A stretch of DNA of 64,000 nucleotides, taken from assembly GCA_950097015.1 (NCBI GenBank), contig CATNEN010000001.1:14384001-14448000 (forward strand). Direction: 5' to 3'. The position numbers were made by a program, and so were the translations under genes. This DNA is from Macrostomum hystrix. Lineage: Eukaryota; Animalia; Platyhelminthes. Position 1 is the first letter of the stretch, and the number at the start of each line of letters is the position of its first letter. Shown one piece after another: positions 1 through 64,000 of the stretch. The notes beneath the pieces are model-generated. The model was not told the DNA's origin and did no database searches. It saw nothing but the letters and a program-made list of their open reading frames with translations.

Positions 1-3000
1 AATGCCAAGAGGCTCACCACCTGGCTTAGGAAGCGCCTCGAAACTGCTGCTGCGAACAACTACCTGTGCGAGTTTGAGCAGCTAACCAGTGGCGATGCAC
101 GGATCGAAGTTGAGAAAATCATTAGTGATGCTGACGGAGATACTGAAGGTGCGACGCAGTTCCTTATTCATAAAAGATGGTTAATATTAAGCATTTATAA
201 AATAGAAAAATGAAATGAACAATCGTCGATTTCCATCTCATTGCCAGATACGCCACTTTTCTTTCGCGCCGTCGATTCGCACAGCTTTTCAATTGCCGAC
301 TCGCTCTTGGAATTGAGGAACAAACGACGCCTTCGCAGTCAAGAAGATGGCAGCGGTGGGACAGAAACGCCAGCAATCGATGTCTACAACAGGTGGGGCG
401 ACACCGCTCTCACCAGATGCTGCGGTCGCGGCGGTGACGCGGAAAGCATCGCCTACCTGTTGTCCCGAGGTGCTGACAGGTATCGGTGCGATGTCAACGG
501 CAACACGGCTCTGCATCGTCTGGCAGCGTCGGTTCCTTCAACAGTTGACACAGAGAAGAATGTGAGACCAGTGCTAAAAGCTTTGCTGACGGGTTTGTCA
601 GCTCAGAGCCTGACGGAATGGCTGTCCAAGGAAAATCAGTCGGGAGAGCTGGCCTTGGCACTGGTGTCCAACACTGCTTTGTTGCAGATTTTGCTCGACG
701 CTCTGGGCTTGTCTGTGGGGTAAGGAGGGATTGTTCAGTGTCTTAAGTGTTTGTTCGAGAAATTCATGCCCATGATTTTTGATTTCAAGCCTAACTCTAA
801 CTAGTAGGTGAGCTCCTTCGGGTGCAGCGAATAACCTACTACAACTTCCTACACCCTTGCTTATTCACCATATGTTAATATCAGTTTCTGTACTCCTTGC
901 ACCCGTTCAGGCATGATGGACTGGTTATGATGTTTTTCTGCTCATTTTTTGTATCGCGTTTTCCTCTCGCACACAGGTCCTTAAGCTTCCGCAGCAAGGC
1001 CCCATTATTTGGGTTGCAGTTGCAGAGTCTGCAGGACGATGAGAAAGTAAAGGCAGATGTACAGTAGAAAGACCTCGCTGTTTTCCCCTGGGAAAAGACC
1101 ACAGGGGCAATTTCAAATACTCTGAATTTTCATGGTGGTTTTTTAATATTTTTAGGAGATACTCTTACAGAAGCAATTTGGGTTACACCCCCTGTGGTCT
1201 TCTTGCTGTGACAAATGAGTCGCCAAACTATACTCATTCTCAGCCAACAGACAGCGTCTGAAGCTGCCAGCACAGCGCACTGCTTGTCCCTGCTTCGCTG
1301 CAGCAACGGTTTCAGCGTAGCCCACAGCCTCGCAGCCTTCGGCTCCCTGCCGTCTGCCGAGCCGGTCGTCACTCGCCGCTTCGGCTTCGACGCTTGGAAA
1401 CAGCTGGTTAGCAGGGCCTGCTCGGGAGGCTACACTCCGATGCACGCGGCCTGTCAGGAGGGCGATTGGAACAATGTCAGCTACCTGATGCACTGTCTGA
1501 ACGCTGCGCCTCCGTCTGCATCTGCGCTAGATTTGGCCATCCGAGAGCGCAAGCTGGTCAGCTACCAGCAGTTCAAATGCTTCAAAGATCAAGCCTGTCT
1601 GGACTCTGAGGCCGCGGCGCTGATGGTGTTGGACAGAGCTGAAGACTGTCTGGCGTTTGTGAACTCAAGCTGTGAGTTTCTAGATCTGATGGACTCAAGA
1701 ATGGTTCACCCTAAATTAAAAATTCATAATTCCCTAACTAAGTTCTTAGGCTCCCATTGAAGGGGGTGAGTGGCAGAGCGGTGTAACGTGGCTGCACCCC
1801 AATTCATTTAGGGCGCAGCCGCAGAGAGAAGCTTGTAGAAGAAGGCTTGGGGGCTTGTCGTGCAATTTACGCCCTTGTGGGCCAACCTCCAAGGCACAGT
1901 GAGAGTGTACACTGCCTGACGATGAGAAAGTCAGGGCAGATGTACACAACTGTGTGAGCGTGTGCCTGCGTACAATATCTGTGTGCGCGTGTGCTCAGGA
2001 GTCAGCGAAATGGGCAGAATTGCCTTCTCGCTGGTTGCGGGTCTAGTGTCACCATATGATGTGCCATTGCCCGCAGCCCTCGTACAAATTATTATTATTA
2101 TTATAAGGTTCCTATTTAAGTTGACAGTGGGTGTCTAAAAAGCAATGCTAATTTTAACTTGTTCCGAAAGTCACCAAACTTGTGTAAATGCGAACTTTCA
2201 GACGTCCGCAACAACTAAAAGTAACAGTAATTTCCAAACAGCCATCGTTCAATAGAAATATGAGTACTTTTGCTACCATTGTAAAGTGATTGGAGGGGTC
2301 TAAAATGATTAATGCTCGGATAAATCGATTTATCGAACGATCAATAGTCTCAATTTTCAATATCAATCGACAATATTAGCAGAGGCCAATGTCCGGTCGT
2401 CCGGGTCGCGGCTCGAGTGGTCGGCAACAGCCGCTATTTCGGCTCTAAAATCAGCAAAAAGGGCAATCTTAGAAAGCGGTCGCAACCTCCTGACCCGCTG
2501 CGCTTTTGACGCGCTTGACGAAGACAGCGCAGCGTCGCTTCGCGGACTACTAGGAGGCAATCGCGGTTGCAGCGACGGCGTCGGTGCCGCAGGCGAAACT
2601 GACAGCGGCGGCAACAGGGCGGGACTCGCACTGCTGCTACAGGTTTGCATGCAGTTGTAAAGCATTCAAATTCACCTCATTTCACTGTACTAAGGCACTT
2701 GAATGTTATCAGAATGAGAAACTTGTTCCCATGTTCCCATTGTGATTGGTAGATCTGTTCCCATTGTGACTTGTAGATCTGTTCCCATTGTGACTTGTAG
2801 ATCTGTTCCCATTGTGACTTGTAGATCTGTTCCCATTGTGATTTGTTGATCTGTTCCCATTGTGACTTGTAGATCTGTTCCCATTGTGACTTGTAGATCT
2901 GTTCCCATTGTGATTTGTTGATCTGTTCCCATTGTGACTTGTAGATCTGTTCCCATTGTGACTTGTAGGTCTGTTCCCATTGTGATTGGTAGATCTGTTC

Positions 3001-6000
3001 CCATTGTGACTTGTAGATCTGTTCCTATTGTGACTTGTAGATCTGTTCCCATTGTGACTTGTAGATCTGTTCCTATTGTGACTTGTAGATCTGTTCCCAT
3101 TGTGACTTGTAGATCTGTTCCCATTGTGATTGGTAGATCTGTTCCCATTGTGACTTGTAGATCTGTTCCCATTGTGACTTGTAGATCTGTTCCCATTGTG
3201 ACTTGTAGATCTGTTACCATTATGATTGGTCGATCTGTTCCCATTGTGACTTGTAGATCTGTTCCTATTGTGACTTGTAGATCTGTTCCCATTGTGATTG
3301 GTAGATCTGTTCCCATTGTGATTGGTAGATCTGCTTTCATTGTGATGGATAGATCTGTTGATCTGTTCCCATTGTGATTGGTAGATCTGCTTTCATTGTG
3401 ATTGATAGATCTGTTCTCATTGTGATTGATAGATCTGTTCCCATTGTGATTGATAGATCTGTTCTCATTGTGATTGATAGATCTGTTCTCATTGTGATTG
3501 ATAGATCTGTTCCCATTGTGATTGATAGATCTGTTCCCATTGTGATTGGTAGATCTGTTCCCATTGTGATTTGTAGGTCTGTTCCCATTGTGATTGGTAG
3601 ATCTGTTTTCATTGTGATTGATAGATCTGTTGATCTGTTCCAATTGGAATTGGTATAACTGTCGAAAACTCCACGCTACTCAGCCACCTGTCAACTCCCC
3701 GGCTCCCCATTCGTCACCAGTCATTGGATTCGCACCAGGATTCGCTCCAGAGTTTGAAAGAGGTCTCTATCGAGTCTGGCTGCGTCCGTGGCCTTCTGGG
3801 ACTGGCTCTGCGGGAGAAAAAGTGGCGCCTCGCCGGTGAACTTCTGCCAGCTCGCCAGTTTGACCTGCTGCCAGTCTGCCTCGGCATAATGCTGGCTGTG
3901 CAGGCTGAGATGATCAACTACTCGAGCCGGACTGATAAGGCTAAGGTCGTCGATCAACGCGGCTGCGATGTTGATGTGACCCTACCGGCTGAGAGTGCCC
4001 AGGTGAATATTCGGGTCAAGTAGATGTCACTGTAGAGTCCAAAGCATCGAAATCTAAAGTAATTTAAAGTAAGGGGGTGAACGACAGACCGGTCTAACGC
4101 ATTTGCCTCTCATACCAAGATCCCTGAGCTCGATTCCGCGGCGAGGCCACAAGAGAAGGCTTGGGGGGCTTGTCGTGCAATTTACGCCCTTGAGGGCCAA
4201 CCTCAAAGGCACAGTGAGAGTGTACATGGCCTGACGATGAGAAAGTCATCGTGCCATGTGAGCGTGTGCCTGCGTACGGTATCTGTGTGCGTGTGTGCTC
4301 AGGAGTCAGCGAAATGGGCAGAATTGCCTGCGGGCCTAAACACCAGCTAGTCGCATCTGAATGCTTCTGAATCGAATGTAGACGCGTTTTCTTGTCTTTA
4401 AAGCTAGATATAAATTTTACCAAAAATTTACTAATTCCCATTCCCAGGCTCTCTACAGCCTGGCGAAGCACATTTTCTGCCAGTCCCTGCAGCGTCTGTA
4501 CAGGGGCGCTCAGACTGAGGCGCACAAGGGTCTGGTGTTCAACTACCTTGGCGGCAGGTTTCACGATGCTCACTCAGCCTCCGGTCCCCTGTTCAGTGCT
4601 GATATCATCGGAGGAGGAGAGCAGAACCACTGCCTGTTTGAGCTGATGCTGCTCACTCGAGAGCCGGAACTCCTGGCACTGGACTGCGCCACTGATTATG
4701 TCGATCTGCTTCTAGCCAGTCCGCGCAGATTCTGCTGCCATCTGTGCCGAGATGAGAACGGTGACAGGCGGTTGGATGGGCCAAGCTGTAGCACTGGCCC
4801 GATCAAAGTCATTTCTAGTCTATGGCCAGAACAGGGAGCCAAGCTGAGGCGCAGAATGCCTCGAGGCTGCACACCGAAGATCAGCATGCTGCTGTTCTCG
4901 CTCTTCAATATGCTGTTTCTGGGTCTACTTGGCTACTATGTGCACCAGGTACGCTTCGTGCATGAAAGCGTTCATCAGCTTTATACTTATATTCATCTGC
5001 TCAATACTCGTAGATATTGATAGAGACAAAATAAAAGAGATAGTTAGATAATTATACACGGATAATACACAATAGATAATGACAGATATTCCACAGAAAG
5101 TATATTGTCAGGCAGACAGTCACACGCCAAACAGGCAGACAGATACCACCAACATACAGGCAGTCAAACCAGACAGTCCCACTACAGACTGACAGTCAAA
5201 AGATAGACAGACATGTCACAGACAGACCACACGCAGACACATTGGACTTAAAACCGACAGTTAAAAGCGGTAAAGATAAGACAAGATGTGAAAACCAGGT
5301 TTATCACCGCATGAAATTCAGGTCGGAGAGTCCAGATCGAGTGCAAATATGTTCATGAAAGTGCTGCTGCTGCTATTTGGCCTGTCCTATTCGGCGCAAG
5401 AGTTTCACGACTATCGATCAGCTTTTGTGCGGCCAGGTTCCAACTCCAAACAGCTGTGCAAGCGCCTGGTCTTGTACCTGTCCTATCGCTGGAATCTGGT
5501 TGATGTGGTGGCAGTTATCCTATTGCTCACCGGTATAATTTGGGTCTTTGTGCTAGACGCTACAACTGCTCAAAATCATGCAGCCATATATGGCCTGTCC
5601 TACTACTTTGCCAGGTGAGTATGTTGGCCAATTACCTTATCTAAAGAAATTAAATTAGCATTAAGTGGAGACTTTTACACACTACTTAACAGTAGAATCA
5701 CCACGGGTAGTTATATTAACTGCCCAATCTTAAGCTTATAACAATAAATATTTCAGGCTGTGTCTGGCACTGTCGTTTATTTTCTACTGCATGAGAATGC
5801 TATCCAGCCTGAGCTACTTTGAGCGCCTCGGACTCTACATCAGCATCACCAAGACAACCATCGTGATGGACGTTGTGCCTTTCCTAATCGTCAACGCATT
5901 CTTTCTGGCATCATTTGGCGTCCTCATTGTCTCCCTGCTTTTTCCTGGAGGACACACTTTCCAAGCGGGTGAGTCATCTGGTTTAATTAGAGTTGCGAGG

Positions 6001-7109
6001 GGGAGTCTGAGGAGAAGGACTGCTTTGACTCGAAGTTCGCGAAAGAAAATGTTTCTAGTTGAACAAACTACTAACACCCAGTAATGCCCAGTATTAACGA
6101 GCAGTCCTTCAAAACTCTGAAGGAGGGGATTACAGCACGCCGACTCCTGGAAGAGTGCTGTCCGCCGGCACCTATATCACGGAGATCTTCCAGCGCCCAC
6201 TGCTGGCCCACTTCGGCGAGTACGGCATGGACTCGCTGCGACAGTGCGAACGCACCGATGACTCCGGAATCTGTCCTCATCCGCTTGGCAACAAGATCTA
6301 CACCCGATTCATACTCTTCATCTACCTGCTCATAGTGACGGTGGTGTTTGTCAATGTGCTGATCGCCAAGCTCAGCCTGACTGTCTGCAAAGAGGACGTG
6401 CGCGCTCGCATCATTTGGCGCACATTTCGAGCTCAACTGCTGACCGAATTCGGAAGCGGCGGTGGAATGCCCGCTCCGCCGCTGATCCTGCTGATCTACA
6501 AGCTGGTCCTGTCACCCCTGACGCTCTGGAGATGCTTCGGCGCTTCTAGACAAACGCAAACTACTACTGCTAGTAATACATCTGGCAATGATGTGACAAA
6601 CAGCTGCGGATCAATCGCTTCCAATTCAAAAACTGACGCTGGAGCCTCCCCTTCTCCGGGCAATTTGCTGTCCCGAGTCGAATGTGCTGATAGGCAAGAA
6701 TCTTTCAATGAGGTGAGTCCAGATTAAAGTGCTCTAGAAGTGAGTGGCTTAGCGCACAGCGTCCGACCCTCGTCCAAACCCTCGTTTAGGTAGGAGACGC
6801 GGAGAGAAGGCTTACAGTGGAAGTTAGGCACGCGAGTTAAACTATGCGTGTGAAATTTCTTTTAGAAGTTTTTCAAATAAATTCAAATCTTCTAACTGAT
6901 CCACTGCCGCTTCAATGAAAAATTCCAGCCAACAGGCAAGTGGTGGCTCGCGGCTTCGGACAGCAACAGTGAGGCTCCGCCGGACTTTCGCGAGTTTCTT
7001 TGGTTCCAGGCCATGCAGTTTCGCACAGTGCGACACAAGTTTGCTAGCTGAAATAACCAGCAACAAACTGAACTGTCCGATAGAAGCACATCTTTGTTCT
7101 ATTCTTTAG
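1..7109 (+). CDS. Multi-exon TRP cation channel (TRPM-like TM/TRP-box region with N-terminal ankyrin repeats), 5' end outside window
   Basis: Approximate exons: <1-148, 248-719, ~1244-1671, ~3721-4001, ~4448-4948, ~5322-5614, ~5757-5968, ~6135-6712, last ~6.9-7.1 kb, with GT/AG ends. Ankyrin motifs WGDTAL, NGNTALH, GYTPMHAAC. TRPM-like YRWNLVDVVAV, RPLLAHFGE, VNVLIAKLS, WRTFRAQLLTEF, PAPP. Some exon edges uncertain. Confidence 0.8.
1762..2104 (+). mobile_element. tRNA-derived SINE copy
   Basis: GGGGTGAGTGGCAGAGCGG head, shared body (CTGACGATGAGAAAGTCAGGGCAG; GAGTCAGCGAAATGGGCAGAATTGCC), (ATT)n tail; matches 12290-12657. Confidence 0.85.
2731..3640. repeat. 24-bp minisatellite (GTTCCCATTGTGACTTGTAGATCT)n, ~38 units, intronic
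   Basis: Visible tandem periodicity; generates the repetitive ORFs at 2690-3658. Confidence 0.95.
4073..4340 (+). mobile_element. tRNA-derived SINE copy
   Basis: Same head (CCCTGAGCTCGATTCCGCGGCGAGGCCACA) and body as other copies. Confidence 0.85.
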
Positions 7110-7507
7110 TTGAGCAAGAACCTTTCATTTATAGTCTCATCAATTTTTATCATCTTTTCACCCGTTCCTTATTCTCCTGGTGATGAACGTAACTTTGAAT
7201 TTAACGATTTACGCTCGTAACATCATCGCGCTATCAATTAAAATCAATAAAATTTCGTGCGAACATACAATTTTTATTATCTAAGCCAATAAATTTCGCT
7301 TGTTGAAAATAAAAGGAGTTGATTATTTTGTCTTAGTTATTGATTGATTTCAGAAGAATCAACAATGCTTTATGCACTATAACAGCCCCATTCCGTCCGA
7401 AAACTATCAGCAAAGGCGCACACGAAAAGTACTATTACATTATTATTACATGCAGTTTATGTAAACTTGACAGTTTATTTCTATTCAACATTTTATCATT
7501 TGTTGTA

Positions 7508-9142
7508 TCACCACGCTTGAACATGTGGCTTATTCGCGCAATCTGTTTGCGCCACTTCAGCCACTGACATTGTTGACCCGCTGTCCATCAACGTCCTCTT
7601 CTGCTTACTCTGTTGAACCCGTCGCCAAGCAAGCAGGCAGCAGTCGTGCAGCAGTTCCACCAGCTCCAGCGCCGACAGCAGCGATATGCCAAGAAAGAGG
7701 CCAAGCAGACCTCCAACATCCGCTAACAGCGAGTCTGAGCTGTACGCGAGAGACAAGCGGACCTCCTGGCTGCGAAACTCGGCTGCTGACATTTCCAGCA
7801 TGAGCAGCGACTCACGCACCTCCTCTAAGGTTGCATTGTTGACCAGATAGGATAGACCGGGGGCAAACGTATTGCGGCTCAAGATGCTGGAAATGATGTC
7901 GGCTCGCAAATAGCTGTTCCAGGCTCTCTCAGTTGGCCAAGAACTTGACGAATAGTCGAAGCTGTAAGACCTCTGTCGGCATGGAATCTTGTTCGCGCAT
8001 GCGACTGTTGCATTGTACAGCAGGTTCTCACGCTCCCTCATTAGACTGTCACTCAGTATCGGAGCATCGGAATGCTGAGTCAAGTTGAAACACGATGAAG
8101 TCGATCTGTATTCCCATGGGAGTGGGAATCGCCACGGGCTGCAGTTGAACTTTTCCACCGACAACCTTGCAACCTCTCTGTACCAACAGATTACGTTGCT
8201 GTAGTTAAAACTCTGCCTTTCTAGGGTGTAAGGGTCGACAAATTCCACCAGCTCACGGTTATTTCCACCGCCAATACATCTCTGTCCCGAGCTAGCATCG
8301 TCATACACAGTGTCTTCCATCTTGAAAGCAAAACGGTGGCTTTGTCTCGGACCAATCGATAACTTTACGTCTGTGTTATCCGGGTAGTGACCGCGTGGGA
8401 CAACAAAAATGCGAAGTCCATATGACGCGATGAAGTCAACGCCAAAGTTGAGTTTCCAATCGATGGGCTTTAAATTCACGCTCGGTCCGAACCACTGCCG
8501 AACGTCCTGCTCAGTGGAGTTGTCGAAGGGCGGGGGCAGCAGTGGGTCGAGGAACAAGGCGATCTGTATGAAGCTCGTTGGATTCTGCAGCACCTGAAGC
8601 TCTGTGGCCGACAGATTGAGAGCAAAGCAGTTCAGGAACTCCGGGTGATAAAATGGTCTTATACTGGCCCATACGTTTCCATGGAAGTAGTATTGAACAA
8701 TCGTCTGGACGGGCCTGTGCCCCATCTTGTCTGACAGAAACTTGAATGGCAAAGTGTTCACCAGTCTTAAGGCATAGTTTTCGACCAGGAAGTCTGCACT
8801 GGATCCGACGATGCTGCGATTGACGAGTCGCCTGAAATGGCTCAGCAGTGCGCTGTCCTCGGCACCGAGGGTGACGGAATAGCTTCCGGAAATAGGACTC
8901 TCGTGGCAGATGTAGATGTCGGGAAATTCAAAGTTCAACTCATTCGCTCTGATTGTGGTCTTGAGGTCGCCGCTCACGAAGTTCTGATACGAGGCGTAAA
9001 TTCGGATGCTGCAGAGGCTCAGTGAAGCAAGGAGAGCAATGAGCCAAAGCGCCTTGACGTATCTGGGGTTTTCACCTATCAGGTGGGCAACTCCGTGAGT
9101 CGTAGCCCCGGCTGCGTACTTGTCTAGTGCGCTGCGAAACAT
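7508..9142 (-). CDS. DEG/ENaC (ASIC-like) sodium channel subunit A, intronless, 544 aa
   Basis: TTHGV (HG motif), TM1, FPDIYIC, Cys-containing ectodomain, LLADVGGLLGLFLGISLLSALELVE TM2. Confidence 0.93.
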   Translation of the reverse strand: MFRSALDKYAAGATTHGVAHLIGENPRYVKALWLIALLASLSLCSIRIYASYQNFVSGDLKTTIRANELNFEFPDIYICHESPISGSYSVTLGAEDSALLSHFRRLVNRSIVGSSADFLVENYALRLVNTLPFKFLSDKMGHRPVQTIVQYYFHGNVWASIRPFYHPEFLNCFALNLSATELQVLQNPTSFIQIALFLDPLLPPPFDNSTEQDVRQWFGPSVNLKPIDWKLNFGVDFIASYGLRIFVVPRGHYPDNTDVKLSIGPRQSHRFAFKMEDTVYDDASSGQRCIGGGNNRELVEFVDPYTLERQSFNYSNVICWYREVARLSVEKFNCSPWRFPLPWEYRSTSSCFNLTQHSDAPILSDSLMRERENLLYNATVACANKIPCRQRSYSFDYSSSSWPTERAWNSYLRADIISSILSRNTFAPGLSYLVNNATLEEVRESLLMLEMSAAEFRSQEVRLSLAYSSDSLLADVGGLLGLFLGISLLSALELVELLHDCCLLAWRRVQQSKQKRTLMDSGSTMSVAEVAQTDCANKPHVQAW

Positions 9143-10382
9143 CGAAAGCGAGCCTAAACAATGCGAGACTCAAATCTAAGCGCTTAGAGGTAGGGACAAC
9201 GATTCGGCACTGATATACAGAGACCAATATGGATTTCTCAGGTTACTTCAAGCTTTTTGGTACTGGTGCAGGCTGGTTCTTTTAATCATTTATTACTTGG
9301 TGTTTTTTATCAGTCAGAAGCTTTTAGAGTAGTTTGTTGCAGGTGGAAATGATGACTGACAGGCGTACCATTCAATTGTAATGGTTTTGTTTGAAACGAC
9401 TGCTTGAACTGAAGTTTTGCTAGAGATGTAATGCAGGGATATAAACTTGCAAACTGGCTTTTCCATTTAAGTAGATTGAAAACCCTCGCATCACTTGAGC
9501 TTGCAGTGGCATAATATATTACCGCCAGTGTTTGGGGCACTGAGTGGTCGATGTGAGGATTATTTGTTTCTGCTGTTTATTGAAATATCACACATTGAAA
9601 AGGTAATGAAACTGCAAAGTGTTTGGTGTAACAACGCTACAATTCTCATCTGTCTTGCCGAATGCAGACTTCGGCATTCGAGAAAGTCTTTGCGAGTCTC
9701 TACTATTAGTAATACACTGAATCCAACTGACTTCATCTACTTGAGTGTTCATTGACAGCGAAAGCAAAGCTACTAGAGTACTAGAGAATATTCTCACCAG
9801 GGACTCAGGAAACAGCATAGAGACATGATTTGTATAGGTGATTTAGAAAACTGAAATTATATAAAGTTTCTGTTTACGGATTGTCAGTTATATATTTTAC
9901 TCGTATTTAAAATATATATATCTATCAATTGACCTGATTGTCGAGGAAAAAAACTAGAGTTTGATCCGAAAAAATTAGAGGCTTTTAAAAAAGTTGCGCT
10001 GGTATGTCACAAAAAGCGGAATACATGTACGAGTATGTGCAGCTTTAGTTCCAGACAAGGGTATTTAATCAAAGATAAAAGAGATTAGTTATATTGAAGG
10101 AATGTGTCTTACTCGCGTCCAGGTGCAAGTTATCTCGGATAAAGGTATTAAGGTTGGTTCTTCTTCCATGCAATTCAAAAACTCTGGCAACAGACATTTT
10201 GCAGTGCGTTTTGCAGATAAAATAGTTAATTATTTGACTTAGTACAGTATCGGGTTCGTAGATTTCGTTATTTAGTGCGTCTAATTTATACTCGTAGTTT
10301 ATTTCCATTCGATAAAGTCAACTTACGAGCGTCACTGTATGCTTCTTCGGCTTCCAGAAGGATATCAAATCGCTTGTCAGCG

Positions 10383-13244
10383 TCACTCGCAGGTCGCGGG
10401 TACGCTCAGCAGCACCCGGCCGTGCTGCTCCGAGTTGGCACCCGTGGAGGTAGCGCAGCCGAAGCCACTGCAGAAGGACCCGCCTCCACCGCCAGCCAGG
10501 CCTCCTTGGTATCCAGCACCGCCGCCGCTGAAACCCCCACCTCCACCGCCAGCGCCACTGCCAACCATTACGCAGCAGCCGCCACCGGCGCCACCACCAC
10601 CGAAGCCGCCGTCTCCAGAGCGGCAGCTGAACAAGATGTTGACGCGTTGCGCCGAGCCGCCGAGCCAGCCGTCGATGCGGCTGAGCCCAGGACCTCCAGG
10701 GTAAGTGAAGGACTCATTGCTGGCCACCGCCGAAGCTCTCCAGCCGGCGCCGGCACCTCCGCAGGATTCGTAAGTAGAGACTCGGTAGGACGACGCAAGA
10801 CCCGGCTGGCCGTTAGCTCCTCCGATCCCGGGGTGGGCATCAGTTGGCGAGCTGTCCGTACCTTCCGTGCCATTCGAGCCGTTCATTCCACCTTACAAAA
10901 TATAGGGAAAAATCTGAATATTGTTGCCATAAAAAAGCATTTCATTTACACATTTTTCATAATTCGACAAGTGACTCCAGTTGACTATATGGAACAGGAT
11001 GGGGATGAGTGGTCGACGGGGTAACTAACGTGTCCGGCTCTTGTACCAAGGTCCCTGAGCTTGAATTCAAGGCGACGCCACATTAATTTGGGGCGCAGTC
11101 GCATTTTAATGCAATTGGGGCTGACCTCCCACGGTCCAGTAAGAATGTACACTGCCTGACGCCAGAAACATTGTTTGCCTTCGTATGATATCTATGTGTG
11201 TTCAGGGGATCGCAAACACACGACAGAATTGCCTCTTCGTTGCGCTGTGGGCCGACTGTCAGTATAAAATGCCTTAAAAGCAGGATTACGAAGCCATTTT
11301 GCCGTCAGTTTTTATACAAAGGGGATTTCCCACACCTGCCAATTACCAAGGGGATTTCCCACACCTGCCAATTGCCAAGGGGATTTCCCATACCTGCCAA
11401 ATTACTCGTATTACTCGTATGCACCCGAGCGGAGCAACACAAGCACACGAAACTCTAGGGTTGTAGAGTTAGAGTGTAGACTCTAGGGTTGTAGGTTGTA
11501 GATTTCATTGTAAATATATGAAATATTTCATACAATAGGGTTGTATGAAATACACAAGCTCTTATGAAAAAAATCTGACATTCGGCCATAACCGATGAAT
11601 ATCTCGACGGTCTGAAGGGCTGGCGACTTGATTTTTGTTTAAGAATATGCGCAACAGAAAGTTGGCCTGTGTTCAGGAGTTTTGTGTGCTTGCGTTGCTC
11701 CCTTCAGGTGCAGCCCAAGTTATTAACAGGGGGGTGGTAGTTCTACTGTGAATGACCCTGCAATAATATTCTATATCATCCTTAACAGTCTGTATAGCTC
11801 TCAGCTCACTGAAACTGGTGGATCCTCCGCCACCGCCACCTGCAGCCAGGAGCAGCCAAGGGCTTCCGGTGTCGTTGCGGACGTACACGAAGCTTCCACC
11901 GCCGCCGCCTGCGCCTGTAGCACAAGAAGCAGCTCCACCAGCCTGGCCTACAACAATTTCCAGTTGAATGCCAGCGAGGAGCCTGAAGCTCCCAGAGGCT
12001 GAGGCACCCCTGCCTCTTTGGGATGTTCCTAGAACAGATGTGCTTCCCCCAGCAGCTCCAAAGGCTTCAATCCGATAGCAGCCAGAGAACGGTACGGAGA
12101 AGAGCTGAATTGTGCCGCTTGGTCCTGTTCCGCTATCTGTTTTTGGTGATTCGGTTTCGGCTATTTTTTCTGGTGATTGCTCGTGTTCGTAAATCTGTTT
12201 TACGGCCAAGATTGTTTCAAAGGCTAAAATCAGACTGGCAATATCTAACCACTGACGAATGAATTAAATTAACACTAAAATCTGCGATCGGGGGTGAGTG
12301 GCACAGCGGTTAACGCGTTTGCCTCTCGCACCAAGGTCCCTGAGCACGGTTCCGCGGCGAGGCCACATTCATTTGGGGCGCAGCCACGGAGAGAAGGCTT
12401 GTGGGCTTGTCGTGCAATTTACGCCCTGGAGGGACAGCCTCCAAGGCACAGTTAAAGTTCACACTGCTTGACGATTAGAAAGTCAGGCAGATGTACACAC
12501 CTGCGTGAGCATGTGCCTACGTACAGTATCTATGCGCGTGTGTGTGCTCAGGAGTCAGCGAAATGAGCAGAATTGCCTCCTCGCTAGCTGCGCGTCTAGT
12601 GCCATCAAACGATGTGCCAGCCCTCCTGCAACTATTATTGTTCTTGTTATTAATTATATCTGCGATCTCCTACTTTTGTAGGAAAGTTGTCCATTAAAGA
12701 GTTTCTTACAGATTCCCAGATCAATGCCCTAGTAACCATGTTAGGTAGATGAAAAAAATGGTAATTTTTTTCGCGCTTACTAGTAAAAGTTCTTAAAAGA
12801 CGCCTTGACCAAAGCTGAGTCTCGAAGTCGTCCGCCTTCCACAGCCTCACCGCACCGTCGGTTGGCGAGCCCAGCTGCCTGGTCACGTGACTTCCATTCG
12901 GACCTGCCTGCCCCTTCGACTCATCGTTAACAAAGACCATCTGGCACATGCGGCTGGTTTCATTTGAGACTATCGCAGCGCATCCTGAGTATCTGCACCT
13001 GATCACACATTCGGCCGCAGAGATGGCCGCATTGACGATGGTGCAGCTCACAGATTCGTTCACCAGGAGGAAGCCGCTGGTTTCAGAGTAGAAGAACTTG
13101 TTTGCTGCTTCCGTCGCTAAAACTGGTTTAAGCATTGGCATAGTCGATTGAGAATCAGATTTTTTACCTAATTACAATTTAAAAGTACTTCTCACCAAGT
13201 GATCCAACTATAAGCAGAAGGAAAACTACAGTTCGTAAACACAT
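10383..13244 (-). CDS. Secreted PAN/Apple-domain + ALK/LTK-type glycine-rich domain protein, 4 exons
   Basis: Exons 13244-13196 (signal peptide MCLRTVVFLLLIVGSL), 13116-12781 (ECVIRC..GCAAI..CQM), 12136-11810 (GCYRIEAFGAAGG..GRGA..IVVGQAGG..GGGGGSFV), 10891-10383 (GDGGFGGGG..GGGGGFSGG..GGGGGSF); GT/AG and phases consistent. Confidence 0.8.
11001..11255 (+). mobile_element. Degenerate SINE copy
   Basis: CAAGGTCCCTGAGCTTGAATTC..ATTTGGGGCGCAG..TGTACACTGCCTGACG match the SINE family. Confidence 0.65.
12290..12657 (+). mobile_element. Full-length tRNA-derived SINE with 10-bp TSD
   Basis: A-box-like TGGCACAGCGG, B-box-like region, AT-rich tail; ATCTGCGATC at 12280-12289 and 12658-12667. Confidence 0.9.
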
Positions 13245-14905
13245 CTGCTATATTAAAGTCGGTTCGGAGCGGAACTAAATTTGACGAAGTCAACCAGGTA
13301 AGAATTGAGCTGCCTCAATGCTCCGATAAGACTTATATATCTTTTCTGACTCTTCTTGATGTGTTGCAACAGTTTTTGCAAGTAGGTAGGTACATTCTTT
13401 AGGTAAGTTTCTTCGCAGGCCCAGTCAAGAACAGTAGCCAATCCAGTGCTTCTGTTGGATGTCATGGTGACGCTTTGGCGTCCTTAACGCTGAGTCCAGG
13501 TTTATTCGTGGAAGGTTTTTGGGCTTGACTTAACTGAGATACTCTCACTGCCCCTTTTCTCTCAGCTGCATTTTTATATAGCTTTCTAGCTGACTTTGCA
13601 ACACGCCTGAGACAATGTAACACTGTCCTACCTAAGATGGTTTAAAATCTGGTTTAACATCTGGTTTAACATCTCTGCAGTCTCACGTACCCAAAAGAAA
13701 ACTCTGTTTTTCAGTTTTCTGCGTTGAATGAAAATGCAATTTCAGAGAAATTCGTTTATAGAAAATCAACTATAAAACTATTTCTTTTATTTTTACACAG
13801 CTTGTATAAATCGAGGACTCAGCCATGGACTAATTGAAAGACAAAGCCAAATTACCTGATTAGGAAAATTACACTGTGGACCGTCCCTATTGGTGTCTAC
13901 AGGGAAAGTCAAATTTGAAAATATTAAATCGATTATCATGGACGACGTAGCAAGAAAGAATCTTTTTCTAGGACGGATGAGGTATTATTTCTGCTTCTTG
14001 AAACCAGCTTCTGTCTCCAACTCTCTAGCCTAATGTCACGCATTATTTCACATACTGAATGAGCTCACTCGCGTCTCGTCATCGGGGTTCCAACTTCAGC
14101 GCCGCAAACACAATTCTTTCTGATATTTTTTGTTCCACGTTGAATTAGACAAGACATTTAAACGTCTTCGCTACACAGTTTAAGCTAGCAGTCATGTAGT
14201 AGCTAAAACATCTTTGCATATGTGTGTTAGTAAAAAAAGTTACAAGAAAGTTAATATTCACTCTTGTACTCTTATTAAATACAGTCGGACATTGTAATGC
14301 CGACAGTGACTTTAAAAAGTAGGACATCAAAATAATTTTTTTACTTTCCATAGCTAAATAATATTTATTTGGAAATTGAATTATGAAAAAAGCAGTTACT
14401 TTTCATAATTCAAACCACAGGTAAATACGAGTACAATCAACCTCTTTAGAGATTGCAAGCATATTCTAGGGACTTTTTATCATACATGGTTCATTCCAAA
14501 AACATCGAGATAAGTCATCGCTTGCAAATAAAACTAAACAACAGCGATTTTTTCAACGAATCTTACCGTTTACTAGTCTAACAGCCAGCAAATAAACAAT
14601 GGTTACTCTCATGATTAATTTTGCAACAGTTAAACCATCTATAATACTTACAGCTCACCTGCTCATAAGTAGTAGATCAGGCTTTTCGATGGTCGCAAAT
14701 TTCACAGGCATATAAAAATAAAGTTTTGCATGTACTGTGCACGTATGAATAAATCGCAGTTTCCGAAATTTTCTTAGCATAATTTTTGGAGGACTTGAAT
14801 AAGCCCAATCGAGCCGAAAAAGTTCGAGCCGAATAAAACTAAATTATCTGGAACATCGATGTTCTACTGTTCCACTGTTGATACGACTGATGATCTACTG
14901 TTCTT

Positions 14906-16872
14906 CACCTCAAAAAGCAGACAGCCTATTTTATTGGCTTGTCAGACGCATTCTCTGTGGCATATACATTCGGCTTCCGCTGTTTCAGTCGCTGCCACGC
15001 GAGCAGGCAGCAGTCGTGCAGCAGCTCCACCAGCTCCAGTGCCGACAACAGCGACATGCCAAGGAAGAGGCCGAGCAGGCCGCCGACATCCGCTATCAAC
15101 GAATTGAAGCTGTAGGCGAGGGACAGGCGGACCTTCTGGCCGTGGAATTCGGCGGCTGAGATTTCCAGATAGAGCAGCGAATCGCGCACCTGCTGAAAGG
15201 TCGCATTGTTGACCAAGTACGACAGGCCAGGTGTGGGTCCGTTCTTGTTCACGTAATTGGTCGCGATGAAGTTCCTGAGGTATCCGTTCCAGCCTCTCTC
15301 CGTGGGCCACTGACTGGCTGAGTAGTCGTAGCTGTACGACCTCTGGTGGCAGAGCCCTTTCACGGCGCACAGTGAGGTCGCATTCACCAGAATGGCCTCT
15401 CGCTCTTTTATTAACGCGCTTTTCAAGATCGGACCGTTCGGGAACTGGGTCACATTGAAACACGATGGAATCTCACGATGCTCCCACAGAACTGGGTGTC
15501 GCCAAGGAGTGCAGTTGAATCTCTCAAAAGACAAGCGAGCCACCTCTCTGTAGAAGCACATCTCGGCTGTGTACTTGAAGCTCGTCTTTTCCATTGTGTA
15601 TGGGTCTAAGAAATCAGCCATTTTCTCATTGGGGAGACACACACCTTCTCCAATGTCTTTGTCATAAATTGTATCTTGCATCCTGATCGCTACTTGGTGG
15701 CTGAGGGACGGGCCAACGGACAATGACGGGTCTACATAAGACGGATGCTGTCCTCGAGGAGTTATGCGGATTATGAAACCTGCTGGCGTGGTGAAAGCAG
15801 TTCCGTAATCGAAGTCCAAATCAGGAGGCAGGAATTTCTCAGTGTCGAAATCCACCCCGATGGACTTGTGCACGGGAACTGGAAAAACGGGGTCGAGAAA
15901 CAGAGCGATCTGCAGGAAGCTCGAAGGACTCTGCAACACCCGGTAGTCCGAATCTTTGAAGTTCAGAACGAAGCAGTTGAGCAGGTCTGGAGTTCGATGA
16001 GTTCTAATATCTGGCTCGGTTATCGCGTTGAAGTAGTAATCTACCACGAGCTGGTTGGACTTGCGACCCAGCTTGTCTGACAGGAACTGGTAGGGCAGAG
16101 TGTTCGCCAGCCTGATGGCAAAGTTCTCAGCCAGCATGTCCGAGTCGTTGGCGCTGATTCCAGCGACACTCTCGTTGACCAGACGCTTGAAGTGACTCAG
16201 CTGAGCAATGTCCTCCTCGGTCAGAGTCAAGAAATTGCTGCCGGAAATGGGCTTCCGGCTGCAGATGTAGATGTCAGGGAACTCAAACTTGAGCTCGTTT
16301 GCTCTAACGTCAGTCTTGAGATCGGCCTTCCTGAAGCTCTCGTACATGGCATGGATTCGCACCGTGCAGACAGACAGTGATGCTAGAAACACAATGAGCC
16401 ACAGCGCTTTCACGTAGCGAGGCCTGTCGCTTGACAGTCGAGACAGGCTGTGAGTGGTGGCATCGTTTGCGTACTTGGCTAGTGCGTTGACCAGCATTCT
16501 TCACTGCGAGAGTTTGTGAGTTTCAGCTTCAGTCCTTGCGTGTGTGGTATTTAAAAATGCAGCCAGGTGTCAAATTTGCTAAGCAAATATTTCATTCGTT
16601 AAAATTTCGCTGGCTGCTTGATCGTAATTTTCAGCTAGCCCAAAATTTGTTTGATATCTTTCTGAGAGAAGCCACTTTGTGCACAAATGGGATTGGGTAA
16701 ACAGAAAACCTGATAATTATCCCAGGGCAGCATTATGTACTCGTACCTGTGGCAGTTCACTACGCGGAATGTCTATACTGTGAAAAGCTTTGCCATTCTA
16801 GAAAGCTAGATAGCTGACTGCTGTATCTGTCTCTATGTGTATATTTACAGTGTTTCGTATGAAAGTGCTTAT
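14906..16872 (-). repeat. Left arm of 1967-bp near-identical inverted duplication (partner 28499-30465)
   Basis: Identity runs from CACCTCAAAAAGCAG (14906) to GAAAGTGCTTAT (16872) as reverse complement of 28499-30465. Confidence 0.9.
14926..16497 (-). CDS. DEG/ENaC subunit B, intronless, 523 aa
   Basis: FPDIYIC, SASQWP, ADVGGLLGLFLGMSLLS; paralog of 7508-9142. Confidence 0.93.
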   Translation of the reverse strand: MLVNALAKYANDATTHSLSRLSSDRPRYVKALWLIVFLASLSVCTVRIHAMYESFRKADLKTDVRANELKFEFPDIYICSRKPISGSNFLTLTEEDIAQLSHFKRLVNESVAGISANDSDMLAENFAIRLANTLPYQFLSDKLGRKSNQLVVDYYFNAITEPDIRTHRTPDLLNCFVLNFKDSDYRVLQSPSSFLQIALFLDPVFPVPVHKSIGVDFDTEKFLPPDLDFDYGTAFTTPAGFIIRITPRGQHPSYVDPSLSVGPSLSHQVAIRMQDTIYDKDIGEGVCLPNEKMADFLDPYTMEKTSFKYTAEMCFYREVARLSFERFNCTPWRHPVLWEHREIPSCFNVTQFPNGPILKSALIKEREAILVNATSLCAVKGLCHQRSYSYDYSASQWPTERGWNGYLRNFIATNYVNKNGPTPGLSYLVNNATFQQVRDSLLYLEISAAEFHGQKVRLSLAYSFNSLIADVGGLLGLFLGMSLLSALELVELLHDCCLLAWQRLKQRKPNVYATENASDKPIK

Positions 16873-16992
16873 CTGCCAATTCGCAATGATGTGCCAATAG
16901 TGTATCAAAAGTTTTTAAGCATAGCTTTATTAAAAATGCGAGTACAATTTCAAGGTTTGTGGGTACTGACAAATCATCAGCGAGGAATTAAT

Positions 16993-17228
16993 TCTGCGTA
17001 TTCCGCTGACTCATGAGCACACTCACAGATATACCGTCAACAAGCACACACTCAGGCCGGAGTGTAACTCAAACTTGACTTTCTCATCTTCAGACAGTGT
17101 ACGCTCTCACTGTGCCTTGGAGGTAGGCCCTCTTCACGGCTGCGCCCCAAACGAATGTGGCCTCGCTGCGGAGTCGAGCTCAAGGACCAAGGTGCTCAGA
17201 AGCAAACACGTTAGACCGCTCTGCCCAT
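16993..17228 (-). mobile_element. SINE copy (reverse), just left of the YR cassettes
   Basis: Reverse complement of SINE body and head (GACTTTCTCATC, GGCTGCGCCCCAAA, GAGCTCAAGGACC). Confidence 0.75.
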
Positions 17229-17276
17229 TTATACACTAGGTAGCACAATGCACTAATCATGCACTAATGTAATACT

Positions 17277-19168
17277 ATAGCATGGTTTCCGAGGTCTTTA
17301 ATGTCATGGCCGAGGGCGCGAAGCGCCTCGAGGCCATAGACATTAAAAACCGAGGAAACCGTGCTATAGGGTTATTGTAGTACGATAATAGTTTCCCCAT
17401 CTATTTTAAAGATTTCTCTAAAAATGGATCAGTCCGAGGACGCGAAAGACCGCCTTACTGGGGAAACACCCATTAAAGACCGATGTCTATATTTCTTATG
17501 TCTATGGCCGAATATAGCGAGTTAAACTCTGGATCTTCTGGATCGAAATCACTTAACCTGATGGAAGGAGATAGATCCTACCCTAGCGGTCTGCTACATA
17601 TTGAATACGGAGACGTAGTTGGACTGACGAAGGACGAGATAGCCGCACGCATGGAAGCTGACAACGCTCTATTTGCTCTAGAAATGGACGCAGATAGAAT
17701 AGAAGAGATCGCGGCTGCATTCGCTGCGAGAATTGATGATAATACGCTTGCCGAACTGCTAGATGCAAAAGAGCCTCGAAACGAAGATATCGAGGCTATA
17801 ATGCAAGATCTTGATTTGGTTGAGAAAAAAACTGAACCACCAAGTGCGAGTCAGCAAGAAAAATGGGCTCTAGAAAAATTTTATTCGACCATGGAGTCCC
17901 TTCAACTTGAAGTCGACATTAAGACCTGCGCAGAGGAGCGATTGGCGGCCTGTATCCGAATTGCGTATGGAACTATCAAGCGCTCTGACGGTGGGTACTA
18001 TGCACCTGCTACTTTGCGCTGTTTCCGGGCCGGTTTGTATCGCTGGCTGCTTCGGACGCGTGGAGTGGATATCATATCTGACCAGCTGTTCAAAAAAGCG
18101 AATAATATGTTAAAAGTTGCTGCTAAACTGTTTCTGGAGAACGGCGGAGAAGTAAAGAGATTCAGCTCCATAGAAGACGATGATCTAGCTAAGCTTCGAA
18201 AGTATTTCGATCGGAGCACACCAGCAAAGTTACAGCATGAGTTCTATTACAATATGATGACTCACTTTGGGCTGCGTGCGAGAGAGTGGTTTCGACGCCT
18301 AACAGTTGAGTCGTTCGAAGAGATCATCACTGCATCTGGGCGAGAGGCTATCAAGTTGCGGCCGATGGCTACAAAGACTGATGGAGGACACTTGGAAAAT
18401 GCTGCAAAAAATACTAAACAGGTGCTGATGGTTTCTACCGGCTTACCTGACTGCCCTGTGGGCTGCTTCAATGACTACATGGAAAGGATCGCGAATGCTA
18501 AGAACAGAGAAGGTGTCGTGAACAGCATCGTCTTCATTCGGCCGAGGGCTAAGCCTAACGCAGACTCGTGGTATTTTGCCAAGCAGCCGGTTGGACACAA
18601 TACGCTGGGATCAATGATGCAGACAATATCTGAGAAGGCTGGACTGTCTAGAAAGTATGCGCCTCATTGCATCAGAGCAACGGTCGTGACGGAGCTGCAC
18701 AACGCCGGTTTTTCGCTGGAAGACATCGGCCATGTGACGGGACATCGTTCGGTTGTGTCAACCCAGCGGTACATAAGATACTCTAAGAAGAAGGAGTCCC
18801 AACTGGCATGCGTTTCGGATGCATTAAGTCGGGCTGGATGTGAACATAAAGTAAGTTCAGCTTCAACCACCAATCTGTCAACTTGCAGTTCTAGTTCTAG
18901 TGGCGGCTTCAGTGGTACGTTCACCGGCTGCACATTCAACATTTATCATAAGTGACATATTGATATTTTGCATGACATTTACGGAAAATGACCTGTTTTA
19001 CTTGTTAGAAATAATGTAATTTGTTTAGTTGTTTATACTTCTTCTAAATACAATTCTGTTTTCAATATTATAGCTTAACGACCATAGACAATTTGAGTTT
19101 AACCAATTTTTTGGATTACCCTAGGGAAATCCCAGGGACGCGAAAGACCGCTTTTATCGTACTACAAT
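17277..19168 (+). mobile_element. Crypton-like tyrosine-recombinase element 1: hairpin - IR - YR - IR
   Basis: Hairpin ~17271-17372 with GAA loop 17320-17322; perfect 16-bp IR TATTGTAGTACGATAA 17373-17388 / 19154-19169; 16-bp direct repeat GGACGCGAAAGACCGC 17438-17453 and 19136-19151. Confidence 0.8.
17483..18955 (+). CDS. Tyrosine recombinase, CryptonA/DUF3504-like, intact 490 aa
   Basis: YFDRSTPAKLQHEF..HFGLRARE (R), TKT (K), CPV, GHNTLGSMM, HCIRAT (HxxR), VTGHRS (H), QRY (Y). Confidence 0.9.
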   Translation: MSIFLMSMAEYSELNSGSSGSKSLNLMEGDRSYPSGLLHIEYGDVVGLTKDEIAARMEADNALFALEMDADRIEEIAAAFAARIDDNTLAELLDAKEPRNEDIEAIMQDLDLVEKKTEPPSASQQEKWALEKFYSTMESLQLEVDIKTCAEERLAACIRIAYGTIKRSDGGYYAPATLRCFRAGLYRWLLRTRGVDIISDQLFKKANNMLKVAAKLFLENGGEVKRFSSIEDDDLAKLRKYFDRSTPAKLQHEFYYNMMTHFGLRAREWFRRLTVESFEEIITASGREAIKLRPMATKTDGGHLENAAKNTKQVLMVSTGLPDCPVGCFNDYMERIANAKNREGVVNSIVFIRPRAKPNADSWYFAKQPVGHNTLGSMMQTISEKAGLSRKYAPHCIRATVVTELHNAGFSLEDIGHVTGHRSVVSTQRYIRYSKKKESQLACVSDALSRAGCEHKVSSASTTNLSTCSSSSSGGFSGTFTGCTFNIYHK

Positions 19169-19176
19169 AGTATATT

Positions 19177-20727
19177 ATTACCCAGGCTTTCAGGGCGATA
19201 ATGGGAAAGCCAGAGGGCGCCGAAGGCGCCCGAGGGATTTCTCATTATCGCCCGCAAAGCCTTGGTAATACTGTGATTGTACCATAGACTATGTGGCTGA
19301 GTAACAAGACAAACCATATCAGCCATAGACAAAATGATTTAATCACAAACTATACAGTTCAATTATAAGATAAAGAATAATGAAGCAAAGAGAAGCAAAC
19401 AACTAGAGAAAGAAGCTAGACTTCTTTATTCTTCACCGTCATATGCTAGATCGACCATGCTGAACTACAAAGCAATTTTAGAGAAAGAAATTTCTGGTCT
19501 CTCATCGGACGAACTTCAATTCGTGACCACGCTTAGTGATGGACGGCGCGAGGAAGAAGCTGTATATCAGTCCACGGGACTGCCAGTACTTGAGACGGAA
19601 ATGATTGAGAGTTTTCTGGCTGAAGTGTCCACATGTAAGGCTTTGACTGACGAAAATCTGAATGAAATTGCCAAGATGGAGGACTTAGGCAAAGTCTGGT
19701 CTACTGAGAAGGCAACAGCTACGTACGCCGCTCGTTTCCGAAAATTTCTTGACGATCGAGGACTGCCATCGCAACTTGAGACAATACCGACTCGATATTT
19801 ATGTCACTATCTGCGCCTGTATTTTTCGGTAGTTAAAAAGGATGATGGAACGGCGTACAGTTGCAGTTCGCTGGTATGCATGCGCGCAGGAATCTACCGG
19901 TATTTGAAGAATTTACGAGGTTTGGATATCATCGGCAATGTTGAATTTAGCGCTTTTGAGAAGACTTTCAAAGCTGCTCTTACGTACTCTCTGAAGAAAC
20001 CTGTTTCGGTGATGGATGGTGACGGTGGGTATCGAGCATTGGAGCCTGAAGATTTGGCGTTGTTGCATGCGTACTTCGACCGGAGCTCGCCACAGAAACT
20101 GCAACAGGAAGTCTTCTTTGTCCTGAGCTCACACTTTGCCTTTCGTGGACGTGAATGGATTCGAGCGCTTGAGAAAAAAGATGTCATTCTGCGGGAATCC
20201 ACCGGAGGTATGACGTGCGTTGACTTGCAGAAAGAAAAGAAAGAAAAGTGTGTGTCCGCCGATGCCCCTCGGTCCAATCGCGAGATTGGGATTTTTCCTG
20301 TGCAAGACAAATCTGTGCCCAGTTGAAGCGATCAAACTGTATCTTTCGAAGCTTCCATCTGAGAACGGCTCTCTGTTTCCCAGGCCTGCCGTCAAGTGGC
20401 AGAATGGAGCATGGTATTGCCCAAAAGATGTATTGGGCAAGAACACATTGGCCAGCATGATGAAGACGATCTCGAAAGCGGCCAGGCTCTCGCGGGACTA
20501 CACCAACCATTCGATCCGCGCAACAACCATAACAAACCTGTCTTCTGCTGGATTCAGTGCCGAAGCGATTCAAACCGTCTCTGGGCACAAAAAGGTGGAT
20601 AGTGTTGTCCGTTATACAAAGCGGACAACAGTGGCCCAGAAGCGCGCATTGTCTTCGGCTATCACAGATAGTCTACATGCCTCTCTGAATATCAGCCCGC
20701 CCGATAGCCACGTAGTCATGGTACAAT
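19177..20727 (+). mobile_element. Crypton-like tyrosine-recombinase element 2: hairpin - IR - YR - IR
   Basis: 46-bp-arm hairpin 19176-19270 with GAA loop 19222-19224; IR ATTGTACCATAGACTATGTGGCT 19276-19298 / AGCCACGTAGTCATGGTACAAT 20706-20727 (1 mismatch, 1 indel). Confidence 0.8.
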
Positions 20728-20744
20728 GCTACTATTGCTTCTGA
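19457..20744 (+). pseudogene. Tyrosine recombinase 2 split by one frameshift near 20315
   Basis: ORF 19457-20326 (YFDRSSPQKLQQE..HFAFRGREW) continues in ORF 20220-20744 (CPVEAI..GKNTLASMM..NHSIRAT..SGHK..VRY). Confidence 0.85.
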
Positions 20745-21863
20745 GGCTATAAAAGTTTAATTTCTATAGTTTTGTGCAATCGGCATAAATTCATATGTTA
20801 CTTGAAAAGAGCTTAATAAACAAGTTTTGTTAACCAACAGAAGCTAGTTTTGCTGTCCCTCCAATGATCTGAAAAGTGGGGCGATGGTCTTTCCTGGAAG
20901 AAAAATGTTTATTCGTCTCCTGGGAATTCTCGAGCATGCTTCCAAGTCACTGGGCAGATCGATCTAAGTGGCCGAAAAAATGATCGAAGAACAACTACTG
21001 CTACTGCTGCTGCTGCTGCTGCGACTCCTTGAGTTGGACCGATGTCTCTGGAGTACCGCCCCGGCCTCTTGCCCCAGGACACGGCCCTACAACTAGAAGG
21101 GAAAGTTAAAAAGATTATCAAGCTAGGCGGTCAGAAATTCTTTATGAAGTTACCAAGCAGCTCTTTGGTGGATCCTCGTTAAGCTTTGGATCAGTCCATT
21201 TGGGAGCTGCCGAGTGTTAAAGTGTGCCAATTTTTGTTATACAGCGACTACAAGATGACCTATCTCTAGAGTCTTGAAACTCATCATTTACTGCTTGGAG
21301 CGAGGCAAGCAAGTTCACTCGGTGCTGAGGAGTTTCTCAATTTGCTATCCAATCATTGGCCTAGTTCTCTTCTGGCTTGGGGGGCCCACAGCTAGAGTTT
21401 AGCCTGCAGCGATAATACACTGCGCTCTATATTATGTGTGTATTTGTACAGCACGCGCACTTGTGCTTGTCTCCCTCTATAATTTCATTTGGCGCAGAGG
21501 TCTCATTAGGGACAGGCTCCTGAGTCACTGCGATAATAAGAAAACTTATTCCAGTGCATTATAAGGTGTACGAGAGGTTTATAATCTGCGCCAAGATGGT
21601 GGGTTCTAGAAAATTACCACGTACCACTGGCTTGCTACAATAGGTCGATAATGACTGCTGCGCGAATTGACGATAAATCTATCGATTCCCCAAAAATCCG
21701 AAATCCCTATTTTTGGGTTCTGAAAATTATTCGTCTACTTTAAAAGCGTCTGTAGTTTTTTTAAACTGGTGTTTGATATCATCGATATCCTCCATGGTAA
21801 CAAAAGAATTGCTTCACAAAAATCTTCAGACTTCTTCGGGACATCCTTAATCCTACATCTCCA

Positions 21864-21995
21864 GCATCCTTCTGAAGTATCTCCAACATCCTTCTGAAGT
21901 ATCTCCAACATCCTTCTGAAGTATCTCCAACATCCTTCTGAAGTATCTCCAACATCCTTCTGAAGTATCTCCAAAATCCTTCTCAGGTATCTCGA
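21864..21995. repeat. 22-bp tandem repeat (CATCCTTCTGAAGTATCTCCAA)n, ~6 units
   Basis: Direct inspection. Confidence 0.9.
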
Positions 21996-22060
21996 ACATC
22001 TTTCTGTAGTGTCGAAATCAGTAAGAATTACTTCCGACATTCCTTCCGACATGCTTCAAT

Positions 22061-23080
22061 ACCTGACAACGTGCCACCGCCTCCCCTATCGCCTAACGAC
22101 AGGATCCACTTCGCAGCGGAACTCGCCAAACCGACCAACCGGGAGGATCCCCCGCACGTCAGACGCCAAGCCGCACTGGAGACGCTGGACCGGCTTCCGG
22201 AACCCGCCTTGGAACTCTGGACCGACGGCTCGGCCTCCGGAGGCACCAATAGAGGCGGATCCGGTGCGGCCCTGTTCATCCGCGGAGCCGCGCCAATCTA
22301 CCTGACTGCTCCAGCGGGCGCTTTCAGCTCTTCTTTTAGGGCGGAGGAGTGTGCCCTCCGCATTGGTCTCCTCGCAGCCCTGGAGCGCGTCCCATGGCCC
22401 AGTACGGCAGAACTGCGTTGCGCCACTGATTCGCAGGCCCTCATCCGATCGCTCGAACAAGGCCCGCACTCTCACCTGTCCCCCTGCTGCCGGGACATCT
22501 GGCGCCTCCTCCTCAAAGTCCCCGCGGACCACCACGTGACTATCCAATGGGTCCCAGGACACTGTGACCTGAGGCGCAACGATCTGGCGGACAACCTTGC
22601 AAAAGACGCCGCTAGACTCCCACAAGACCAAGCGGAAATCGACCTAAACAGTGCCGAGTCCGCGATCCGCGGCACACTGGCCGCCGAGGCTCGCGCTGCC
22701 TAAGAAGCGGACCCGCGCTGCCGGACGCACCGCGCTGCCTTCCGCGACGACCGCAGATCCGAGGCGACTCTCAGCAGACGCGAGCTGATCACGCTAGCGC
22801 AACTTCGCACGGGCCACTCGCCTCTGCTGGCCCAGTACCGCCACCGGATTGACCAAGAACAGCCCGCGTCCTGCGGGCACTGCGGACACCAGGAGGAGGA
22901 CCTGAAGCATGTGATGCTGGAATGCCCAGCTCACGCCCAGACCCGCAACCGCGTCCTCGGCCCTAACCCGACGCTGGCCATCCTCTCCGATGACGGCCCC
23001 CGTGTCCTGTCCTATCTCCAGGCGATAGGGTCGCTGACACGACCCCCGGACCTGCCCGGCCAGGAACGTCTAACTAACTA
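22061..23080 (+). mobile_element. 5'-truncated non-LTR retrotransposon (RNase H + C-terminal CCHC; I-group-like)
   Basis: WTDGSA..AE..TDSQA..QWVPGH..NDLADNLAK; LAQLRTGH..CGHC..H...EC after an in-frame TAA at 22701; (TAAC)n tail; 12-bp TSD ACATGCTTCAAT 22049-22060 / 23081-23092. Confidence 0.9.
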
Positions 23081-23692
23081 ACATGCTTCAATCATATATT
23101 CGCCAACATGGAGGGCCACATTGAAATTTTCTTTGGTAACCTGGCTCGCATAATGCTTAATTAAACTTGGCTGAGGATGATGTTTCAAGACATTCTCGTA
23201 AAACTCTCAAAGTTTATTTTAGAGAAAGTAAAACTTGTGAAATGATTTCTTGACTATCATGTCGTGAAACTTAATAGCATCCGCTTGACCCAAAGCTCAG
23301 TTTCATGATGTTCGTATGCAATTGAACTCTTTTTTTCTGACTTTATTGGCCCTCTTTGGCCATATGGCCTCTTTCTCTTTTAATTTCCAGTCAATTAAGG
23401 AGCACTTTAGAATTTTCGTCTCATACATTGGAGGGCCGAAGCACTCATCCTCTGCGGGGAGGGGAACGGCACGCTCTCATCCCATGGAATGTGACAGCTG
23501 GGCGGGAGGCTTGCGGAGAGGGTCTCTTCCGAATCGATCTGAAAACTCGACTGACTGTGCGAGTTCCCATGGGAAACCCTTTTTTAAATAATGCCTCTTC
23601 CTCACACTGTTGGTGCGTCTCAGTTTCCCCAAAACAAAACAACACAAAACTCTCCCCGCTTTTACCACTCGCCACCAATGGTTGCACTTCGC

Positions 23693-23732
23693 CAGACAGA
23701 CAGACAGACACCCTGGACAGACCGACACGCAG

Positions 23733-23765
<33 letters not shown>

Positions 23766-23860
23766 CAAGACAGACAGACAGACAGACAGAGAGACAGACA
23801 GACAGTAAGACAGACAGACAGACAGACACCCAGCACAAACAGACAGACAGACAGACAGAC

Positions 23861-23929
<69 letters not shown>

Positions 23930-23953
23930 ACCACCACAGACAGACAGACAGAC

Positions 23954-23986
<33 letters not shown>

Positions 23987-24010
23987 ACCACCACAAACAG
24001 ACAGACAGAT
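23693..24010. repeat. (CAGA)n microsatellite
   Basis: Direct inspection. Confidence 0.95.
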
Positions 24011-24440
24011 GCAAGTAATAATTCTTCCCAGCAGTTTTTCGCAGCAGTCTGTCTCATTTACAAAACAGCAGACAAGTCATTGTCCAATCAGACGCATTTT
24101 CATATATTCCGGAGCGAGCTGAGAGACAGTGCTCACTCAATCAATGACGTTTTTTCTCTCTGGCCGTTGTGCTCAAAGTTGGGCGAGCGAAAACTAAACA
24201 CGCGTACAAGATTGCATCCACGCAGGCCTAGCATGATTGAGTGGATTTGGGGGCCCGAGCGACCGGTCTGGATTGCCAAAACTATACAGCGAAAAACCCT
24301 GATCAGATCAGAAAGATACATTCTGCTAACTCTGCTTTCACTTCAAAAGCGACAAATGAGCGAGTGCTGGTTTATGCGGAAGCCAGAAACTGCTAAAGAA
24401 TACTCATTCACAAAATCTGGGAGTGAAAGGATAGGAGATT

Positions 24441-24590
24441 AGAGAACAGGAGAGGAGAGGAGATTAGAGAACAGGAGAGGAGAGGAGAGGAGAGGAGAGG
24501 AGAGGAGAGGAGAGGAGAGGAGAGGAGAGGAGAGGAGAGGAGAGGAGAGGAGAGGACAGGACAGGACAGGACAGGAAAGGAGAGGAGAGA
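24441..24590. repeat. (GGAGA)n/(GGACA)n microsatellite
   Basis: Direct inspection. Confidence 0.95.
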
Positions 24591-26450
24591 TAAATATTTT
24601 CAGGAGGACACACGCCAAGCACAATATACTCATAATTAAAGTCTTTGACTAAAACAACGGAAGACTAGAATAAGCTTTGAAGAGGGTGGCGCGCACAATG
24701 AGCTGATGATGCTGGATCCGAAGCTGCTCCGTAGCAGCGTAGGTTTTTTCGATTTCCCCTGAGAGTTGTCGTCACTGCAGGCCGCGAAAACTTTTGAGCG
24801 AGGCAATTTCTGACACGAAGGCTGGGCGAGTTCTAGCGGAAGGGGGATTTTTCGTACAGCCAGACAGACTTAGAAGGGACGAGAATTTTCACATAAATTC
24901 CCCAGGCCTGATAGAATTCTGCTGAAAACAAAAAATGTGTCTCTTTTGTTTGCGACGATTCTGATGTCATGTTTATCTTCGAGATTATCTGCGTAGCTGC
25001 AGTTTTGTTATTTTATGTTCTGTCTCTGATTGATCGGTTGGGTATCAGTCTGATCTATCTTCTATTAATCGGGTAAAGTGAGGCTTTGTTCTGTATTGTA
25101 GGTCGCAAATTCAATCACTGATCTGCACTGTTCCTATGCGGTGCCATCTAACCAAGGCCTAATGGCATCACTGCGCTATATCAGCCCTGAGCCTCAATGC
25201 GAATTTTACCTTAGCAAGGCAAATACCACGGGAGGTATTACTACGAATACTCGAACCCACATCTTTCTTTTTTCAATAGAAGGTTGGGGAGATGAGAAGG
25301 TTGGGGAGATGAGAAGGTTGGGGAGATAAGTAGGTTAGGGAGAATCTCCCAAAATATTCAAACCATCGCCATGAAAATCCAGAACAGGGCCAAACATTTT
25401 CCGCTCTATCCGATAAAACATCGGCATCATCATCAAGATATTAAACGATTCTCGTGAGGCTTTCTGGTGGCAAAAACTACCAATATAGCAATAAGCAATA
25501 AAGCAATGTTAGTTGCCCTTGCCATCGGGATTTTCGACAAGAATCGCTGAACATCTCATCGATGCTGACGTCGGATGGTTTTGAAAGCAGTTCGTCGTAA
25601 ATGATGGACTTTCACGAAAATCGATGACTCGGTTCGGGAGCTGTCATGAAGTAGGCAGTGGGAATTTTAAATATCCCCCTTTGGTCTTTCCCCAGGGTCT
25701 TTCTACTGTAAAAAGTCTGTCTTTCATAGAAAAAATCCCAATCCCAACACGCAGCCTTTCACGTTTGTCTTTGATTTGAGACAAAGTCAACAGACCCGTT
25801 TGGATTGGCAAAGCTAGGCTACAGTTCGCTTGTACTTTTCCACCACGCAACTGGTTAGTTTCAAGCCCATGTTATTGTTTTCCTTTCAAACGGCTCTCTG
25901 ACCATTTTGAAGCTTCAAGTTACCTGTGTGTACCTAATATGAAGCATCTTTAACTAGTGTCTTGAGGCAGTCACTAAAAGTGGTGTACATAACATGCCAT
26001 AATGCTTACCACGATGTCTGTTTGTTTTCCATTAAAGAAATTAAAAGTTCTCCTATTGTAATTAGTCATAAGTTCTATATTTCCCAATTTGGTGGGTCTT
26101 TAATATATTTAATACATAAAATGTATGATCGAATCAGCTTGAACAACTAAAAAAGTACTCAACTCAACTCAAGGGTTGTTCGTCTCATTATAGCAAAAGT
26201 TAAATTAAAAAGATTTTTAAAAAATAAACAGATATTCCCAGATAAAAACTAGATTTTTTCTTCTAGATAAGGGGCTTGCTGATTTGTTAATATCTTTAAG
26301 TGGTGTCATGCAGTGCTGTGTTTTGTACTCGTAGTTTCGTTTCAATGCATGCGATGAACAGATGATGAGAAAACAGAAGTCAATGCGGTCAAGGCCTATA
26401 CAACAACAGCAACGCCCACACAGCTCAAGTCTTCCCTCAATAAAGCCAAC

Positions 26451-27504
26451 CTAAAAGAAGGCGATTGACTGATCTGTCGGGTGAACAACTGCGGGCGCTG
26501 ACGAGGCTTGTCTGGCAGCTGCCGATGCCACTAGCTGGCCAGCTGCCGCAGTCTCGGCTCTCCTATCCGACAGCCTGGACACTGTGCTGATCTGCCCGCA
26601 AGTGCATCGTCTGAGACGCCGCGGTACCCCAGAGTTCAGAGCTCGCCTAACCAGCCTCTCGGCAGCCGCTTCGAAGTGCACCGACGGTTGACCTGCACTT
26701 TCGACTGAGTTCGATTTGCCAGTTGCGTGAGTCGCTTCTTCTTCATCCTCTTGCTCGTCGTCTTCCTCGTCGTCGAACTCTTCATCGTCGAGTTCGGCCG
26801 TCGGCTCGTCGAGGCTAGAACTGCGGCGACAGCCGCATTCAATGCAGCGACCGTCAACCTAGAGTTCATGGGTTCGAGAGCTCATGAGTGAGTTATGTGA
26901 GTTAAGTGAGGTGTGTGGTTCATGATTCCCGTGAATTTACTTGCGTTACGGTCGCAACAGCTGAAGAAATCGAATACGATGACAAGTCTCCGCCGGGAGT
27001 CTCTGTCGTCTCCGTGGCGCCATCGTCATAGTCGTCGCCATCCCAGCAGCCGCCGCCTCCCCTAGCCAGGAGCCTTTCCTCGTCGAGATCCTTCCGACGC
27101 CTGGTGACGTAGAGGCCACAGAGAAAGACTCCGGCGATCAGGCAGAGGCCGAAGGCTGAGCAGAGCAGGGCCAACGTCTCAAACAAGCCGAGCTCGCGAC
27201 GCCTGCCGACCGCCAGGAGTCGCACCTGGAGCGTCGAATTTCCATAGGCATTCACATCACCCACGTCTTGATCAGCGGAGCCTCCACTACCGCCGCTGTT
27301 AAATATAAAGCTAATGAGAAAGACAACGCTGGCAATGGAGGACAGCACAAAGCCTATGTAAAACAGTTTCTGAGCTCCGGCGCAGTCCTTCTTGTAGTTG
27401 TAGGGCGCCGGCGTTAGAGCTCTCAGTTGGCGACGTCCTCGGCGATGGCCTCGACGAAGGAAGCGACGCAAGCGAGGAAGGGCTTGCTGCTGCTGCTGCT
27501 GCAT
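26451..27504 (-). CDS. Two-exon uncharacterised membrane protein (~323 aa; 2 TM helices, acidic C-terminal tract)
   Basis: Exon 27504-26941 (188 codons, CAA|gtaaat) joins exon 26858-26451 (ctctag|GTT, 136 codons) in phase 0; TM YIGFVLSSIASVVFLISFIF and LALLCSAFGLCLIAGVFLCGLYV; DDEEFDDEEDDEQEDEEE. Confidence 0.7.
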
Positions 27505-28498
27505 TTTTCGTTTAATCAATTCTCACGAAGGGCTTAAAGATGACTGCGCTCTCAACCAGCAGCTGTGAGCACCAAGGCTCAGAGTTTTGAGGTTTTGCTC
27601 AGCTTGGAGGACGGGGTGGATTCCGTTTAGTGGTTTTTTCTGAAGTGAGGAGGGAACTTGGGTTTTTGGAGGGCCTGTGAATGCCTCTTTGAAATGCGTC
27701 TGCCTCAGAGTCCAACTTGCAGCCAATCATTGAGGCCTGGCTCCCTATCTTTTTTCTGACTTGCTGTCCTCTCTCTCCGTTCAGTTCCCATCCCAAGCAG
27801 GTCTGATTATTGCGTTTCGTTTCCTGCCACTCTCAGCAGAGCTACCCTGTGGAAATGCGTTAACAGTTTGCTTAGTGGCCATTTGGAGCAGCAAAGTTGT
27901 TTTGCAACTATTATAAAACTGCTGATTGAAAATAGGGCCATTTATCTGTTTCTATGTTTAGTTTTTACGTACTTCCAGAGTTTCAGATCGACAGCTCAAA
28001 TTATATTTAAGACGCTGCTTTCTTCTGAAAGGGGAGGCAGAACTGATCCTAGTCTAACTTCTTTAGTTTTTTTATCAAAAAATAAATTTTCGAGTAGAAG
28101 ATTTTGGCTTTTTTAAATGCGCTTGTTGACTTGGCCAATCGGATCGTGTGGAGTTGAACATGATCAAGCATTAATTATCACAAGATCAGCCTGTGCATCT
28201 AGTCTTAGACAAAGACAAAAAACTGGTTATAAATTATTATTCATGCTACTTTTAGTACTATAAGTCAAGGCGTACGAGTATGTTCTGATTGAATGTGGTT
28301 GTGGTTGCTGTGGTTGAATGTCTGAAGTTACGAGTTAAGCAAAAAGCATAGGAAATCGCAGAAGCAAGTACTGGGCTAGAAGTACTCGTTGCAAACTGCT
28401 GCAAACAGCAGTACTGGATGTACTGCTCACCATAACATGGCGCTGCAGAGTAACTAACATTGAAAACGTCCTGCTGTTTGCACAGTCTATAATCTATC

Positions 28499-30465
28499 AT
28501 AAGCACTTTCATACGAAACACTGTAAATATACACATAGAGACAGATACAGCAGTCAGCTATCTAGCTTTCTAGAATGGCAAAGCTTTTCACAGTATAGAC
28601 ATTCCGCGTAGTGAACTGCCACAGGTACGAGTACATAATGCTGCCCTGGGATAATTATCAGGTTTTCTGTTTACCCAATCCCATTTGTACACAAAGTGGC
28701 TTCTCTCAGAAAGAAATCAAACAAATTTTGGGCTAGCTGAAAATTACGATCAAGTAGCCAGCGAAATTTTAACGAATGAAATATTTGCTTAACAATTTTG
28801 ACACCTGGCTGCATTTTTAACTACCACACACGCAAGCACTGAAGCTGAAACTCACAAGCTCTCGCAGTGAAGAATGCTGGTCAACGCACTAGCCAAGTAC
28901 GCAAACGATGCCACCACTCACAGCCTGTCTCGACTGTCAAGCGACAGACCTCGCTACGTGAAAGCGCTGTGGCTCATTGTGTTTCTAGCATCACTGTCTG
29001 TCTGCATGCTGCGAATCCATGCCATGTACGAGAGCTTCAGGAAGGCCGATCTCAAGACTGACGTTAGAGCAAATGAGCTCAAGTTTGAGTTCCCTGACAT
29101 CTACATCTGCAGCCAGAAGCCCATTTCCGGCAGCAATTTCTTGACTCTGACCGAGGAGGACATTGCTCAGCTGAGTCACTTCAAGCGTCTGGTCAACGAG
29201 AGTGTCGCTGGAATCAGCGCCATCGACTCGGACATGCTGGCTGAGAACTTTGCCATCAGGCTGGCGAACACTCTGCCCTACCAGTTCCTGTCAGACAAGC
29301 TGGGTCGCAAGTCCAACCAGCTCGTGGTGGATTACTACTTCAACGCGATAACCGAGCCAGATATTAGAACTCATCGAACTCCAGACCTGCTCAACTGCTT
29401 CGTTCTGAACTTCAAAGATTCGGACTACCGGGTGTTGCAGAGTCCTTCGAGCTTCCTGCAGATCGGTCTGTTTCTCGACCCCGTTTTTCCAGTTCCCGTG
29501 CACAAGTCCATCGGGGTGGATTTCGACTCTGAGAAATTCCTGCCTCCTGATTTGGACTTCGATTACGGAACTGCTTTCACCACGCCAGCAGGTTTCATAA
29601 TCCGCATAACTCCTCGAGGACAGCATCCGTCTTATGTAGACCCGTCATTGTCCGTTGGCCCGTCCCTCAGCCACCAAGTAGCGATCAGGATGCAAGATAC
29701 AATTTATGACAAAGACATTGGAGAAGGTTTGTGTCTCCCCAATGAGAAAATGGTTGATTTCTTAGACCCATACACAATGGAAAAGACGAGCTTCAAGTAC
29801 ACAGCCGAGATGTGCTTCTACAGAGAGGTGGCTCGCTTGTCTTTTGAGAGATTCAACTGCACTCCTTGGCGACACCCAGTTCTGTGGGAGCATCGTGAGA
29901 TTCCTTCGTGTTTCAATGTGACCCAGTTCCCGAACGGTCCGATCTTGAAAAGCGCGTTAATAAAAGAGCGAGAGGCCATTCTGGTGAATGCGACCTCACT
30001 GTGCGCCGTGAAAGGGCTCTGCCACCAGAGATCGTACAGCTACGACTACTCAGCCAGTCAGTGGCCCACGGAGAGAGGCTGGAACGGATACCTCCGGAAC
30101 TTCATCGCGACCAATTACGTGAACAAGAACGGACCCACACCTGGCCTGTCGTACTTGGTCAACAATGCGACCTTTCAGCAGGTGCGCGATTCGCTGCTCT
30201 ATCTGGAAATCTCAGCCGCCGAATTCCACGGCCAGAAGGTCCACCTGTCCCTCGCCTACAGCTTTAACTCGTTGATAGCGGATGTCGGCGGCCTGCTCGG
30301 CCTCTTCCTTGGCATGTCGCTGTTGTCGGCACTGGAGCTGGTGGAGCTGCTGCACGACTGCTGCCTGCTCGCGTGGCAGCGACTGAAACAGCGGAAGCCG
30401 AATGTATATGCCACAGAGAATGTGTCTGACAAGCCAATAAAATAGGCTGTCTGCTTTTTGAGGTG
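28499..30465 (+). repeat. Right arm of 1967-bp inverted duplication
   Basis: Reverse complement of 14906-16872. Confidence 0.9.
28874..30445 (+). CDS. DEG/ENaC subunit B', inverted near-identical copy of 14926-16497
   Basis: 523 aa, about 10 amino-acid differences from B. Confidence 0.93.
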   Translation: MLVNALAKYANDATTHSLSRLSSDRPRYVKALWLIVFLASLSVCMLRIHAMYESFRKADLKTDVRANELKFEFPDIYICSQKPISGSNFLTLTEEDIAQLSHFKRLVNESVAGISAIDSDMLAENFAIRLANTLPYQFLSDKLGRKSNQLVVDYYFNAITEPDIRTHRTPDLLNCFVLNFKDSDYRVLQSPSSFLQIGLFLDPVFPVPVHKSIGVDFDSEKFLPPDLDFDYGTAFTTPAGFIIRITPRGQHPSYVDPSLSVGPSLSHQVAIRMQDTIYDKDIGEGLCLPNEKMVDFLDPYTMEKTSFKYTAEMCFYREVARLSFERFNCTPWRHPVLWEHREIPSCFNVTQFPNGPILKSALIKEREAILVNATSLCAVKGLCHQRSYSYDYSASQWPTERGWNGYLRNFIATNYVNKNGPTPGLSYLVNNATFQQVRDSLLYLEISAAEFHGQKVHLSLAYSFNSLIADVGGLLGLFLGMSLLSALELVELLHDCCLLAWQRLKQRKPNVYATENVSDKPIK

Positions 30466-31014
30466 TTTTTTTCTAATACAGGCCTAAGACAGTAAATTGG
30501 TTGGAATTAATTCATGAAACGATATAATTAAAAATCTCACAACAAGGCGCATTATGTTGGTCTGTTTTATTCTTTATTTTCTGCGTGAGGTCTTTGCAGA
30601 AATCACAAGGCCAAAGCACGTCGTTACATTCTGTTAAAGCGGTATTAGACGTACACTAAATATAAGAAAGACGACATATTAACATTAGACGGATTCTAAA
30701 ACCATGCGGCAATAGTATACGCTATAAGCTATGCTATATTATTATTAATATTTAATACCTTGAACTCCTATGTCCAACAATATATATCTTTTGCAATAGA
30801 CATCTCTAAAGAATGCACAAAGAATGCAATGCACGGCTCTACAACAGTTGTCGCTTACCTGTGTGGAAGTTACATTTTTACGCCATTAGGACATCGTGGC
30901 TGTTAGAAATTACGATGCTACTCAAACTCATATGTTGACACAACTCTCTTGAATCTTTTTAAATTATATATTGATGAGTGAGACTCATCTATTGGGGAGT
31001 TGAAGTAGCTTCCA

Positions 31015-31826
31015 TGTTTAGGGAAACTGTCTACTCCATCAAAACTGACATGGCTACTCTGCTGCTAGCTTGCTCAACCGGTGAGTACTGCTGCTCAAAA
31101 TTTGTGACGTATAATCTAAAACAGCCCTGCTCAGCTTTCCATCAACCATCAACTCAACCCTCAATTCAGTGATTGATATAGTCAGTGGCAAGACGTTCGA
31201 AACTAAGAACAGCGGCCCCGAAACCCTGAGCGAGTCGGTGAACAGCAGTTTGTTTAACGAGTCTGGAATCGCATCAAACGTCGAGTGCCTGTGTTGGTGC
31301 GAGGACAGAGGCTGCGCTGCCGCAGTGCTGAATGAGACCAGCCGCGTCAGCCAAATCTTTGTAGTCAACGATGAGTCATCTGGGCAGCTCGGTCCGAACG
31401 GCAGTCACGTGACGAGGCAGCTGGGCTCGGCAGCCGACAAAGCCGTGAGGCTGTGGAAGGCGGAGGACTTCTAGCAGCAGCTTCTATCCAGAGGCTTCAA
31501 AATGGTGCTCACCAGTGAGTTCATGCGAGTCGAAAACCCAAGTACTCATGGGTCATGAGCTTTTAGAAATTTTCTCGGAGCTGCTTCTTAAGTTAGTGAT
31601 TACAGGCCTTTTCAGCGTTTCAGGCCTTCGCTACTCCTTCCTCTCCTCTACTCGTGCGGCGGTGCCGGCGCCGGCTGGCTCGGTTGGGCCCGGCCCAGCA
31701 ATGAGTCCTTCGCTGATCCTGGAGGTCCCGGTCTGAGCCGCATCGACGGCTGGCTCGGTGGAGCTCGCAACTCCTCCTGCCCCACTGGCGACGGCGGCTT
31801 CGGTGGAGGCGGCGCTGGCGGTGCAC
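31015..31826 (+). pseudogene. Decayed PAN/Gly-rich paralog
   Basis: Signal exon ending 31080 (|gtgagt); PAN exon GPNGSHVTRQLGS..AVRLWKAEDF ending in TAG where the paralog has GAG; Gly-rich fragment GGAGAGW..SNESF..PGGPGLSRIDGWLGG cut by a SINE. Confidence 0.75.
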
Positions 31827-32010
31827 ACGCTCACACAGGTGTGTATATCTGCCCTGACTTTCTCATCGTAAGGCTGTGTGCACTCTCATTGTGCCTCGTA
31901 AATTGCGCGACAAGCCCCCCAGCATTCTCTGCGCGGCTGCGCCCCAAATAAATGTGGCTTAGGGACCGTGGTGCGAGAGGCAAACGCGTGAACCGCTCTG
32001 CCACCGACCG
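31826..32010 (-). mobile_element. SINE copy (reverse)
   Basis: CTGCCCTGACTTTCTCATCG, GGCTGCGCCCCAAAT, GAGAGGCAAACGCG, ACCGCTCTGCCA. Confidence 0.8.
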
Positions 32011-32747
32011 CCTTTGTCCATAGGTGTAAGATTTCACAATTTAAAAAGCAAATGAGTTTAGCTTTATACTTATGTACTGCACTTTGGGCATATTCTGTTA
32101 TCGTATGAGACTTTAGGTCTAAGTGTTCTTAATATCTCGCAAGCCTGCCTGTACGTGGTTCCCGAGTGAGTGAAATCTTTTAAAGCTATAGAAAAAAGAC
32201 AGAGTTAAGCCATGTACTCCTAGAATACTAGCACCTACGAGTAGTATGCATCTGGATAACTAATAACACTTGTGTTGGAGATAATAAACATTTTCCCTTC
32301 GTTCTCCAGTCAGTTTCTCCAGACAGCCCATGGTTACGCACTAATTAAACAGCACCTGCTTGCAAGCAGTAAACATACCCGAGAACAGTTTATAACGTTG
32401 GAAATGCAAGTCAAACATCAGCCTCTCTGACTGCCGAGCTCCCATTGACGGCAGTGGTTGAAGGCAGATACACATTAGTATTGATTTAGATAATGCCAAA
32501 CAACTGCTCCCTCACAAGCATTGAAGTCACGAAGAAACAGTCCATTAACTGTTTTTGCATTTATTGGAATTACGAATCATTTCTGCTGATGAAACTCAAT
32601 CCCTTTCTGATGGAGGTGTATTGAGCAGGCTACTTAGTGCTCAACTCAGTTGCAGAGACCGCCTCAGCTTGCCTTCACTCACTCTACTCACGACTGAGAC
32701 CGATTTCCGATTTGAGCCAATACTGAAATTCGCAATGGGGTTGAGAA

Positions 32748-33200
32748 TGGTAGCTGCGATGTTGCTTGTTAGTGCAACTGGTGAGTACCGTCGAAGTACT
32801 GTCTCATTGACTCTCCAGCGCATCACTGCTACAAGCTCGAAATCTCATGCAGTGATTCATGCTGCCACCGGAAAACTATTCAAACTTGATACAGCGGTTC
32901 CATTGCACTGAATAACTCGGTGAGCAGCAGTCTGTTCAACGTGTCCGGAATTACATCGAATGTCGAGTGCCTGTGTTGGTGCGAGGACAGCGGCTGCGCT
33001 GAATGAGACCAGCCGCGTCTGCCATCAGACGTAGATCGTAGTCATCAACGATGAGTCATCTGGACGGCTCGGTCCGAGCGGCAGTCACGTGACGAGGCAG
33101 CTGGGCTCGGCAGCCGACAAAGCCGTGAGGCTGTGGAAGGCGGAGGATTTCGAGCAGCAGCTTCGTTCAAGAAGTTTTCCAGTAACTCTTTTTCCAGGAG
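32748..33200 (+). pseudogene. Second decayed PAN-domain paralog
   Basis: Signal exon MVAAMLLVSAT|gtgagt; 32940-33160 highly similar to 31260-31480 with stops and indels. Confidence 0.7.
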
Positions 33201-34320
33201 GTATGTTGTAACTCAAGTTAATTTACTCCAGTAACAGTTTATTTAAGTAACCCGTATTTATTTTAATATTTTAATTCCTCTTTATTAGCTTTCAGTTCTA
33301 TTTCTCATTCTAACACCCCGTAAGTCAGTTTGTCTAGTTTAATAATACTATTTTCCACTTTGTTTTCGCCTGCTCTTGCATATTCTAAATATTTGCAGTA
33401 TATTAGTTATCTACATTTTTCGTAACTCCTTTTCTGGATCTTCAGGCATCAGGCAAACAATCCTGTAATAAAAACTTTTAAAGAGAGCATTGAGCAATTG
33501 TCAAATATAGCTGGCAACTGAGAAATTGCAAAACTCAAAGACATTTCGCGCAGGTTAAATGCATATGCAAATGCATATTATCACGCACAGTAAGTGTGAT
33601 ACAGACTACATCAAACAAAACACTGATGGTTCATAGTGAGCTACTGCGCAACTAAACCAGACAAATACCATATGCCTTATTCTGTATCTAAATACTGCCC
33701 ATGGCCCTTTGCCAAACATGCCAGGTAAATACTGAGAAGTGTTTTGAGTGTGCATCTCTTGATTAAGCAGTTAATATATCAGCATTAAAATTCCCTATCA
33801 AATAATTAAAGGCTTCAGCAAAATTCCCTCTTATTTGCTCCAGCATCTATCTCAGCTTTGCATGTGGCAAGAAAAAAAAATGTTGTCGAATGTTTTAGCA
33901 AAGTACGCCAGCGAGGCTACAACTCACAGTCTGGGTCGTCTCATTGGAGACAGGCCGCACTAGACATCGCTGACCGCCTGTGCAGTGCGAATTCGAGATG
34001 CCTTCCTGAGCTACTCCAGCGGCAGTCTGAAGTCAAGCATCCGGGCCAACGAGTTGGACTTTGAGTTTCCGGACATCTACATCTGCAGCGAGAGCCCGAT
34101 CTCTGGCAGCTACTCCGCGACACTCAGCGCAGAGGACCGCGCGCTGCTGAAACATTTCCAACGAATCGTCAACGAGAGCATTGCTGACTTGAACACAAAC
34201 ATCCCTGCTGATAACTATGCCATCAGACTCACGAACACCTTGCCGTACCAGTTCCTGTCTGACAAGATGGGTCGCAGGGCCAACCAGCTTGCTGTTCTGT
34301 ACGTCTTGAATGGAAATTAC

Positions 34321-37300
34321 TGTAAGACTTGCGTACTTGTACTTCGCCCCGCATTGCGTCAGCTTGCTCCAGCCAATCAATACCTCTTACGTCTTGTGCG
34401 CGCACTCAGCACTTTCAACTCTCACCTGTCGTACCCCCACCCCAATTATCGATCCATTAAATATATATTGTCGCCCGCGGGGCAGCGCTCAGTTGAGCAT
34501 ATTTTCGACCACAAATCAAAGACTCTACAGTGGCATCGCAAGCAGTCATGTCTGTGCCCCTACACCTGCCCCCACCTGAGCCTTTCGATACACAGAAAGA
34601 GCCACACAATCTCGCGGCGCGGTGGGCAGAATGGGCCAGCCGGTTCAAGTGCTTTGTGACAGCTAGCGGCATTTCAAACACGCAACAGCAACGCGAAATT
34701 CTGCTATACGTCGGCGGTAAACAGCTTTACGAAGCCTACGCAGAGCTGACCACACCAGGCGAGTCACTCGACGATCTCCTAAAGGCCTTCAAAGGGCACT
34801 TCAGCAGCAGGCACAACCCCGTGTTCGTGCGGTACGAGTTCCGGTTCTGCACCCAACAGCAGGGCGAGTCCATCAACGCTTGGGTGCAGCGGCTGTACAG
34901 GGCAGCGGAGGGCTGCGATTTCGAGACCCAGCGCGACCCCATCATCAGGGACCAGATCGTTGCCGGCTGCCAATCAGACCAGCTGCGCCGCAGGCTGCTG
35001 CAGACACCGAATATCGGCCTCCAGGACGCCCTGCAGCAGGCCAGAGCCTTCGAATCGGCGGACCTCCAGTCAGCGGCTATCGAAGCCCGCAAGTCCGACT
35101 CTGTGAATGCGGTTCGGCGAATCGAGAGGCCAGCGAGATTCGAGCAGCCCAGAAACAGCAAATGCATCCGCTGTGGCGAGCCGGGCCACAGAACTTGCGA
35201 GGCGGCCCGCGGAAAGACTTGCCGGAGCTGCAACAAAGTTGGGCACCTAGCGAAGGCCTGTCTGTCCAAACCGTCCGGCTCGAGGAGGGTGCACACCATC
35301 ACCGAGGAGCAGCAGCCCGAACAGCAGGGACCCGATGACAGTGACAGTAGCTGCGAGGTCTTCAGCCTCTCCCCTCTGAGAAAGAGGCTGCCGCTCGTGA
35401 AAGCCGACATCAACGGTCGTGCCACAGACCTGCTTATTGACAGCGGCGCGAACTGCAACCTCATGGACGTCAGGACCTTCAAGGCCATCGAGGGCAGCGC
35501 GGCCCAGCTTGTTGAGTCCCAAAAAAAAGTATTCCCGTTCGGCTCCAGCAAGCCGCTGACGACATTGGGCAAGGCCACCTTGCAAACGACCGTCTACGAC
35601 GTCAGCGCCCGCATCAGCTACATCATCGTGAAGGAAAGCGGCACCACGATCATCGGCCGCCAGACCAGCGAGGGACTCGGCATTCTGCGCATCGGGCCAA
35701 GCCAACCGACGGTCTGCCAGCTGACGGAAGCCAACAAGCTGCCGAAGTCTCTCAACACAGCCCTGGAGGCAGCAGCAGCCGAGGCGAACGACCGGACGCT
35801 ACCAGAACAGGAGCGCCTAGCCAACATCCTCCGGGCACACCGCCAACGTTTCGAGGGCATCGGCTGTGTCAAGGACGTCGAGGTCAGCATCCACCTACGC
35901 GAAGAAGCCGTGCCTGTCTGCCACCCACCCAGCCGAGTCCCGGTGCACCTGCGGGAGGCAGCGCAGCGCGAGCTGGACGAACAGCTTGCGGCCGGCATCA
36001 TCGAGCGAGTGAAGGGACCGTCCGACTGGGTGGCCCGCATGGTGGTAGTCCCGAAGTCGCAGCCGGGCCAAGTGCGCATCACCCAGGACCTGCGAGATGT
36101 CAACAAGTTCGTGGTGCCCGAGAAGCAGCCCATCCCGACATTCGAGGAGGTCACAGACGAAATGGCAGGCGCGCGCTACTTCTCGGAGCTCGACATCAAC
36201 AAGGCCTTCCATCAGATCCGTGTCCGGGAGGAATCGCGCCACTTGCTGACGTTCTCCACGCCAAAGGGCCTCATGCGACTGACGCGCCTGTGCATGGGCT
36301 TCACGTCAGCGTCGGAGATCCTGCAGAGGGTCATGACCACCGTGCTCGGCGGCCTGTCCGGCGTCCGCTGGGTGCACGATGACATCATCATCTACGCCAG
36401 AAACATCAAGGACCACAACCAGCAACTGGCGGCAACTCTGCAGCGGCTGGAGTCCTACAACGTCACCCTCAACCCGGCGAAGTGCAGATTCGCGGTCAGG
36501 GAGGCGACTTTTCTCGCCATGCGCCTCTCTGAGAAGGGCATCCAGCCAACTGAGGACAAGGTGAGCGCGGTCCAGTCGTTTAGGGCACCGAAGAACGCGT
36601 CCGAGGTGAGATCATTCCTAGGCCTCGTTGCCTTTGTCAGCCGCTTTATCCCAGCACTCGCAGACATTGCCAAGTCTCTCAGAAACCTGACCAGAAGGGA
36701 GGCCGCCTGGACCTGGGGAGCGGCGGAAGACGCCGCCTTCAACGCCGTCAAGAGCTACATCGCTGCCAGCAGCACTTTAGCGTTCTTCGACAAGCAGAAG
36801 CCGACAGAAGTGATCGTGGACGCCAGCCCGACCGGCCTCGGGGCAATCCTTAGCCAGCAACAACCAGACGGCAGCCTGAGACCAATCGCCTACGCCAGCC
36901 GCGCCCTGACGGCCGTAGAGGCGCGCTACTCGCAGACTGAGCGGGAGGCCCTCGCGGTTAAATTCGGCTGCCTCCGCTTCCGCCACTACCTCAGCGGCTC
37001 ACCCGGCTTCCGAGTCGTCACCGATCACAAGCCGCTGGTGCACCTCTTCAAGCCAAATTCCCGGCCGCCTCCGAGGATCGAAAGAATGGCACTGAGCATC
37101 CAGGACCTGGTGTTCGAGACAACATACAGGCCAGGCCCGTCCAACCCCAGCGATGTCCTGAGCCGGCAACCAAGCGGGCCCTCAGCAGTCGCTGCAGTCG
37201 GTGAGTCCAGGGACACTAACTTCATTAACAGCATCGCCGAAGCCGCCACCCCGAAGGGACTCTCGCTGCAGCAGATCAAGGAGGCGACGGCAAGAGACGA

Positions 37301-39054
37301 AGCGCTGCGGGCAGCCATCGCGGCCCTCCGCGGTGGCGACTGGGACCTTCGAGACGCAACGCTGCGGTCCCTGCATGCGCTGAAGCAGGAGCTGTCCGCA
37401 ACCGACGGGGTCTTGCTACGAGGACACCGGATTGTCGTCCCCGAGGCTCTACGACAGGCAGTGCTGCGCCTAGCGCACCAAGGACACCAGGGAGACAAGA
37501 AGACACAGGCCAGACTGTCCGCGAAGGTCTGGTGGCCAGGCATGGTTGGAGAAGCGCGGCGCATGTGCGACACCTGTCTGCCGTGCCAAGCAGCGAGCCA
37601 TCGAGCGGCAGTCCCGGCGGCTCCGCTGCAGGCCACGCCGCTGCCGCCGTATGCCTGGCACACTCTGGGCATCGACTTCACCGGACCGGTGCAAAACCGG
37701 CACCTGCTGGTCATTGTGGACCACTTCTCCCGGTACCCAATCGTCATCAGCATGTCGTCCATGACTGCTGAGGCCGTCACCAAGCAGCTGCGAAAACTTT
37801 TCGCCACGTTCGGCAGGCCGACCCAGCTCGTGTCCGACAACGGGCCGCCGTTCAGTTCGCAAGCGTTCCGCGACTACCTCGGCAGCAACGGCATCCAGCA
37901 GCGTCTCGTCACACCGTACCACCCGGCGGCGAACGGCGTCACGGAACGCGTCAACCGATCAATCAACAAGACCGTCAGGATCGCCAACATCGAGTCAACA
38001 GACTGGCGGGAGGCTCTGGAGGACTGGCTAGAAGCCTACCGCAACACCCCGCATTCGAGCACGGGGTCGACGCCAGCCGAGCTCATGTTCCAGCGGCAGG
38101 TCCAGGACGTCATCCCCAGCGTGCAACAGCGAGGCCAGCAGCCGCGCAACCTGGCGTCCATCAGGGCCCGCGACAACGAGGCCAAGCAGCGGATGGCCCG
38201 GTACGCCGACGACCGCCGAAGGGCCGCAAGCCACGACATTAGATCTGGCGACTCGGTGCTACGCAGGCGGAGACCAGCGGCCAAGACAAAGACACCGTTC
38301 GAGCCGGAGCCCTGGACCATCGACGAGGTAAAGGGCGACTCCCTGGTGCTGAGCAGAGGGCGCCAGACCTGCATGCGTCACATCACGGACCTCAAGCACC
38401 TGCCCACAATCGACCAGCCACCGACGCCACCGCCACCAGGCGGGTCAGCGCCACCAATGGAGCCACCACCGGCAGCGGCGCCAGCAGCGCCACCAGAGGC
38501 GCCTACAGCGCTGCTACCGGCGCCACCCCTGGCGCAGCCACGGACGGCGGGAGGCCGTGCATCGCCGCCGAACGTCTCGAGGTGCCCACTGCCGCGCGCG
38601 TGTAAAATCAGTCGACTGTGACTCTTTTGCGGTACTCAAAAGAACGGTACTCAATATGCCGTTCTAATCACTACTTTCGCATCATCGTGAACAATACTTG
38701 TCATTCATTTGCCATGCCAACAATTTAATACTCACTTTTATTCCTTGTTGGGGGGTGGGAGCGCCTGTTTTACCTTATTCAAGTTTCGTCTTTGTGGCCA
38801 CCCTGCTCGTGTTAATCTCCTATTTTAATTTCATTTTGGGAAGGATGTAAGACTTGCGTACTTGTACTTCGCCCCGCATTGCGTCAGCTTGCTCCAGCCA
38901 ATCAATACCTCTTACGTCTTGTGCGCGCACTCAGCACTTTCAACTCTCACCTGTCGTACCCCCACCCCAATTATCGATCCATTAAATATATATTGTCGCC
39001 CGCGGGGCAGCGCTCAGTTGAGCATATTTTCGACCACAAATCAAAGACTCTACA
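34321..39054 (+). mobile_element. Full-length Ty3/Gypsy LTR retrotransposon (Mag-like)
   Basis: 209-bp TG..CA LTRs 34321-34529 and 38846-39054, apparently identical; 5-bp TSD ATTAC (34316-34320, 39055-39059); PBS-like TGGCATCGC after the 5' LTR; purine tract GGGAAGGA before the 3' LTR. Confidence 0.97.
34548..38621 (+). CDS. Single-ORF Gag-Pol (2 zinc knuckles, PR, RT, RNase H, IN)
   Basis: CIRCGEPGH..CRSCNKVGH..C, LIDSGA, VHDDII, DASPTGLGA, HQGH..CDTC, IDF/SDNG/ER; Gypsy domain order; first ATG at 34548. Confidence 0.96.
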   Translation: MSVPLHLPPPEPFDTQKEPHNLAARWAEWASRFKCFVTASGISNTQQQREILLYVGGKQLYEAYAELTTPGESLDDLLKAFKGHFSSRHNPVFVRYEFRFCTQQQGESINAWVQRLYRAAEGCDFETQRDPIIRDQIVAGCQSDQLRRRLLQTPNIGLQDALQQARAFESADLQSAAIEARKSDSVNAVRRIERPARFEQPRNSKCIRCGEPGHRTCEAARGKTCRSCNKVGHLAKACLSKPSGSRRVHTITEEQQPEQQGPDDSDSSCEVFSLSPLRKRLPLVKADINGRATDLLIDSGANCNLMDVRTFKAIEGSAAQLVESQKKVFPFGSSKPLTTLGKATLQTTVYDVSARISYIIVKESGTTIIGRQTSEGLGILRIGPSQPTVCQLTEANKLPKSLNTALEAAAAEANDRTLPEQERLANILRAHRQRFEGIGCVKDVEVSIHLREEAVPVCHPPSRVPVHLREAAQRELDEQLAAGIIERVKGPSDWVARMVVVPKSQPGQVRITQDLRDVNKFVVPEKQPIPTFEEVTDEMAGARYFSELDINKAFHQIRVREESRHLLTFSTPKGLMRLTRLCMGFTSASEILQRVMTTVLGGLSGVRWVHDDIIIYARNIKDHNQQLAATLQRLESYNVTLNPAKCRFAVREATFLAMRLSEKGIQPTEDKVSAVQSFRAPKNASEVRSFLGLVAFVSRFIPALADIAKSLRNLTRREAAWTWGAAEDAAFNAVKSYIAASSTLAFFDKQKPTEVIVDASPTGLGAILSQQQPDGSLRPIAYASRALTAVEARYSQTEREALAVKFGCLRFRHYLSGSPGFRVVTDHKPLVHLFKPNSRPPPRIERMALSIQDLVFETTYRPGPSNPSDVLSRQPSGPSAVAAVGESRDTNFINSIAEAATPKGLSLQQIKEATARDEALRAAIAALRGGDWDLRDATLRSLHALKQELSATDGVLLRGHRIVVPEALRQAVLRLAHQGHQGDKKTQARLSAKVWWPGMVGEARRMCDTCLPCQAASHRAAVPAAPLQATPLPPYAWHTLGIDFTGPVQNRHLLVIVDHFSRYPIVISMSSMTAEAVTKQLRKLFATFGRPTQLVSDNGPPFSSQAFRDYLGSNGIQQRLVTPYHPAANGVTERVNRSINKTVRIANIESTDWREALEDWLEAYRNTPHSSTGSTPAELMFQRQVQDVIPSVQQRGQQPRNLASIRARDNEAKQRMARYADDRRRAASHDIRSGDSVLRRRRPAAKTKTPFEPEPWTIDEVKGDSLVLSRGRQTCMRHITDLKHLPTIDQPPTPPPPGGSAPPMEPPPAAAPAAPPEAPTALLPAPPLAQPRTAGGRASPPNVSRCPLPRACKISRL

Positions 39055-41044
39055 ATTACCAGCCCGAAATTCGAACCGTGAGACTCTCCGAGTACCTGAA
39101 CTGCTTCACTCTAAGCCTGAATGAGATAAGAGACATTCTTAGACATTCATTATCTGCAGAGCCCGACAAGTTTCTTGCAGATTGGCCTGTTTCTCGACCG
39201 TCAGCTGCCCGGTCCGTCCGAGAACTCCACAGATTAGGTAGTTTTCTCTGCGGAGGGTTTCGATAGTGTGCTCAAGCCTGTTGACTGGAACTTTAACTAC
39301 GGCACAGATCCATCCACTCCGTTGGGATCTCTGCTGCTGATTGGGCCTAGGGGTCAGCAGGCCTGCAAAATGGGTACCTCGTTGACGATTGGCCCGTCAC
39401 TACGCCATGAGCTCTCCAAAAGGATGCAGGAGATCGTTTATGATGATGACATCAGCACGTAGTGCTTTGGCTCTAAAAGCGGAAACGAGATGATGGACTT
39501 TGTCGATCCGTACACAGAACAGAAACAGGTCTTCCCTTACAGTCAGGTTGGCTGCTTCTATCAACAGATTGCACGATCGTCAATGGAGCAGTTCAAGTGT
39601 ATCTCATGGCGAACGTCGCTTCCGTGGGAGTTCAGATTTGCGCCTAATTGCTTCAACCTGAGCCATTTTCCCTCTGCAATAGTTTTGGACACGAAATTTG
39701 CGGCTGAACGAGAGAAAATAGCAATCAATGCAGCTCGCGTGTGCGCCGCGTAACCCAGTGTTGGCGATCTGTACTGAGCTGCCAACTCGTCTAGTCTCTG
39801 GCCCTCTGAGAGGGCGTGGAATAATCATAAAAAATTCATCCAAAAAGACGGTTCAACACCAGGCTTGTCCTACCTGGTGGGCAATGCAACCTTTCAACAG
39901 GTGCGCGAGTCGGTGCTTTCATTGCAGCTGGATAGCGCCGAGTTCTTTAGCCTGGAGGTCCGCTTGTCTCTCGCTTACGGCTTCGGATCACTGATAGCGG
40001 ATGTCGGTGGTCTGCTCGGCCTCTTCCTTGGCATGTCGCTGCTGTTGCTGATAGAGCTGGTGGAGCTCCGTCACGACTGCTGTCTGATTGGTTGGCGTAA
40101 GGTCAAGCTGTAGAAGCAGGCAATTGCTGCGGCGGCGAGCTGTGAGTTGTCTGCGACTGAAGCGGCTGCGCGCTGAAAACGTTATCCTCGCGTTTTATCA
40201 ATAATTTGTCGAGACTTTGGCGACCATTTTCCCAGCGGTTTTTAATGTTAGAGTTTTTACTCCACAGGTCACTCCGTCCAGTTTGGAAATTCTGTCGAGT
40301 GAAAAAGAACCGAATGGCTTAAAGTGGTCACATCTTTACATTTAAATTTACATCCGAAAATTAAATATATAAATAATTATTGAACTGCTTTATCTTCTTA
40401 GATATTTTCGTTCTGAGATCCCTGAGCAGTAAAGTCCGCGGCGAGATCGCTTTATCTTGGGCGTTGCCGCGTAGAGAAGGCTTGGCGGCCTGTCGTGCAA
40501 CTTTTGAGACAGGTTTAGGTACATGCATAAGCAATAAATAACCGAGTACCCTACCGAGTACATAATTGCCCCCTAGCTGCAACGGCAGTCGCTAATTGAT
40601 TTTGCTAACTAAGTCAAAATCATTTCATTTTTTGCTCAAAAATGCACGTGAAGTACTACTCGACAAGAGTTTAGTAAGTACTATATCAAGTGGCACAGTT
40701 CAATTCTTTCAGAGATAAATTTAGACCAATACAGAAGCTGCGGCAACTTATAACGAAAACGCTTCACTCTATAATTCCGGATGAATTTAATCGACCCCAT
40801 ATAATTGTTGAACTTGCAGATAATTTGTATCCAGTATTTTATGTTGCTCAACTTTAATGATCGAATGGAAAGTTGCTCACTTCCTGTATTTTTGTCTACT
40901 CGCATAGACATGACTGCCTATCTGCTCAACCCAGGAGAAACATGCTAATTTCCATGGAGAAACTACAATACTTAGCGTTTTCACATCGATTTTAGCAGAC
41001 TGTCGTGGCAACAGACATTTTATCTATGAATGATGCAGCTGTCA

Positions 41045-41510
41045 CTACTGCGAAGGAGAAGGGACAGCCGCCCCTAGACTGGCGATAGTTCTGGGTGTTC
41101 GTACACCTCTCCTGGTGTTTAGATTCCATCCATCGCCTGATCCTGGTGCAGATCGCTGAGGATGGGATCGGGGCCCTGGTCCCGGGCCTGTCCGGGAGCC
41201 GGCTGCTCCAGCTCTTGCGAGCTGGTCCGCCATCTCGTTTCCCGGGAGGCCGGCATGGCCAGAGATCCACTTCAGCACTACCGAATAGGACTGCGCCAGC
41301 CCGTTGAGTTGTTTGTTGCAGTCGAAGGTGGTTTTGGAGTTGGTGGAAGTACGGTCGAGGGCCCTGAGGGCAGCCTGGCTATCGGAATGAAGAAAAGATT
41401 TTCCGTCCAGTGATGCCACTCAGGCGCATTTCCGCCGCGCTGGAACAGATGGCGAGCAACTCGTTCTGAAAAACGCTGGAATTTAGCCCAGTGTGCTGGC
41501 ATTGAGTCAC
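41045..41510 (-). mobile_element. Degenerate LINE RNase H fragment
   Basis: SVFQNELLAI, HSDSQAAL, LKWISGHAGLPGNEMADQLAR across frameshifts. Confidence 0.75.
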
Positions 41511-41524
41511 TACTGGCTCATCAT

Positions 41525-42170
41525 AGATGTCTAATTCCTGTCTAAGTAACATCCTGCACAACAGTTTTCCAACCCCGCCTAACAGATGTGTCTAACACCC
41601 TGTCTAACAGATGTCTAACACACTGTCTAACAGATGTCTAACACCCTGTCTAACAGATGTCTAACACACTGTCTAACAGATGTCTAACATCCTGTCTAAC
41701 AGATGTCTAACATCCTGTCTAACAGATGTCTAACATCCTGTCTAACAGATGTCTAACATCCTGTCTAACAGATGTCTAACATCCTGTCTAACAGATGTCT
41801 AACACCCTGTCTAACAGATGTCTAACACACTGTCTAACAGATGTCTAACATCCTGTCTAACATATGTCTAACACCCTGTCTAACAGATGTCTAGCACACT
41901 GTCTAACAGATGTCTAACACACTGTCTAACAGATGTCTAGCACACTGTCTAACAGATGTCTAACACCCTGTCTAACAAATGTCTAACACACTGTCTAACA
42001 GATGTCTAACACACTGTCTAACAGATGTCTAACACACTTTCTAACAGATGTCTAACATCCTGTCTAACAGATGTCTAACATCCTGTCTAACAGATGTCTA
42101 ACATCCTGTCTAACAGGCGTACAACACGCCTGTCTAACAGGAGTTAGACAAGCGTCTAACATGTCTAAAA
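41525..42170. repeat. 23-bp minisatellite (GTCTAACATCCTGTCTAACAGAT)n
   Basis: Direct inspection; internal TGTCTAACA dimer structure. Confidence 0.95.
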
Positions 42171-42699
42171 TCCTTCAAAACGAGCTTAGTGTTTAGTCTA
42201 AAAAAACAGCAATTGTAAAAACAGCGAAATAAAGCTAGGTCAGGTCAATTTAGTTGCTCTTAGCTGGCACTGATTGTCATTTCAAGCCAAATTGTTCCTT
42301 CGCACGCAGTTGGTGGCAGCCATCGTGTTCACTCTCAGTTTTACATTGTTTACAGAGCCACTTATGACAAGCATATTTTTTCTGCATGCCATTACAGATT
42401 CAACGATAAGTGTTGCCCTTGGGTCCAATCGCTTCCACGAAGGATATCTGGGCCTGAAACAGATGACTGTTGCATAACCCTTAGCCAGAAAACTGAGCTG
42501 CAAATTGATGTTTGGGTCAACTGATGACTGGGGAAGCCTGACTTTAGGAAGTTGGAAAATTAGTTCCTGCTGGACACTTAGTGGCGAGCTGATTTTATTG
42601 CTAAAAATTTATTCCTGACTTTCCAGGGGAGAGGGAAGGTTTTAAGGGTGGGAAGATAAAGTGGGGGAGGAAAGTGAGATTAGGGTAAGAGGGTAAGAG

Positions 42700-43310
42700 G
42701 GGAGATTGGGCGAGGGAGAGAGGAGAGATTGGGCGAGGGAGAGAGGAGAGATTGGGCGAGGGAGAGAGGAGAGATTGGGTGAGGGAGAGAGGAGAGATTG
42801 GGTGAGGGAGAGAGGAGAGATTGGGCGAGGGAGAGAGGAGAGATTGGGTGAGGGAGAGAGGAGAGATTGGGCGAGGGAGAGAGGAGAGATTGGGTGAGGG
42901 GGAGAGGGGAGATTGGGTGAGGGAGAGAGGGAGATTGGGTGAGGGAGAGAGGGGAGATTGGGTGAGGGAGAGAGGAGAGATTGGGTGAGGGAGAGAGGGG
43001 AGATTGGGTGAGGGAGAGAGGGGAGATTGGGTGAGGGGGAGAGGGGAGATTGGGTGAGGGAGAGAGGGAGATTGGGTGAGGGAGAGAGGGGAGATTGGGT
43101 GAGGGAGAGAGGAGAGATTGGGTGAGGGGGAGAGGGGAGATTGGGTGAGGGAGAGAGGGGAGATTGGGTGAGGGAGAGAGGGGAGATTGGGTGAGGGGGA
43201 GAGGGGAGATTGGGTGAGGGAGAGAGGGAGATTGGGTGAGGGAGAGAGGGGAGATTGGGTGAGGGAGAGAGGGGAGATTAGTTGAGGGAGAGAGGGGAGA
43301 TTGGGGAGGA
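42700..43310. repeat. 23-bp purine-rich minisatellite (GGGAGAGAGGAGAGATTGGGTGA)n
   Basis: Direct inspection. Confidence 0.95.
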
Positions 43311-44083
43311 AGACTGAGGAAATGGGAGAAATTGAGAGGAGAGATCGATGTAGGGGAGATTGATAGAGCAATATTTTGTGGGCATTCTGGGAGAGAAACG
43401 CAAAGGAAGAGAAATTATCGGGAAATCATTAAGTAAAATAAGTAGGGCAATTTTTAGATGGCAAGGAGGAGTCGTATCTGTGAGAAGTCTTATTCATGAC
43501 TTGCAGAGAGACTTCAAACAATGCCTTTTTATTATTCGCGTTCGCTTAGAAATCTGGGAGCGAAATTGTCATTTTGGGGCTATAGGAAGAGGACCCTTCG
43601 TGGGCCTTAACACACACACACACACACACACACAAATGACTTGGCAGGGGAGGCAGATGATAGATCGAACAAAGACCTGATGACCTTGAGAGAATTTATT
43701 AAGGCTCCAGTCAGTCCAATGTACCACATTGAATAACAATAGCTGGGTCATTCGGGGGCCGCATGCTTTTGTGAAGTGGTTGGGGAGGGCACAAAGGGAT
43801 GAAGGGATTGCTGGGGCCTAGCTGAGTCATCGCTGGATTCTTTTTCCCACAGTGCTGTCGAACCACTAAATTTTTGGGGGTGGGAAGGCTTTGGGGTTGC
43901 CTAGAAAGCACAGAGAAGCGCGAATGGGACGATGATTCAACGATCGGCATTGGCAGAGCCCTGGGTGCACAACCCCAACCCTCCACAGGCCCTTGTCGGC
44001 CATATTGGAAAATATAACTTTGGGCCCACCTTAGTCCCGAGTGCCAGAATTCAGCTCGGAGGAGACCGGATTCCAAATCTAGA

Positions 44084-47000
44084 ATGTCCGACGAAACCGC
44101 TGCCGCCGCCGCTGCCGCCGAGGTGACAACGGAACAGCCGCAACCAGCCAAGACCGAGGAGACCGCAGCCGCGTCAACCTCAGCCGAGGGCGCCGCTACC
44201 GCCACGGAGGACGCGAAAGCGAAGGAGAAGGAGGAGAAGGAACGACTCAAGAAGGAGAAGGAGGAGCAGAAGAAGCGCGAGGCCGAGGAGAAGAGGCGCA
44301 AAAAGGAGGAAGAAAAGAAGGCCAAGGAGGAGGCCAGGGCGAAGGCCAAAGCAGAAGCTTCCACGGAGAGAAAGCCCTGCTGGCTGACAGACAAGACTGG
44401 CATGGATCTGCTGAATCGGGACAAGAACCAGATCAACAGCCACATCAATGTGAGTTCTGTTTAAATCGAATCACCAACCAGTAGTCATGTCCCACCATGC
44501 TTTACAATCTGTTATATTTATTGTTTTCAAACTTTTCCTAGGCCTACGTTTATTTAGATTTTCTTCGTTCCGCGCGCTTGTAGGCTCGAGCTAGCGATCT
44601 GTCTTAGCATCTAAAATGCTAAATTGTCCAGTTTTTTTACTAAATCAAACTCGGTAGATCCCTGGCCTTTCCACTGCACAAATAGCTCCATCCTTCGGGT
44701 TAACCGCAACCCACCTGTGCCTGTGCTGACTAATCCAGTATCCAGCGGTTCTTGTTCAAAGGCCAAATGCCAACATTCAACAACAAGCTCGCTTCTGGTG
44801 GGGCTTAGTCATCAAAATCATCCAGCTAGTGGCGCCTACATTAGGGAACAGATTCTGGGTTCTGAGAGATTGTGGCAGCAGATTTTAAACATTCACGAAG
44901 GGTATTTTTCTCCATCTTATTTGCCTCTCTCTGTGGTTGCTTTCGACGAAACAAATAATATATACTACTTATCCAGCCTTACTACTGTCAGTAGCTATTA
45001 CTGCGAAATTAGGCAGCTAATTTCGTCCTTAGCAAGCCAAAATAAGTTGCTAAATGCCTAGGAAACACTCAGTTTATAAGCTATCATATTCGAGTCCTTT
45101 CGTAGCGAACCTCAACCACTGCCAATGTCTAACTAACTTCCGCTGTCGCCTATACTTTAACTTTGCGCTGCTAATCAAATTAAAAGCTTTATAAAAACAT
45201 GATTTCTCTAATTAGGCCCTAGCTGCATTAGAGGGTCACAATCTAAACCTGAATATCACTATTTTGCTAATTATAGACACACCTTCAATAGCTGCATCCA
45301 TCCACTGTACTAAGCTAGACCTAGTTTCTTTTTCGTTTCTAATTTTCAATTCATCATAACTTATCTTGGATAATATTGAATTGACCCTAGGCCCCTATTA
45401 TGGCTCAGGATTTTGCTTACAAGCCAAATTATCATAAAACAAAATTAAACAAATTATTTATTAGCTCGTAGATTAAAAGATAAGGGCATTTATTCGGACA
45501 CACGATTTCTAATTAGGGAGAAAAAATTCAGAGCTTTGTTAATTATTCATCAATTAATTTGAGTTTAACCATCCTTAAGCAGCTTTATCTGGCTAGCTAT
45601 CTGTAACTCTCACAGACTGTCTCTGCCCTTCTGAAACTCTCACCCACTGTCTCTGCCCTTCTGAAACTCTCACCCACTGTCTCTTCCCTTCTGAAACTCT
45701 CACCCACTGTCTCTTCCCTTCTGAAACTCTCACCCACTGTCTCTGCCCTTCTGAAACTCTCACCCACTGTCTCTTCCCTTCTGAAACTCTCACCGACTGT
45801 CTCTGCCCTTCTGAAACTCTCACCCACTGTCTCTTCCCTTCTGAAACTCTCACCCACTGTCTCTTCCCTTCTGAAACTCTCACCGACTGTCTCTGCCCTT
45901 CTGAAACTCTCACCCACTGTCTCTTCCCTTCTGAAACTCTCACCCACTGTCTCTTCCCTTCTGTAACTCTCACCCACTGTCTCTTCCCTTCTGAAACTCT
46001 CACCCACTGTCTCTTCCCTTCTGAAACTCTCACCGACTGTCTCTGCCCTTCTGAAACTCTCACCCACTGTCTCTTCCCTTCTGAAACTCTCACCCACTGT
46101 CTCTGCCCTTCTGAAACTCTCACCCACTGTCTCTTCCCTTCTGAAACTCTCACCGACTGTCTCTGCCCTTCTGAAACTCTCACCCACTGTCTCTTCCCTT
46201 CTGAAACTCTCACCCACTGTCTCTTCCCTTCTGAAACTCTCACCGACTGTCTCTGCCCTTCTGAAACTCTCACCCACTGTCTCTTCCCTTCTGAAACTCT
46301 CACCCACTGTCTCTTCCCTTCTGTAACTCTCACCCACTGTCTCTGCCCTTCTGAAACTCTCACCCACTGTCTCTTCCCTTCTGAAACTCTCACCCACTGT
46401 CTCTTCCCTTCTGTAACTCTCACCCACTGTCTCTGCCCTTCTGTAACTCTCACCCACTGTCTCTTCCCTTCTGTAACTCTCACCCACTGTCTCTGCCCTT
46501 CTGAAACTCTCACCCACTGTCTCTGCCCTTCTGTAACTCTCACCCACTGTCTCTTCCCTTCTGAAACTCTCACCCACTGTCTCTTCCCTTCTGAAACTCT
46601 CACCCACTGTCTCTTCCCTTCTGAAACTCTCACCCACTGTCTCTTCCCTTCTGTAACTCTCACCGACTGTCTCTGCCCTTCTGTAACTCTCACCGACTGT
46701 CTCTGCCCTTCTGTAACTCTCACCGACTGTCTCTGCCCTTCTGTAACTCTCACCCACTGTCTCTGCCCTTCTGTAACTCTCACCCACTGTCTCTTCCCTT
46801 CTGAAACTCTCACCCACTGTCTCTTCCCTTCTGAAACTCTCACCCACTGTCTCTTCCCTTCTGAAACTCTCACCCACTGTCTCTTCCCTTCTGTAACTCT
46901 CACCGACTGTCTCTGCCCTTCTGTAACTCTCACCGACTGTCTCTGCCCTTCTGTAACTCTCACCGACTGTCTCTGCCCTTCTGTAACTCTCACCGACTGT

Positions 47001-50000
47001 CTCTGCCCTTCTGTAACTCTCACCCACTGTCTCTTCCCTTCTGAAACTCTCACCCACTGTCTCTTCCCTTCTGAAACTCTCACCCACTGTCTCTGCCCTT
47101 CTGTAACTCTCACCCACTGTCTCTTCCCTTCTGAAACTCTCACCCACTGTCTCTGCCCTTCTGTAACTCTCACCCACTGTCTCTTCCCTTCTGTAACTCT
47201 CACCCACTGTCTCTGCCCTTCTGTAACTCTCACCGACTGTCTCTGCCCTTCTGTAACTCTCACCGACTGTCTCTGCCCTTCTGTAACTCTCACCCACTGT
47301 CTCTTCCCTTCTGAAACTCTCACCCACTGTCTCTTCCCTTCTGAAACTCTCACCCACTGTCTCTGCCCTTCTGTAACTCTCACCCACTGTCTCTTCCCTT
47401 CTGAAACTCTCACCCACTGTCTCTTCCCTTCTGAAACTCTCACCCACTGTCTCTTCCCTTCTGAAACTCTCACCCACTGTCTCTGCCCTTCTGTAACTCT
47501 CACCCACTGTCTCTTCCCTTCTGTAACTCTCACCCACTGTCTCTGCCCTTCTGTAACTCTCACCCACTGTCTCTTCCCTTCTGAAACTCTCACCCACTGT
47601 CTCTTCCCTTCTGAAACTCTCACCCACTGTCTCTGCCCTTCTGAAACTCTCACACACTGAATATCTTTCCACTCCATTATGTATAGTGCTATACAGCAGA
47701 AATTCCGTGCACTTTTAGTTCAATCATCAATAGGAGCGTTTGGGACCGGACGGTGTAGTATTCAGTGCTGTATTTCGTGCCTAGTATGCAGATGGAAGAG
47801 AGATTTCTGGCACACCCTAAAACTAAACGGTATTTCAGGCAATTCCCCTGTGCACTTCAGTGCCTAACCGTGTTCGAAGCTGGTGTTCTACCGCTGGGAT
47901 CTGGGACGACGGAAAGAACTGGCTTAGCTGCCTCGGGACGAGAGATTGGGAGCGAAAAAAATGTTTTTTTCTACCCTGGAGGCGGATAGGCGGCGTATAG
48001 ATGTGTGGACTGGGTGCAGAGTGCACGGAAGGCATGCAGTAGAGAAGGATTCGATAGAGAGCAAGAAAAGACTAGAGCGAGACGAACCCAAATTGACATC
48101 CTCATGTGACCTCGGCCACCAGCCAGCCTACTGATTTCGGTCCCAACCAATGGCAGCAGTTCAGCATTGGAGTGCCTCTCACACCCTGTATAACAGCACC
48201 CTGGATTTAGCATTCTTAGCTGAAAAAGTTCAACGAGAAGGCAGCATTCTTCGATGCTTAGGACGAATTTTAAAAGAACTCTGCGCGTCTTTCGCTTGGT
48301 TCAATGTCGCAAGCTGGCAATAAAACCGGAGATTCTGTGATGCCCGCCGATACGTCCAGCGAAGCTCATCTCCGGGCCGAGGGTGAAGCCTCGACCTCTG
48401 AGCAGCAACCAGGAGACGAGGTCGACGTCTTAGACGAGAATTCCGGGCAAAAGAAGGCGGGCAGGATCAGAATTCCAAAGGCGCCCAAGGTGGCGGGCAG
48501 GCGAGTCACACTCGAACGAAACAAAGATTTCGACAACCACATGGACGTGGTTGACCGCGATCCAAACTCACTCAATGTGCACTGCAAGGTTTGAGAACAC
48601 TTCTCTGAGCTGCATTCTTGCCTGAGAATCTATACGTCCCTACTGTGTTGAGATGCTACATCGAAAAATGTTATTATTATTTATTAATAATAATAAAATT
48701 TAAAGGAGGGCTGTTAGCAATTCTGCCCATTTCGCTGACTCCTGAGCACGGACAGGCACAGATACTGTACGCAGGCACACGCTCACACAAGTGTGTACAT
48801 CTGCCCTGACTTCCTTGTGCCTTGGAGGTTGCCCTGAAGGGCGTGAATTGAACGACAAGCTCCCAAGCCTTCTCATTGTGGCTGCGCCCGAAATGAATGT
48901 GGCCTCGCGGCGGAATCGAGCTCAGGGACCTTGATGCAAGAGGCAAACGCGTTAACCGCTCTGCCACCGACCGGCTGTATACAAAACATGCACTTTAGCG
49001 CGACCATGATTGGCTGAGTGCCTCTAGGCATTAAACGGAAAATCAGAACCAATCTTGTTAGGGTGTAGCTTAGCTGGCAACCCAGCGATAAGATTAGAGC
49101 CGAACCAGATGGCAATTTTACTGAGTGTTGACTGTTCTCGTCTCAGTGGAGATCTCATTTTAGTCCAATCAACTGTGATCCTTTTCAATCATTGCGCGTA
49201 TTTTTTGAGTGTCCCAGGAATTTCACAATTTCGCGACCAAATCGACTAGTCTAGGCTGAAACGGCTTTTATGCCATGCCAACGCGTGCTCATATATTATT
49301 CATGATGTTTTCCCACTTGAACTGGTCTCGAGATCATTAGTGGCTGCAATATTTTGGAGTGCGCTTTTGCTGTAAATACGTCTAGGATGCCTATATTCAG
49401 TTTAGCTTGTCAGAAATTCAATTTAAATTCAATAATCCCCATCCCACCTTCCCAACTCGTCTAACCAATCCAAATTTCACCTTTCCACTTTGCTTGTTTG
49501 TGTGGCAGTTTCTTTTCTTTCCTGAGGTTTTCTGAGGATAAGTCTCGACGGACATTTTCTGGGGCTGCTTTTTCAACAAGCAAAGAAGCTCTATTCCTAC
49601 ACTGCCACCAATAAAGTAATCAATTTTGCTCCTCTGTAGGGAGAACTGAAGTACATTCACCACATCAGTATAGTACTTCCATCCATGTAGCCTAAAATCT
49701 ATTTACAAAAACCGTAAATTTTAGATTCAGCGAACGATGAGTTATCCCGTGTCACTGTAGTAGAGACCGAACCTAGGAAATTCAGAAAATGACGTTCTTT
49801 AGGCTCTTTGCTGCAATCGTGATATAGATTAGATCATCTTTTATCTTATCATTTTATGTCCTCTGTTAGATCCGTACTATTGTTCAATCTAAATCAAACT
49901 GAAATTCAAATTTGGCAGGTTCAATTCGAGGACATCATCGCCGAGCCCGACCCAACTGTCTTCAGTTTTGACAACGTCTGGACCTGTAGCTTTAAGGTGA

Positions 50001-50556
50001 GTTGCGAACGTTCTTAATGATAGCTTTTGTGGCTGGCGTATTTTAGGAGTATTATTGTAGCTACACGATCACAATAATAATACACCTGCCTCAATCGGGC
50101 TACATCGACAGCACAGCCGCAGCTATTGCGTGGCACATCTGAAAGCTGCGTACGGCTGTTCAGTCCTCGGACTGGGGGGCAACACATCTACCGTCACTCC
50201 ACTTAACAGAAATGCGGAGTTTAGTGTCTTGCTTTTCAGTGCATTAAAGAATCGAACCCCGAACCTTGATTTTCGTCCTACAATCGCAGGTGTTCACCTC
50301 CACCAAGCTGTGGTGTTACCGCATCATCTCGCTATTCTGCGCTGTACCTGCAGCCATCTGCTGGGGCATCGAGTTCGCCCTGCTGTCCTTCTGCACCATC
50401 TGGTGCTGGCAGCCCAACCTGAAGGCGTTCGATATCTCGCTGTGGTACACTCGCCGCATCTACGAGATCCTGCTGAAGGTGTTCGTGGAGCCCTGCTTCC
50501 ACGCCATTGGCAAGTGCCTGAGCCACGTTGTGGTTACTGTGAGGCGCGAGCCCTGA
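44084..50556 (+). CDS. Caveolin 1, long-N-terminus isoform (exons 44084-44449, 49919-49996, 50290-50556)
   Basis: First exon ends DLLNRDKNQINSHIN|gtgagt (phase 0); exon 2 VQFEDIIAEPD (caveolin signature); exon 3 hydrophobic hairpin. Joining to exon 2 is inferred. Confidence 0.7.
45601..47660. repeat. 30-bp minisatellite CTG(A/T)AACTCTCACC(C/G)ACTGTCTCT(T/G)CCCTT, ~68 units
   Basis: Exact 30-bp period with three diallelic positions. Confidence 0.97.
48304..50556 (+). CDS. Caveolin 1, proximal first-exon isoform (48304-48588, 49919-49996, 50290-50556)
   Basis: DVVDRDPNSLNVHCK|gt, FEDIIAEP, KLWCYRIISL.. Confidence 0.88.
48682..48974 (-). mobile_element. SINE copy (reverse) in caveolin intron
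   Basis: CAATTCTGCCCATTTCGCTGACTCC..GAATCGAGCTCAGGGACC..ACCGCTCTGCCA; (AAT)n tail. Confidence 0.85.
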
Positions 50557-53132
50557 AATGTGCGTACAGCCTTCTTGGATCGATATAAGATTTAAATTGG
50601 TGCCAGAAAGCTTCGTTGGCAAGTAACTTGGCGTCAGTTTAGATTTTATATCTTTTCAGGAGGTTTTAGGCACACTTTTTCTTCATTAATTCTGTTGCAG
50701 GAAAAAGCAGAAATGACTAATTTTTTGCGAAAAAATACTAAAAATCAGCACTCTTGTGCGTAACTTTGTGTATGTTAATTGTATTATTTAACGCTATATT
50801 AAACCAGGAAATATGTATTGTTTCATCTTGAAGCATTAAGGCCCAAATTTTCCCTGAAATCCCCATTGTATATGAATAAGTCGCTTACAATTATTTTTTC
50901 CCGGCCTTTGTGTCAGCAACTTGCAACAACCAGGTTTTAAAACAAAAAATTTTTGTAGTTCAGTATAAATTTCCGCTAGCTTGCCTTTCTAAAATGTTTT
51001 ATCACGCATGCTTAGATTTAATTTAACCAAAGCTTTAACAAAAAATACATATATGCATGACAGCTTGTAAAAAACTCCAGTAATTCTATTAAATTTAAAT
51101 TCCAACAAGGTAAAGGTAGATTCATTTTTAGTGCAAAACTTTTTTGTTTGTTATGAAAATTTATATTCATAATCTTGCCACCCACTTTTCCATTAGTAAG
51201 AAACGTGTATTAAAGTGCTATGATCACAGAAATTACTTTAAACTGTACTCTAACATATTCTACTAATGACTAATTTGTATAATGTAATACGCTCGTATTA
51301 ATCAAAGTAACCAAGACAGCAAAGCATATATATATTCTTCTATTTTAGATCTTAATTTAAATCCATTAAATATGGCTTTAAATCTTAACCTGTTTTTTTC
51401 TTGGAAAGCGATTTTTGTTAAGTGTTTTTTATCTTTGATTTCGGGCTGACTAAAATATTTGTTATTTACAATTAAATGCTTCCGGTACAAATGAATGCAA
51501 CGATCTATATTGCTTCTATCTACCATATTTATAACGCATAGAAACATTGTCGACAACTTGAAAGTAACCCATCCAATTATAAACCAGGTCAAACTAAAGA
51601 TATCTCATCATCATTTTCTCGTATTTCGTATTGAAATAAAACTTTCGTTCTTTTTTAATAAATGGCGATAAACTAAAAAAACTTTACTGTTGTCGTTGTA
51701 GTCTCATACTATCATAAAAGTGTTACGACGTAATGTTTGACGCTGTTAATTATTTTTTCTTATTGCAAAATTAGTTTTTTAGTAAGCGGTAAAACGCTTG
51801 CGTCACGGACGCAAATCAAGAGTCAATGTAGAATTTTTTAAGGTAAATCCACGTAAATTATGTGTACAGCGCGTAAGTGTCTAGAAATAAATAAATGAAT
51901 TCCTAGAAGCCTTAGATTCCATTAATCAAGCTCAAATTCCTATAAATAAGGCGTTACTTCCAAGAAACGGCAGCTCCTAAACAAAGAGACAATAGTTTAT
52001 AAAAAAGCAGTTTCTAGAAAATAATGGTTCTTATGCGAGCGTAAATGAATTGCGTTATTCTTCATAAAGGCAACGCAAAAATGGTCGCATTAGCAATGCT
52101 CTACTTAAAGTAGATTTAGACCAAACGCAATGTTCAACACGGGAATTCCACCACTTATAGTTCTATTCCTTCTAAGAAACCTATTATTTTAATAAAAGTA
52201 AACTTTTGTTTGTCACAAAATTCGCAATCTGAAGAGCCTTTCGGGTCACTCAGTCAGCCTCAGCCTATAGAGGCAAAATTTATTTTAAGTGTTATCATTG
52301 AGAGCGGGTGTCTATATAATATAAATTTTTTACAATCCAAAGCAATTTCCACGCACTGCTAGGACGAAAAATTTTATTCGACCCCTCAACAATGCTTTGC
52401 ATTTACATTGTTAGTGCGCTGTACGAGCGTACGTTAACCCATACAGAGCTCCCTTAGTGCGGAGAGTACGTGGAGAAAACTAATGGATAACTTCAGTATA
52501 ATTAAAATCGATTGTTGTCCTTTTGTTGCATCAGAAAACTGAATGCTGAATTCGAAAATTTTTTCAGCTCTGAACTAAAACAAAACATGCGAAAATATTT
52601 TTTATGAAACGGAAGTTATAAGTGGTTTTCTCAAAGTAGGGCATCCCAATAGAAGTTATCTCTTTCGTTTTTACATTCATGGCTCCATGGCCAACGATGA
52701 GAGAATAAACAAAATGATTTCACCTCATGGTCGAGTCTGGGCAACACAATCAGTGACGAATGAAGCAAAAATTGTTAAGAAAGCTCGGCAGGGCTTCCAC
52801 GGTGGCATTGTCTCTGGATTGTATTATAAATTATCTTTTATTCCACTATTATCTCTCTTTTCTGTCTGCCCTTTGCCCCCTAGCTGCTATCCATGCTATT
52901 AGCATGGAGCAGAATATTTCTCAGAACAGTCAGAAAAGCACTGAATGAAGATGCGGAATAATTTCAAAAACTACGATAGAAATGAGACACACCGAAGTGG
53001 AAACGCGAATACGCCTGCCTATAAGTTATACTGCAGCTTTGGTCTTCCATAAAAGGCTTTTTGAAAGTAAATTGAGAGCAAACAGCGCCAGTTTGTCAAG
53101 TATCTGTTCATTTCTGCTCTGCGCCTGAAGTA

Positions 53133-54185
53133 ATGCAGGGAGAAGAGTACGAGGTAGTCCAGGAGCCAGTCGCCGTGTCGCAGTCTGACGTCGAGGTGAA
53201 GCCTAAGAAGAAGTCGGCGGAGGTTGTTGTCGATTTGATAAACCGAGACCCTGGAGAAATCAATAAGCATATCAAGGTGAAGGCTTCAACCTTGTGTGGT
53301 ACACGAGCATGTTAAATTATTTTGGATATTTTACAAAGTACCTATTCTTTAACTCATTTCGAACTAAGGTTAAATTTGAGGACGTCATCGCTGAGCCAGA
53401 CCCTACAGTGTTTAGCTTCGACAATGTGTGGATTTGCAGCAACCAGGTACAGCAGTAATTAAGCTATTGCACTTTAACAAAGGGCTGCGAATTTGGTGAC
53501 ACTAGACCCGCAGCCAGCGAGGAGGCAATTCTGCCCATTCCACTGACTCCTGAAAGCACACACGCACACAAATACCGTATGCAGGCATACGCTCACACAG
53601 GTGTGTACATCCGTCTTTCTGTTTTTTCTGGCTTTCTCATCGTCAGACAGTGTACACTTTCACGGTTGGCCCTCAAGGGCGTAAATGGCACGACAAGCCC
53701 CCAGCCTTCTCTCCGCGGCTGCGCCCAAATAAATGTGGCCTCGCCGCGGAATCGAACTTTAGGGACCGTGGTGTGAGAGGCAAACGCGGTAGACCGCTAT
53801 CCCACTGACCGCGTACGCTCTTATACTAGATACCAACTGTTGAAGAGGGCTTTTACTTGCAGACTATACTTGTGTGCTAGCCTGTGTACTTCTATTCATA
53901 ATCAAAATCCCAAAACCGCAGGTGTTTAACTCCACCAAGCTGTGGTGCTACCGCATCACCTCGCTGATCTGCGCTGTACCCGCCGCCATCTGCTGGGGCA
54001 TCGAGTTCGCCCTGCTGTCCTTCTGCACCATCTGGTGCTGGCAGCCCAGCCTGAAGGCGTTCGACATCTCGCTGTGGTACACTCACCGCATCTACGAGAT
54101 CCTGCTGAAGGTGTTCGTGGAGCCCTGCTTCCACGCCATTGGCAAGTGCCTGAGCCACGTGGTTGTTACTGTGAAGCAAGGTTAA
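53133..54185 (+). CDS. Caveolin 2 (exons 53133-53276, 53369-53446, 53922-54185)
   Basis: DLINRDPGEINKHIK|VKFEDVIAEPD..|VFNSTKLWCYR; all introns phase 0. Confidence 0.92.
53482..53811 (-). mobile_element. SINE copy (reverse) in caveolin 2 intron
   Basis: Reverse complement of the full SINE body. Confidence 0.85.
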
Positions 54186-56024
54186 ATTAGAATTTGTTTG
54201 AATTTTAATAATGACAAATAGTTCAATAGCAAATTCTTGGAATGCACTCGAGAGTCCTTCAGCTGGTCAGATTTTTTTGCACGCAGAACAAATAAAAGCT
54301 TTTAGTTTTCATTTTGGTGTTTTTTGATCGGCTAGTGACACTGAATACTGAATTATACCTCAATTGATGTATATTAGGTATTAGATATATTCTATATACT
54401 GTACGAGTATTAATAGTGTAATTATTAAACTACGAAGGATCAAATATTACAGTGCATAAATGGATCCTGTAACGTTAGTTGTACCGAAATTTGTTTTATC
54501 ATAATCTCGGATGCTTAATCTGTTATCGATCCTTTTTTAGTAATTCTATTTACAAATCACCATAAAATTGTTTGAAGTGAGTATTGTTCTTTTAAGAAGA
54601 TGCGCGTGTTCGTGTACTCGTTTGTTATGCACAGTAAAATTCTAAAATATATTAGACTACTCTTTCATTCATATATATTATAAACTGATTTAATGTAGTT
54701 ATCTTAACTAAATACAAAAAAATTACGATGGGAAATTGCTCATTTGTTTAAATTTGGTTGCATGTTAAATACAAAACAAATATAATATAATGCAATGGTT
54801 ATAAAGAGATACTATAGATGAAACTTCAACAGCTTGTTTTGATCTTCAATTATGAAATACACAAGTTTCTTTATTATTGCAGCTTTCCGGTATTCCAGCA
54901 GTAAAACATATTTTTTTGTTTTAAGTTTTTTATTTTTTCATTATAGCATTAAAATAAACAAATTATCTGAAGATGAAATTAAGTAATTATAATAAAATGT
55001 TATTTAAAGAATTAATTATATTTTTAAGGCGTCCTCAACTCCGAGATTTGACATATTATTATATTATGATTTTCTCCGAATTTATTTTGATAATCGGAGC
55101 CTCGTAGACAAGATGCTAGTGCACACCCAGAAGCACATAATTTTTGTGTATGTTTAGTCCCTGCATTCCAGAAATAAAATATATTTTTATCTATCGTACA
55201 TATCTAGTTAGTTTTATGTTTTAAGAAGTCTATTGAAAGAAAGTAAATTAATTCTGAGTTTTAGACACAACGGAAAACTAAGAATTATAGCGAAGTCAAA
55301 AAAATTCTACTCAATTTTTTCCATGTCTATTTGTTGAAAAAGAAACATTAAACTGCTCTTTCGCAGTTTCTGTTTAACATTTGATACTTTTTAAAACGCG
55401 AAACCTTTGTGGATTGTGTAATATATAGTTTTATTAACTGACACTTAATTAGATTAAAAAGCGATGCACAAAAAATGCAAATGAAAATCTTTTCTTATGA
55501 TAGTTTTCTTTTAAATATTATCATATAATTTTATTGCTTTGTTATTTAAGAGCATTTTGAAATACATATACTTCATTATATCTATCTGACGCTAGCTTGT
55601 AAATATGTATTTATTGTTATGTAAACAATAGCTGTATCCAAATTGTTAGTGAACATTATATTTTTTGCATAAAAACTCAAAATAATTTCACAGATTTAAG
55701 CAAATATTTATATTTTTCTACTGATAATAAATAAAAATGTTTCTTTTTTTCAGACAACTCTTTACAATTTTAAAATTAGGCCACCCATGTGAAGGTTTAA
55801 GCAAGTTTTTGGCTATAGGACAATCTAAAAACGAAATAACTTGACTAATAAAATGCACAACTGGCCGTTTTCAACTTCGACTAAGTCCGAGGATCAGTTT
55901 GCTGATAATTACCCAGTCCAACTGTTGTAAGTGTTTAAAAAACTGTTTTGTTGTACATTTTAAGAAGTAAGTGTATTAATAACCTCCCTTATTTAACTTT
56001 TTTTTAAATAAAAAAACTCCTCAG

Positions 56025-59000
56025 CGTGAACTACCGCGGCCTGGAGCGCGCTTCAGAGACGATTTGGTTTGGCAGCTCGCCTGGCGACGTGCCCAACCTG
56101 CCACTGGACCGACTAGACACCCACATATTCGCTTCCTACACTGGACCTGACGACGGCCTAGTAACTGGCTGTGTCACGGGACCGGAGGCCGCGGTTGAAT
56201 TGCCAGCTAAGAAGACTGGATTCAATAGAGGTTAGACCCTAGATTGAATGGAGAATCGAAATGATTTCAATAGAAATTTCCAACCCAGCTATCTATTTCC
56301 TGAGGTCCCTGAGCTCGATTCCGTCGCGAGGCCACATTCATTTGGGGCGCAGCTGCGGAGAGAAGGCTTGGGGGCTTGTCGTGAAATTTACGCCCTTGAG
56401 GGCCAACCTCAAAGGAACAATGAAAGTGTACACCGTCTGACGATGAGAAAGTCAGGACAGATGTGCACACCTGTGTGATCGTGTGCCTGAGTACAGTATC
56501 TGTGTGCGTGTGTGCTCAGGAGTCAGCGAAATGGGCAGAATTGCCTCCTCGCTGGCTGCGGGTCTAGTGTCACCAAATGAAATGATTCGCGATTGCCCGC
56601 AGCCCTCCTAAAACAATTATCAGCTTAAGCTAAAAATTATTTCGCAAATCTACGAGTCTAAAATATTTATCTTTGCTGATTGTAAATTCAAAACTATTTA
56701 ACAAAATGTCTCGCATGTAATTTTCGTGGATTTTTTCGATAGAATTTTCTTCTTGGAAATTATTGCGCTGATCGCGCTGAATTCCAAGATCAGTCAGAGT
56801 GAGCTAGTGAGGCTCTGTATACTGTCTGCTCACTTTTGAGTTCTATTTTTCTGCTTTCCTTCTCCTTTTCTCTCCTTATCCCCAAATGCCACCCAATATC
56901 CTCTCTGGCTTTAATTCTGTAATGTACACCGACTTGCATTTTTGTGGCTTAGTTTAGCTTAGAATAGTTTAGCACTGTGTCTTCCCCGGATCAAATCAAT
57001 TGATTAATCTGCCCAACCCTGCACTCTCCTATTCTCTCATTGCCCTATTCTTTGAGTAGATTATTTAGTTTATTTTATTGCACCGCATGTACTTATAACT
57101 GCATTTGGGAAGTTAATTTAATTGTAGTGAAGTCCACTCTAACAGTGTGTGAGACTACGTGGAACCACCCCATATTTGTATGGTACAGCGGACCTGCATA
57201 GGCTATGGAATAAGCGAGCATCCTCGAGACTATTCTATACGAGAATCGTTGATGTTTTCTGATTCTGGAAGTTGTTTCATCAGTTAGAACGGAAATAGTT
57301 AGCTAGTGTTCTGGATTTTCATGGCAATTGGTTGACTATTTTGGGAGATAAAGAAAAAAGTAAAAAGTGGATATTTGAAATCTTCCTTTGTGGTCTTCCT
57401 ACAGTAAACGGGTTTTGTTTTAACTACGAACAATGAAGGGCTTTTTGTTTGATTGGATATGATGTGTTTTGTTTGAATTGCTAGTAGATTTGATTTCATC
57501 AGACCACCCTAGTAGCAATGGGACTTTACTTAGCTTAAGATGGTGAAGGGAATGACTGGGAAGGATTCTGAATGATTATGCTGATTATGAAATTGCTTTT
57601 AGGATTACAATCCTTTTTGAATTGCTGCTTGCCTTTAGCAGTTAGGGAGATGGGAGGGAAGGTGGGAGGGAAGGAGATGGGAGGGAAGGAGATGGGAGTG
57701 AAGGAGATGGGAGGGAAGGAGATGGGAGTGAAGGAGATGGGAGGGAAGGAGATGGGAGTGAAGGAGATGGGAGGGAAGGAGATGGGAGTGAAGGAGATGG
57801 AAGGGAAGGAGATGGGAGGGAAGGAGATGGGAGTGAAGGAGATGGGAGGGAAGGAGATGGGAGGGAAGGAGATGGGAGTGAAGGAGATCGGAGGGAAGGA
57901 GATGGGAGTGAAGGAGATGGGAGGGCAGAAGGTGGGAGAGAAGGAGATGGGAGTGAAGGAGATGGGAGGGCCAAAGGTGGGAGAGAAGGAGATGGGAGGG
58001 AAGGAGATGGGAGTGAAGGAGATGGGAGGGAAGGAGATGGGAGTGAAGGAGATGGGAGGGAAGGAGATGGGAGTGAAGGAGATGGGAGGGCAGAAGGTGG
58101 GAGAGAAGGAGATGGGAGGGCAGAAGGTGGGAGTGAAGGAGATGGGAGGGCAGAAGGTGGGAGACGGATGTCACAGTTTAGGGCGGGTATTGGGCAGTCT
58201 TCTCCAATCCCCTGGCCCCTATAGCGCAGTTGCAAAGCTACAGAAAATGCGGCCTTGCCCGACAAAGGCGGCACGGGTGGGGCCGCACAGGCAAGATGAA
58301 ATAATTAGGCAATGGCTGGGCTATCATCCTCGCAGTGATTATAGGCTGCGGGCATTATTATTGAGAGCGAGAGGCGGCAGAGGGCATTCATTGCCCTAGA
58401 GTGTAGCTCTTAGCTGTAGGGCCGTGTTCTCAGGCCGAAAGGGAATTATGCACTCGCTTCCCTTCAGCATCTTTCCGGGAGAAGCGAAAAAGGAGAGAAA
58501 TAATATTCTTGAACAATTGCGCATGAGTTTGCATTACATTTTCTATCGCAGAAGCACAGAAACTATAGTCCTTTGTAATTCTCACAAAGCCATCCCCTGC
58601 CTACGCAGGGAATTTGCACTTTAGATCCCCGCTGAGCAGGAATGGCCGAGGCTCTGCAGAGACCCGTGCTCAAACCAGTCTCCTCTCCTCCAACTCGGGA
58701 ATGCTCGCTTCCGCTGAAAGGGCCCTCAGCTCCCGATTCGAACTAATAATGCAGCTGCAGGCCAGGCTTCAACTCTGCTGACTCATTTCCTTAGCGACCA
58801 CTTTTGTGCGGTCTTTAGTGCCAACGAATCTTGCCAGCTTTTCCTGTTCTTCTCTCACTTCCCACCCACCTTCCAGGCATTTCTTCCTCTCTGAACTGGA
58901 AAACTAAAAAATCACCCCGAGCCTAGTCCCAATCCATCAGTCTCTAAGACTCTTAACTCAAATTCTAATTCACTGAATTCCCACCTCCTTGCCTCCCATC

Positions 59001-62000
59001 TCCTTTACTCCCATCTCCTTCCCTCCCATCTCCTTCCCTCCCATCTCCTTCACTCCCATCTCCTTCCCTCCCATCTCCTTCCCTCCCATCTCCTTCACTC
59101 CCATCTCCTTCCCTCCCATCTCCTTCCCTCCCATCTCCTTCCCTCCCATCTCCTTCCCTCCCATCTCCTTCACTCCCATCTCCTTCACTCCCATCTCCTT
59201 CCTCCCATCTCCTTCCCTTCCATCTCCTTCACTCCCATCTCCTTCCCTCCCATCTCCTTCCCTCCCATCTCCTTCCCTCCCATCTCCTTCCCTCACATCT
59301 CCTTCCCTCCCATCTCCTTCCCTCCCATCTCCTTCCCTCCCATCTCCTTCCCTCCCATCTCCTTCACTCCCATCTCCTTTACTCCCATCTCCTTCACTCC
59401 CATCTCCTTCACTCCCATCTCCTTCACTCCCATCTCCTTCCCTCCCATCTCCTTCCCTCCCATCTCCTTCCCTCCCATCTCCTTCCCTCCCATCTCCTTC
59501 ACTCCCATCTCCTTTACTCCCATCTCCTTCACTCCCATCTCCTTCACTCCCATCTCCTTCACTCCCATCTCCTTCCCTCCCATCTCCTTCCCTCCCATCT
59601 CCTTCCCTCCCATCTCCTTCCCTCCCATCTCCTTCACTCCCATCTCCTTCCCTCCCATCTCCTTCCCTCCCATCTCCTTCCCTCCCATCTCCTTCCCTCC
59701 CATCTCCTTCCCTCCCATCTCCTTCACTCCCATCTCCTTCCCTCCCATCTCCTTCCCTCCCATCTCCTTCACTCCCATCTCCTTCCCTCCCATCTCCTTC
59801 ATTCCCATCTCCTTCCCTCCCATCTCCTTCCCTCCCATCTCCTTCACTCCCATCTCCTTCACTCCCATCTCCTTTCCTCCCATCTCCTTCCCTCCCATCT
59901 CCTTCCCTCCCATCTCCTTCCCTCCCATCTCCTTCCCTCCCATCTCCTTTCCCTCTTATCCCCTCCGATTAGTCAGGCTTCCCCAATCCCCATACCGTCT
60001 TTGCCAGCAAGGTCTTCTCGCTAAATCTAAGCTTTGCGAAGATCAGTTTTCTTTGACTCAGCAAACATTGAGCAGCAGTTCTCCGCCAAGGTGTTCTCAA
60101 ATTGCACCAGCAGCCTCCAGAATTGTCTTTTGATCATCGCTTAGCCAGCAAAAACGTGTGTTTCTCATGTAAATTTGCCGAATATTTTAATCCTCAAGCA
60201 TCTGTAGCTCTACTGACTCTGCTTTATAGATTCTTCAAGCAATTTTTTTTCGGCTTCACATCTTTCTTACCCGTTTTCTTCCTCGCTTGCCGCTGTTGCT
60301 TTGACAAGATTTGATGAGATTGCATTTTATTCTGAGAGCATAGAACACGCTTCACCTATATTATCTTCTACTTTCGAGCTTTCCAATTACACTTCAACGT
60401 TTCTCATTGCGTGCCAACTGTCGCGTTTGAGAAATTCAATTTCAAATTTCTTCCCCACTTTAAATTTCCTGTGTGCGTGTCTGGCGATGCGTTTTTCAAT
60501 GCGTTGTTTTCAAACACTTGGCCACATTTGGAACTAAACAGTTTATTGCTGTGCTGTTGGCCTCTGATAAAACAATTGCGGATGGAGTTCAGTTGATAAG
60601 ACAGGTAGAGTTCAGTAGATAAGACAGGTAGATTTCAGTAGATAAGACAGGTAGAGTTCAGTAGATCAGACAGGTAGAGTTCAGTAGATAAGACAGGTAG
60701 AGTTCAGTAGATAAGACAGGTAGAGTTCAGTAGATAAGACAGGTAGAGTTCAGTAGGTAGGCAGGTAGGGTTCAGTAGATAAGGCAGGTAGAGCTCAGTA
60801 GATAAGACAGGTAGGGTTAATTACCTGTCGCCTCATATCGCAGAGTCGATCATGGCCCTGCTGGAGCGAGACAAGCCCCCAGGAGTTGCGGGGTGTGCTG
60901 ATTGGACGAAACACAATGCCAAAGCCTATGGCGCCTCAACCTCGCTCTACGACCAAAACCCGCTGACGAAACGCTTCACCGGAGATCCCATAGCCGACTC
61001 GTTTGCCGTTGTAGCTCGCCGCAACTCGGGTCTCCTCGCCTTGGCTGACGGAGTCAACTGGGGCGAGAAAAGCCGATTGGCTGCCAGGGCGGCTCTGCAC
61101 GGCGCGGTGCGACACGTCAATCGCTACCTAGCTCTGGGTGACGCCCTGCCCGATACTCGCAAAGCGATGGCTGTTCTGCTGGAGGCATTCGCTGCTGGTC
61201 ACGCCAACATCTTGCGGATAGGTCAGGAGTTGTGTCTAACATGTTTTGAATGTGTATAACATGTTCAGATTGTGTCTAACATGCTCAGTTGTGTCTAACA
61301 TGTTCAGATTGTGTCTAACATGCTCAGTTGTGTCTAACATGTTCAGATTGTGTCTAACATGTTTAGAATGTGTCTAACATGTTCAGTTGTGTCTAACATA
61401 TTCTGATTGTGTCTAACATGTTCAGATTGTGTCTAACATGTTCAGATTCTGTCTAACATGTTCGCGCACCTGCACCAAACCAGGTGGCGGCCTGACCACT
61501 CTGAGTCTCGCCCTCGCCCTGCCGCTCGCCGGTGCCGAACGCTCGCCCCAGTTTGCCGTTGTTTGCGTCAGCCTCGGCGACTCCCTCGTCTACCTGTGGT
61601 CCAAGACTCGCGGCCTGCGCGAGCTGACGGTCGGGTCACACGACCTCTGCAAGCCGCGCGACATGCGCGACGCTGGCGGAGCTCTGGGCCCGGTGCACGG
61701 TGGCAAGGAGCCCGAGCTGCACAACCTCACCTGCTCGCTGAGCATCTGCGATCCGGGCGACATTCTCTACCTGACTAGCGACGGCGTCTCCGACAACTTC
61801 GATCCGGTGGTGCAGCGGCTGGCGGTGCCATGGGACCCGGTGCTGCACTGCCAGGCCTCTGAGAGAGAGCCGCAGGAGCGACCTGCGATGAGACCTTCAG
61901 AGCGGCACCAGTACGGCCTGAAGCTCATGGAGCGAGTTCTGCTCGAACACGAGCTCGATTTGAACGCGGTGCCGAACGCTCGTCAGGTTTGCGACGCCCT

Positions 62001-62448
62001 GCTCGCCTCGGTGAGGGACACGACGCAGCCGCGGCGCAACCTGATGGAAGATCCGACCCGGCGAGTGCGGGACGCAGGCCGGCGGGCCAGCCTGGCGGAG
62101 AGGCTGGCGACCCTGCCGGGCAAGCTGGATCACGCCAGCGTGGTCGCCTACGAAGTTGGCGTCTATCGTGGCGACGAGAACGAGCTGTACGAAGAGACGG
62201 CCGCGCTGCGACCGGCCCTGCGTCGAGAGTCCGCCAGAGCTCGGGCCAGCGACCTAGACTCCGGCTGCGCGTCGGATCCCGACTGCTGGGCCGTTGGCTC
62301 CGCAGCTCCGGGCACGTCGGCGGCTGCCGACGGAGGTCCGCGTTCTGCCAGTCATTCGTCGGAGCGCCGGTGCAGCTGCTCCTACGCACCCGACTCACTG
62401 TCAGACATTGAATACGCCGACACAGACTCTGACTGTGTGATGGAGTGA
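56025..62448 (+). CDS. PP2C-like domain-containing protein (CG9801-like), first exon not identified
   Basis: Exons 56025-56230, 60844-61221, 61484-62448 join in phase 1; [58 protein letters not shown]. Confidence 0.85.
56302..56620 (+). mobile_element. SINE copy, 5'-truncated
   Basis: GTCCCTGAGCTCGATTCC..GGGTCTAGTGTCACC..GCAGCCCT. Confidence 0.85.
57646..58163 (+). repeat. 15-bp minisatellite (GGAGATGGGAG[G/T]GAA)n
   Basis: Direct inspection. Confidence 0.95.
58978..59950 (-). repeat. Same 15-bp minisatellite in inverted orientation
   Basis: (CCCTCCCATCTCCTT)n is the reverse complement of the 57646-58163 unit. Confidence 0.95.
60585..60815. repeat. 23-bp tandem repeat (GATAAGACAGGTAGAGTTCAGTA)n
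   Basis: Direct inspection, ~10 units just before an acceptor site. Confidence 0.9.
61231..61462. repeat. 19-20-bp tandem repeat (TGTGTCTAACATGTTCAGAT)n filling an intron
   Basis: Direct inspection. Confidence 0.9.
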
Positions 62449-63386
62449 ATTCGGCCCGAAAAAAATCGGATTTGAGACTGCAGCATCCTCGTGTTCTGTA
62501 GCTACTTTTAAAGAAAATGTTTCTTAAACATTCGCAATTTTCTCAGCATCCTACTAGCGCCATCGTTTCTCAGTAGTGCAGTAAGTGCGCGTGTGCTATT
62601 TTTTGTGCTATTTTTTTCTTCTGTAGACGCTTGTTCAATTGTCGCTATTTTTTGTCTAGGCTTATTTCTGACAGCTTTTTATAGATTTTTGAAATAAAAA
62701 AACTGGCTAGTAATTGTTCAACGTTGTCCGCTTCTTGGTGCTGATTGTCAACTTGTCATTGGCATGACCGCTTGTATGAGCCTCTCGTATCTAAGAGCTT
62801 CACCAAGCTACACGCAGAGACGAAAACAGTTCACACTATAAATATAGTATTTATTTTAAGATTTTGGCTTTGTAAATAAAAATTTTTGCTTTTTATGTAC
62901 TTTTTGTGTCCCTTCTGAGCATTGCGGTGTACTGACACCATATTGTTCTAAAAATTGTGTTTAAAATTGCTGTTCTCTCACGGTATTGTCTAGTCCATCA
63001 TCAGTTTTTTTGTGATCGAGAATCACACATTTCTAAATTTACATTCATTCTTTTTTACCTTGTAGCTGCTGGCTTTTATGCTGTGTAATCAGAACACTGA
63101 TATTATGGATTTGTCTGATGTAACCTTTTTCAGTTGATTGTGTCCTCATTTTAAAGAATCTTAAAGCCTTGTTTTTTGTTAAGTACGCCCGTACTCAAAG
63201 AATTTAGTGGTTTAAATACAAACTTTGCCACAAAAATGGTTTGTTTACTTCTGAAGAAATTCTTGTCGTGAAGAAAAACAAAAATTCACCGATATTTTTT
63301 GTTGCTTTTATTTCGTTGCTTTCAAACTTGACCGCCTCGCGCCTCGCTTTCCGGAAATTCTATTATAGGTACTTTTAGGAGACTTC

Positions 63387-63560
63387 GAGAGTGGCGGAGC
63401 GGACGTCCCTGAGCTCGAATCCGCGGCGAAGCCACATTTATTCCACAATGTCCGCGGCTAGGGCCCCTTAAGGGTGTACACTTGCCTGACAATGAGAAAT
63501 GCAGGGCAGATGTATGCACCCTGTGTGAGTAGGGGCTCGGGATTCAGCAGAACGGGTATG
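63387..63560 (+). mobile_element. Degenerate SINE copy
   Basis: GAGTGGCGGAGCGG..GTCCCTGAGCTCGAATCCGCGGCG..CTGACAATGAGAAATGCAGGGCAG. Confidence 0.7.
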
Positions 63561-64000
63561 AAATGGCGAAAAAGAAACCATCTTCCGTGATGGTAAAAAA
63601 ATAAAAAAAAAGTTGTGATTTGAAATGCCCCTATAGTCTTCCTATTGCTTGTTGTTAAAGCGAGAACTTTCAACAACACTGTGTGCTGTCTTGATATTAT
63701 TGCAGTGTCAGAAGGCGCGCCTCGAGACGCCACGTCGGCTAATATGTTGATTAGACAGCCGTTGTGGTCGCTGGCGACCCATTCGTCCAGTTCCCGCGTG
63801 TCCCGCGTCAACTAGACGCTCCAGGGTCTCTGTCAGCGTCCAGCGTCTGGAGCACCTCGGAGATCCGCGGACTGCAGTAGAGCACTCACGAAATTTCATA
63901 AGCCCAAACAATTTCGACTAAGCTTATTGTTGTCTAATTTGTTATTTGATTTCTGACCTTTAAGTTGTCAGCTAACGATGTCGACGTTAAGTCGAGACAA

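Follow-up and report, generated by a model that had tools for sequence, protein, structure and literature searches.

The two tyrosine-recombinase units in the window (the 64,000-nt stretch of Macrostomum hystrix DNA analysed here) are CryptonA-type DNA transposons arranged head to tail, each with a Cre-like tyrosine recombinase as its sole product. They carry a conserved cis-acting module consisting of a left AAT, a short spacer, an imperfect hairpin of about 95 nt, a second spacer that is 2 nt shorter than the first, and B, a segment that opens with ATT and repeats the right end, B'-AAT, in inverted orientation. The order AAT, spacer, hairpin, spacer, ATT-B, recombinase gene, B'-AAT is common to both units, and the combination of hairpin and inverted end copy is absent from the Crypton descriptions consulted (PMC3212892, PMC8969392). 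The best explanation for this module, with about an even chance in our judgement of holding as a whole, is that the hairpin together with B serves as an internal splint by which a recombination site is built at the joined ends of the element, probably in a folded state.

The initial annotation of this DNA had described two recombinase units, each composed of hairpin arms A and A', B, an open reading frame and B', and every feature quoted there was found in the sequence. Genomic copies were collected to fix the ends, and the boundaries fell at the left AAT and at B', which in 12 or more copies of unit 1 correspond to query positions 66/67 and 1969. A and B' do therefore lie at the real ends of the element, but the left end of unit 1, previously set at 17271, was moved to 17266–17268 because the copy boundaries fall there. 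Unit 1 comprises the following features:

17266–19168, + strand: unit 1, a complete CryptonA-type element of 1903 bp, delimited by copy boundaries
17266–17268, + strand: left AAT, the crossover or microhomology triplet, with which all copies begin after unrelated flanks
17269–17274, + strand: left spacer, GTAATA, from the sequence and from an alignment of the joined ends to the reverse-complemented internal site
17275–17369, + strand: hairpin 1, with arm A at 17275–17319, arm A' at 17323–17369 and a GAA loop on a GC stem, from the fold, covariation (alignment A3) and a covariance model
17370–17373, + strand: internal spacer, GGTT, from sequence and alignment
17374–17391, + strand: B, ATTGTAGTACGATAATAG, with ATT at its start, an inverted copy of the right end (inverted repeat I3)
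17483–18955, + strand: YR1, a tyrosine recombinase of 490 aa (Pfam Phage_integrase, DUF3504)
19151–19168, + strand: B', ending in TACAAT, from the inverted repeat and copy boundaries

Two other genomic copies of unit 1 are full length and 100% identical, and lie at unrelated sites. The base preceding the left AAT was C or T in nine of nine copies. B' is complementary to B at 17 of 18 positions, and an independent inverted-repeat search recovered the same pair, I3, as 95% complementary to 19151–19169, while the left spacer is non-complementary to the internal one. Folding of hairpin 1 gave −37 kcal/mol (z = −8.3), with none of 200 shuffles as stable, and the covariance model scored 109.6 bits on the coding strand versus 55.5 bits on the other. 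The motif CGAGG occurs in this hairpin at 17290, 17311, 17329 and 17351 and therefore produces two GA-over-GA internal loops.

The AAT at 19166–19168 is common to the right end of unit 1 and the left end of unit 2. The latter is a defective copy, having lost 2 bp after 20313 and about 310 bp near 20685, and its features are:

19166–20727, + strand: unit 2, 1562 bp in this copy and 1872 bp at full length in the family, with ends common to full-length copies and 266-bp derivatives
19169–19175, + strand: left spacer, AGTATAT, from sequence and alignment
19176–19270, + strand: hairpin 2, with arms at 19176–19221 and 19225–19270, a GAA loop, and an AGA-over-GAG loop beside the GC stem, from the fold and the covariance model
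19271–19275, + strand: internal spacer, CTGTG, from sequence and alignment
19276–19285, + strand: B, ATTGTACCAT, the perfect complement of 20718–20727
19457–20744, + strand: remnant of the recombinase YR2 in two frames, 19457–20326 and 20220–20744, from the ORF list and Pfam matches
20718–20727, + strand: B', ATGGTACAAT, the right end, from copy boundaries and from loose ends starting at 20728 in another public run

B and B' of unit 2 are complementary at 10 of 10 positions and were likewise recovered by the independent inverted-repeat search. The fold of hairpin 2 reached −38 kcal/mol with z about −8.5 (−8.45), again with none of 200 shuffles as stable, and its covariance model score was 115.4 bits on the coding strand versus 60.1 bits on the other. 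An intact YR2 version of 459 aa is encoded elsewhere (L032:1792–3168). The 266-bp derivatives of this family are non-coding and retain the hairpin, B and the B' end only. The genome holds 47 identical internal junctions of the unit-2 type; two chromosomal head-to-tail junctions of unit 2 were also observed.

Assignment of the units rests on the recombinase and on the ends. YR1 matched Pfam PF00589 (Phage_integrase) at 2.7e-11 and PF12012 (DUF3504) at 30.3 bits, with a cut-off of 29.7, whereas YR2 gave a weak match to the QRICH1 domain, which was also found in a structure search. The catalytic residues R265, K298, H395, R398, H421 and Y430 of YR1 are conserved in 64 relatives, and the predicted structure is a Cre-like clamp (pLDDT 83.9) with Cre as the closest likeness, ahead of IntI. 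The claim that these are tyrosine-recombinase elements devoid of reverse transcriptase was borne out by the ORF list and Pfam, the recombinase ORF standing alone in the 1903 bp of unit 1, with no second ORF bearing a transposition-related domain inside 17266–19168. The recombinase groups with DUF3504/CryptonA proteins. At least 145 recombinase loci were counted in the window's genome.

A direct repeat, AAT, is present at both ends in all copies, without target-site duplication or long terminal repeats; the element inserts at a target AAT and therefore has one AAT at each end. The contrast originally drawn with classical Cryptons, described as having short terminal direct repeats, fails on this point, and the elements are therefore Cryptons with added structure. 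In common with CryptonA elements (Goodwin et al. 2003; Kojima and Jurka 2011, PMC3212892), they have a lone DUF3504 tyrosine-recombinase gene in about 2 kb, neither reverse transcriptase nor DDE transposase, a short terminal direct repeat that represents target microhomology and not a duplication, and non-autonomous derivatives. What sets them apart is that at one end a conserved hairpin of about 95 nt precedes an inverted copy of the opposite end. Animal Cryptons have been reported to lack terminal repeats of any kind (PMC3212892), and a short direct repeat has been described as the sole distinguishing feature of Cryptons (PMC8969392).

The hairpin is conserved well beyond the two units. It was found in further families of the window's genome (L045, L051 and L052), and, judged from coordinates, five more diverged recombinase genes each have a hairpin on their own strand 590–720 nt upstream. 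The same layout was seen in three metagenome relatives (L061–L063), the recombinases of which are 38–43% identical to the query profile; in the other three of the six metagenome relatives (L064–L066) the same order of parts was not seen, and a scan of viral contigs for related loci gave no match. The copy at L045 carries its hairpin module reversed and is truncated and rearranged. The view that structure and not sequence is conserved held for the layout, which is kept across diverged families by compensatory change; on the other hand, the YR1 and YR2 proteins show 29–33% identity across some 370 residues, and motifs are common to the hairpins. An independent MITE was considered as the source of the hairpin and rejected, the hairpin forming the left end in every copy in which that end is present; in the short derivatives it is always accompanied by B and the corresponding B' end.

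Compensatory changes were found in 32 of the 49 hairpin pairs (alignment A3). Purine-purine internal loops occur at a conserved position and on the coding strand only, as GA-over-GA in most families, and adjoin a GC stem whose cap is GAA, GTTA or GTCA. Across hairpins, the covariance model gave 110–129 bits for the coding strand versus 55–70 bits for the other; folding under standard DNA energy parameters favoured the coding strand over its opposite by only 1.4–3.7 kcal/mol. Mismatches comprised seven G-T and three A-C, a difference that is not significant. Covariation in a DNA palindrome is compatible with a folded single strand, a cruciform or an RNA hairpin alike, and the strand asymmetry of the hairpin is only suggestive as a sign of one-strand recombination.

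Joining of the two ends, whether in a circle or between head-to-tail elements, would let B' pair with B and A with A' to give one long fold-back, in which the crossover AAT would be placed at a small bulge. The proposal that the joined ends form the reverse complement of the internal A'-spacer-B segment proved correct for the arms and incorrect for the spacers, which differ in sequence, the joined-end spacer being 2 nt longer than the internal one in five aligned loci; in a sixth family, read from the sequence, the lengths are 7 and 5 nt. The unequal spacers argue against recombination between the internal and the joined-end sites. A palindromic, loxP-like core was seen by eye in the joined ends of unit 1 (GTACTAC-AAT-GTAATAC), and is not general because it is absent in unit 2 and L063. 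According to the splint explanation, the coding strand would fold upon itself so that the splint holds both ends and builds duplex recombinase-binding arms around AAT; the recombinase would then exchange strands at AAT, releasing the element, which would later insert at Y-AAT targets. A one-strand version of these steps, resolved by replication, would explain the gain of Crypton copies. Whether animal Cryptons transpose in this particular way, with the coding strand looped out, its ends aligned on the hairpin-plus-B splint, only that strand exchanged by the recombinase, the folded site of a single-stranded circle integrating at Y-AAT and replication completing the process, is a tentative proposition that we consider possible and rather doubtful. 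To our knowledge, eukaryotes offer no example of a tyrosine recombinase acting on folded single strands.

In a filled/empty pair (L057), a 266-bp derivative lies inside a unit-1 copy, the target of which has a single AAT. Target logos resemble the joined ends of the element itself, and in L051 and L058 a related element sits precisely in the internal ATT of a different family, so that the internal site is competent for recombination. The 30-mer of the unit 1 joined ends had no occurrence in the genome assembly, and among the assembled contigs of the public runs no circular, single-stranded or joined-end molecule turned up. An integron-like cassette array was considered and rejected, since insertion into the AAT of ends already in place accounts for the head-to-tail stacking.

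These insertions can also be accommodated by a classical Crypton cycle that proceeds entirely in duplex DNA, a reading that we hold to be possible, at clearly less than an even chance. A double-stranded circle would be excised by recombination between two AATs without any folding, and the hairpin arms, CGAGG repeats and B would be extra duplex sites for the recombinase or a host factor, aiding synapse assembly or orientation in the manner of the arm-type sites of phage integrases. Insertion resembles ordinary site-specific integration at AAT with partial flank similarity, the internal site of L051 and L058 serves as an ordinary chromosomal target, and the active CryptonF elements agree with the circle model of Goodwin (PMC9977147). 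The predicted recombinase resembles an ordinary duplex-binding clamp of the Cre type, and the four CGAGG motifs of unit 1, in direct orientation at intervals of about two helical turns, could be sites at which a protein binds duplex DNA. Such binding sites should, however, keep their sequence, whereas here the sequence drifts and pairing is kept by double changes. The spacing of the inner CGAGG motifs varies as well, from about 10 bp in L045 (counted by hand) to 18 bp in unit 1, which fits symmetry about the apex better than helical phasing, and the duplex cycle gives no reason for B to abut A' and thereby allow the B'-B helix to stack upon that of A-A'. That the hairpin regulates the recombinase gene as RNA, being a structured leader or a coding-strand small-RNA precursor that lies at the element end only by chance, is improbable. 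The conserved loops and the higher model score on the coding strand would be expected of it, and tandem G-A pairs are stable in RNA, too. Yet the hairpin, as the first sequence of the element, is not transcribable from an internal promoter, and a TATA-like stretch is located after B; moreover, the hairpin is retained in the non-coding 266-bp derivatives, AAT and ATT directly flank its base, G-U pairs are rare (about 3% of cells in the alignment), and an Rfam scan gave chance-level miRNA-like matches only.

Two further readings concern the element as a whole. B and B', as inverted repeats that bracket the gene and bear the AAT/ATT triplet, might constitute an inversion switch by which the recombinase gene is flipped on and off. 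An invertible B–B' segment had been raised as an alternative in the initial annotation and was not supported by a genome search, which revealed no inverted junction for unit 2, versus the 47 normal ones, and none for unit 1; every full-length copy is colinear through hairpin and ORF, and the sole reversed hairpin module is the one in the truncated rearrangement at L045, which makes the switch extremely unlikely. Slightly less remote, and still very improbable, is that the units are non-autonomous relatives of DIRS elements, copied through RNA by a reverse transcriptase acting in trans, with the internal complement regenerating and joining cDNA ends as in DIRS1. Their internal segment is complementary to the joined ends, like the DIRS internal complementary region (PMC13465315), and there are RT-related fragments nearby in the genome and an RNase H-like ORF at 22071–22703. 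Against this descent, the 1.9-kb elements contain neither reverse transcriptase nor RNase H, their recombinase sides with DUF3504/CryptonA proteins, inverted terminal repeats are missing, and an internal promoter could not yield a transcript that includes the hairpin at the extreme 5' end.

No order of eukaryotic DNA transposons is less well understood than the Cryptons, whose ends have been described as featureless and whose mechanism rests on analogy. In the first directly observed active Cryptons, excision is clean and yet the copy number rises, a gain that is unexplained (PMC9977147). The present finding supplies exact ends, a minimal cis-element in the form of the 266-bp derivative, and a defined crossover triplet, and from the splint explanation follows a sharp prediction, namely that the coding strand must pair with itself. 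Should the fold-back be functional, folded-substrate tyrosine recombination would extend from bacteria to animals, an origin of the DIRS internal complementary region would be suggested, and a small recombinase with a defined target could serve as a tool.

The initial annotation had likened the module to the internal complementary region of DIRS elements. The logic is indeed the same, the internal A'-B being an inverted copy of the joined ends, but membership in DIRS fails on the missing reverse transcriptase and inverted terminal repeats, and the comparison is an analogy only. DIRS1-type elements share an internal segment complementary to the adjoined termini and a tyrosine recombinase as integrase, and differ in having reverse transcriptase, RNase H, methyltransferase and inverted terminal repeats. 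The left terminus here is hairpin arm A and not a copy of B', hence the lack of such repeats; the complement adjoins the left end, and half of it therefore forms a local hairpin. DIRS recombinases, in addition, show no match to DUF3504 (Kojima and Jurka, PMC3212892).

The yeast 2-micron FLP/FRT system likewise has a eukaryotic tyrosine-recombinase gene bracketed by inverted recombination sites. FLP inverts the 2-micron segment during plasmid amplification, whereas in the present elements no inverted allele was found and the two related sites have unequal spacers.

The suggested likeness to the folded attC sites of integrons and the attP of CTX phage was upheld, in that the same logic of an internal inverted copy of the joined ends applies. 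As far as attC and CTX attP(+) are summarised in PMC9345347 (citing Bouvier 2005 and Val 2005), they are imperfect palindromes, the halves of which pair within one strand into duplex arms; their structure is kept while the sequence drifts, an unpaired or bulged centre lies by a conserved triplet, and an asymmetry marks the strand. A palindrome kept by structure and extrahelical bases were both found here, as the 32 of 49 compensatory pairs, the conserved loops and the 2-nt excess on the joined-end side. The present case differs in its animal host, in that folding and single-strand exchange are only predicted, and in that the fold-back spans both element ends and is complete only when these are joined. 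In the strand-biased circularizing integrative elements (SEs) of Vibrio, one strand is copied out and the donor site stays occupied (PMC9345347). Such copy-out behaviour is what the folded-splint model predicts and would explain the Crypton copy gain, although SEs occur in bacteria, carry several genes, 19-bp terminal inverted repeats and 6-bp spacers, and lack a terminal hairpin, and the likeness is one by description (PMC9345347). If the single-strand route is true, the elements would represent in eukaryotes what integron cassettes, CTX phage and the strand-biased elements are in bacteria, and the gain of copies by an excision-type enzyme would be explained.

The initial annotation had described a common layout for the two units; the sequence confirmed an identical order of parts in both, and the quoted junctions of both units were correct.

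Parts of unit 1 (Crypton, 17266-19168) and unit 2 (defective neighbouring Crypton, 19166-20727), both on the (+) strand
17266-17268: left AAT of unit 1
GTAATA: left spacer of unit 1
17275-17319 and 17323-17369: hairpin arms A and A' of unit 1, loop GAA
GGTT: internal spacer of unit 1
17374-17391: B of unit 1, inverted copy of the right end B'
17483-18955: ORF of unit 1
19151-19168: B' of unit 1
19166-19168: left AAT of unit 2, common to unit 1
AGTATAT: left spacer of unit 2
19176-19221 and 19225-19270: hairpin arms A and A' of unit 2, loop GAA
CTGTG: internal spacer of unit 2
19276-19285: B of unit 2
19457-20326 and 20220-20744: ORF of unit 2, split frame
20718-20727: B' of unit 2

Folding of the hairpins relative to shuffled sequence gave z = -8.3 for unit 1 and -8.45 for unit 2, with 0 of 200 shuffles being as good, and a repeat finder independently recovered both hairpins and both B/B' pairs. 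A 19-bp direct repeat (GGACGCGAAAGACCGC..., 95% identical) was observed close inside the two termini of unit 1, at 17438-17456 and 19136-19154, the right copy overlapping the start of B'. The 8-mer CCATAGAC is present six times in the 64-kb window versus 1.3 expected occurrences, five of the six being subterminal within the two elements (17334, 17500 on the (-) strand, 19082, 19282 and 19323). It also occurs in locus L032 of the same genome, is absent from the metagenome relatives L061-L062, and may be a putative accessory binding site of the local families.

The left AAT and B' are the true ends of the elements. At least 12 long copies of unit 1 were found in the 220-Mb assembly, two of which are 100% identical over their full length at unrelated sites, and all copies begin at the left AAT and end at ...TACAAT. 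In other public runs, including some labelled with a different organism, contigs part from the window sequence precisely at 17265/6, 19165-8 and 20728. The proposed placement of A and B' at the element boundaries was thus upheld, and the copy boundaries exclude the hairpin as an independent MITE. The unit 2 family has a full length of 1872 bp; in the window, about 310 bp near 20685 and 2 bp after 20313 are missing. Many 266-bp non-coding derivatives belong to this family, reduced to the B' end and the leftmost 133 bp (AAT, spacer, hairpin, spacer and B). The unit-2-type internal junction was found in 47 genome copies, all identical over 32 nt, indicating recent amplification. We conclude that the units are recently active Cryptons that cross over at AAT and whose cis module consists of the hairpin, B and B'. 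L032 and L033 (C38:24778040 and C38:24766738) are full-length unit 2 copies of identical sequence, 11.3 kb apart; as their flanks are also identical, they represent a segmental duplication rather than two insertions.

Inversion of the B..B' segment, previously offered as an alternative, was not borne out. The predicted inverted-allele junctions had no match genome-wide for either unit (0 in each case, versus 47 normal junctions), and the full-length copies of both families are all colinear. The sole copy seen with a reversed module is a truncated unit 2 copy in L045 (C32:850480-854117, at about 1145-2271), where hairpin plus B runs opposite to the 3' half of the gene and is joined within the ORF near element position 930.

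Bordering unit 1 on its left, at 16968-17260, an extremely high-copy repeat with many loose ends and variants was observed, its summed contig depth being about 1.7e5 (run X1) versus 80-800 in neighbouring sequence. The uninterrupted 523-aa ORF at 14926-16497 (-), which by eye resembles a degenerin/ENaC-type channel, is a presumed host gene and lies about 770 bp away from the cluster of repeats. On the downstream side of the two Cryptons, 22-nt units form a tandem array (repeat family D1, 21835-21988); the ORF after it (22071-22703) has an RNase H-like motif and is probably part of a retroelement fragment.

By content, both units are Cryptons of the animal (CryptonA) type. The unit 1 tyrosine recombinase, YR1, matched Pfam Phage_integrase (2.7e-11) and DUF3504; the ORF pieces of unit 2 matched the same families, and an intact 459-aa unit 2 protein is encoded at L032:1792-3168. 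ORF and Pfam analysis revealed neither a reverse transcriptase nor a second transposition gene in either unit. Across 64 relatives, all catalytic residues (arginines, lysine, histidines and tyrosine) are kept, and 4212 related clusters were retrieved among 1.84 billion representatives searched. An AlphaFold model of YR1 showed a two-domain clamp (pLDDT 83.9) with Cre bound to loxP as the nearest structure (TM about 0.7 on target), followed at lower rank by integron integrase, XerH, Tn1549 integrase and domesticated QRICH1. After a low-complexity linker, YR1 ends in a conserved short C-terminal tail, F-S-G-[ST]-F-x-x-C-x-F-N (residues 474-488, window about 18902-18946), which is also present in the protein relatives P0001, P0002, P0004, P0005 and P0007; its cysteine is invariant in an 8-sequence alignment, and model confidence is low in the tail.

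Insertion at AAT is evident from L057, where a 266-bp derivative lies within a unit 1 copy. The empty site has one AAT and the filled site an AAT at both insert ends, implying that AAT is a shared microhomology and not a larger duplication, in agreement with Goodwin's model for Cryptons. Target logos from unique flanks (Y-AAT-G for unit 1, A-Y-AAT-n-n-T for unit 2) resemble the elements' own joined ends (TAC-AAT-GTA and TAC-AAT-AGT, respectively). The right-end AAT of resident elements is a frequent landing site: in the window unit 2 comes after unit 1, L053 has two stacked derivatives, and in L052 a third Crypton family of this genome is followed by a unit 2 derivative. Insertions hitting this AAT account for the head-to-tail stacking, with no need for an integron-like system. 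In both L051 and L058, the internal ATT of the third family, between A' and B, is the precise position of a unit 2 derivative, which implies that recombination accepts the internal site as a partner.

Conservation of the layout extends well past the window. Searching JGI metagenome contigs with a profile yielded six contigs of ~2 kb with relatives at 30-43% identity. The part order of the window units was found in three of the six (L061, L062, L063), with AAT, a 0-4 nt spacer, a long hairpin, a B starting with ATT directly after A', and an AAT-ended B' about 1.8 kb downstream. In the more distant L066 (30% identity), a perfect 20-bp inverted repeat (215-234/2050-2069) encloses the hairpin, a nested palindromic region at 237-476, together with the recombinase gene, the part order being unlike that of the window elements; no upstream hairpin was seen in L064 or L065. 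Contigs L064-L066 differ from the window layout or may be incomplete. A covariance model built from five hairpins detected two more hairpin families among the examined loci of the window's genome (L045:95-218 and L051/L052). Genome-wide, it detected a same-strand hairpin at 590-720 nt upstream for at least five recombinase genes 34-45% identical to YR1 (C1:5966432, C2:860954, C38:14453242, C1:2443525 and C7:11715190), a lower bound with 150 of 12,962 candidates scored.

Pairing in the hairpin is itself under selection, as for 32 of the 49 consensus pairs one or more of the five sequences has both partners changed and still pairs. The positions of two 2x2 internal loops are conserved. The loop adjoining the GC-rich apical stem, seen in 7/7 families, is GA over GA, or AGA over GAG in unit 2 and its relative; the lower one is GA over GA in 4/7 families. 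These loops are a consequence of one word (CCGAGG or near it) being repeated in both arms on the same strand. A GC stem carries the apical loop, which is GAA, GTTA or GTCA; the unit 1 apex is GCGAAGC, a DNA mini-hairpin known for its unusual stability. Read on the other strand, the loop positions would become pyrimidine-pyrimidine mismatches, resulting in a lower covariance model score (55-70 bits versus 110-129 bits for the coding strand). This asymmetry favouring the coding strand is only suggestive, since its folding advantage with standard DNA parameters is merely 1.4-3.7 kcal/mol.

According to the initial annotation, joining the ends gives the reverse complement of the internal A'-spacer-B. 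Alignment of the predicted joined ends (B'-AAT-spacer-A) to the reverse complement of the internal A'-spacer-ATT-B in five elements revealed this to be true of the arms, which were the same in 5/5, and untrue of the spacers, which are unrelated in sequence and exactly 2 nt longer in the joined ends (6 vs 4 in unit 1, 7 vs 5 in unit 2, 4 vs 2 in L061, 2 vs 0 in L062 and L063; in the third family 7 vs 5, read from sequence). The unequal spacers argue against recombination between joined-end and internal sites. The geometry implies that one strand in a circle or head-to-tail pair can form a continuous fold-back, in which the B'-B helix would stack on the A-A' helix with the crossover AAT at a small bulge.

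In the mechanism we propose, the hairpin and B would act as an internal splint; the intra-strand folded form would bring both ends together, with the splint building the recombinase arms, and strand exchange at AAT would then free the element. If the coding strand alone were exchanged and replication completed the process, the donor copy would be kept, which would explain clean excision combined with copy gain, as described for active Cryptons (PMC9977147). A serious rival is a purely duplex Crypton cycle in which the hairpin and B would be accessory binding sites; this rival is consistent with the Cre-like clamp and with integrations that look ordinary but leaves the compensatory changes along the whole arm and the stacking geometry unexplained. 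A role of the hairpin as RNA is unlikely, given that it is the first sequence of the element, is retained by non-coding derivatives and has AAT and ATT directly flanking its base. We put the chances of a functional fold-back of some kind at about even; its single-strand version is advanced tentatively, as less likely than not.

One curation guide distinguishes Cryptons solely by a short direct repeat (PMC8969392), and a full-text literature search for Crypton and hairpin found no description of the structure, Repbase/Dfam entries lying outside the comparison. DIRS membership fails, there being no reverse transcriptase and no ITRs, and the likeness to DIRS is one of logic only. Bacterial tyrosine-recombinase precedents for a copy-keeping one-strand exchange are provided by integron cassettes, CTX phage and strand-biased elements (PMC9345347).
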